Positions 1 through 34,076 are shown, numbered from the stretch's first letter. The stretch: DNA of 34,076 nt from Candidatus Jordarchaeia archaeon (GCA_018383835.1 JAHAWR010000003.1:1-34076); one strand, 5' to 3'. The notes: a model not told the origin generated them from the sequence alone. Numbers and translations are program-made.

Positions 1-1854
1 TGCCTTTTTTACACTGAGCTCTGAAAGCTTCTTCGTAAGCGCGTCCACCTTCTCCTGCTGCGCCTTAATCTTTGCTTCAAGCATTTCCTTAGGCTTCTCG
101 ACCAAGGTTTCCTCGTCTCTAAGCTTGTTCACAAACCCGACAAACTCCGTGACGAGCTTGTATGTGTCCGTTGCCTTCTTAGAGCTGGAAGCAAACGCCT
201 CGAACCAAGTTTTAGCTAAGCTCTCCCATTTCGGGAACTCTTTGAGGTCGCTCGAGATGAAATCATAGTATTTCCGAGAGAAGGATTCAGGAGAATCGTC
301 TGGCTGGCTCTGCTCTAGAAATTTCTTCAAAACGTTGTGGCTGAGAAGGTAGTCTGCGAGTCCTGGCACCGCCTCGGAAACGTGCTCCCTTATGTCGCGG
401 TAAACTTCTTCAACCTCACCTCGCATTTCGGAGGGAACCTCAGAAATGAACCCATCAAATGTTATTTCCAGTAGCTCGACTGTTGAAAAACGTGCTTCAA
501 CCCCTAGAGACGCCAGCTCCTCTTTAAGCCTGTCTCTCAAAGTGGATATGTCCCAGCTGACAGGTACACCCAAACTTCTATCTTCAATGAAGCTCTCCAA
601 CCGCTTTTTTATCTTTTCAATATAAGCTTTCACCATAAGCCTTCGGATAGGATCCACTACTTGCTTGGTATAATCTTCAAGAATTCCTCTCGCAGTTTCC
701 CTCTCGGCGACCATAAAAAAGAAAGCGGATAAAGCCCTCTCGAAGGTTCTAAGACCCCTCTCCGCGTGCTCCAAGAAATACGCGAGCTCGTCTTTAAGAC
801 TCCAACTCCATACTTCTTCCTCAAAATTTTTTTCGGAGAGAAAGCTGATTAGCGTCTTTTTAAAGCAGGATGACAAACCACCACTTTCAACAGCGTCTAA
901 ATGCTGTTTTAGCGGCCGTTTCTCTCCAGCATGCAAAATCGCCTCAACTCCTCTGCTAACCCTCCTGAACGCCTCTTCCCCCTCCTCTATAAATAGCTTC
1001 ACTTCTTCCATTATTTCCTCGATTTGGAGGGGGCCGGGCTTAGTGCGGGACCAGAAAGCCTCAGCTAAGCGTGATGCAACTCCCTCCTCGACTTCGTCCA
1101 CAGTGTAATCGTTTATCAAAGAAAGAATTTTCCTCCCGATGAGAGCGACGTCGCCTGCAAGCACCTCAAGTGCGGTCTTAGTAAATATTAAACTTTTAAG
1201 GTACTCCAAGTTGCCTGTAGCATGCCCCTCAAAAGAGATCCTCTCTATTATCGAGCTAAACTTCGGTGGTTTCGCTCCGTAATCAACTTCGATTTTTCCC
1301 TCAACGGTCAAGCCACTTGTTATCTTCAAGTGTGTTAGAAGATCTCTTGCATACTTCTCTCTGTACTTTTTCTGGGAAACCTCAGCGTATATTTTCCTCG
1401 TGAACCTTTCCACAAACCTCCGCAACACCTCTCTTTCTTCTTCTTTCCTCAGCCCTGAAGCCCTGCACGCGAGTTTAATGTCCCTCAGCTTGTCTAAGAC
1501 GTCATTAGCAACCTCCATGAACTTGAAGACGTCAACCAGCTCCTTCTCATGCTCCAAAAGCACGATGAAGCCCGCCTCTTCTTCCCCTCCGCCTGTAACC
1601 AAAGCCATGGCCTCAGGGAGATTCCCCCTCTCCCTACCAACCAGTTCGAACTCTGCATACTCCAGCTTAACCCCACTTTCCTCCAAAAGTAAGTTGTTGA
1701 GCATGCGTATCGCTTCCGCAACCTCTGATGCAAGCCTTTCAGCGCCGCGCCTACTGAGCCCCATCGGGCCCACTGAGAAACCAAAGGCATCACCATCAAT
1801 CGAGCACCCAAGAACAGAAAAATCGGCTATCCTCAATGCCTCAATAGTGCTCAT
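1..1854 (-). CDS. Large hypothetical protein, 3'-partial (at least 618 aa; the C-terminus lies beyond the window start)
   Basis: Absent from the ORF track because there is no stop in the window. I checked every minus-frame triplet from 1854 down to 1 and found no stop codon. ATG at 1854-1852 (MSTIEALRIADFSVLGCSIDG...) is preceded by AGGGG. The protein is E/K/L/R-rich and mostly helical, with a coiled-coil-like tail (...EAKIKAQQEKVDALTKKLSELS). I recognised no P-loop or other catalytic motif. Confidence 0.6.
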   Translation of the reverse strand, partial: MSTIEALRIADFSVLGCSIDGDAFGFSVGPMGLSRRGAERLASEVAEAIRMLNNLLLEESGVKLEYAEFELVGRERGNLPEAMALVTGGGEEEAGFIVLLEHEKELVDVFKFMEVANDVLDKLRDIKLACRASGLRKEEEREVLRRFVERFTRKIYAEVSQKKYREKYARDLLTHLKITSGLTVEGKIEVDYGAKPPKFSSIIERISFEGHATGNLEYLKSLIFTKTALEVLAGDVALIGRKILSLINDYTVDEVEEGVASRLAEAFWSRTKPGPLQIEEIMEEVKLFIEEGEEAFRRVSRGVEAILHAGEKRPLKQHLDAVESGGLSSCFKKTLISFLSEKNFEEEVWSWSLKDELAYFLEHAERGLRTFERALSAFFFMVAERETARGILEDYTKQVVDPIRRLMVKAYIEKIKKRLESFIEDRSLGVPVSWDISTLRDRLKEELASLGVEARFSTVELLEITFDGFISEVPSEMRGEVEEVYRDIREHVSEAVPGLADYLLSHNVLKKFLEQSQPDDSPESFSRKYYDFISSDLKEFPKWESLAKTWFEAFASSSKKATDTYKLVTEFVGFVNKLRDEETLVEKPKEMLEAKIKAQQEKVDALTKKLSELSVKKA

Positions 1855-2047
1855 ACCCCTTCGCGACAAAGGGATCCCCCAGCTAAAACAGTCTCGAATG
1901 AAGAGATTATGGAGTTAAGTTATATTGTCTCCTTGATTTTTAATAAAATTTGCTCATTGAAATACCTCTTTAAGGGGGCTTCGTAGCGTTAAGTCTCAGG
2001 TTACTTTTTAAAACTCCATTTTTCTTCCTTCTGGCGAGGATGGTGCA

Positions 2048-3643
2048 ATGGTGGCCTCAACTTGCTTCTTGTTGGTTGATGCAACTGGAGCCGGTAGTGG
2101 GGTAAGAAGTCTTGCAAGGGACGTAATAGGAAGTGGAGCGCGCGCCATAGCCGGCGTCTTAGAGAAGATGGGTGGAAGCGTCAGAATAATGGTTCCCGAG
2201 GTCTTCTTTGAAGCTAGGTCTGAGCTCGCAAAGTTTGATGTTTTGATGTGTGGCGGAATGAGCATGGACATACCTGTGATGACAAAAATCGCGAGGATAT
2301 GGAAGCGCTGGAATGGCGGCGTATGCATAGCTGGCGGTCCAGCATCTCTTGAGGCTGAGAAACTTCTCAGGGGAGGATACGATTTGGTACTGGTTGGTGA
2401 GGCTGAGGATACCGTGGCAGAATTACTTGAGAAAGGATTATCTGACGGTTGTCTCCCAAACGAGGAGGAACTAGAGAGAATACCCGGGGTCAGCTTCACC
2501 TCCAAGACCTCGGGTTTCCACTGTTCTAGTGTAAGGCGGACAGCTGGAAATTGGGAGCCATCGGTTGAACGCATCAAGGACTATCCCCTCCATAAGGTCG
2601 CTAGGGTTTACGTTTGGTGTGTCAGAGGATGCTCGAACTTTTACAGAACCAGGATCCCGCTACCAGATGGAAGAAAATGCTTCGAGTGTGGACGGTGCAC
2701 CGGCGGATCGTTAAGGGACAGGCTTACGTGCCCGGCCAATATACCTCCCGGGTGCGGATATTGCTCCGTCCCTAGCGTGTATGGGCCTCCGAGAAGCAGA
2801 CAGGTAGAAAGTATCTTAAGCGAGGTTGAAGGCCTCTTGGAGCATGGTGTGAGGAGGATCTACCTGGGAGCAAGTTGCTTCTTAGACTTTCATAGAGAGA
2901 AGAAGGCTGGCGGCGGGCCTTTAACTGATCCACGCGAGCCTGAGGCAAACTACGACCGCATAGACGAGCTGCTCTCGAACTTAAAAGACTTAGCTGGGAG
3001 AGAAGCATACGTGAGCGTCGAGAACGCTAAGCCATGCCTGTTCACGAGGGACGCTGCCTCTATCATCTCGGAATACCTCCCTAACTCAACGATACACTTT
3101 GGCGGGGAGACGGGCGACGCGAAGCATTCCTCCTCCCTAGGCCGTCCTTCGACTCCGAGCGAGGTCATAGCGGCGGTGAAATCGGCTGTTGAGGAGAGGC
3201 TTCGCCCTTACGTCTACTTCATCCACGGCCTCCCAGGGCAGACTCTTAAGACCGCCCACGAAACAGCCAGAATGATGCGTGACGTAGCGAGACTGGGAGC
3301 AGAAAAAATAACTGTTTACAGGTTTAAACCCCTCCCCATGTCGGCCTTCGAAGGGTTCAAAGAGGCACCCTCCGCAACAAGAAGTAAGGCTGGAGGGATT
3401 ATAGTCCGGGAAGCAATAAAGATAAATAAAGCCTTGAAAAAGAAGCTGATTGGCAAGGTGGTCGACGCCGTCATCGCTGAGCATGGAAGGGGGCGCTTTA
3501 AGGGTAAACTTGTGGGCTACCCGTTACGGGAGGGGCCGACTATAATCCTTTCAGGTACCGCGCCAATAGGGAGCGTTGTCAAGGCGCGGATTACGAACGT
3601 CTTGGGGGACAAGCTCACAGAGGGAGTCATATTTCGTGGATGA
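2048..3643 (+). CDS. Radical SAM protein with an N-terminal B12-binding-like (Rossmann) domain; substrate unknown
   Basis: 531-aa ORF. The N-terminus (DVLMCGGMS...GGVCIAGGP...DLVLVGEAE) resembles the cobalamin-binding domain of class B radical SAM enzymes. A Cys-rich core follows: WCVRGCSNF...CFECGRC...CPANIPPGCGYCSV. The rest resembles a radical SAM TIM-barrel region (RRIYLGAS..., ENAKP..., HFGGETG). Confidence 0.6.
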   Translation: MVASTCFLLVDATGAGSGVRSLARDVIGSGARAIAGVLEKMGGSVRIMVPEVFFEARSELAKFDVLMCGGMSMDIPVMTKIARIWKRWNGGVCIAGGPASLEAEKLLRGGYDLVLVGEAEDTVAELLEKGLSDGCLPNEEELERIPGVSFTSKTSGFHCSSVRRTAGNWEPSVERIKDYPLHKVARVYVWCVRGCSNFYRTRIPLPDGRKCFECGRCTGGSLRDRLTCPANIPPGCGYCSVPSVYGPPRSRQVESILSEVEGLLEHGVRRIYLGASCFLDFHREKKAGGGPLTDPREPEANYDRIDELLSNLKDLAGREAYVSVENAKPCLFTRDAASIISEYLPNSTIHFGGETGDAKHSSSLGRPSTPSEVIAAVKSAVEERLRPYVYFIHGLPGQTLKTAHETARMMRDVARLGAEKITVYRFKPLPMSAFEGFKEAPSATRSKAGGIIVREAIKINKALKKKLIGKVVDAVIAEHGRGRFKGKLVGYPLREGPTIILSGTAPIGSVVKARITNVLGDKLTEGVIFRG

Positions 3644-3812
3644 TTGAGCCGTAATCCTCTAAAAAGGAATTGCCCACCTAAGGTTGCCATAGATCATGGG
3701 ATCCTGAAGGTGGCTTTATTAAGGAGGTCGTGGTGTAAGTGCTGAAAGTTAACGAGTAAGGTTTAAATTTAGGAGGAGAAGAATAAAGTTGACTGATACT
3801 GGATGGGATACC

Positions 3813-3953
3813 ATGCCTTACATTTGTGGGAAATGTGGACTGGAGTTAAGAGAAGAGGAGCTAAGCGGCATTCAGGGAGTTAGGTGCAGGTGTGGCTCGC
3901 GAATACTCTACAAAGCTAGGCCTCCGGTCACCAAGAAGGTTTTAGCTAGGTAA
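3813..3953 (+). CDS. rpoP: DNA-directed RNA polymerase subunit P (Rpo12/RPABC4), 46 aa
   Basis: Small ORF below the track cutoff: MPYICGKCGLELREEELSGIQGVRCRCGSRILYKARPPVTKKVLAR. It has the CxxC...CxC zinc ribbon and the C-terminal GSRILYKxRP signature typical of archaeal RpoP. Confidence 0.8.
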   Translation: MPYICGKCGLELREEELSGIQGVRCRCGSRILYKARPPVTKKVLAR

Positions 3954-4035
3954 TTCTTTCTTTCCTTACCGAGAACCTTAAGTTTTTATTTTCATGGGTG
4001 TGTCTCTTTCTCTATCTGATGGTGGGTGAGCTTAC

Positions 4036-5586
4036 TTGGGGCGCGTAGAGAAAGAATCTGAGGGTAAAAGCTTCTTCGAGAAGGTCTGGACCCTGGTGCT
4101 TCACAGGGGCTTCATCATACCAACGGCAGAGATCTACGGCGGGATAGCGGGCATTTATGATTTCGGCCCCCTAGGGACTCTTCTAGCTAAGAAGCTAGTT
4201 GACCTTTGGCGAAGGTTCTTCGTAATTGGGGAGACGAACTTTCCGGTTTACGAAATAAACGGGTCAACCATACTCCCATATGAAGTTCTGGTCGCCTCCG
4301 GCCACGTTGACTCGTTTGTTGACCCGATAGTCACCTGCCTGAAGTGTAAGGCGAGGATGAGGGCAGACCACTTAGTTGAGGAGGCGTTGGAAATTAGGGT
4401 TGAGGGAGCAACCGTGGAGGAGCTCACCCGGATTATACGTGAAAATGGGTTGCGTTGCCCCAACTGTGGAGGCGATCTCTCAGAAGTCTCCCTCTTCAAC
4501 CTAATGTTTAAAACGGAAGTTGGCCCACTCGGCGGCAAGACGGCCTTCCTGAGGCCTGAGACCGCCCAAGTGATATTCATTGATTTTAAAAAAGTTTTCC
4601 AAGTTATGAGGGGGAAACTGCCCTTCGGGATCGCTCAAATAGGTAAAGCCTACAGGAATGAGATATCTCCTAGGCAAGGCCTGATCCGTCTACGTGAGTT
4701 CACCCAAATGGAGATTGAGGTCTTCATAAATCCAAAGGAGGTCAACAACCACCCTGGAATTGAAGAAGTTGCAGATTCCAAGTTTAGGATTCTTATGAGG
4801 GAAAACCAGCTCAAAGGAGGGGGAGCCGTCGAAGTCACCGTTAGGGAAGCTGTTGAAAAAGGCATAGTCCCAAACGCTTACATGGCTTATTATCTTTCAA
4901 AGGAGACCGAGTTCTTTGAGAGGATAGGAATCCCGCGGAGCAAGTTCTACTTCAGGCACATGATGCCTGAAGAAACCCCATTCTACTCCGGAGGAAACTT
5001 TGATCTCGAAGTTGAGCTGAGCATCGGAGTTAAAGAAGTGGTTGGCAACGCCTATAGAACGGACTACGACCTCCGAAGTCACATGAAACACAGCGGCGAA
5101 GACCTCTCAGTCGATGTGGACGGAGAAAAGGTGGTTCCAGAAGTTGTTGAGCCATCCTTCGGCGTTGAAAGAATAATTTACTGCATACTGGAGCACTGCT
5201 ATAGAGAGGACGACGGGAGAGGTTGGAGCTGGTTCCAGTTCCCGCCGGAGATAGCGCCCGTAACCGCGCTCATCCTCCCATTAATGAAGAAGGAACCCCT
5301 AGTGTCAAAGGCTAAGGAGCTGTTTAAAGCGGCTAGGAGAAGCGGCATCTTTGTTGAGTACGATGACAGGGGATCCATAGGGAAGAGGTATGCGAGAGCA
5401 GACGAGATAGGTGTTCCTGTCTGCGTGACTGTAGATTACCAGACCATTAACGATGGCACAGTTACTTTACGTAGCAGAGATACGAGAAAACAGGTTCGCG
5501 TCAAAGCCGAGCTCGTCCCAAAACTGCTCCTTGACCTCTCCGAGGGAAGAATGAGTCTCAGCGATTTGGAGGCGCTTCAAGGTTAA
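4036..5586 (+). CDS. glyS: Glycine--tRNA ligase (archaeal/eukaryotic type)
   Basis: 516 aa. Motifs RGFIIPTAEIYGGIAGIYDFGPLG, VASGHVDSFVDP and RADHL, plus class II core motifs (FRNEISPR, REFTQME). The TTG start at 4036 is taken from the track, so the exact start is uncertain. Confidence 0.9.
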   Translation: MGRVEKESEGKSFFEKVWTLVLHRGFIIPTAEIYGGIAGIYDFGPLGTLLAKKLVDLWRRFFVIGETNFPVYEINGSTILPYEVLVASGHVDSFVDPIVTCLKCKARMRADHLVEEALEIRVEGATVEELTRIIRENGLRCPNCGGDLSEVSLFNLMFKTEVGPLGGKTAFLRPETAQVIFIDFKKVFQVMRGKLPFGIAQIGKAYRNEISPRQGLIRLREFTQMEIEVFINPKEVNNHPGIEEVADSKFRILMRENQLKGGGAVEVTVREAVEKGIVPNAYMAYYLSKETEFFERIGIPRSKFYFRHMMPEETPFYSGGNFDLEVELSIGVKEVVGNAYRTDYDLRSHMKHSGEDLSVDVDGEKVVPEVVEPSFGVERIIYCILEHCYREDDGRGWSWFQFPPEIAPVTALILPLMKKEPLVSKAKELFKAARRSGIFVEYDDRGSIGKRYARADEIGVPVCVTVDYQTINDGTVTLRSRDTRKQVRVKAELVPKLLLDLSEGRMSLSDLEALQG

Positions 5587-6893
5587 AGCGTGACCGTTTC
5601 TCCGTTGCAAGGAGCGTAGGCTTCGGCCTTTCTAATAGACTCCAACCTCTCGCAGAAGTTGAGTGTTTTCTTCTCCTCACCGTGAACGCAAAAAACCCTT
5701 TCTAGGTTCCTGAACGCGCTGAGGAATCGCAGTAGCCCAGGGTAATCAGCGTGGGCGCTAAACTCGAAGAAGCCAACTTTTGCCTCAATCCTGACTCTTT
5801 CCCCGTCAAGCTCGAGCTCGCGCACCCCATCATAAAGCATACGGCCCCGCGTTCCGGGAACTTGATACCCTGTTAAGCATATCAGGTTCCTCGGGTCACC
5901 TCCGAAATTCTTTAAGTAATAAATTATGGGGCCCCCCTCCAGCATGCCGGAAGTGCTGATTATAACCATGGGCTCTTTCATCTTTGCTAGGTCTTTTCTC
6001 TCTTCCACGTCAATGAACACGTCGGACTCCAATGGGTTCTGCTTGGTGTAGCGTATCTGTTTCTTGATGGGGTCGCTTAAGTGCTCCCAGTACATGCGGT
6101 ATATGATGTTAACCTTGCGTATCATCCCATCTATAAAAACTGGTGCTTCAGGTATGACTCCACTTCTTATGTACGCTTCAAGGCACAGCATGACTTCCTG
6201 TGCCCGCCCTACAGCGAATACTGGTACCAGGACTACGCCTCCTTCTTTCAATGTTTCCGCGACCGCTAATGCGAAGTCCCTCTCCGTTTTTTGAAGACTT
6301 TGATGTTGGTCGGAGGGCGAGGAGTACGTTGACTCTATGATAACGGTGTCTGCATCACTCATTGAAAGGTCAACCATAGTCTGCGTTCTCGTGTTTCTAG
6401 CGCAAATGTCCCCCGTATAGAGGATGACGTGGTTCTCCACTTTGAGTCGGACCATTGCACTTCCAAGGATGTGTCCCGCCCTAAGGAGAACCGCCTCAAC
6501 TCCTCCTCCAAGATGCATGGGTTGCTTGTACAGCATGTCGACGGCGTGCTTTCTGACGTTCATGACGTCAGCGAACGTGTATGGTGCCGCTTCTTTCTTG
6601 AGCTTCAAGTAGTCGATGTTAAGTGTTTCCGACAGGTCTTGGGTTGGAGGCGTCCCTATCATGGGTGTACGGTATTTCGACACTACATGAGGGGCGTAGC
6701 CTGCGTGGTCTAAGTGTGCATGAGTGAGTAAGAGAACATCAGGTGGGTCAGGTGGTTCAAGCGGAAAAGTGTCTTCGTTTACTCCTATGGCTACCCCTGC
6801 GTCCAGCATTATGTTCCTGCCACCAGATTTAACAAGCACGCAGGAGCGTCCAACCTGCCTAGCTCCACCCAGAAACATGACTTCTATTGTCAA
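5583..6893 (-). CDS. Metallo-beta-lactamase / beta-CASP family RNA-processing nuclease (aCPSF2-like, no KH domains)
   Basis: 436 aa. HAHLDHAG (HxHxDH), AGHILGS, YTGD, beta-CASP motif A (IIESTY), motif B (SAHAD) and motif C (VHGE). Confidence 0.8.
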   Translation of the reverse strand: MTIEVMFLGGARQVGRSCVLVKSGGRNIMLDAGVAIGVNEDTFPLEPPDPPDVLLLTHAHLDHAGYAPHVVSKYRTPMIGTPPTQDLSETLNIDYLKLKKEAAPYTFADVMNVRKHAVDMLYKQPMHLGGGVEAVLLRAGHILGSAMVRLKVENHVILYTGDICARNTRTQTMVDLSMSDADTVIIESTYSSPSDQHQSLQKTERDFALAVAETLKEGGVVLVPVFAVGRAQEVMLCLEAYIRSGVIPEAPVFIDGMIRKVNIIYRMYWEHLSDPIKKQIRYTKQNPLESDVFIDVEERKDLAKMKEPMVIISTSGMLEGGPIIYYLKNFGGDPRNLICLTGYQVPGTRGRMLYDGVRELELDGERVRIEAKVGFFEFSAHADYPGLLRFLSAFRNLERVFCVHGEEKKTLNFCERLESIRKAEAYAPCNGETVTL

Positions 6894-6901
6894 GCCACCA
6901 C

Positions 6902-7825
6902 CTAAGTTATAACTTCACATCCATCATCAGCGACTATCACTGTTTCCTCCGCCTGTGCGACGTAGCTCCCCTTCCTATCGGAAAGTACCCTGTACTGGCG
7001 TAGTACACCCTTCGACACTAACTCTCTCAATGCAACCCTCAACTTCCCTCTTGAAAAACATGTTGCCAGCCATCTCTCAGCAAATGGTAGCGTCCTGTAT
7101 TCTTTCTCAACAACCATAACTATTTTCCTTGCCTCCTTAAGCCTTAGTGGAGCGAAAAAAGGTTGAAGGCTGAAAATGTACGCGTAAGGCGCCTCGCTTA
7201 CACCCCCCGACCCGGTTGACGCAAAGATTTCGACGGCGTAGACCTCCCCCTTGTTTATAGTTTCTCCATGTGGCAGTGCAACGTTAGGAATTACCTTAGA
7301 CCCGTGGAGAACATACTGCTCTAATATGTGTCCTGAAAGCTCGCGTAGGGGACGGTAACCGTAATCTCTTATTACTTTCTCGATCTCCCTCCCCACGACG
7401 TTCGTCTCCACACCTGGAGCTATAAGCTCAATAGCGTTTTTCAATGCCTCTCTCGCAGCCTCTGCAAGTCTTTCAGCCTCCTTGTTCATGCAGAAAGTTA
7501 ATGCTGTGTCGGCGATGTAGCCTTCCACGTGCACACCAAAATCGACCTTAACCACATCTCCCTCATTTATAGTTAAGCTATCCCCGGGAGGAGAAGTGTA
7601 ATGCGCTGCAACATTGTTTATCGAAACGTTGCATGGAAAAGCAGGCCTACCCCCCTTCTCTATTATCAAGCGTTCAACGGTCTCACATATATCAATGCAT
7701 TTAACTCCAGGCCTGACAAGTCCTCTAATAGCTTCCTTAACTTCCTTTGCAACTTTTCCTGCATGACGATGCCTCCCTAATGCGTCAGCTTGCGCCTCTT
7801 CATCGCCTCTTTTTTCACTGGCCAC
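6902..7825 (-). CDS. map: Methionine aminopeptidase, type 2
   Basis: 307 aa. PAFPCNVSINNVAAHYTSPPGD, VKVDFGVHVEGYIADTA, LSGHIL and EIFAST are typical of archaeal MetAP2. Confidence 0.9.
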   Translation of the reverse strand: MASEKRGDEEAQADALGRHRHAGKVAKEVKEAIRGLVRPGVKCIDICETVERLIIEKGGRPAFPCNVSINNVAAHYTSPPGDSLTINEGDVVKVDFGVHVEGYIADTALTFCMNKEAERLAEAAREALKNAIELIAPGVETNVVGREIEKVIRDYGYRPLRELSGHILEQYVLHGSKVIPNVALPHGETINKGEVYAVEIFASTGSGGVSEAPYAYIFSLQPFFAPLRLKEARKIVMVVEKEYRTLPFAERWLATCFSRGKLRVALRELVSKGVLRQYRVLSDRKGSYVAQAEETVIVADDGCEVIT

Positions 7826-8049
7826 TTAATCACCCTCCAATTAGAGCTTACATCGTGTTGAGAAAGTGGTTTTATTTAACTGTTTTTAGACATCACATTC
7901 GACTAAGCGATTGATAAAAATTTCTTTAGGCGCATTTCCTCCTTTCATTCTTAAAGGATGGAAAGACAATAACTTTTTAAGATGCTGCAGTCATGAAGCT
8001 GATTAATGGAGGAGTTTTTACCGGAAAGAATACCGCGTGAGGGAATGCC

Positions 8050-8424
8050 TTGACAAAGATCGATGAACTTTTGGAGCTGCTCCGAAACATGGAAGCTGCA
8101 ACACCTGGGATAGAGGCCAGTGCGGTAGTCAGCACGGAAGGGCTCCCCATAGCCTCTGCTATGCCTCAAGAGGTCGACGACGCTGTTGTCGCTGCTATGG
8201 CGTCGGCCATACTCAGTGTTTCGGAGAAAGTTAGCAATGAGCTAGTCAGAGGGAGGTTACAACAGGTTTTAGTGCAAGGAGACCAAGGATATGTGATCAT
8301 CAAGGGTGCCGGGGAGAGCGCTTTATTAACAGTCCTCGCGAGGAATGATGCAAACCTAGGGCTCATAATCATGGTCCTGAAGCGTGTGTCTGAAGAAGTT
8401 AAAAGGCTGCTAGAAGAAGAATAG
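8050..8424 (+). CDS. Roadblock/LC7 (MglB-like) domain protein
   Basis: 124 aa with the pattern alpha-beta-beta-alpha-beta-beta-beta-alpha: ...GIEASAVVSTEGLPIASAM...AAMASAILSVSEKV...LQQVLVQGDQGYVIIKGAG...LLTVLARNDANLGLI. TTG start taken from the track; the next in-frame ATG is near 8089. Confidence 0.75.
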   Translation: MTKIDELLELLRNMEAATPGIEASAVVSTEGLPIASAMPQEVDDAVVAAMASAILSVSEKVSNELVRGRLQQVLVQGDQGYVIIKGAGESALLTVLARNDANLGLIIMVLKRVSEEVKRLLEEE

Positions 8425-8486
8425 GTGAGTGCTTCGAAGTTAGCTTTGGCTCAGACCGCCTGTCGCTCCTCATCCCCGTCAGTGAT

Positions 8487-9149
8487 TTATACTTCTTCAT
8501 CGCCAGAGCATACTTTTAGTCCTTTAAAGATAAAGTTTTCACAGTTTTTCATGAATGAAGCAACAATTCTTCTTATCTTCATCTGTACATCCTCTACGGG
8601 AGGGGTGGCGTCGATCACCAGATACCCCTTCTCTTTAGCTCTCTCGAGATAGATTTTCCTAACTCTTTCAAGGAAGCTCTCCTCCTCGAACTTGTCCTTA
8701 AACTTGCTTCCCATCCTCTCCATGGCGGTCTGCGCGTCAACGTCAAGCAGAATTGTTAGGTCTGCGTTTAGCGCCCACTTGTTTATGTCTTCAATCCACT
8801 CCACATCCACGCCCTCAGCGGCTTGGTAGCAAATGGACGACTCAACGTAGCGGTCTGAGACGATGACTTCCCCAGCCTCGATCCTTGGCTTTAACTCACT
8901 CTCTGCGTGCTCCAGCCTGTCTGCTGCAAACAAGAGAGCTAAAGTGGCGGGATGAAAAACTCTCCTTTGCAGCTGCTTGCGTATTAAGGAACCTATCTCT
9001 CCGCTCGTGGGCTCTTTTGTCAGCGAGACAATGTACCCCTCCTCCCTCAGCCATTCTGTGAGCAACTTGGCATGGGTGGTTTTCCCAGCGCCGTCTATTC
9101 CTTCCAAGACGATTAATACTCCACGCTTCAGCCTCTTCAACTCATCCAC
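8487..9149 (-). CDS. tmk: Thymidylate (dTMP) kinase
   Basis: 220 aa. P-loop VLEGIDGAGKTT, then DRY-type motif VSDRYVESS and a lid region. Confidence 0.9.
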   Translation of the reverse strand: MDELKRLKRGVLIVLEGIDGAGKTTHAKLLTEWLREEGYIVSLTKEPTSGEIGSLIRKQLQRRVFHPATLALLFAADRLEHAESELKPRIEAGEVIVSDRYVESSICYQAAEGVDVEWIEDINKWALNADLTILLDVDAQTAMERMGSKFKDKFEEESFLERVRKIYLERAKEKGYLVIDATPPVEDVQMKIRRIVASFMKNCENFIFKGLKVCSGDEEV

Positions 9150-9232
9150 CTTAAGGGAATTAACCTAGATAATAGATAAGTTTTTTTACTTTCAGGCCCC
9201 CTCAGCAGATCGCCCCTCCATTAGGGGAAAGG

Positions 9233-10006
9233 GTGAAGCCGGTGCCGTTCAACTTAGAGGTTAACAAGTTCAACGTGTTAAAAGTTAAAGATGAATCATT
9301 AGAATTAGAGAGCATTTTAAATGACGTGAAGGGCGCCGTCTGCGTTCAAGGGATGCCTGGAATAGCGAATGTGGGAAAGGCCGTAGTTGAATTCTTAATC
9401 GAGTATAATAATGCGAAGAGAGTGTTTCAGATCCACTTCTCCGACTTTCCCTCGCATGTTTCCGTTGACGATGCCGGGCACGTGAACGCATTGAAGAGCG
9501 AGGTCTACTTTTACCGGGATGAAAGGGCTGGAGGCGACTTTTTCCTCCTGACGGGCGACGCGCAGCCAACCTCGAACATAGGTGTAAACGTCCTTTCAAA
9601 GTATATAGCCAATTTACTGCACGAGTTAAACGTTAAGCTAGTGGTATCATTGGGGGCTATGCCCACCGAGAAGTTAAGTGCCAAGCCACGGGTATTCGCG
9701 GCCGTTACAAGCATCGAACTACTCAAGAAATATGGCAATCTGCCAGGGGTGGAGGTTCTCAGGGAGGGCGTCGTGATTGGGATGAACGGCTTAGTTCCAT
9801 GCATCGCCAGCAGCCTCTACGGCATCAACGGCTTAATTCTGCTCTCAGAAACTCTTGGCATCTTTGAAAAGGATGCTAGGGCGTCTTATACCCTAGCCAA
9901 GATCCTGCGGGACAGTTTTAAGCTAAACATTAACCTTGAAGAGTTCAAGAGTAAGATTGGCCTCACAAACGGTCAGGACGGTGAGCATCTCGGGTACTTA
10001 AGCTAA
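9233..10006 (+). CDS. PAC2 (proteasome assembly chaperone 2) family protein
   Basis: 257 aa. VQGMPGIANVGKAVVEFLI, FLLTGDAQP, IGMNGLVP and LLSETLG...DARAS match my recollection of the PF09754 pattern. GTG start. Confidence 0.6.
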   Translation: MKPVPFNLEVNKFNVLKVKDESLELESILNDVKGAVCVQGMPGIANVGKAVVEFLIEYNNAKRVFQIHFSDFPSHVSVDDAGHVNALKSEVYFYRDERAGGDFFLLTGDAQPTSNIGVNVLSKYIANLLHELNVKLVVSLGAMPTEKLSAKPRVFAAVTSIELLKKYGNLPGVEVLREGVVIGMNGLVPCIASSLYGINGLILLSETLGIFEKDARASYTLAKILRDSFKLNINLEEFKSKIGLTNGQDGEHLGYLS

Positions 10007-10017
10007 AGAACTTTAAG

Positions 10018-11466
10018 TTACCCTTTCCCCGAGCTTTTAAGGAGCTGCTCCCCAGCAAGCGCCCCGGAGCATATAGTGTCCCCGAGACCAACAGTAGCCT
10101 TGATCTCCCTCGCAATCATCGAGGGAACAAAAACAACTCCCGGATCCCCTTCTACGAAGCCGTGTTCTAGGAAGAACTTGTAGTTCGCCTCACCCTCCGA
10201 GTCTAATAGAGAGGCCAACTTCTCGTGCTCCCTTATCCCATCTTCGCTTACCTCGAATCTTCCGAGCTTCATCGCCTCCCTAGCCTTACTGATGGTTGGC
10301 GGCGTGCCCGTATCAGCTAACGTAGCTGCAAGCAACGCGCCGAAGAGAAGCGCCATAAACTCCTCCTCTGGGTGAACACCATAGCTTTGCTTTATAATAC
10401 TTATTGAGTATTCCCTTGTGTGGACAAAGACCCTCTTTAAGCGATACTTTTCAATGAGGCCCCTCGCTTTAAGGTACAGCTCAGGCGCCGAGTACGAGCT
10501 TAAGGGTTTAGTATGAGTTGGTGAGTGAAACATGTGCAGCTCTGTTTCGTTAACTCCGACCGAGTCTACGTGGGGAAAAACTAGGCTAAGTACGGCTTTT
10601 CTAACCTCGCTACTGCTAGTGAACCCCATTTCCGCGTGGATGGTAAGCTCTGGGTTAACAGACCTCCACTCCCTGATGAGGTGAGTTGTGCGCCCAGCAA
10701 CATCCCAGCATGTTTCGCCGTTAAGATACTTCTCTCTAAGCAAGTGGTAGCCTGAGACGGCGGCTGCTACCGCCTCCTTAGCCTCTAAAATACTTCCCTC
10801 CCAGAACCCTGGTGCAATCTGAAGGCGCGCGTTTACTTCATCAAAAGTCGCTATAAACCTATTATCCCTAGGTGCTTCAAAGCTTAAGTCTCCTAGGCTC
10901 ACGCTGAGCCCCCTCTTAAACTCGGAAATCCAATGGATTAAGAGAGGATCCCCTGGCCTCGTAGCCTCGCGTGGATGCTTAAAGGTTACTCCTCTATCCG
11001 TGGGGACAGGGATGACGACGTTTTCATCGTAGAAGAGATCAGCCTGCTGGCTTGGAAGCGAAGGAACATTAGGTATCACTCTATGCCCCAGCCTAGCCAA
11101 TATGTTAGTCATGTTACCTCCCTGACCGCCCATGCGCATTTCGTCCCATCCAAGCAGCTTCTCCAGCTTCCTTGAAACATCACTGCTGGTAATAATCCAC
11201 TCTCCACCCACTCCGTCCCTCACGCAAATGAAGAAGCCAGCCAAGAAGTCCTCTAAGGAGTCAACCTTCATTGGGAGGTTAAAAATCCTCTTGGCAACTT
11301 CACTTGGCGAGACATGCCTCATTAATCGTTCAACGTCCTCCCTGCAAACGTGCTTGACCGCATCTATGTTAACGTTAAATCCAACTATGAACTTAAGGCT
11401 TCTACTAGCTTGGGCAACAGTCTCCAAGCTGCGGCTATAAGCCTCAACCCATCTCTTTCGCCTCAA
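10018..11466 (-). CDS. ADP-dependent sugar kinase (ADP-glucokinase/ADP-phosphofructokinase family)
   Basis: 482 aa. GFNVNIDAV, MGGQGGNMTNILARLG, IHAEMGF and C-terminal TVGLGDTICSGALAG are hallmarks of the ADP-dependent PFK/GK family. Sugar specificity is not assignable by eye. Confidence 0.8.
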   Translation of the reverse strand: MRRKRWVEAYSRSLETVAQASRSLKFIVGFNVNIDAVKHVCREDVERLMRHVSPSEVAKRIFNLPMKVDSLEDFLAGFFICVRDGVGGEWIITSSDVSRKLEKLLGWDEMRMGGQGGNMTNILARLGHRVIPNVPSLPSQQADLFYDENVVIPVPTDRGVTFKHPREATRPGDPLLIHWISEFKRGLSVSLGDLSFEAPRDNRFIATFDEVNARLQIAPGFWEGSILEAKEAVAAAVSGYHLLREKYLNGETCWDVAGRTTHLIREWRSVNPELTIHAEMGFTSSSEVRKAVLSLVFPHVDSVGVNETELHMFHSPTHTKPLSSYSAPELYLKARGLIEKYRLKRVFVHTREYSISIIKQSYGVHPEEEFMALLFGALLAATLADTGTPPTISKAREAMKLGRFEVSEDGIREHEKLASLLDSEGEANYKFFLEHGFVEGDPGVVFVPSMIAREIKATVGLGDTICSGALAGEQLLKSSGKG

Positions 11467-11500
11467 GGAGAAGTTCCTCCACTAATATATTAGTAATATA

Positions 11501-12586
11501 TTAGTAATCTGCAAGCAGGTGCACGTTTCCTATGTTAACATTGACTAGCCCCTCCTCCTTCGCGGCAGCAGCACACTCTAGGGCAAGCCTCCTACTCGTC
11601 GTTGGAAGATCATCCATGACGTAATGAGGGTGAAACGCGAGCAGGGAGTAGGGTATCTCCGGGTCTACGTCGGCTATGAATCCCGCTATACAGCGCACTT
11701 CCTCAACGTCTATGTACCCCGGCACGAGGAGAGTGCTCGCCACCAAGAAGGGGGGCTCAGGCGCCTTCCTCATGAAAATCTTTAGCCTTGAAAAGTTGTC
11801 CAGTGTACGTTTGTTCGTCGCCCCGCAGAGGGCAACATTTAACGGTTCACTCCATGCCTTCAAGTCGAACTTTATGCAGCCCCCCGTTTCGTAGGCCAAC
11901 AAAGCAGCCTTCTTCAGAAGCGGCCAGCTCATGGTCCCGTTAGTCTCCCAGCAAACCCTCACTATCCTCTTCCACTCATCCGCTCTCCTTATAGCCAGCT
12001 CGCTGGTCTTAATTGAGTGAGGCATCTGAACCGCCGGGTCCCCCCCAAAATAGCAGATGCAGGAAACCTTTTCATTACACTTACCAGCCAGCTCCCATGC
12101 ACTCACCGACGGCTTAAGGCTTCTGGCATGCTCACGAAAAGTCCAGTTCTGGCAGAAAAGGCAATCATACGAGCATGCAGCGTAGAAAACCGCCAAGTTG
12201 AAGTAGCCGTACTCAGCGTTAGGCCTGTAGGAATATCTTGGAAAGCCTGCCCCCGTGCATCCAGGGCAAACCCACGCGGCAACACAGTTTGTCGGGAGCG
12301 GGTCATAGTACCATTCCAGCAAGCCCTCCGAGGGGGTTCCTCTAAGCCGAACTAGTCTTCCACCTCTATTCTCGACTAGGCCACAGTAGCCCCGCCCTCC
12401 TTCGGGAATAACGCACTCGTTAACGCAAAGCCGGCACGTAGCCCCGCTCCTACCCCTCGGTGGGAATGGAGGCAGACCAAAGTAGCTGCGCTTCTCGGCA
12501 TGAACCCGCATGGCAATCGGGAGCGCATCTTCAGCTCTCTCCCTCAAGCAGGAACCGCACACGGCAAGGTTCGCCGAGATCAACAT
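11501..12586 (-). CDS. AmmeMemoRadiSam-system-type radical SAM enzyme (PflA-like)
   Basis: 361 aa. N-terminal CRLCVNECVIPEGGRGYCG, radical SAM motif CSYDCLFCQNW, then FGGDP and WETNG. The true start is probably upstream of the ATG (see findings). Confidence 0.65.
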   Translation of the reverse strand: MLISANLAVCGSCLRERAEDALPIAMRVHAEKRSYFGLPPFPPRGRSGATCRLCVNECVIPEGGRGYCGLVENRGGRLVRLRGTPSEGLLEWYYDPLPTNCVAAWVCPGCTGAGFPRYSYRPNAEYGYFNLAVFYAACSYDCLFCQNWTFREHARSLKPSVSAWELAGKCNEKVSCICYFGGDPAVQMPHSIKTSELAIRRADEWKRIVRVCWETNGTMSWPLLKKAALLAYETGGCIKFDLKAWSEPLNVALCGATNKRTLDNFSRLKIFMRKAPEPPFLVASTLLVPGYIDVEEVRCIAGFIADVDPEIPYSLLAFHPHYVMDDLPTTSRRLALECAAAAKEEGLVNVNIGNVHLLADY

Positions 12587-12729
12587 GCTCTCCTTACCGC
12601 AGACGACGCACTTAGCAGGCTTCTTCCAAGAGAAAATAATAACCCCTCCCTTTCACCCTTTACTAACGTACTCCGCTTAATAAAGGAAATGAGAAAAAGG
12701 AAATCTAAATATTTGTATCAACTGCTCAG

Positions 12730-13230
12730 TCACTCTGCTTCCTCAACAATCCTCTTACTCATAAGGTAGGCGTCCTCCCCGTCATGATAGTATCCTCTAA
12801 TAGTCTTCACTATAATGAACCCCATCTTCTTGTAGAGGTTTATAGCTGGTTCGTTGGAAACTCTGACCTCCAAGATAGCCTCCTCTGCTCCATACTCTTT
12901 CATGGCTCTGAGTCCCCACTTCAAAAGCATCTTACCTATACCTTTCCTTCTATGCTCAGGCATCACAGCTATAGATACAACGTGCCCCTTTTTCACGAGG
13001 CGGAAAGGAGACGGGTTAAAGGAGGACATCCCCTTCTCGATCCTGTTCATAATGTATCCCACAATCTCTCCATCGACTTCAGCCACTATGAAGCATCCCG
13101 GATAACGCTCCAGTAAATGCTGGAAGAAATAGTACGGGTAATTCTCAGGCAGGCAAATTCTGTTTATCTCGACAACTCTGAACAGGTCCTCATGGCGCGC
13201 CTCCCTAACCACAACGGCCTTCTCCTGCAA
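12730..13230 (-). CDS. GNAT N-acetyltransferase (RimI/Ard1-type protein N-terminal acetyltransferase)
   Basis: 166 aa. GHVVSIAVMPEHRRKGIGKMLL (acetyl-CoA binding R/QxxGxG/A) and EVRVSNEPAINLYKKMGF...YYHDGEDAYLM. Confidence 0.85.
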   Translation of the reverse strand: MQEKAVVVREARHEDLFRVVEINRICLPENYPYYFFQHLLERYPGCFIVAEVDGEIVGYIMNRIEKGMSSFNPSPFRLVKKGHVVSIAVMPEHRRKGIGKMLLKWGLRAMKEYGAEEAILEVRVSNEPAINLYKKMGFIIVKTIRGYYHDGEDAYLMSKRIVEEAE

Positions 13231-13656
13231 TCCCTAAGCCTCCAGTACGTTGCGCCGTCTTTCATGATGGTATCTCGTCTTAAATATACCTTCCGTTTAA
13301 CCTGTCTAAAATACCAAAAGCTTGAAAAGACTACAAACAAGCCACCCATAATTGCGGCGGCCACAATGGTAATTTTGAAACTAAAACCTAAGTATGTCCT
13401 CTACATGAAACCATTGTGGGGTTCATAGATTTTTCGTCCCTCCCCTCTCGCCTCTACGACCAGAGGATCGCTGAGGCCTTTCACCGCCAACGGTAACAGT
13501 AAAGGACAGCCATGAGCTTCGTGGAATTGCCAAAGAATCCTTAACTGCACCGGTGTAAGTCTGAAGAAAATGTTAAGTGAAAGAAAGAAAGAAAAAGAAA
13601 ATAAGTTTAAATATGAAATAAAAGAAAGGAGATGGAGAAGGACCGATGAGGAGGAT

Positions 13657-13821
13657 ATGATCATGAGCGAAGTAACTCCTTCACGCGTAAAATGTCCCAA
13701 GTGTGGTAGCATCGACGTGAAGCAAGTGGAAGACAAAAGCAAGGTGATCAGCTACACTGGAGGACAGCCGATATATAAGAAAGTGTGGAAGTGCAAGAAG
13801 TGCGGCGAGACATGGGGATAA
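13657..13821 (+). CDS. Small 4-Cys zinc-ribbon protein (about 54 aa)
   Basis: CPKCGS...(28 aa)...CKKCGE. I prefer the ATG at 13657, which is preceded by GAGGAGG, with TTTAAATAT at 13606-13614. The track's longer 13570 start adds only a purine-rich, K/E-coding leader. Confidence 0.5.
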   Translation: MIMSEVTPSRVKCPKCGSIDVKQVEDKSKVISYTGGQPIYKKVWKCKKCGETWG

Positions 13822-13833
13822 GCTGACTGCTAG

Positions 13834-14652
13834 GTGGTTAAGCTGATAAATGCCATCAGTGAATGCCGGTTTTTTTCTATTCCACCTTTATTGCTTAGTG
13901 GCTTCTTCGCATGGTACGTTTACTTATTCGTTAGCCCGTACCTCTCATACGTGCTTGAGCCAGCTTATCTGTTCTGGGATCTTTTAATGCTGCAGATGAA
14001 TCCTCTGGCTTGGGGTATGTTTTGTTTCTCAAACTTCTTTCCTGGCGGTGATCTAGGCGTGTATTTTGCAGTGTTTCTTGTCAGCATTTTCGGTAACATC
14101 TCCATAGTTTTCCCAGTGCCATACGTTATTTTTTTGTGGTTTTTAGTTATTTTCAGGGTCTGGATTAACCCCTTGCTTTTGGGGGTTGCGGCAGGTAGTG
14201 GAGCTGCTATAGGTGAGACTTCAGCTTGGCTCCTGGGGAGGGGGACGGCTAAGGCATTGGAAGACACGCAGTATGGTCAGCAGCTTAAGCGCTACGGCGC
14301 CCTCATAGAGCGAGGATGGGGGATACCGCTAATTATACTCTTCGCAGCGACCCCCCTACCTGACGACGCTCTTCTTTTAGCCTTAGGAATGATGGAGTAC
14401 TCCTACAAGAAAACTATTCTGGGATATTTCGTAGGAAAAATCATAATGTGCGTTATGATATCATACGCCGCGCGGGCGTTTTCGACGACTAGAATCTTCG
14501 GGAAAACCATCCTCGAATGGTACTCGGGGGAAGCGGGATTAACCACAATGCTCGCCAGTATAACCATCATGATCCTGATTTTTGTTGCCTTATTGTTTGT
14601 CGATTGGGGGAAAGTCTACCGAAAGGCGAAAGAACTAGTGAGCAATATTTAA
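13834..14652 (+). CDS. Polytopic membrane protein, possibly DedA/TVP38 (VTT-domain)-like
   Basis: 272 aa with at least 6 hydrophobic segments. AAGSGAAIGETSAWLLGRG resembles the DedA/VTT motif. GTG start. Confidence 0.45.
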   Translation: MVKLINAISECRFFSIPPLLLSGFFAWYVYLFVSPYLSYVLEPAYLFWDLLMLQMNPLAWGMFCFSNFFPGGDLGVYFAVFLVSIFGNISIVFPVPYVIFLWFLVIFRVWINPLLLGVAAGSGAAIGETSAWLLGRGTAKALEDTQYGQQLKRYGALIERGWGIPLIILFAATPLPDDALLLALGMMEYSYKKTILGYFVGKIIMCVMISYAARAFSTTRIFGKTILEWYSGEAGLTTMLASITIMILIFVALLFVDWGKVYRKAKELVSNI

Positions 14653-14675
14653 GGGCACATTCCTAAGTCACTCAA

Positions 14676-14695
14676 GGCTTTTTTCTAAAAAAGCC
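14676..14695 (+). terminator. T-rich palindrome downstream of the membrane protein gene (candidate terminator, possibly bidirectional)
   Basis: GGCTTTTTT-CT-AAAAAAGCC is a perfect 9-bp inverted repeat containing a T6 run, 23 nt after the stop at 14650-14652. Archaeal termination commonly uses oligo-T. Confidence 0.4.
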
Positions 14696-14915
14696 AGCCT
14701 TAAAGATGTTTCACGTCGCTCCTTCCATTAGCTTCATAGTCGCCGCGTCGCTCTTCTTATTATGCGTCTCATACATAAAACGGTTGAGGTTCCGCGTCGC
14801 CGCAGATTCATTTACTCTTTACCTCTGAAAGTATGTTCCAAGAAATTTATAAATTTAAATTCAGCTTTCACACCCTTAGTCTCTAGCTCGGGTTAGTTTT
14901 CTCCTGGGCGTTTAC

Positions 14916-14924
14916 TTTATAAAA
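14916..14924 (+). promoter_or_regulatory. TATA box candidate for rps6e
   Basis: TTTATAAAA lies about 30 nt upstream of the GTG at 14953, implying a leaderless or very short-leader mRNA. Confidence 0.45.
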
Positions 14925-14952
14925 GGGATGCTTTACTCTGAGTCTTACAAGA

Positions 14953-15387
14953 GTGTGTGGGAGTGGTTGGAAAGTGAAGCGCGCGAAAGACGAGTATGTA
15001 CATAGGCTGGTTATAAGCGACCCTGAGACGGGTAGGAGCGTCACGGTGGGTGTTGATGATGTGAAGTTTAGGAGCCTAATAGATGTGAAGGTAGGCGAGA
15101 TAGTTAAGGGAGACCCTCTAGGCTTGGTTGGCTACGAGTTGCAGGTCACCGGAGGCTCCGACAAGGATGGCTTTCCCATGAGAACTGACATTGAGGGATC
15201 GGGGCGCAAGAGAGTGCTGCTCAGCACAGGTCCCGGGTTTAAGCCCAGAAGGAAAGGCGAACGGAGGAGAAAGCTGGTTAGGGGGAACACTATATCAGAT
15301 GACATATATCAGGTGAACATGAAGGTTGTGAAGAAGGGGGCTAAGGATGTTTTTAAGACTGAAGAAGCCGCCCCCTCTGAATCCTAG
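14953..15387 (+). CDS. rps6e: 30S ribosomal protein S6e
   Basis: LVISDPETG..., ELQVTGGSDKDGFPMR, GRKRVLLSTGPGF and RRRKLVRGNTISDDIYQVN. The start is ambiguous (GTG 14953 or GTG 14974). Confidence 0.9.
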   Translation: MCGSGWKVKRAKDEYVHRLVISDPETGRSVTVGVDDVKFRSLIDVKVGEIVKGDPLGLVGYELQVTGGSDKDGFPMRTDIEGSGRKRVLLSTGPGFKPRRKGERRRKLVRGNTISDDIYQVNMKVVKKGAKDVFKTEEAAPSES

Positions 15388-15902
15388 TGCTCCAGCTCCT
15401 TTGTGGGGTGCTCGTCATTACCCTGTTTGTCTGTGACGCTATGCTTGGTAGAGTTTGCCGCTGGTTAAGGCTCCTGGGGTATGTAGCCTATTATGATCTT
15501 GGAAGAGATGATGAATCCTTGCTTGAAATGGTTGAAACATCTGAGAGGGTTCTCTTAACCAGAGACCTGAACCTTTACAGGCGTGCTCTGAAACGCGGCG
15601 TCAGGGCTTTCTACGTTGAAGGCGACGACTTCTATGACCAGCTTTGGAGTGTTGCCCGTGAGTTTAAGCTGAGGCTGGAGATCGACCCTGAGCGCTCATT
15701 TTGCCCAAGGTGTGGGGGGAAAATAAGAGGTGCGAGGAGGGAAGAGGTTGCTGGTTTTGTTTCTCTGAGCACGCTGGAAAGATACGAGGAGTTCTGGGTT
15801 TGCACGTCTTGCGGTAAAGTTTACTGGAAGGGTGCAATGTGGAGGTCGATGAATAGAGTGCTGGAAAAAATTAAATCTAAGATTCTTCTTACACCTCGCT
15901 GA
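15387..15902 (+). CDS. Mut7-C RNase domain (PIN-like nuclease plus zinc ribbon, DUF82) protein
   Basis: FVCDAMLGRVCRWLRLLGY, LLTRD, CPRCGG...CTSCGKVYWKG. The GTG at 15387 overlaps the rps6e TAG (TAGTG). Alternative GTG at 15408. Confidence 0.7.
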   Translation: MLQLLCGVLVITLFVCDAMLGRVCRWLRLLGYVAYYDLGRDDESLLEMVETSERVLLTRDLNLYRRALKRGVRAFYVEGDDFYDQLWSVAREFKLRLEIDPERSFCPRCGGKIRGARREEVAGFVSLSTLERYEEFWVCTSCGKVYWKGAMWRSMNRVLEKIKSKILLTPR

Positions 15903-15963
15903 GAAATATTTAAAGTTTAATTTAGCAGTATTTTTCAGTTAATGCTCCAGAGGGCGGGTTTGG

Positions 15964-16602
15964 TTGGCGGAAGATGTTCTGAATCTTAGTGATGAAGACG
16001 GGGTTTTTCTTGTGAGGCTTGCGAGGGAAACCATTGAAAACTTTGTCCGGACGGGGAAGATGGGGCACCCTCCAAAAGATGTTTCGCCGAGGCTCAAAGA
16101 GAAGGGGGGAGTCTTCGTTACAATAAACAAGTTAGTCTGCGGGGGTAAGCATCTGCGAGGATGTATAGGTTACCCTCTCCCCTACTTCCCCCTCGCCGAG
16201 GCTACAATGAAATCTGCCGTCGAGGCGACGCGTGACCCCCGCTTCCCACCTCTAAGGGAGGATGAGCTCGACGGCATAGTCGTCGAGGTGACCGTATTAT
16301 CGGTTCCAGAGCTGCTTAAGGTTAAGGATCCAAGGGAATATGTTGAAAAGGTTAAGGTTGGCCGCGATGGCCTCTTGGTTGCGAGAGGGCCCTTCAAGGG
16401 CCTTCTTCTACCTCAGGTTCCAGTCGAGTGGAACTGGGATGCTGAAACCTTCCTCTGTGAGTGCTGCATGAAGGCGGGTTTGCCGCCTGATGCTTGGCTT
16501 GACAGGGACACGGAGGTCTACGTGTTCCGTGGTGTCATATTTGAGGAAGAAGAGCCACGCGGGAAAATAGTTCGAAAAGAGCTCTCAGCCGAGAGGGTGT
16601 AG
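15964..16602 (+). CDS. AMMECR1 domain protein
   Basis: 212 aa. GGVFVTI...LRGCIGYPLPYFPLAEA...AVEATRDPRFPPL...GLLLPQV is the classic AMMECR1 signature. TTG start. Confidence 0.85.
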   Translation: MAEDVLNLSDEDGVFLVRLARETIENFVRTGKMGHPPKDVSPRLKEKGGVFVTINKLVCGGKHLRGCIGYPLPYFPLAEATMKSAVEATRDPRFPPLREDELDGIVVEVTVLSVPELLKVKDPREYVEKVKVGRDGLLVARGPFKGLLLPQVPVEWNWDAETFLCECCMKAGLPPDAWLDRDTEVYVFRGVIFEEEEPRGKIVRKELSAERV

Positions 16603-16605
16603 CGG

Positions 16606-17802
16606 ATGAGAGTCTACTTTGCCCCTAACGGAATGGCTTTAGGTCACGCTGGCAGGTGTGCCCCTATAGCTAAAAGGTTAATGGAGAAAGGTGCACAAGT
16701 TTTATTTTCCACCTACGGGGACGCCGTCGATCTAGTCTACTCCCTGGGTTTCCCAGTAGTTAAGGTGCCCGAAATAAAACTGGTTGAGGGTGAAGATGGA
16801 ACGATCGAGATGCTACAGACAAGTATAAGGTGGCCGAAGTATGTTGTGGTTTTCTTGAAGCAGCTTATCTGCGAGATAAGGAACATTAAAAGGTTTAAGC
16901 CCGACGTGGTCGTCTCGGACTCGCGTCTCTCCCCCGTCTTCGCCTCTCTCCTGCTCGGAGTCCCTTGCCTCCTCCTTCTTCACCAGATCAAGCTTTTCAT
17001 CCCCCACAAGAAGCCACTAAGCAAGATTAAAATGAAGCTTAAGGCCCTCGGTGAATGGGCTATTCTCTATATTCTGTGGCTTATGTGGAGTAGAAGCACA
17101 TTCGTGATTGTTCCCGACTTTCCGCCGCCCTACACTATAGCTAGGGAGCACGTGGATGTCCCCGTGAAGTTCCTAAGGAAAGTCAAGTTTGTGGGGCAGA
17201 TAATCGACAAGCTTCCCCATGAGCTTCCAAGTAAGGAGGAAGCTAAACGCATGCTGGGCTTTGATGGGCGCCCCCTAATTTACATCGGGGTCTCCGGCAC
17301 TAAGGTTGAGAGGGAAGCAGTTAACAGGATACTTCTGGATGCGGTCTCCAAGTTTCCCGAGAAGTACCAAGTGATAATGAGTATGGGGAACCCGGGGGAG
17401 GTGAGGGAGGTTTTCAGAAAGAACGGGGTGAAGGTGTACAATTGGGTTCCAGACAGGTATCTTGTTCTCAAGGCATGTGACCTAATTGTCTCCCGATCGG
17501 GGCACAACACGATCGCGGAATCCATGTACTATGGTGTACCATCCGTGCTCATCCCGACGCCGGCACACACAGAGCACGAGATGAATGCCCGGTCAGCTGA
17601 AGCGATGGGAGTTGCAAAGGTTATACGTCAGAATGATCTTAACTACGAAACCCTTCTAAAAGCGATAAACGAGGTGCTGGGAGACGGCTCCTACAGGGCT
17701 AGGGCAGAGCTTATTCAGAAAAGGGTGCTTGAAAACGGCTCGGTCGACTTGATAATTCGAGAAATACTTTCGCTTGCAAATTTTGGGAGGAAGTATAAAT
17801 GA
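16606..17802 (+). CDS. Glycosyltransferase, GT1/GT28 (MurG/UDP-glycosyltransferase-like) family
   Basis: 398 aa. GHAGRCAPIAKRL at the N-terminus and C-terminal VSRSGHNTIAESMYYGVPSVLIP. Starts 3 nt after the AMMECR1 stop. Confidence 0.7.
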   Translation: MRVYFAPNGMALGHAGRCAPIAKRLMEKGAQVLFSTYGDAVDLVYSLGFPVVKVPEIKLVEGEDGTIEMLQTSIRWPKYVVVFLKQLICEIRNIKRFKPDVVVSDSRLSPVFASLLLGVPCLLLLHQIKLFIPHKKPLSKIKMKLKALGEWAILYILWLMWSRSTFVIVPDFPPPYTIAREHVDVPVKFLRKVKFVGQIIDKLPHELPSKEEAKRMLGFDGRPLIYIGVSGTKVEREAVNRILLDAVSKFPEKYQVIMSMGNPGEVREVFRKNGVKVYNWVPDRYLVLKACDLIVSRSGHNTIAESMYYGVPSVLIPTPAHTEHEMNARSAEAMGVAKVIRQNDLNYETLLKAINEVLGDGSYRARAELIQKRVLENGSVDLIIREILSLANFGRKYK

Positions 17803-18665
17803 ACGCCATCAGAGGTTTTTTGGCTGCTTTCCTATTTGAGGATATTGGATTCGGTGACGTTACTAGTGAAGCGATTATCCCCGAAGGAGTCACTGTTGAG
17901 GCTAGGATAGTATGCAAGGAAGAGGGCGTAATAGCGGGGGTTTCCGAAGCACTAGAGCTTTTTAGAATGGTAGGGGTAGAAGCGACGGCACGGGTTCGAG
18001 ACGGAGAAAGAGTCAAGAAAGGAAATGTTGTGATCGAACTGAAAGGGGACGCGAAGGCTATTTTAGGAGTCGAAAGAACCGTTCTCAACTTGATGATGCT
18101 TATGAGCGGCATAGCGACAGAAACTGCAAGACTTATGGAGAAAGCCAGAAGGGTTAACGAGAAGGTTAGGGTGGCCGGCACTAGGAAGACCACCCCGGGT
18201 TTCAGGTACTTCGAGAAGAGGGCAATTGAGCTAGGCGGAGGGGACCCACACAGGTTCCGCCTCGATGACATGATCTTAATAAAGGACAACCACATTAAGA
18301 TAGTTGGAAGCATAGCTGAAGTAGTCAGGCGGGCTAAGGAGAAAGCTAGCTTTTCGAAGAAGGTAGAAGTGGAGGTCTCTACCCCAAATGAAGCATTGGA
18401 GGCGGTTTTTTCGGGTGCAGATATAATAATGCTTGACAACATGAGTGTGGAAAACGTAGAGAAAACCATCCGCGTTTTGGAGGAGCACAGAGTAAGAGAC
18501 AAGGTCATAATAGAGGTTTCAGGAGGGATCAACTCTGAAAACATAGAAGATTACGCTGCGTTAGGCGTTGACGTCATTTCAACAGGATACATCACCCACT
18601 CATCGAAAGCCCTTGATTTAAGCTTAGACATAGTAAAAATTATAAATGTGAAAGCCAATAATTGA
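17799..18665 (+). CDS. nadC: Nicotinate-nucleotide pyrophosphorylase (carboxylating) / quinolinate phosphoribosyltransferase
   Basis: EDIGFGDVTS, ERTVLNLMMLMSGIAT, GTRKTTPGFR, IKDNHI, MLDNMS, EVSGGIN. ATGA overlap with the upstream glycosyltransferase. Confidence 0.9.
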   Translation: MNAIRGFLAAFLFEDIGFGDVTSEAIIPEGVTVEARIVCKEEGVIAGVSEALELFRMVGVEATARVRDGERVKKGNVVIELKGDAKAILGVERTVLNLMMLMSGIATETARLMEKARRVNEKVRVAGTRKTTPGFRYFEKRAIELGGGDPHRFRLDDMILIKDNHIKIVGSIAEVVRRAKEKASFSKKVEVEVSTPNEALEAVFSGADIIMLDNMSVENVEKTIRVLEEHRVRDKVIIEVSGGINSENIEDYAALGVDVISTGYITHSSKALDLSLDIVKIINVKANN

Positions 18666-18800
18666 CTCAGAGTGCTAAAACTATTCTTGTAAGGAAAATA
18701 GCTACTTAATACTTGTTACTCTGAGATTGAAATGTAGTCACCAGCCCGTTTATAGAGTAGTTTTCAAGAAAGAAGTAAGTGTCAAATTCAGGCTTGGAGG

Positions 18801-20072
18801 TTGTTCCTTTTGGAGTTAATGTTTCTTGGAGGTTGCCAAACAGTAGGTGGCTCAGGATTACTCATATCAAATGGAGAAACAAACATCTTGGTAGATTACG
18901 GCGTCTATATGGGGAAAAAGGATGACCCTATACCTGAGCTGCCGCCAGAAGACGTAGACGCGGTTTTCCTGACACACGTCCACTTGGATCATGCAGGAGG
19001 AGCCCCCGCCCTCTACGCTGGCAGCTACCCGGACGGCCCACCCGTCTATGTGACGCCGCCCACCCAAAGCTTGCTTCCACTGCTCATAGACGATATGCTG
19101 AAAATAAAGAAGCTCCCCTTTGGAAAAAAGGAAGAGAACAGAATGCTCAGAAAAGCCCAAATTATGAACTACGGCGACACAGTCAAAATAAATGGAATAA
19201 TAGTTGAAATCGTAAACTCGGGGCATGTGCCGGGCGCCTACTCCACAATAATAAAGGCGGATGGCAAATGCGTGTTTTACACCTCAGACTTTAACACCAG
19301 CCAGACACGCCTCGTTAAAAGCGCTAACTTTAATGGGCTGAAGCCTGACGTTGTGGTAATGGAGAGTACGTACGCGCTGAAGGAGCACCCCGAAAGATCC
19401 CAGACGGAGCGCGAGTTCGTAAATGCAGTGCTCAACGTGGTTGAGGGCGGCGGAGTGGTTCTAATTCCCGCTTTTGCAGTTGCTAGGTCGCAGGAAATAC
19501 TCTGCGTCCTTGAAAAATACAACGTTGAGTGTAGCATAACGCTTGACGGAATGGCGCGCGATGCCAGTCGACTACTTCTCCAACATCCAGATTACCTCAA
19601 GGACTACGAAGCCCTCCTGAGAGCCCTAAGCAAGTGTCGATGGGTGCGCGGCTTCCACGACAGGGTTGAAGCTGCAAGTCGCCCCGGTGTAATAATCTCT
19701 ACGGCTGGAATGCTGAAGGGTGGACCAACAATTCATTACATGAGAATGCTTGCCAAAGACAGTGAGAACGCGATATTTCTTGTAAGCTTCCAAATTCCGG
19801 GAACACCTGGAAGAATGCTCCTCGACACGGGCTACTTCCCTCTCTATGGGAAGCCTGAACGCGTCAATGCACAAATCAAATTCTTCAACTTCTCCTCCCA
19901 TGCCGACAGGAAGATGTTACATTCTCTCGTAGAATCCGTCAGTAAGCGTTCAACCACTTTCTTCACGGTACACGGCGAGAAAGATGCATGCCGCACTTTA
20001 GCGGAGGAAATAGAAGAAAACTATGGCAACCAAGCCATAAATCCCAATGTAGGCGAAACATATACGCTATAA
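18801..20072 (+). CDS. Second metallo-beta-lactamase / beta-CASP nuclease (aCPSF2-like paralog)
   Basis: 423 aa. THVHLDHAGG, SGHVPGA, YTSD, MESTY, SSHAD, VHGE. It is collinear with the 5583-6893 protein but clearly diverged. Start is TTG 18801 or ATG 18819. Confidence 0.8.
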   Translation: MFLLELMFLGGCQTVGGSGLLISNGETNILVDYGVYMGKKDDPIPELPPEDVDAVFLTHVHLDHAGGAPALYAGSYPDGPPVYVTPPTQSLLPLLIDDMLKIKKLPFGKKEENRMLRKAQIMNYGDTVKINGIIVEIVNSGHVPGAYSTIIKADGKCVFYTSDFNTSQTRLVKSANFNGLKPDVVVMESTYALKEHPERSQTEREFVNAVLNVVEGGGVVLIPAFAVARSQEILCVLEKYNVECSITLDGMARDASRLLLQHPDYLKDYEALLRALSKCRWVRGFHDRVEAASRPGVIISTAGMLKGGPTIHYMRMLAKDSENAIFLVSFQIPGTPGRMLLDTGYFPLYGKPERVNAQIKFFNFSSHADRKMLHSLVESVSKRSTTFFTVHGEKDACRTLAEEIEENYGNQAINPNVGETYTL

Positions 20073-20117
20073 AAATGGGCCATCGGATATAAAAACCATG
20101 TTGAATCCGCAAATGTT

Positions 20118-20336
20118 CTAACGTGGTTTAATCTTTCTCGCTTCACGCTCAGTTTCTCTAAGAATTACTATATCGCCGATTCTGACTGGCCCCTTCACAT
20201 TACGCGTCAAAATGCGCCCCCGGTCGGGCCCCTCCAGTATTCTCACTCTTACTTGAATTATCTCGCCGTAAATGCCCGTCCGGTCGACTATCGCTATTAC
20301 CTCAGCTGGAGTTGCCGCCTCCTGTTGTGCGCTCAT
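20118..20336 (-). CDS. rps28e: 30S ribosomal protein S28e
   Basis: [26 protein letters not shown]...[27 protein letters not shown] prefer the ATG at 20336 (GGAGAAGGAGG upstream) over the track's GTG at 20357. Confidence 0.9.
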
Positions 20337-20499
20337 GTTTGCCGCCTCCTTCTCCACCCATTCAAGGGCATCGTTAAAAACTTTTCTCTCTTTTGAGCCG
20401 GTTTTTCCATTGTTTTGTTAGTGGCAATGGAAGGGGTTAGCGTCCATCAAAACTTGCTTATCCCATTACCGGGACTTTATCCGTCGTAGTAGGTGCTTG

Positions 20500-20518
20500 C
20501 CAAACGTCTTTCGTTTGG
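20500..20518 (-). terminator. Hairpin immediately downstream of nnr
   Basis: CCAAACG-TCTTT-CGTTTGG is a perfect 7-bp stem, 14 nt past the nnr stop. No adjacent T-run on the transcribed strand, so a terminator role is weakly supported. Confidence 0.25.
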
Positions 20519-20531
20519 GATTTGTGCGTGT

Positions 20532-22043
20532 TTAGTCTTTGGCATCACCCATTGCTTGCGGTATGTAAGTTATCACGTCAGTTGCCGTTATGTGGTATCC
20601 TTTCCGCTGAACCGCCAGGTCTCCTGCTTTACCGTTTATGAATGCTGCTGCTGTCGCTGCTCTGAACGGGTCTTTCCCCCATGAGAGGATAGCAGCGCAA
20701 CACCCGGTGAGTACGTCCCCCGTCCCCCCAACTGTCATTCCGGGGTTTCCCGTAATGTTCACCTTTACCTTTTCACCATTCGATATAATATCCCAGTGTG
20801 CTTTAAGCAATATGGTTGCTCCAAGTCGCCTACTCCATTCCCTAACAATATCAGTTTTTTCCTTTAGTGGCTTGCCGAGGAGGTTTTCCCCTGTTAAGTT
20901 AAGAAATTCACCTTGATGTGGCGTCAAAACCATTATCTCGCTTATGAGAGCCTCTGCCTTCCTCGGGAGAACCTTAAGCGCGTCTGCATCAATAACAGTT
21001 GGAACCTTCTTCTTTCTCGCAAGCTTTAAGGTTTCCGCTACAGCATCTACCGTTTCATTCTCCAGTCCGAGTCCGGGTCCTATCGCCAGCGCTGATGCCC
21101 TGTCCATGAGGTCATCGATCTTATCGACTGCTTCTAAGCAATAAACTTCTCCCGGGAGGGGGGTCACAATGAGGTTCGGGGAGTATGCGCGTATGGCGTC
21201 GGCGACGCTAGATGGCGCAGCTACAACTACTATGTCTACTCCCGTTGTTAAAGCCGCCAGCGCAGTTAGGGCTGGGGCTCCCGAGTAGTTTTTTCCTCCC
21301 CCGATGACCAGCACTCGTCCATGCTCCCCCTTGTGCGCCTCAAACCTACGTTTTATCTTGGCTGCTTCTAGGTCTCCGGGGCCCGCTATGAATTCGGCTT
21401 CTGGGGGGATCCCTATAGGGTAGACTTCAAGCTCGCCGGTGAAGGGGGAATTCGGCAGAGCTGGCTTAGCCGAGTGGAGACACACGGTTAGATCCGCCTT
21501 AACGGCTCTACCTCCTACCTCCCCTGTATCTGGGTTTAATCCCGAGGGTACATCCACGGAGACCTTAAATCCCTTAATCTTGTTGATCAGTTCTATTGCT
21601 GAGGCTAGAGGCTCTCTTACTTCCCCTCTTACTCCCGTTCCGAGAAGCGCGTCCACCACGAGTTCCACGTTGCTGAGTTCTTCTTCAATCCCTTCAAAAT
21701 CTCTCGAGTCACTTATCACCCTCTTTTCAATGGTGAACATCATCTTGACCACATTCCAGTTGCGTCTAGCCTCCTCGGTTCTGATGTCTTTTTCGCCTCC
21801 GACGAGGATCACTGTTACCTTTGCTCCAAAAGATGCGAGGTGTCTTGCGGCGACGAGCCCATCTCCCCCATTATCGCCCAGGCCGCAGAAGACGACGACC
21901 CTTTTTCCATCAACATTCATTCTCTTGAAGATCGCGTCAGCAACGCTTCTTCCGGCGTTCTCCATTAGGAGAAGGCGGGGGACTCCTAGGAACTCGGCGT
22001 TCAAATCTACTATTCGCATTTCCTCACTAGTCATAATTTTCAA
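20532..22043 (-). CDS. nnr: Bifunctional NAD(P)H-hydrate repair enzyme (epimerase plus ADP-dependent dehydratase; YjeF N- and C-terminal domains)
   Basis: 503 aa. N-terminal LMENAG...CGLGDNGGDG, C-terminal carbohydrate-kinase-like HKGEHGRVLVIGG...GNPGMTVGGTGDVLTG. Confidence 0.9.
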   Translation of the reverse strand: MKIMTSEEMRIVDLNAEFLGVPRLLLMENAGRSVADAIFKRMNVDGKRVVVFCGLGDNGGDGLVAARHLASFGAKVTVILVGGEKDIRTEEARRNWNVVKMMFTIEKRVISDSRDFEGIEEELSNVELVVDALLGTGVRGEVREPLASAIELINKIKGFKVSVDVPSGLNPDTGEVGGRAVKADLTVCLHSAKPALPNSPFTGELEVYPIGIPPEAEFIAGPGDLEAAKIKRRFEAHKGEHGRVLVIGGGKNYSGAPALTALAALTTGVDIVVVAAPSSVADAIRAYSPNLIVTPLPGEVYCLEAVDKIDDLMDRASALAIGPGLGLENETVDAVAETLKLARKKKVPTVIDADALKVLPRKAEALISEIMVLTPHQGEFLNLTGENLLGKPLKEKTDIVREWSRRLGATILLKAHWDIISNGEKVKVNITGNPGMTVGGTGDVLTGCCAAILSWGKDPFRAATAAAFINGKAGDLAVQRKGYHITATDVITYIPQAMGDAKD

Positions 22044-22132
22044 CGTGCAACCCTCTCAGTTAGCTATTAAAGGGCATTTTTACATGTTAGTAAAATGTCT
22101 TAGCTTTTAAATTGGTTTAGGGTGTCTGTCTG

Positions 22133-22753
22133 TTGAACGTTAAGCTTCTTCCTCGCGTCACCATCAGAATGCTGAGGGCTACGCTCAAGCCTGGGCACTT
22201 TGAATGTCAGAAATGTGGCGCCTGCTGTTCAAAGTATACTGTCTGCGTAACGGACTCCGACATTAAGAGGATCATTAATTTTTATGGCTTCTCGCCTCAC
22301 AGCTTCTTGACGGGGGTGCAGGTTCCTGACAGTGTAGTTCACACCTACGCGGGTATTCCAAGGTTTATAGGGGATCGTGGACGGGAATTAGTCTTAGCCC
22401 TAAAAGAGAAGAATGGACGGTGCATATTTAATGAAGGTGAGTGCAAAGTTTACCCTGCTAGACCTTTAAACTGCAGGGCTTTCCCCTTCCTCTGGCTTGG
22501 AGGGCGCAAGTTCAAGCTTAACCCAGACGCCCCCTTCATGTGTGACGGGCTTGGCAGGGGTGGGAAATTCGACTTTGAATGGCTTCTTGAGGAGATGTTG
22601 CTCTTGGAGAAAGAGTGGGAGGCATACAGGCTTATGGTTGAAAAGTGGAATAATCTGGTGAGATCAGGTGCTGCTACTCCAAGCACACGAACTTTCATAA
22701 GTTATGTTCTGGGGGTAAAAGTTGGGGTACAGGAGTCTCTACGTGACAGCTAA
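22133..22753 (+). CDS. YkgJ-family cysteine-cluster (putative zinc/iron-chelating, UPF0153) protein
   Basis: CQKCGACCSKY...CIF...CKVYPARPLNCRAFPF. TTG start taken from the track. Confidence 0.65.
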   Translation: MNVKLLPRVTIRMLRATLKPGHFECQKCGACCSKYTVCVTDSDIKRIINFYGFSPHSFLTGVQVPDSVVHTYAGIPRFIGDRGRELVLALKEKNGRCIFNEGECKVYPARPLNCRAFPFLWLGGRKFKLNPDAPFMCDGLGRGGKFDFEWLLEEMLLLEKEWEAYRLMVEKWNNLVRSGAATPSTRTFISYVLGVKVGVQESLRDS

Positions 22754-23582
22754 GGAGAGCTTCTTAGGCTGCTCTAAATCATACGGCGAGGCGTTAGTCG
22801 TTATAATAGGAGTTCCCTTCGATGCTACCAGCACCTATAAGCCTGGCGCTAGGTTCGCCCCGTCATCCTTAAGGGAGGCTTCCTGGAACATGGAAAGTTT
22901 CAGCATCAAACGCATGCTTGACGCTTGCTCTCTGCGTTTCTGCGACATAGGCGACTTGGATGTGGTTCCGGGAGACGTAAACCAAACCCTCCAGCGTCTA
23001 AAGTTAGTTGTTTCCGAGGTAACTAATGACGGCAAAAAGCCCCTCATACTGGGGGGAGAGCACACTTTGACGCTGAGTGCGGTTGAGTGCCTCCGTGACA
23101 TTGGAGTAATACAGTTTGATGCCCACATGGATTTGAGGGACGATTATGCGTGCCAGAGGATCTGTCATGCAACTGTCGCTAGAAGAATATGTGAAGCCGG
23201 CATTCCCCTTATTCAAGTAGGGGTTAGGGCTTGTTCAAGGGATGAATACGACTACACCAAGGAGAGCGGCGTCGCCCTGGTACCGGCACATGAAGTTCAC
23301 CGCTCCCTTAGCGATGCTGCAAGCCGCATAAGAGATTTCCAAGAGGAGCATGGAAGAATCTATGTGAGTGTCGACTTAGACGTCCTAGACCCTGCATTTG
23401 CACCCGAAGTTGGGAACCCAGAGCCGGGCGGATTAACCACAGTGGAGCTCCTCAGCTTAATAGAAGAATGTCGTAACGTAGCCGGAGGAGACGTCGTAGA
23501 ATTAGTTCCCTCAGGAGGATTCACGGCTTTTACTGCAGCCAGAATAGCTATCGAACTCATGTTTCAAATGCAACTAGATTAA
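22722..23582 (+). CDS. speB: Agmatinase (arginase/ureohydrolase family)
   Basis: GVPFDATSTYKPGARFAP, GGEHTLTL, FDAHMDLRD, SVDLDVLDPAFAPEVGNPEPGGLT. The start may instead be the GTG at 22743. Confidence 0.85.
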   Translation: MGYRSLYVTAKESFLGCSKSYGEALVVIIGVPFDATSTYKPGARFAPSSLREASWNMESFSIKRMLDACSLRFCDIGDLDVVPGDVNQTLQRLKLVVSEVTNDGKKPLILGGEHTLTLSAVECLRDIGVIQFDAHMDLRDDYACQRICHATVARRICEAGIPLIQVGVRACSRDEYDYTKESGVALVPAHEVHRSLSDAASRIRDFQEEHGRIYVSVDLDVLDPAFAPEVGNPEPGGLTTVELLSLIEECRNVAGGDVVELVPSGGFTAFTAARIAIELMFQMQLD

Positions 23583-24382
23583 ATCAAATTTTCCCTCCCT
23601 TCCCGCCTCCTTAGGTCTTCGAGCCCCACCATGAAACCCACGTCTTTCTTTCTAATGTAAACTCTGGGTAATCCGACAGCCTCGCCGGCCCTTACCATTT
23701 CCTCAAGCGTGGGCCCCCTCATCTTTTTCATTTCTTCCTTCCACGCCAAGTTTGGCTCAAATTCCTGCAGGGTGTAGCTTGCCTCCCCCCTCAAAGCCTT
23801 GTCTACGTATCCTAGCTCCGTAAGTGTTTCGCCAATGTCCCTCATGTGCTCCTCTCGGTCGTTAATTGTGGGGATAATTGTTGTTCTGACGTCCACGTAG
23901 ACGTTACTCGAGAAAAGCGCTCTCAGGGTTTCCTCTAGCCTACTTATTGCCTCTACTCCTCTATCGACGCCTATAATTCTGCTGTAGAGGTCAGTGTCGT
24001 TAAACGCTGCTTTAACGTCTATTGAAACTAGGTTGACGTTCTCTAAAAGGTTCCTTACAACGTCCGGGAAGTAGCCGTTTGTGTCAAATCCGAAGAGTAG
24101 CCCATGCTTTCTGCAAAACTCGGAAAGCTCGAGCATAAATTCGGGGTAAAGTGTGGGCTCACCCCCAGAGACCTTCACTGCGTCCACGGTTCCCAACGCC
24201 GCTTTGATCCTCGAAAGAAACTCGTCAAGCTCCTTTTCATGCTCGGACTTGACCTCAAGTATGGAGCTATTCTGGCACATTGGGCACCTAAAAGGGCACC
24301 CCGGAACAAAAACAACCAAAGCCGGGCTGCCTAGGTAATCCATGAAGCTCAGCTCAACGACTCCTGCAACCAAAACTTTCAT
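23579..24382 (-). CDS. Radical SAM activating-enzyme family protein (anaerobic RNR activase/NrdG-like)
   Basis: 267 aa. VFVPGCPFRCPMCQN (CxxxCxxC), VSGGEPTL, DTNG. Its 3' end overlaps speB by 4 nt (convergent). Confidence 0.7.
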   Translation of the reverse strand: MKVLVAGVVELSFMDYLGSPALVVFVPGCPFRCPMCQNSSILEVKSEHEKELDEFLSRIKAALGTVDAVKVSGGEPTLYPEFMLELSEFCRKHGLLFGFDTNGYFPDVVRNLLENVNLVSIDVKAAFNDTDLYSRIIGVDRGVEAISRLEETLRALFSSNVYVDVRTTIIPTINDREEHMRDIGETLTELGYVDKALRGEASYTLQEFEPNLAWKEEMKKMRGPTLEEMVRAGEAVGLPRVYIRKKDVGFMVGLEDLRRREGRENLI

Positions 24383-24493
24383 TTAAAACACCGAAGCAGC
24401 TCTTTAGGGGTAACCTTTCTGGAGGACACTTTTAAATACTCGTGTATCCTTCATTAAGTATACGATGTTTTAAAGGTAGAGGGAGGACTCTTT

Positions 24494-24913
24494 TTGAGCC
24501 AGAAGAAGCCATTTATAACCGAGTTCGTCGTTATTGGGAAGAACCACTCTGTCACTCTTCCCCAAAGTGTAATATCCTCCCTTAACATAAAGGAGGGAGC
24601 CCGCCTTCTCATTGTGGCGGACGTTAACAAGATGAACTTTGTAGCTTACCCTATAATTAGAGAGGAGAGGATGCTGGCAGAGGTAAGGGTGAGAATGCTC
24701 GACAAGCCTGGAGCCCTGGGCGAAATAGCTACTGAGCTAGGAAAAATGGGCATTAACATACAAACCACGGTAATCCCTCCTGGCACGACAGGCGTGGCCG
24801 ACGCCTACTTCGTAGTGGACTGTACCGGAAGCAAGACTCCTCTACCTGAGGTCGAAGAAAGGCTCAAAAGGCTCAAGAACACCGTTGAGGTCGAGGTTAA
24901 CCCTCTAGAGTGA
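24494..24913 (+). CDS. AbrB/SpoVT-like domain fused to an ACT domain (putative small-molecule-sensing regulator)
   Basis: N-terminal VIGKNHSVTLPQSVISSLNIKEGARLLIV is a swapped-hairpin AbrB-like pattern. C-terminal VRVRMLDKPGALGEIATELGKMGINI is an ACT signature. TTG start with GGGAGG upstream. Confidence 0.6.
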   Translation: MSQKKPFITEFVVIGKNHSVTLPQSVISSLNIKEGARLLIVADVNKMNFVAYPIIREERMLAEVRVRMLDKPGALGEIATELGKMGINIQTTVIPPGTTGVADAYFVVDCTGSKTPLPEVEERLKRLKNTVEVEVNPLE

Positions 24914-24919
24914 CCGAGA

Positions 24920-25567
24920 ATGGAGGCAACTCTCGTAATTCTGAAGCCTGATGCAACAGTAAGAAGCTTCGTCGGGGCATACACCACTAAAGTGATACTA
25001 GATCAGGGCTACAGGGTAACAGCCTTCAAATGGGTCCAAGTAACGGGCGAGCTCGCAGAGAAACATTACGAAGAGCACGCGGGGAAACCCTTCTTTAACT
25101 GGCTTACAACATACATCAAAGCAGCCCCGGTCGTAGCAATGAAGGTGGAAGGGGAAAATGTGATACAAGGGATAAGGCGCATGCTGGGGGCAACCATGGC
25201 CCAAAAGGCGGAGCCGGAAACCATTAGAGGGAAATACGGCATATGGGGTGGCGTAAACGTGGCACACGCCTCAGACTCTCCTGAAACTGCAAAAAGGGAG
25301 CTCGCCCTCTGGTTAACCAAAGCAGGGCTAAAAGAAAATGAAAACGGACAGGAAAAGGCTGAAGAATATGCTAAGTCTCGCCAAGCCACAAAGGACTATA
25401 CCAAAAAGCTCAGGGAAACATGCAAGGCCCTTTCAGAAAGAAGGGTCAGCATTGAACATGCACGAGAAGCGATAAAGCAACTCCTAACAGAAGAAAACCC
25501 AAACGCAAAACCCCACCACATATCTAACTTAACTGAAGCAATAATCCAGAATTTCCTGCTACCCTAG
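24920..25567 (+). CDS. ndk: Nucleoside diphosphate kinase with a C-terminal extension of about 70 aa
   Basis: TLVILKPDA, HYEEHAGKPFF, GATMAQKAEPETIRGKYG, NVAHASDS (catalytic His). At 215 aa it is longer than the usual 140-160 aa. Confidence 0.8.
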   Translation: MEATLVILKPDATVRSFVGAYTTKVILDQGYRVTAFKWVQVTGELAEKHYEEHAGKPFFNWLTTYIKAAPVVAMKVEGENVIQGIRRMLGATMAQKAEPETIRGKYGIWGGVNVAHASDSPETAKRELALWLTKAGLKENENGQEKAEEYAKSRQATKDYTKKLRETCKALSERRVSIEHAREAIKQLLTEENPNAKPHHISNLTEAIIQNFLLP

Positions 25568-25584
25568 CAACAGATGAGAATTTT

Positions 25585-25782
25585 TCATCCTCCCTTTTCG
25601 TAAAACTCAGTCCACTTAAACTTCCTCGGCTTCCTAGATAGGTTAAGTGCATTCTTACGGCATTTACTTGAGCAGAATCGCAGTACAACTCCGTCGCGCC
25701 TCACGTAGCTAATACCTGTACCCGGTGCAATATCCCTGCCACAGAAAGAACAGGAATACTTTTTCAATCCAACCACCACCAC
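25585..25782 (-). CDS. rpl24e: 50S ribosomal protein L24e
   Basis: [34 protein letters not shown]. The start is ambiguous (three GTGs, or TTG at 25767). Confidence 0.9.
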
Positions 25783-25819
25783 AACGAAAAAACCCCAAAA
25801 CTTAAATTTTTCCCTTCAG

Positions 25820-26356
25820 CTACTGCTGAGCACCCTTCTTAACTATGATCATTCTCGCCAGATCGGCGAAGGATTCGTTAACGTTCATGCCGGTCTTAGC
25901 ACTGGTTTCAAAGTAGAGCAGGTTCTGCTTTATGGCGAACTCGAGTGCGTCTTCAAGAGGGACAGCTCGAGGCAGGTCACGCTTATTCCCGATCAGAATC
26001 AGCGGTACATCGCCGCAGTGCGTTCTAACTTCCTCAATCCAGAATGGCAGCCTCTTAAAGCTTTCCATATTTGTTACATCGTAAACGCAGAGTCCGCCTA
26101 CAGCCCCACGATAGTATAAGGGTCTAATGTGGCTGAACCTCTCCTGCCCTGACTGATCCCAAACTTGAAACTTGACCGTTTTCATCCCCAAGGGAGTATC
26201 AACTTCGATATTTTTCACAGCAAAATCAACGCCCACCGTCATCTTATAACTTTCCTGGAATATGCCCTCACTGAAACGCCTTGTTATGGATGTCTTCCCA
26301 ACCCCTCCATCGCCCACTATTACAACCTTAAAGAGGAACGTGTAGCCCGTTGCCAT
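25820..26356 (-). CDS. Rab/Ras-like small GTPase (standalone, 178 aa)
   Basis: G1 GDGGVGKT, G2 T in MTVGVDF, G3 WDQSGQE, G4 NKRD, G5 ETSAK. Rab-family-like motifs VGVDF, YYRGA and VYDVT are present. There is no C-terminal Cys prenylation motif. Confidence 0.85.
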   Translation of the reverse strand: MATGYTFLFKVVIVGDGGVGKTSITRRFSEGIFQESYKMTVGVDFAVKNIEVDTPLGMKTVKFQVWDQSGQERFSHIRPLYYRGAVGGLCVYDVTNMESFKRLPFWIEEVRTHCGDVPLILIGNKRDLPRAVPLEDALEFAIKQNLLYFETSAKTGMNVNESFADLARMIIVKKGAQQ

Positions 26357-26490
26357 GGCCTTTCTCTCCCTCCTAACTTAGGGCCAATTTTACGTTCCAT
26401 ACGCTGCCCGAGCGACCTGGCAGGCCCCTTTTTTAGATCAACTAAGTACGAGGCATCTTATTATAATTTTTATTTCCTCCTTCCTTTCGC

Positions 26491-27183
26491 TTAGTATTGC
26501 TTTCTCTCTAGGACTTTGCCTCGCCCTATATAAGCTATTTTTGCCATTTCGACGAAAAGCCCGTTTTCGATCACGCCAGGTATGTTGTTTATCTTCTCCT
26601 CCAACGTTTTAGGCTGGTCTATGCGGGGGAACTTCGCGTCCAGTATAAAGTTCCCGTTGTCGGTCACCACTGGCCCAACTTTCCCACCTCCATAGCGGAG
26701 CTCAACCTTGGCTCCAAGCCTCACCAGCTTTTTCGCAACGGTCTTCCACGCTATCGGTATAACCTCAATCGGGAGCGGCATTTTAACTCCGAGAACCTCC
26801 ACAAGCTTCGAGCTGTCAGCTATGACCACCATCTCCTTAGATGAAGACGCCACTATCTTTTCCTGCGTCAGAGCCCCTCCCCTCCCTTTAATCAGGTTCA
26901 AGTTTGGATCTATCTCGTCCGCTCCATCCACGGTTAAGTCTAATGTAGGGTGCTCCACGAGGGACGTTAAAGGTATCCCATGGCTTGCAAGCAAGATTAC
27001 CGATTGATACGACGTCGGAACACAGAGCACTTCCACCTCTTCTTCTCTCACCCTAGATGCCAAAGCCTCTATGAACATTGCAACAGTCGACCCGGAACCA
27101 ACACCCAAAACCATGCCATCCCTAACATGCTTAACAGCAGCAAGCGCTGCAGCTTTCTTTTCCTCCTCCAGCACCATCCTCAA
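26491..27183 (-). CDS. rpiA: Ribose-5-phosphate isomerase A
   Basis: GVGSGSTV, VPTS, DGADEID, IKGRGGALTQEKI, VIADSSK. Confidence 0.9.
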   Translation of the reverse strand: MRMVLEEEKKAAALAAVKHVRDGMVLGVGSGSTVAMFIEALASRVREEEVEVLCVPTSYQSVILLASHGIPLTSLVEHPTLDLTVDGADEIDPNLNLIKGRGGALTQEKIVASSSKEMVVIADSSKLVEVLGVKMPLPIEVIPIAWKTVAKKLVRLGAKVELRYGGGKVGPVVTDNGNFILDAKFPRIDQPKTLEEKINNIPGVIENGLFVEMAKIAYIGRGKVLERKQY

Positions 27184-27213
27184 TTCTTCCTCCCTTTCTG
27201 AAAAATCTCCCCC

Positions 27214-27222
27214 TTTTAAATA
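27214..27222 (-). promoter_or_regulatory. TATA box candidate for rpiA
   Basis: TATTTAAAA on the minus strand, about 31-39 nt upstream of the ATG at 27183. Confidence 0.4.
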
Positions 27223-27313
27223 CCTTTCAATACCGGTGCGTCTCTGTATACTTGAGCCACATAATTAAGACGTTTCCTTATAAGCTGAGCCAAAAAGGCA
27301 GCTAAGGGGTTTG

Positions 27314-27405
27314 TGGAGCCCCGGCCGGGCTTTGAACCCGGGGCCTTCTCATTACCAGTGAGACGCTCTAACCAGGCTGAGCTTTCCCGCAAAGAGTACC
27401 GGGGC
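27314..27405 (-). tRNA. tRNA-Thr (anticodon GGT) with a roughly 14-nt non-canonical intron at the acceptor/D-arm junction; CCA encoded
   Basis: Minus strand reads GCCCCGG-TA-[CTCTTTGCGGGAAA]-GCTC-AGCCTGGTTA-GAGC-G-TCTCA-CTGGTAA-TGAGA-AGGCC-CCGGG-TTCAAAG-CCCGG-CCGGGGC-T-CCA. All four stems pair perfectly once the insert is removed. Confidence 0.8.
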
Positions 27406-27443
27406 AGTTCCTGGGGGCTCCAATCATTAAGGAAAATTCATCG

Positions 27444-27452
27444 ATATAAAAA
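27444..27452 (-). promoter_or_regulatory. TATA box candidate for tRNA-Thr
   Basis: TTTTTATAT on the minus strand, about 40-47 nt upstream of the tRNA 5' end. Confidence 0.35.
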
Positions 27453-27478
27453 CATTTTCTGAAGCTTTGGCGTGCGTT

Positions 27479-27488
27479 AAAATTATAT
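27479..27488 (+). promoter_or_regulatory. TATA box candidate for tRNA-Leu
   Basis: AAAATTATAT, about 31-40 nt upstream of the tRNA 5' end at 27519. Confidence 0.35.
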
Positions 27489-27518
27489 GAATTTTCATGT
27501 AATCTTTTGTGTGGCAAT

Positions 27519-27649
27519 GCGGGGGTTGCCGAGCTGGTTAAAACGCGGGGTCAGAAACTAAAGGCGCCGGACTTAAGATCCGGTCCCGCAGGGGTTCGTG
27601 GGTTCGAAAGAGGTTTAATGTTTCTCCTCCGGAAATCCCACCCCCCGCA
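27519..27649 (+). tRNA. tRNA-Leu (anticodon TAA) with two non-canonical introns (about 19-21 nt in the D-loop, about 27 nt in the T-loop); no encoded CCA
   Basis: GCGGGGG-TT-GCC-GAGCTGGTTAAAA[CGCGGGGTCAGAAACTA..]A-GGC-G-CCGGA-CTTAAGA-TCCGG-TCCCGCAGGGGTTC-GTGGG-TTCGAA[AGAGGTTTAATGTTTCTCCTCCGGAA]AT-CCCAC-CCCCCGC-A. It has the class II long variable arm. The acceptor, anticodon and T stems pair perfectly once the inserts are removed. Confidence 0.75.
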
Positions 27650-28019
27650 CTCCTCCAGAATGTCCTTGGGGGTTTTGGTTTAAACCTGCCGGGTAAATGA
27701 AATTTATACGGGTGAAGTTCTTAGGGAAATATTAATAACTTCGCGTAGGCTGGTGGCCATCGAGTGCACATTTCCGTTATCTGACTTCCATCTTAAGTAT
27801 AGAGTGCTGTGAACGTGCACGCCTCTAAGATTTAAGAAAGAGTTTCTTGAGGATGGTGATTCACCTTTCTCGCTTGTTGATGTTAAGTTTTCGATGGACT
27901 TGCTTAGTATGTGTAGAGTTTTTTCTTTATTTTAAGTGTGAGTTAGAGCGTTATCGTGGGGAACATTAAAAAGAAAAGAGCGACTGTCGGTTATTCGTGT
28001 ATGTCTATCGGGTGCGATT

Positions 28020-29201
28020 ATGAGTCGTAGAGTTGCTATTATTGGTTACGGGTGCTTAAAGATTGGTAAGTATGGTTCTGAAGTGTCCGAAAACGAGTTG
28101 TCCATTAGGGCTATAAAACTCGCGCTGGAGGATGCCGGGATTTCTAAGGAGGATGTTAACGGGCTCGTTACGACTCCAAACTATCTCCTGACGTTAGGCC
28201 TCCAGTTATCAGTGGTCTCGGAGTACTTGAGGATTTCACCTAGAGTTGCGGCTGAAATTGCTTGTGGCGGAATTGCCGGAGGCCTAGCGCTTAAGCATGC
28301 AATGAATGAAATAGCGCTTGGGCACGCGGATATTGTGGTTTGTTACGGCTCCGTTAAGGAATCCATACGCTTTAAGAACATCGCGCTGGTTGAGCCTGGA
28401 ATGGGCATTGAAATCTATGACCCTACAACTCAGCCCTATGCTGTCGCGGGCGTTATCTGGGCTTATGCATGTTCGGGTAGAAGGTACATGTACGAGTATG
28501 GTGCGACCGAGGAGCACTTCGCAGCGGCTTGTGTTAGAAATAGGAACAACGCTAGGCATAACCCATGGGCAGCGTTCACAACGCCAATCACTATTGAAGA
28601 CGTGCTGAAATCCCCCATTCTATGTTCGCCACTGAAGCTTTTGGACTGCTCGGCTGCAAGGGATGGTGCCGCCGCAGTAGTTTTAGCTTCAGAAAAGAAA
28701 GCTAGGAAAATAACTGATACGCCTATTTACATTGTAGGCGTCGGGGAGCACCACGATAACTCAAGCTTCATACCGACGGACAGGTGCGATAAGCCCATAA
28801 CTTCCTTCGTCGCCGCTAGGGAAGCCGCCCAGCGGGCATTAAAAATGGCAAAGGTAAGCGTTGACGATATCGATGTCGCTGAGCTTTACGCTCCATTCAG
28901 CCCCCAAGAGCTCATGCTTCCTGAAGATATTGGGTGGTTTAAGAAGGGTGAGATGGTCAAAGCCATAATGGATGGCTCAACCGAAATAGGCGGAAAAATC
29001 CCTATAAATACCGATGGAGGCCTCCTTTCCAGAGGGCATCCAGCCATGGTTACTCCAATATATGAAACGATAAGCATTGTGAGGCAGCTTAGAGGTGAAT
29101 CCGGAAAAGTTCAAGTTGACGGAGCTGAGATTGGATTAATACACTGTGAAGGCGGTATGCTCAACAACTGTATAGTCTTCATCTTCAGGAGAGGTGATTA
29201 A
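28020..29201 (+). CDS. Thiolase-family protein (archaeal acetyl-CoA C-acetyltransferase / SCP2-thiolase-like)
   Basis: 393 aa. EIACGGIAGG (nucleophile Cys region), DCSAARDGAAAVVLAS, C-terminal GLIHCEGGM. Confidence 0.8.
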   Translation: MSRRVAIIGYGCLKIGKYGSEVSENELSIRAIKLALEDAGISKEDVNGLVTTPNYLLTLGLQLSVVSEYLRISPRVAAEIACGGIAGGLALKHAMNEIALGHADIVVCYGSVKESIRFKNIALVEPGMGIEIYDPTTQPYAVAGVIWAYACSGRRYMYEYGATEEHFAAACVRNRNNARHNPWAAFTTPITIEDVLKSPILCSPLKLLDCSAARDGAAAVVLASEKKARKITDTPIYIVGVGEHHDNSSFIPTDRCDKPITSFVAAREAAQRALKMAKVSVDDIDVAELYAPFSPQELMLPEDIGWFKKGEMVKAIMDGSTEIGGKIPINTDGGLLSRGHPAMVTPIYETISIVRQLRGESGKVQVDGAEIGLIHCEGGMLNNCIVFIFRRGD

Positions 29202-29637
29202 GCTGTCATCACAGCCGGAAATAATCTACCTTCAACCAAAAAATCACGAGCCAACTTTAAAGTTTTGGGAGGGACTAAAGAACAGAAAGCTCCTCGCGCC
29301 CAGATGCGGCGACTGCGGCGAAATATTCTTTCCGCCTAGAGGCTTCTGCCCGAAATGCCTTTCTGAAAACATTGAGTGGGTTGAGCTCAGCGGCAAGGGC
29401 AAGCTTCACAGTTGGACTGAAATCCATTATTTAACCCCCAAGCCATACATACTTGGCGTTATAGACTTGGCTGAAGGCATAGGTAGAATGATTTCTAGGA
29501 TTGAAGCCGAACATAAAGAATTAAAGATAGATATGCCTATGAAAGTAGACTTCATCGACGTCTCAGATAAGCTAACTCTATTCATCTGGAGACCAGACAA
29601 AGTAGACTCAAAACATCAAAAGAGTGAATCCTTCTAA
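29194..29637 (+). CDS. DUF35 OB-fold / zinc-ribbon protein (thiolase-associated scaffold)
   Basis: APRCGDCGEIFFPPRGFCPKCLS followed by an OB-fold-like region (GKLHSWTEIH...). The GTG start overlaps the thiolase stop by 8 nt. Confidence 0.8.
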   Translation: MIKLSSQPEIIYLQPKNHEPTLKFWEGLKNRKLLAPRCGDCGEIFFPPRGFCPKCLSENIEWVELSGKGKLHSWTEIHYLTPKPYILGVIDLAEGIGRMISRIEAEHKELKIDMPMKVDFIDVSDKLTLFIWRPDKVDSKHQKSESF

Positions 29638-29748
29638 AACTCTCTTCACTTAGAAAAACCTTGCCCCCTCTATCTCGTGTGGTTTCCTATCGTGTTAAAG
29701 ACTAAAATAAGGCTCCTAATAAGATGGAAGTTCAGGCGATTAAAGCTT

Positions 29749-29790
29749 AGCGGCATCAACTTGCCGCTCGCTTAGAGTGCACGAGTTTTT
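29749..29790 (+). terminator. Hairpin plus T5 run downstream of the thiolase/DUF35 operon
   Basis: AGCGGCA-TCAACT-TGCCGCT (7-bp perfect stem, 29749-29768), followed by TTTTT at 29786-29790. Confidence 0.4.
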
Positions 29791-29924
29791 GAGAGCACAA
29801 AATGAAAGTACTTCGCTCTTAGGCTGGATCAAGTGATGGTTAATAATCACGCTTCAGGAAAAATGGGGGCCATATACCATGTGTCTCCACGCCTCTAAGA
29901 TACTCAGGACTTCTAGTGTTTTCT

Positions 29925-31700
29925 TTAGACACGTATTTTCTGGTTTTGTGTCTGGAGTTGCTGCTTGGTCTGCGAGAGTATGTCAAATATAGTTAATGCT
30001 ATTACCTTGGCAGCTGTTAGTAGCTCTTTTATCGATATCTTCTCGTTTGGCCTGTGTTTTTGTTCATCCTCTCCCGGCCCGAACGAGACCGCCGGGATCC
30101 CGTTTAACATGCATACTTTAGTCATCATAGCTTCATTTTCGCCCACTAGTTCCATCTTTTCTCCTGTCACTTCCTCCACGTTCTTCTTCAACATTTGCAC
30201 TAAGAATTGGTCCTGGTTGATCTCTGTCGGCGGCTCTGACAGAATTACCTCGAGTGACATCTCGACCCCCTTAACTTCCTCCTCCGTTTCCCTTATGATT
30301 TCCGTTAGACGGCTGATTATTTCCTCCTCCGTTATAGCTGGGGTGTACCTTATGTCTATTGTCGCCTCTGCCCTGCCAGGTACCATGTTTATTCCCGTAC
30401 CCCCCTGGATACTGCCTATGTTCATTGTTACCTCCCCCATAAGGGGATGAGGCGGTACGTCAAACTTGATCTCGGAGACTTTTCCTAGGAGCTTTATTAG
30501 CGCCTGCACGGCGTTTGCCCCCTCGTGTGGCTTAGACGCGTGGACGGTGCGTCCCCTGCAAACCACTTTAAGCCAGAGTATTCCTCTTTCTGCAACGCAT
30601 ATGTTCTTGCTTCTCGTATTCCCTCCAATTATTGCGTAGTCCACATTAATTTTTCTCTCTTTTAAGAGGTACTTCATCCCGAGCTCTCCGGCCGCCTCCC
30701 CGTCTGCCGCAGCTACGAGCAGCACTGTGCCGCCAAGCTGCAAGTTTAGCTTTTTGATGGCGTAAAGGGCAAGCACCATTGATGTTAAAGGACCCTTAGC
30801 GTCTGCGCTCCCTCTTCCTATCACGTAGCCCTCTTTTACTGTCGCTCTAAAGGGAGGGTAAATCCAGCCGTCCCCCGGGGCGACAACGTCGAGATGGGCT
30901 GCCAGCATCAGTCTTGGCTCTCCGTCCCCTAACCTACCCACGACATTTGTCCGCCCCTCGACTTTCTCGTATATTTCCGTTTGGGCTCCTATCCTGTAGA
31001 GCTCTCCCAGCACTATTTCGGCTACGCCTCGCTCCCATCCCGGGGGGTTAACCGACTGGGCGGATATAAGATCTCTCAGCAAGTTGATCGCGTAGTCCTC
31101 GCTTTCATCTATGACTTCTAAAAGTCGCTTTCTGAGCTCCGGCGTCACTTTTAATGGAACCGCCTTTGCCTCCTCCCTGATCCCAAGGATAAGTCTGGCG
31201 GCAGCTATGAAAGCCTCATCAACCTTAAACCTTGTTTTCGCACTGGTCTCAAAATAGAGCGCACCCAGTTTCCTCGCTAATTGTTCTGCTTCATGCCTTG
31301 GAACCCGACGCTCGTCAACCAAGTCGTGTTTGTTCCCTACCAACACTATTGGTATTTTGCCACATATGCTCGTGACTTCATCGTGCCACTTCTCAACGTT
31401 CTCGAAACTTCTCATGTTCGTCAGGTCAAAGACTATTACTCCGCCCTTCGCCTCAGTGTAGAAAAACGAGCGCAGGTGGGCGAAGCTTGGCTGCCCCCCC
31501 AAGTCCCAAAGCTGCAACGTGACAAGTTTGCCGTCCAAATCCACCTTATAAGAGGCGAAATCAGCCCCCAGGGTTGGGCGGTAATCGGTTGGGAAGCGGT
31601 TTTCCGTGAGAGTTAAAATAAGGCTTGTTTTACCTACACCACCGTCCCCAATAACGACAATCTTGAAAACATACTCTTCCTGCAATTTTTCTCTCCTCAC
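29925..31700 (-). CDS. Fusion protein: N-terminal Rab/Ras-like small GTPase plus C-terminal M20 (ArgE/DapE/CPG2-type) peptidase-like domain
   Basis: A single uninterrupted 591-aa ORF. GTPase motifs: GDGGVGKT, T in PTLGADF, WDLGGQ, NKHD, ETSAK. M20 motifs: AAHLDVV, GRGSADAKG, VHASKPHEGANAV, FGPGEDEQKHRPNE. Expected DEE reads DGE and expected GEPT reads GGNT. Confidence 0.85.
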   Translation of the reverse strand: MRREKLQEEYVFKIVVIGDGGVGKTSLILTLTENRFPTDYRPTLGADFASYKVDLDGKLVTLQLWDLGGQPSFAHLRSFFYTEAKGGVIVFDLTNMRSFENVEKWHDEVTSICGKIPIVLVGNKHDLVDERRVPRHEAEQLARKLGALYFETSAKTRFKVDEAFIAAARLILGIREEAKAVPLKVTPELRKRLLEVIDESEDYAINLLRDLISAQSVNPPGWERGVAEIVLGELYRIGAQTEIYEKVEGRTNVVGRLGDGEPRLMLAAHLDVVAPGDGWIYPPFRATVKEGYVIGRGSADAKGPLTSMVLALYAIKKLNLQLGGTVLLVAAADGEAAGELGMKYLLKERKINVDYAIIGGNTRSKNICVAERGILWLKVVCRGRTVHASKPHEGANAVQALIKLLGKVSEIKFDVPPHPLMGEVTMNIGSIQGGTGINMVPGRAEATIDIRYTPAITEEEIISRLTEIIRETEEEVKGVEMSLEVILSEPPTEINQDQFLVQMLKKNVEEVTGEKMELVGENEAMMTKVCMLNGIPAVSFGPGEDEQKHRPNEKISIKELLTAAKVIALTIFDILSQTKQQLQTQNQKIRV

Positions 31701-31882
31701 TTATTTTAATAGAAACCTAAGACTCATGGCTTTCTACGTGAGTAAGAAGGTATTCTCAATAAGAGAATCAACTTTGAATGTTAATAAAGTTTAGGAATTA
31801 ATATTCATAGCGTGAACTCCCTCCTCCTTACCCGCCCTTCACAGCAATTCCAAGTGGACACTATGGCACTTTTGCCAAGTGA

Positions 31883-32329
31883 CTAGAGATATATTCTTAG
31901 GTTGTCGTGCTCCCTGATTTTCCTCCATTTTTTAGAAATCCTAACTAGTTGCAGAGTCTCGAGGTACCCCGCTCTTTCATCAATATCTCTCTCAGTAAGC
32001 CACTTGGTCCTCAGGGATCCCTCCCCGCTTCTACCTTTCACCTTCCCCCTGAATGCGAAGACTACGGGTGCCGCCGGGTGGTCTACCTGCTGGTAGATGC
32101 GCACTATTCCCTGCACTTCCACGTCGTATCCTGTTTCCTCTCTCACCTCACGCCTTGCGGCTTCAACAAGATTCTCTCCCACTTTAACCTTTCCTCCCGG
32201 AAGCGCCCAGAATCCACTTCTCTCCTCTACAAGAAGGTATTTTCCTTCCTCCTCCACTATGACAACCGCTATCAGGCTCATAGGCTTACACACCTTTATC
32301 CTCTGAAGCATAACATATTTATGGAGCAT
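31883..32329 (-). CDS. NUDIX hydrolase
   Basis: Nudix box GGKVKVGENLVEAARREVREETGY. The track's start at 32461 would overlap the divergent gene and adds an Ala/Pro/Thr-rich tail. In-frame ATGs at 32329, 32311 or 32281 are more plausible. Confidence 0.8.
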   Translation of the reverse strand: MLHKYVMLQRIKVCKPMSLIAVVIVEEEGKYLLVEERSGFWALPGGKVKVGENLVEAARREVREETGYDVEVQGIVRIYQQVDHPAAPVVFAFRGKVKGRSGEGSLRTKWLTERDIDERAGYLETLQLVRISKKWRKIREHDNLRIYL

Positions 32330-32378
32330 TTTTATGTCATCGCTAAAGGGTACTTGAAAATTTAGCGGAGGACGGGTA

Positions 32379-33322
32379 GTGCTCGAGTTCGACATTGTAG
32401 TGGTTGGAGCGGGGCCCGCCGGGCTCGCGGCTGCAGCCTTCGCAGCTAGAAGGAAGCTCAAAACTCTGGTGCTTGAGGCTGCTCCAACTGCTGGAGGAAA
32501 GCCTGTTCTCCTTTACGCGAGTAAAATTGTCGATGACCTCATGGGTTTTCCCGAGGGAGTAACGGGCCTTGAGATAGGGCGCGCCCTCGAGCGCCACGCC
32601 AAAAAGTTTGGGGCCGAGATTAGGTGTAATTCAAGGGTGGTGGACATCAGCGGTACTGAGGGTGGTTTTTTCATATTGAGGGACGAGAATGGGAGGGAGT
32701 ACCATGCTAAGGCGGTTATCATAGCATTTGGCGTTCAGCCGCTCACCCATGTAGGAGTTGAGGGAGAGGACAGGTTTAGAGGGAGGGGTGTAAGGTATCT
32801 ATTAGAGGATCCCTCAGAAATTAGGGGAAAGAGAGTTGTTGTTGTGGGTGGAGGAGAAACAGCCGTCGAGTCCGCTCTCAGGGCTAGCGAGGTCGCCGCC
32901 TCGGTTGTGCTTGTTCACAGACGTGCCGTCTTGAGAGCAGATGAGTCCACTGTGGACCAGCTGGCAGGTAGAGTCGAGGTTCTCTATGACTCCATTGTTG
33001 AGGAGGTAAGGGGAGGGAAATGGGTGGAGGAGGTTGTGGTGCTAAACCGCAAGACGGGGGAGAGACTCCTGATAAAGCTGACGAGGTCATTTTTTGTGTG
33101 GGGCACAGTCCTGAAACCGACCTGTTGGAACGTTTGGGTGTGCAGCTCTCAGATAAAGGAGAGGTCATAGTAAATAGGAAGCAGGAAACTAATGTTCCCG
33201 GGGTTTTTGCCGCCGGGGACGTGACAGGAGGTGTTATGCGTATTTCGGCAGCCATAGGGGAAGGAGTTGTAGCTGCCCTAGGCGCTTATAACTATATAAA
33301 GAAGCCCTACTGGCGCACTTGA
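32379..33322 (+). pseudogene. Thioredoxin-reductase-like FAD/NAD(P) oxidoreductase lacking the CxxC motif, interrupted by a -1 frame change near 33056-33078
   Basis: N-terminal DIVVVGAGPAGLAAA and VVVVGGGETAVESAL are in frame 0 (stop at 33168-33170). The conserved C-terminus ADEVIFCVGHSPETDLL...GVFAAGDVTGG continues in the frame of ORF 33020-33322. Confidence 0.7.
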
Positions 33323-34076
33323 CTGGAACCAGCTCCCTCGCCATACCACCCTCCGCGTATATAAAGGTAAGCGTTAACAGCGGCTGTAGCTCCCTCCCCT
33401 GCAGCAGTTACTATTTGCATTACGCCCCCTGTTACGTCTCCCGCAGCGAAGACTCCTTCGACATTTGTCATCTGGTTCCGGTTCACGACAACGTATCCCT
33501 CTTCGTCCAGCCTTACTCCCAGCTCCGCCGCCAGAGCGCTTGAAGGTGCTTCACCTACGGCTATGAAGACGCCGTCCACCTCTAGGGCTTTTTCCTCTCC
33601 GCTTTTTAGGTTCTGAATTACTACACGCCTGACAACTTCGTCCCCCTCTATCCCTTTCACCACACTACTCCAGTGAAATATTACTCCTCTTTCCTTCAAT
33701 TTCTCTTTAACAGCCATCTCAGCTCTAAGGTCGTCTCGCCTATGAACGAGGTGAACCTCCCTGGCACTCTCTGAAAGGCAAAGAGCTTCGCTTGCAGCGG
33801 TGTTTCCCCCTCCGACAACTAGCACCCGTTTTCCACGGTAGAGGGGTGCGTCACATGTTGCACAGTAGCTCACCCCACGCCCCTTAAACTCCTCCTCCCC
33901 GGGAACACTAAGCCTCCTTCTCTCCCTTCCCGTCGCTATTATCACCGCACTTGCAAGATACTCTCCCCTCCCCGTCACAACCCTGAACTTTTTCCCCTCC
34001 TTCGCAATTTTCTTTACGGCCTCCATTTCTCTTATATCGCACCCCCACATCTCCGTTTGGCGCCGCATTCTTTCCA
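33307..34076 (-). CDS. trxB: Thioredoxin reductase, 5'-partial (N-terminus beyond the window end)
   Basis: Redox-active GVSYCATCDA, NAD(P)-binding VLVVGGGNTAASEAL...HRR, and GVFAAGDVTGG. The frame stays open upstream of the ATG at 34068 to the window edge, and the FAD-binding GxGxxG is missing from what is visible. Confidence 0.85.
   Translation of the reverse strand, partial: ERMRRQTEMWGCDIREMEAVKKIAKEGKKFRVVTGRGEYLASAVIIATGRERRRLSVPGEEEFKGRGVSYCATCDAPLYRGKRVLVVGGGNTAASEALCLSESAREVHLVHRRDDLRAEMAVKEKLKERGVIFHWSSVVKGIEGDEVVRRVVIQNLKSGEEKALEVDGVFIAVGEAPSSALAAELGVRLDEEGYVVVNRNQMTNVEGVFAAGDVTGGVMQIVTAAGEGATAAVNAYLYIRGGWYGEGAGSSQVRQ

Follow-up and report, generated by a model that had tools for sequence, protein, structure and literature searches.

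A Rab-like small GTPase fused to a partly eroded M20 metallopeptidase-family module in Asgard archaea

Introduction

No known organisms are more closely related to eukaryotes than Asgard archaea, whose genomes encode many small GTPases with few established partners or outputs. The window analysed here, a stretch of 34,076 nucleotides from a Freyarchaeota/Jordarchaeia (Asgard) MAG, carries at 29925-31700 on its minus strand a single 591-codon ORF with a GTG start, in which a Rab-like G domain is followed by a module of the M20 metallopeptidase family. This arrangement raises the question of what an M20 module, whose metal centre is altered in this copy, would be doing on a small GTPase. Here we ask whether the fusion is genuine, which residues of the active site have been retained, and how the module has changed among its orthologs.

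Results

One reading frame encodes a Rab-like G domain and an M20 module

The ORF listing placed the frame on the minus strand and returned it unbroken, as it had been read in the initial annotation. Residues are numbered from the GTG throughout.

29925..31700, minus strand: whole ORF, 591 codons counted from the GTG, stop codon at 29925-29927 (ORF listing)
31185..31679, minus strand: Rab-like small GTPase domain, residues 8-172 (Pfam Ras, E=4e-52)
31143..31184, minus strand: short flexible linker, residues 173-186 (pLDDT <50 over residues 175-183)
30597..31142, minus strand: M20 catalytic domain, N-terminal part, residues 187-368 (Pfam, TIGR01910, AF2, Foldseek)
30276..30596, minus strand: M20 lid/dimerisation domain, residues 369-475 (Pfam M20_dimer, E=2e-23; includes H387 and R451)
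29973..30275, minus strand: M20 catalytic domain, C-terminal part, residues 476-576 (profile match and alignment; includes H549)

In the NCBI model, the window protein (P0001, 586 aa) starts at TTG 31685, five codons inside the GTG, and the closest orthologs likewise start at the equivalent position. Because both begin five codons further in, the true CDS is probably 29925-31685, encoding 586 aa from a TTG start. The protein ends in ...QNQKIRV and has no C-terminal Cys.

Three of the Pfam profiles that the initial annotation had named for checking exceeded their curated cutoffs: Ras (PF00071) over residues 13-171 (176.5 bits against 21.6; E=4e-52), Peptidase_M20 (PF01546) over residues 265-571 (103.2 bits against 24.6; E=2e-29) and M20_dimer (PF07687) over residues 369-475 (82.7 bits against 21; E=2e-23). 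Since both domains lie far above their curated cutoffs, the feature is not a chance resemblance, and the combination of a Rab-like G domain with M20 in a single ORF is real.

The G domain has the features of a Rab-like switch

All five G motifs, previously picked out by eye, were recovered in place.

31626..31649, minus strand: G1/P-loop GDGGVGKT, residues 18-25 (motif search and ortholog alignment)
31557..31577, minus strand: G2/switch I PTLGADF with Thr43, residues 42-48 (motif search and ortholog alignment)
31491..31508, minus strand: G3/switch II WDLGGQ with catalytic Gln70, residues 65-70 (invariant in clades A, B and C)
31323..31334, minus strand: G4 NKHD, residues 123-126 (motif search and ortholog alignment)
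31236..31250, minus strand: G5 ETSAK, residues 151-155 (motif search and ortholog alignment)

Across the window's clade (A), its sister clade (B) and clade C, motifs G1-G5 are identical or canonical; every sequence contains the GxxxxGKT pattern, with a variable fourth residue (GDGNVGKT in P0003, GDGMVGKT in P0102). In the AF2 model pLDDT is low over residues 35-47, as expected of the mobile switch I region. The best match among solved structures is a Thorarchaeota Rab (7EZB, E=5e-42), followed by the eukaryotic Rab2B, Rab10, Rab39B, Rab35, Rab8A and Rab1, and it is from this ranking of PDB matches that the domain is assigned to Rab rather than Ras, Rho, Arf or Ran. The C-terminal Cys prenylation motif of eukaryotic Rabs is absent, and the M20 module follows the G domain instead. 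A Pfam search of the window protein gave no match to a COR domain after the G domain and no roadblock domain; the match to the Roc profile reflects the generic Ras-like G domain only. The best reading of these sequence features is that the G domain would act as a fully competent Rab-like GTP switch.

The M20 fold is kept and two catalytic glutamates are replaced by glycine

The order of M20 motifs noted by eye was also found in full: AAHLDVV (residues 267-273), GRGSADAKG (295-303), AADGEAAG (331-338), IIGGNT (357-362), the lid motif VHASKPHEG (386-394) and the C-terminal His-ligand motif FGPGEDEQKHRPNE (540-553). The AF2 model has pLDDT above 90 across the M20 part, for which the best Foldseek matches are the DapE structures 7UOI and 5VO3 (E ~1e-35; target-normalised TM 0.85-0.86); whole-protein pTM is 0.68, and the model provides no verified interdomain interface. 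The NCBIfam model of the ArgE/DapE deacylase subfamily (TIGR01910) was exceeded at 267.4 bits against a cutoff of 217.6. None of the DapE, ArgE or LysK equivalog models attained its cutoff for the window protein (NF006399, 206.7 against 381; TIGR01892, 153.7 against 297.7; NF003367, 116.7 against 363; TIGR01246, 145.9 against 361.8), and the DapE subfamily model NF006365 also fell under its threshold (212.8 against 289).

Active-site residues were equated with those of H. influenzae DapE (HiDapE, 3IC1) by HMMER and MAFFT alignment.

30894..30896, minus strand: H269, equivalent to HiDapE H67, metal ligand, retained (alignment to HiDapE)
30801..30803, minus strand: D300, equivalent to D100, bridging Asp, retained (alignment to HiDapE)
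30699..30701, minus strand: G334 at the position of the general base E134, codon GGG (alignment to HiDapE; private to this MAG)
30696..30698, minus strand: E335, equivalent to E135, metal ligand, retained (alignment to HiDapE)
30621..30623, minus strand: G360 at the position of the Zn ligand E163, codon GGG (Gly in 9/9 clade A sequences)
30054..30056, minus strand: H549, equivalent to H349, metal ligand, retained (alignment to HiDapE)

Four of the five metal ligands (H67, D100, E135, E163 and H349) are therefore present, E163 being the one replaced by Gly. Also retained are H387 and R451, the equivalents of the HiDapE lid residues H194 and R258; the lid His H194 completes the neighbouring active site (PMC4012986). 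The DapE alignment upholds both Glu-to-Gly changes that had been proposed by eye, one at the general base (E134 to G334) and one at a metal ligand (E163 to G360). It also agrees with the first reading of the DEE pair, in which only the first Glu is gone and the second, the metal ligand E335, is kept. An alignment artefact was ruled out: HMMER, run pairwise against 3IC1 and 5VO3, agreed with MAFFT run on a set that included 60 stand-alone M20 proteins. Alignment to 7UOI has an alternative gap placement, an ambiguity that is settled because the comparison with 89%-identical orthologs is gap-free.

The E134 change is a single A-to-G transition found in this MAG alone: the codon is GAG or GAA in the other seven codon-aligned orthologs, and the position belongs to a DEE motif in 22/22 other Jordarchaeial sequences and is E in 60/60 stand-alone relatives. 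Among the 60 closest stand-alone M20 proteins, 59 have D or E at position 163. At columns otherwise invariant in Jordarchaeia the window protein has two private changes, V299A and E334G, a count typical for the family; both lie in the metal centre, A299 adjoining D300. Because G334 comes from one assembly and one nucleotide, with a frameshift on the same contig, it might be a consensus error or a minor variant. In addition, the GGGT substrate loop has become ENEA, with a Glu gained at the G324 position and fixed in clade A. In principle this Glu might stand in for E163 as a ligand, or the enzyme could operate with one metal. Because the Zn1 ligand and the general base are both Gly, the M20 module of the window protein is most likely catalytically dead or severely impaired.

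The fusion is conserved and its active site is eroded to different degrees

The fusion is uninterrupted in all 23 Jordarchaeial orthologs, and neither stop codons nor frameshifts separate the two domains in any ortholog, which establishes it as a true conserved fusion. It is represented by 14 full-length proteins at 50-100% identity and carried by nine GTDB species representatives, with conserved synteny. The family extends from Jordarchaeia/Freyarchaeia to Odinarchaeia and to one MAG labelled Hodarchaeota.

Among 50 columns conserved in stand-alone M20 proteins, none is changed in clade B, four are changed in the window protein and 19 in clade C. Clade B retains every catalytic residue. In clade A one of the 50 columns is changed in all or nearly all members, in addition to E163G, which is common to all nine sequences; apart from E163G and G324E, 49 of the 50 are kept, with H67, D100, E135, H349, H194, R258 and N245 included. 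Because of this conservation, binding of metal and substrate may still be possible for the clade A module. Loss of H194 and N245 arose independently in P0005, a second lineage of clade A. Clade C carries D100C, E134G, E135L, E163S, H194E and H349N, with five of six catalytic or metal residues lost, and its linker is about 50 aa longer.

The C-terminal domain of the Odinarchaeial orthologs (clade D) gave no Pfam M20 match. By hhalign it was nevertheless colinear with M20 over the entire region (95.8%, E=6.5e-9). When an HMM was made from the Odinarchaeial C-terminus alone, scores of 48-14 bits were obtained for the fused M20 domains, with clade B at the top, and no stand-alone M20 protein exceeded 24 bits. 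An AF2 model of the Odinarchaeial protein was built from an MSA containing M20 sequences, and the best 50 Foldseek matches listed for it were all Rab; the homology thus rests on the two profile methods, and by their measure the comparison shows an M20-derived domain.

A profile search of 1.84 billion representative proteins placed two fused representatives, P0011 and P0102, among the best 150 matches listed, which reached down to ~255 bits, with lower-scoring fusions lying outside. Ten other multi-stretch matches were scanned and proved to be tandem Ras proteins or, in one case, M20 with DUF2007. The Odinarchaeial clade surfaced only in a second search with P0102 as query. Three Promethearchaeota Rab-like proteins of similar length (P0036, P0037 and P0046) were rejected as unrelated, their C-termini consisting of low-complexity sequence and a zinc ribbon. 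A NJ tree of the M20 domain grouped A+B+C with 31% support and A+C with 62%, and the placement of P0103 was unstable. The best reading of the series is that the family would have begun as a GTPase joined to an active metallo-deacylase, which clade B still resembles; because clade B keeps every catalytic residue, the fusion would not have been a pseudo-enzyme at the outset.

Both domains are under purifying selection

Comparison of the window protein with P0002 (dS 0.36) gave dN/dS values of 0.09 (G domain) and 0.19 (M20); this was the only reliable pair because synonymous sites are saturated in deeper ones (dS >1). With 0.19 against 0.09 in the G domain, M20 is under purifying selection that is relaxed yet clearly constraining. 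Between clades A and B identity is 62% in the G domain and 48% in M20. Within clades, the values for the G domain, M20 and lid are 84, 73 and 69% in clade A and 85, 83 and 78% in clade B.

Neighbouring genes differ between clades

Immediately upstream of the fusion on the same strand lies a NUDIX gene, confirmed at a distance of 182 nt (183 in the initial annotation).

31883..32302, minus strand: NUDIX hydrolase gene, upstream of the fusion (conserved in all clade A loci)

Outside clade A the NUDIX gene is not a conserved neighbour, and it offers no functional clue. A TrxR-like gene beside the fusion on the same contig is frameshifted near 33074-33104. In 9/9 clade B loci the fusion is followed, at 23-29 nt, by a canonical nikR (NF002169, 161 bits against a cutoff of 111; His/His/His/Cys Ni-ligand pattern in the sequence), whereas clade A, in which a metal ligand is lost, has no nikR neighbour. 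Genes for transporters or metalloenzyme maturation were not found in the neighbourhoods examined.

In clades C and D the fusion's cluster contains genes for a gelsolin-repeat protein and a Roadblock/LC7 protein. Because these genes share an operon with the fusion, the gene company points to a possible role in GTPase signalling rather than amino-acid biosynthesis, and it hints at an output toward cytoskeleton or GTPase-regulator machinery. In a Rosetta-stone check, the nearest stand-alone M20 proteins (the P0103/P0250 cluster) had no GTPase neighbour. At one Hodarchaeota locus (L019) a Rab-like gene is divergent from a stand-alone M20; this adjacency is probably a coincidence, because it is a single case and Asgard genomes are rich in GTPase genes.

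Discussion

Taken together, these results favour, at about even probability, a model of a two-module protein in which a Rab-like switch is joined to an M20 module that is dead or impaired here and would serve as a scaffold or ligand sensor. A linker of ~14 residues would connect the GTP switch to the N-terminal end of the M20 body, which is of ArgE/DapE type. Gly has replaced the Zn1 ligand (the E163 equivalent) across the window's clade and, in this genome, the general base as well. Selection would then have kept M20 for a non-catalytic role, preserving the fold, a lid-mediated dimer and a substrate-like pocket that still has R258, H194, N245 and three to four metal ligands. The module would be the G domain's own attached partner: it might sense a ligand or metal, or it might offer a docking platform whose lid opening and closing would be coupled in cis to the GTP/GDP state. 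In the DapE/CPG2 dimer the catalytic domains lie at opposite ends. Direct contact between G domains through a lid dimer is unlikely by this analogy, because the geometry would put the N-terminal G domains at opposite ends too.

The initial annotation had proposed a pseudo-enzyme. Comparison lends this idea strong support, since the site is lost in clade C and the Odinarchaeial domain is missed by Pfam, with the reservations that loss of the base is confined to one MAG, clade B is intact and clade A keeps 49/50 columns. The opposing view, that the protein is a GTP-regulated and still active deacylase or peptidase, is unlikely, though it has the most to be said for it among the alternatives. It would hold that clade A works with a mononuclear or re-ligated site, that E523 (at the G324 position) substitutes for E163, that G334 is an error or a rare allele, and that the GTP level gates hydrolysis of N-acyl-amino acids, LysW-type substrates or dipeptides. 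The complete site and 50/50 columns of clade B, the near-complete set of clade A with its seven named residues, the TIGR01910 score, the M20 dN/dS of 0.19 or lower, the fixation of G324E, and the nature of G334 (a single transition in one MAG with a frameshift nearby on the contig) are all consistent with activity. Against it, E163G occurs in every clade A sequence at a position that is acidic in nearly all stand-alone relatives; further active-site losses arose in two clade A lineages (the window's and P0005); clades C and D show that complete loss of the site is tolerated in the family; M20 has evolved faster relative to its own G domain in clade A than in clade B; and no DapE, ArgE or LysK equivalog model reached its cutoff.

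A more sceptical explanation regards the window copy as a decaying gene or a low-quality consensus, so that its active-site changes would be meaningless and the protein non-functional. The restriction of E134G to this MAG, the frameshift in the adjacent TrxR-like gene and the origin of the protein from a single contig (an exact-sequence look-up in the contig index returned no other record) fit this explanation, but the 591-codon ORF is intact, dN/dS against the closest relative is low in both domains, two private changes at invariant columns are normal for the family, and E163G, which goes back to the ancestor of the clade, is no error; we consider decay or error improbable. A role in metal homeostasis is just as improbable. 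Here the GTPase would control sensing or handling of Ni, Co or Zn at a dinuclear M20 site, as a Ras-type analogue of GTP-dependent metallochaperones co-regulated with NikR in clade B. The constant nikR neighbour of clade B, and its absence from the clade that has lost a metal ligand, agree with such a role. However, this evidence is one of adjacency, the window's own clade is without nikR, no transporter or metalloenzyme-maturation genes lie in the neighbourhood, clades C and D count as lacking the metal ligands, and the metallochaperone GTPases known so far are of the G3E/SIMIBI rather than the Ras class. Finally, an assembly chimera or gene-calling artefact joining two genes, for which nothing speaks beyond the general risk with MAGs, has a negligible probability. 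The same fusion occurs in the 23 Jordarchaeial sequences from independent assemblies, including the closed 3.58-Mb chromosome CP147778.1, and in clade C and Odinarchaeial genomes, including the closed Odinarchaeum yellowstonii chromosome; these uninterrupted orthologs refute a join of two genes.

The window protein resembles M20 enzymes of the ArgE/DapE/ACY1/CPG2 type (TIGR01910; 7UOI, 5VO3, 3IC1) in its two-domain fold and motif order and in retaining H67, D100, E135, H349, lid His194 and Arg258. It differs from them in its N-terminal Rab-like G domain, in Gly at E134 and E163, in the ENEA loop in place of GGGT, and in matching no equivalog model. With Asgard Rabs (Thorarchaeota Rab 7EZB; PMC10933270) it shares the G motifs and the lack of a C-terminal prenylation Cys, and unlike them it bears a 400-residue M20 module. 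Tran et al. 2024 (PMC10933270) described Asgard Rab fusions with roadblock, longin and domains labelled as of unknown function; the paper's text makes no mention of M20 or of a peptidase module. The searchable text of Liu et al. (bioRxiv 10.1101/2020.10.19.343400) describes Asgard eukaryotic signature proteins with lineage-specific multidomain architectures; the present family follows that pattern, as there presented, in its patchy phyletic distribution and in pairing a eukaryote-like domain with a 'signature prokaryotic' one, and departs from it in forming an enzyme-to-pseudoenzyme series inside one orthologous family. A Ras/Rab plus M20 combination is unmentioned in that searchable text. More widely, the suggestion that this is not a described family held up: no description of a Ras/Rab plus M20 architecture was found in the searchable literature, a scope outside which subscription-only papers and supplementary tables lie.

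Functional analogies can be drawn with other GTPase systems. ROCO proteins combine a Roc GTPase, a COR dimerisation device and an effector, and Rag GTPases combine a G domain with a C-terminal roadblock dimerisation domain; in each, a G domain of the Ras superfamily is regulated by a dimerising module to which it is covalently linked, as would be the case here. The window protein has neither COR nor roadblock and no homology to them beyond the G domain, and its M20 dimer would hold two G domains far apart. Sestrin2, CASTOR1 and SAMTOR are enzyme-derived pseudoenzyme sensors upstream of Rag GTPases. They offer an analogy of a metabolic-enzyme fold kept, catalysis lost and a link to small-GTPase signalling, but are separate proteins of other folds rather than a fusion in cis.

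Database labels reflect only parts of this architecture. Members from Jordarchaeia carry the label 'ArgE/DapE family deacylase', one or more of those in clade B being assigned to the acetylornithine deacetylase / succinyl-diaminopimelate desuccinylase family, and Odinarchaeial members are called only 'GTP-binding protein'. Because of the ArgE/DapE labels, metabolic reconstructions could miscount enzymes of arginine and lysine biosynthesis.

A bolder extension, which we regard as doubtful, is that this is an old Asgard-wide family in which the M20-derived pocket of a former deacylase has become a sensor of metabolites or metals (for example N-acyl amino acids or dipeptides) coupled to the Rab-like switch. 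If true, it would be a prokaryotic forerunner of the eukaryotic pseudoenzymes that report nutrient status to small GTPases. The fused M20 module is a GTPase partner physically attached, and for that reason identified without interaction screens. The family provides a natural series, from intact clade B through partly eroded clade A and dead clade C to the unrecognisable domain of Odinarchaeia, along which the G motifs stay canonical in every tabulated clade. It thereby opens the question of how an enzyme turns into a pseudoenzyme module of a GTPase, and bears on the role of a Rab-like protein in a cell without endomembranes.

A Rab-like GTPase joined to an M20 domain

The fusion is encoded by one 591-codon open reading frame with a GTG start (29925-31700, (-) strand; ORF listing of the window). 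In the NCBI model of its protein (P0001, 586 aa) and in the nearest orthologs the start is a TTG five codons inside the GTG. The initial annotation had recognised the two modules from motifs read by eye; all of these were located at the residues it gave, and the Ras, Peptidase_M20 and M20_dimer searches that it had proposed each returned a match.

Profile matches of the window protein
Residues 13-171, Pfam Ras (E=4e-52)
Residues 265-571, Pfam Peptidase_M20 (E=2e-29)
Residues 369-475, Pfam M20_dimer (E=2e-23)
NCBIfam TIGR01910, ArgE/DapE deacylase subfamily (267 bits; cutoff 217.6)

None of the NCBIfam equivalog models for DapE, ArgE or LysK reached its cutoff with this protein. The AlphaFold2 model (mean pLDDT 83.6, pTM 0.68) has pLDDT >90 in the M20 part and low values in switch I, switch II and the linker. 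The linker between the Rab-like switch and the M20 body is ~14 residues long. Foldseek matched the M20 part of the model to DapE structures 7UOI and 5VO3 (E ~1e-35, TM 0.85-0.86 target-normalised). By sequence the G domain is nearest to the Thorarchaeota Rab 7EZB (E=5e-42), followed by eukaryotic Rab2, Rab10, Rab35, Rab8 and Rab1. Unlike eukaryotic Rabs, the window protein lacks a prenylation tail.

Both modules are well-known families. Asgard GTPases fused to roadblock, longin and unknown domains have been described (PMC10933270), and a preprint on Asgard signature proteins presents lineage-specific architectures, prokaryotic domains included, as common (bioRxiv 10.1101/2020.10.19.343400). 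No mention of a Rab-M20 fusion was found in the literature searched, in keeping with the initial annotation, which had not recognised it as a described family.

Two conserved glutamates are missing from the active site

The role of E134 and the five metal ligands are established for the M20 family. Residues were mapped by HMMER alignments to H. influenzae DapE (HiDapE; 3IC1, 5VO3) and by a MAFFT alignment containing HiDapE, with the same result.

Active-site residues of the window protein and their HiDapE equivalents
H269 (H67), metal ligand, kept
D300 (D100), bridging Asp, kept
G334 (E134), general base, lost
E335 (E135), metal ligand, kept
G360 (E163), metal ligand, lost
H387 (H194), lid His, kept
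H549 (H349), metal ligand, kept

The map bears out the by-eye alignment, which had the general base and one of five metal ligands missing. Compared with active M20 enzymes, the window protein is therefore without two defining features, the general base and a complete set of metal ligands. Codon 334 is GGG in the window; the seven other codon-aligned orthologs have GAG or GAA there, and E134G thus takes a single transition. Only two private substitutions of the window protein fall at columns otherwise invariant among Jordarchaeial sequences, V299A (adjoining D300) and E334G, and both lie within the metal centre.

Catalytic residues are intact in one Jordarchaeial clade and eroded in the other

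The initial annotation had asked whether orthologs would prove to be two separate genes; the same architecture is common to 14 full-length proteins (100-50% identity), whose source names, where given, are all Freyarchaeota, Jordarchaeales or a related taxon. The fusion is present in nine GTDB species representatives (seven labelled Jordarchaeia/Freyarchaeota, one 'Thermoproteota archaeon' and one 'uncultured archaeon'), one of which is a closed 3.58-Mb chromosome. Jordarchaeial orthologs form clade A (window, P0002-P0006 and loci L010-L012; at least 68% identity to the window protein) and clade B (P0007-P0014 and loci L013-L018; ~50% identity).

All catalytic residues are intact in the 14 clade B sequences. 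E163 is replaced by glycine in 9/9 clade A sequences, a position that is acidic (Asp/Glu) in 59/60 of the nearest stand-alone M20 proteins. To this the window protein adds E134G, and P0005 adds H194Y. The GGGT substrate loop is also altered in clade A (G324 to E). At the 50 M20 columns with conservation of 85% or more among the 60 stand-alone proteins, clade B has no changes and the window protein four; one column is changed in all members of clade A (K to R). P0005 carries 17 private M20 substitutions at otherwise invariant columns, H194Y and N245G among them, versus two in the G domain, and represents a second, independent step of active-site erosion. The private M20 substitutions of P0005 (L007, 8001-9743) lie mostly in the lid. 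The lid domain and H194 are important for DapE catalysis (PMC4012986).

Mean amino acid identity by domain
Within clade A: G domain 84%, M20 73%, lid 69%
Within clade B: G domain 85%, M20 83%, lid 78%
Clade A versus clade B: G domain 62%, M20 48%

In the sole pair with unsaturated synonymous sites, the window gene versus P0002 (dS 0.36), dN/dS was 0.09 in the G domain versus 0.19 in M20. The M20 domain of the window's clade is thus under looser constraint than its own G domain and than the M20 domain of clade B. Purifying selection on it is nevertheless clear, and it is not an appendage in decay. Across clades A, B and C, each of the five G motifs is identical or canonical in all sequences examined.

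More distant orthologs have lost the catalytic site

When 1.84 billion representative proteins were searched by profile, a second fused representative, P0102, was among the top 150 matches; the ten other multi-stretch matches scanned were tandem Ras proteins or one M20 + DUF2007 protein. P0102, P0249 and P0255 (labelled Hodarchaeota) constitute clade C, in which the Pfam M20 match persists, 19/50 conserved M20 columns are altered and the catalytic positions read D100C, E134G, E135L, E163S, H194E and H349N. Judged by these substitutions, the active site is destroyed.

With P0102 as query, Odinarchaeial 'GTP-binding proteins' of 552-581 aa were aligned over 88-99% of its length (clade D); one of them is encoded on the closed Odinarchaeum yellowstonii chromosome. 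By Pfam these contain a Ras domain only, with no M20 match. Their C-terminal 360 residues are colinear with the whole Jordarchaeial M20 region (hhalign probability 95.8%, E=6.5e-9). An HMM of this C-terminus alone gave 48-30 bits with clade B, 44 with clade C and 26-14 with clade A; stand-alone M20 proteins reached 24 at most, and no Ras-only protein was matched. The Odin protein model offers weak structural support for a predicted M20 fold, because its MSA was partly circular and Rab was the only fold among the Foldseek matches listed. A domain tree left the branching order of the family without resolution. We read clades A-D as one orthologous family in which catalysis was progressively lost: intact in B, partly eroded in A, dead in C and unrecognisable in D.

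Gene neighbourhoods differ between clades

Synteny around the fusion is kept in both clade A and clade B. Written with the fusion on the (+) strand, the clade A order is TrxR-like (-), NUDIX (+), fusion (+), RpiA, stand-alone Rab-like GTPase, L24e and NDK, with a thiolase/ChsH2 pair inserted in three loci (window, L007 and L091).

Genes near the fusion in the window
20532-22043, Nnr
24920-25567 (+), nucleoside diphosphate kinase with a C-terminal extension of ~80 aa, close to the stand-alone Rab-like GTPase
25820-26356 (-), stand-alone 178-aa Rab-like GTPase, paralog of the fused G domain
28020-29637 (+), thiolase and ChsH2-type zinc-ribbon/OB (DUF35-like) gene pair, convergent to the fusion

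The thiolase/ChsH2 pair shares its position in those three loci and lies elsewhere in L001, a pattern indicating local rearrangement within clade A. The Rab-like GTPase/NDK arrangement is kept in four other clade A loci (L001, L002, L007 and L091).

In 9/9 clade B loci (L003, L004, L006 and L013-L018) the gene 23-29 nt downstream of the fusion is a canonical nikR (for example L017, 7742-8173). It scores 161 bits on NF002169 (cutoff 111), with the His/His/His/Cys Ni-ligand pattern visible. No nikR is found at the corresponding position in clade A, the clade without one metal ligand. This neighbour suggests that regulation of the intact form may be linked to metal.

The order in clades C and D is fusion, Nnr (YjeF_N + Carb_kinase), a ~300-aa gelsolin-repeat protein, Roadblock/LC7, PGM and a class I aminoacyl-tRNA synthetase. 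In Jordarchaeia, too, Nnr is encoded a few kb downstream of the fusion.

Co-directional clusters with degenerate orthologs (fusion, Nnr, gelsolin-repeat, Roadblock/LC7)
L089, 6001-10596 (Odinarchaeum yellowstonii CP091871.1)
L090, 4878-10896

A longin-Arf/Rag-like GTPase lies divergently upstream of the L090 cluster. The arrangement resembles a small island of eukaryotic signature proteins, and the gelsolin and Roadblock neighbours of clades C and D suggest a possible role in signalling.

In a Hodarchaeota MAG (L019, JAUUVJ010000010.1, 3471-5824), a stand-alone Rab-like GTPase (187 aa, (-)) and a stand-alone M20 protein (377 aa, (+)) with intact-looking catalytic residues are divergent and ~650 bp apart, with a 107-aa Cys-rich ORF between them. 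The pair may represent the fusion in unfused form, or its proximity may be coincidental.

A switch with a proposed built-in partner

These comparisons show a competent-looking Rab-like switch tethered to an M20 body whose catalytic residues are dispensable across the family and whose fold is retained under selection. The initial interpretation is partly supported. The suggestion that the domain is a pseudo-enzyme holds for this sequence, in which E134 and E163 are lost; only one MAG, however, lacks the general base, and the ancestral state of the fusion was an intact enzyme. The M20 module of the window protein is probably dead or strongly impaired in catalysis, and may be retained as a partner built into the same chain as the G domain. 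Possible roles are those of a dimerising scaffold or, given that R258, N245, H194 and three to four ligands are still present, of a sensor for a ligand or metal. Movement of the lid would be linked in cis to the nucleotide bound by the G domain. The DapE and CPG2 dimers have one catalytic domain at each end, and by analogy contact between N-terminal G domains in a lid dimer is unlikely. Coupling inside a single subunit therefore seems likelier to us than a G-G dimer of the GAD type.

The principal alternative is that the protein is still an active deacylase, gated by GTP, whose metal site is mononuclear or re-ligated; E523 (the G324 position) might serve there as substitute ligand, and G334 would be put down to an error or a rare allele. 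Room for the latter is left by the neighbouring TrxR-like flavoprotein gene (32388-33313, (+)), which is divided between two reading frames: in tblastn, residues 2-240 of the L001 ortholog match in frame 3, residues 231-310 match in frame 2, and the frame changes near 33074-33104. This gene is either a pseudogene or carries an assembly indel error, and is relevant to trust in single-base features of the contig.

Public labels describe only one half of each protein. Jordarchaeial members, including the window protein ('ArgE/DapE family deacylase [Candidatus Freyarchaeota archaeon]'), are named ArgE/DapE family deacylase or acetylornithine deacetylase / succinyl-diaminopimelate desuccinylase family, with the GTPase unmentioned; Odinarchaeial members are 'GTP-binding protein' or 'Rab family GTPase' only, with the M20-derived domain unmentioned. 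Both sets could mislead automated metabolic reconstructions. The family is of interest mainly because, in the closest relatives of eukaryotes, it joins a Rab-like switch to a series that runs from enzyme to pseudoenzyme.
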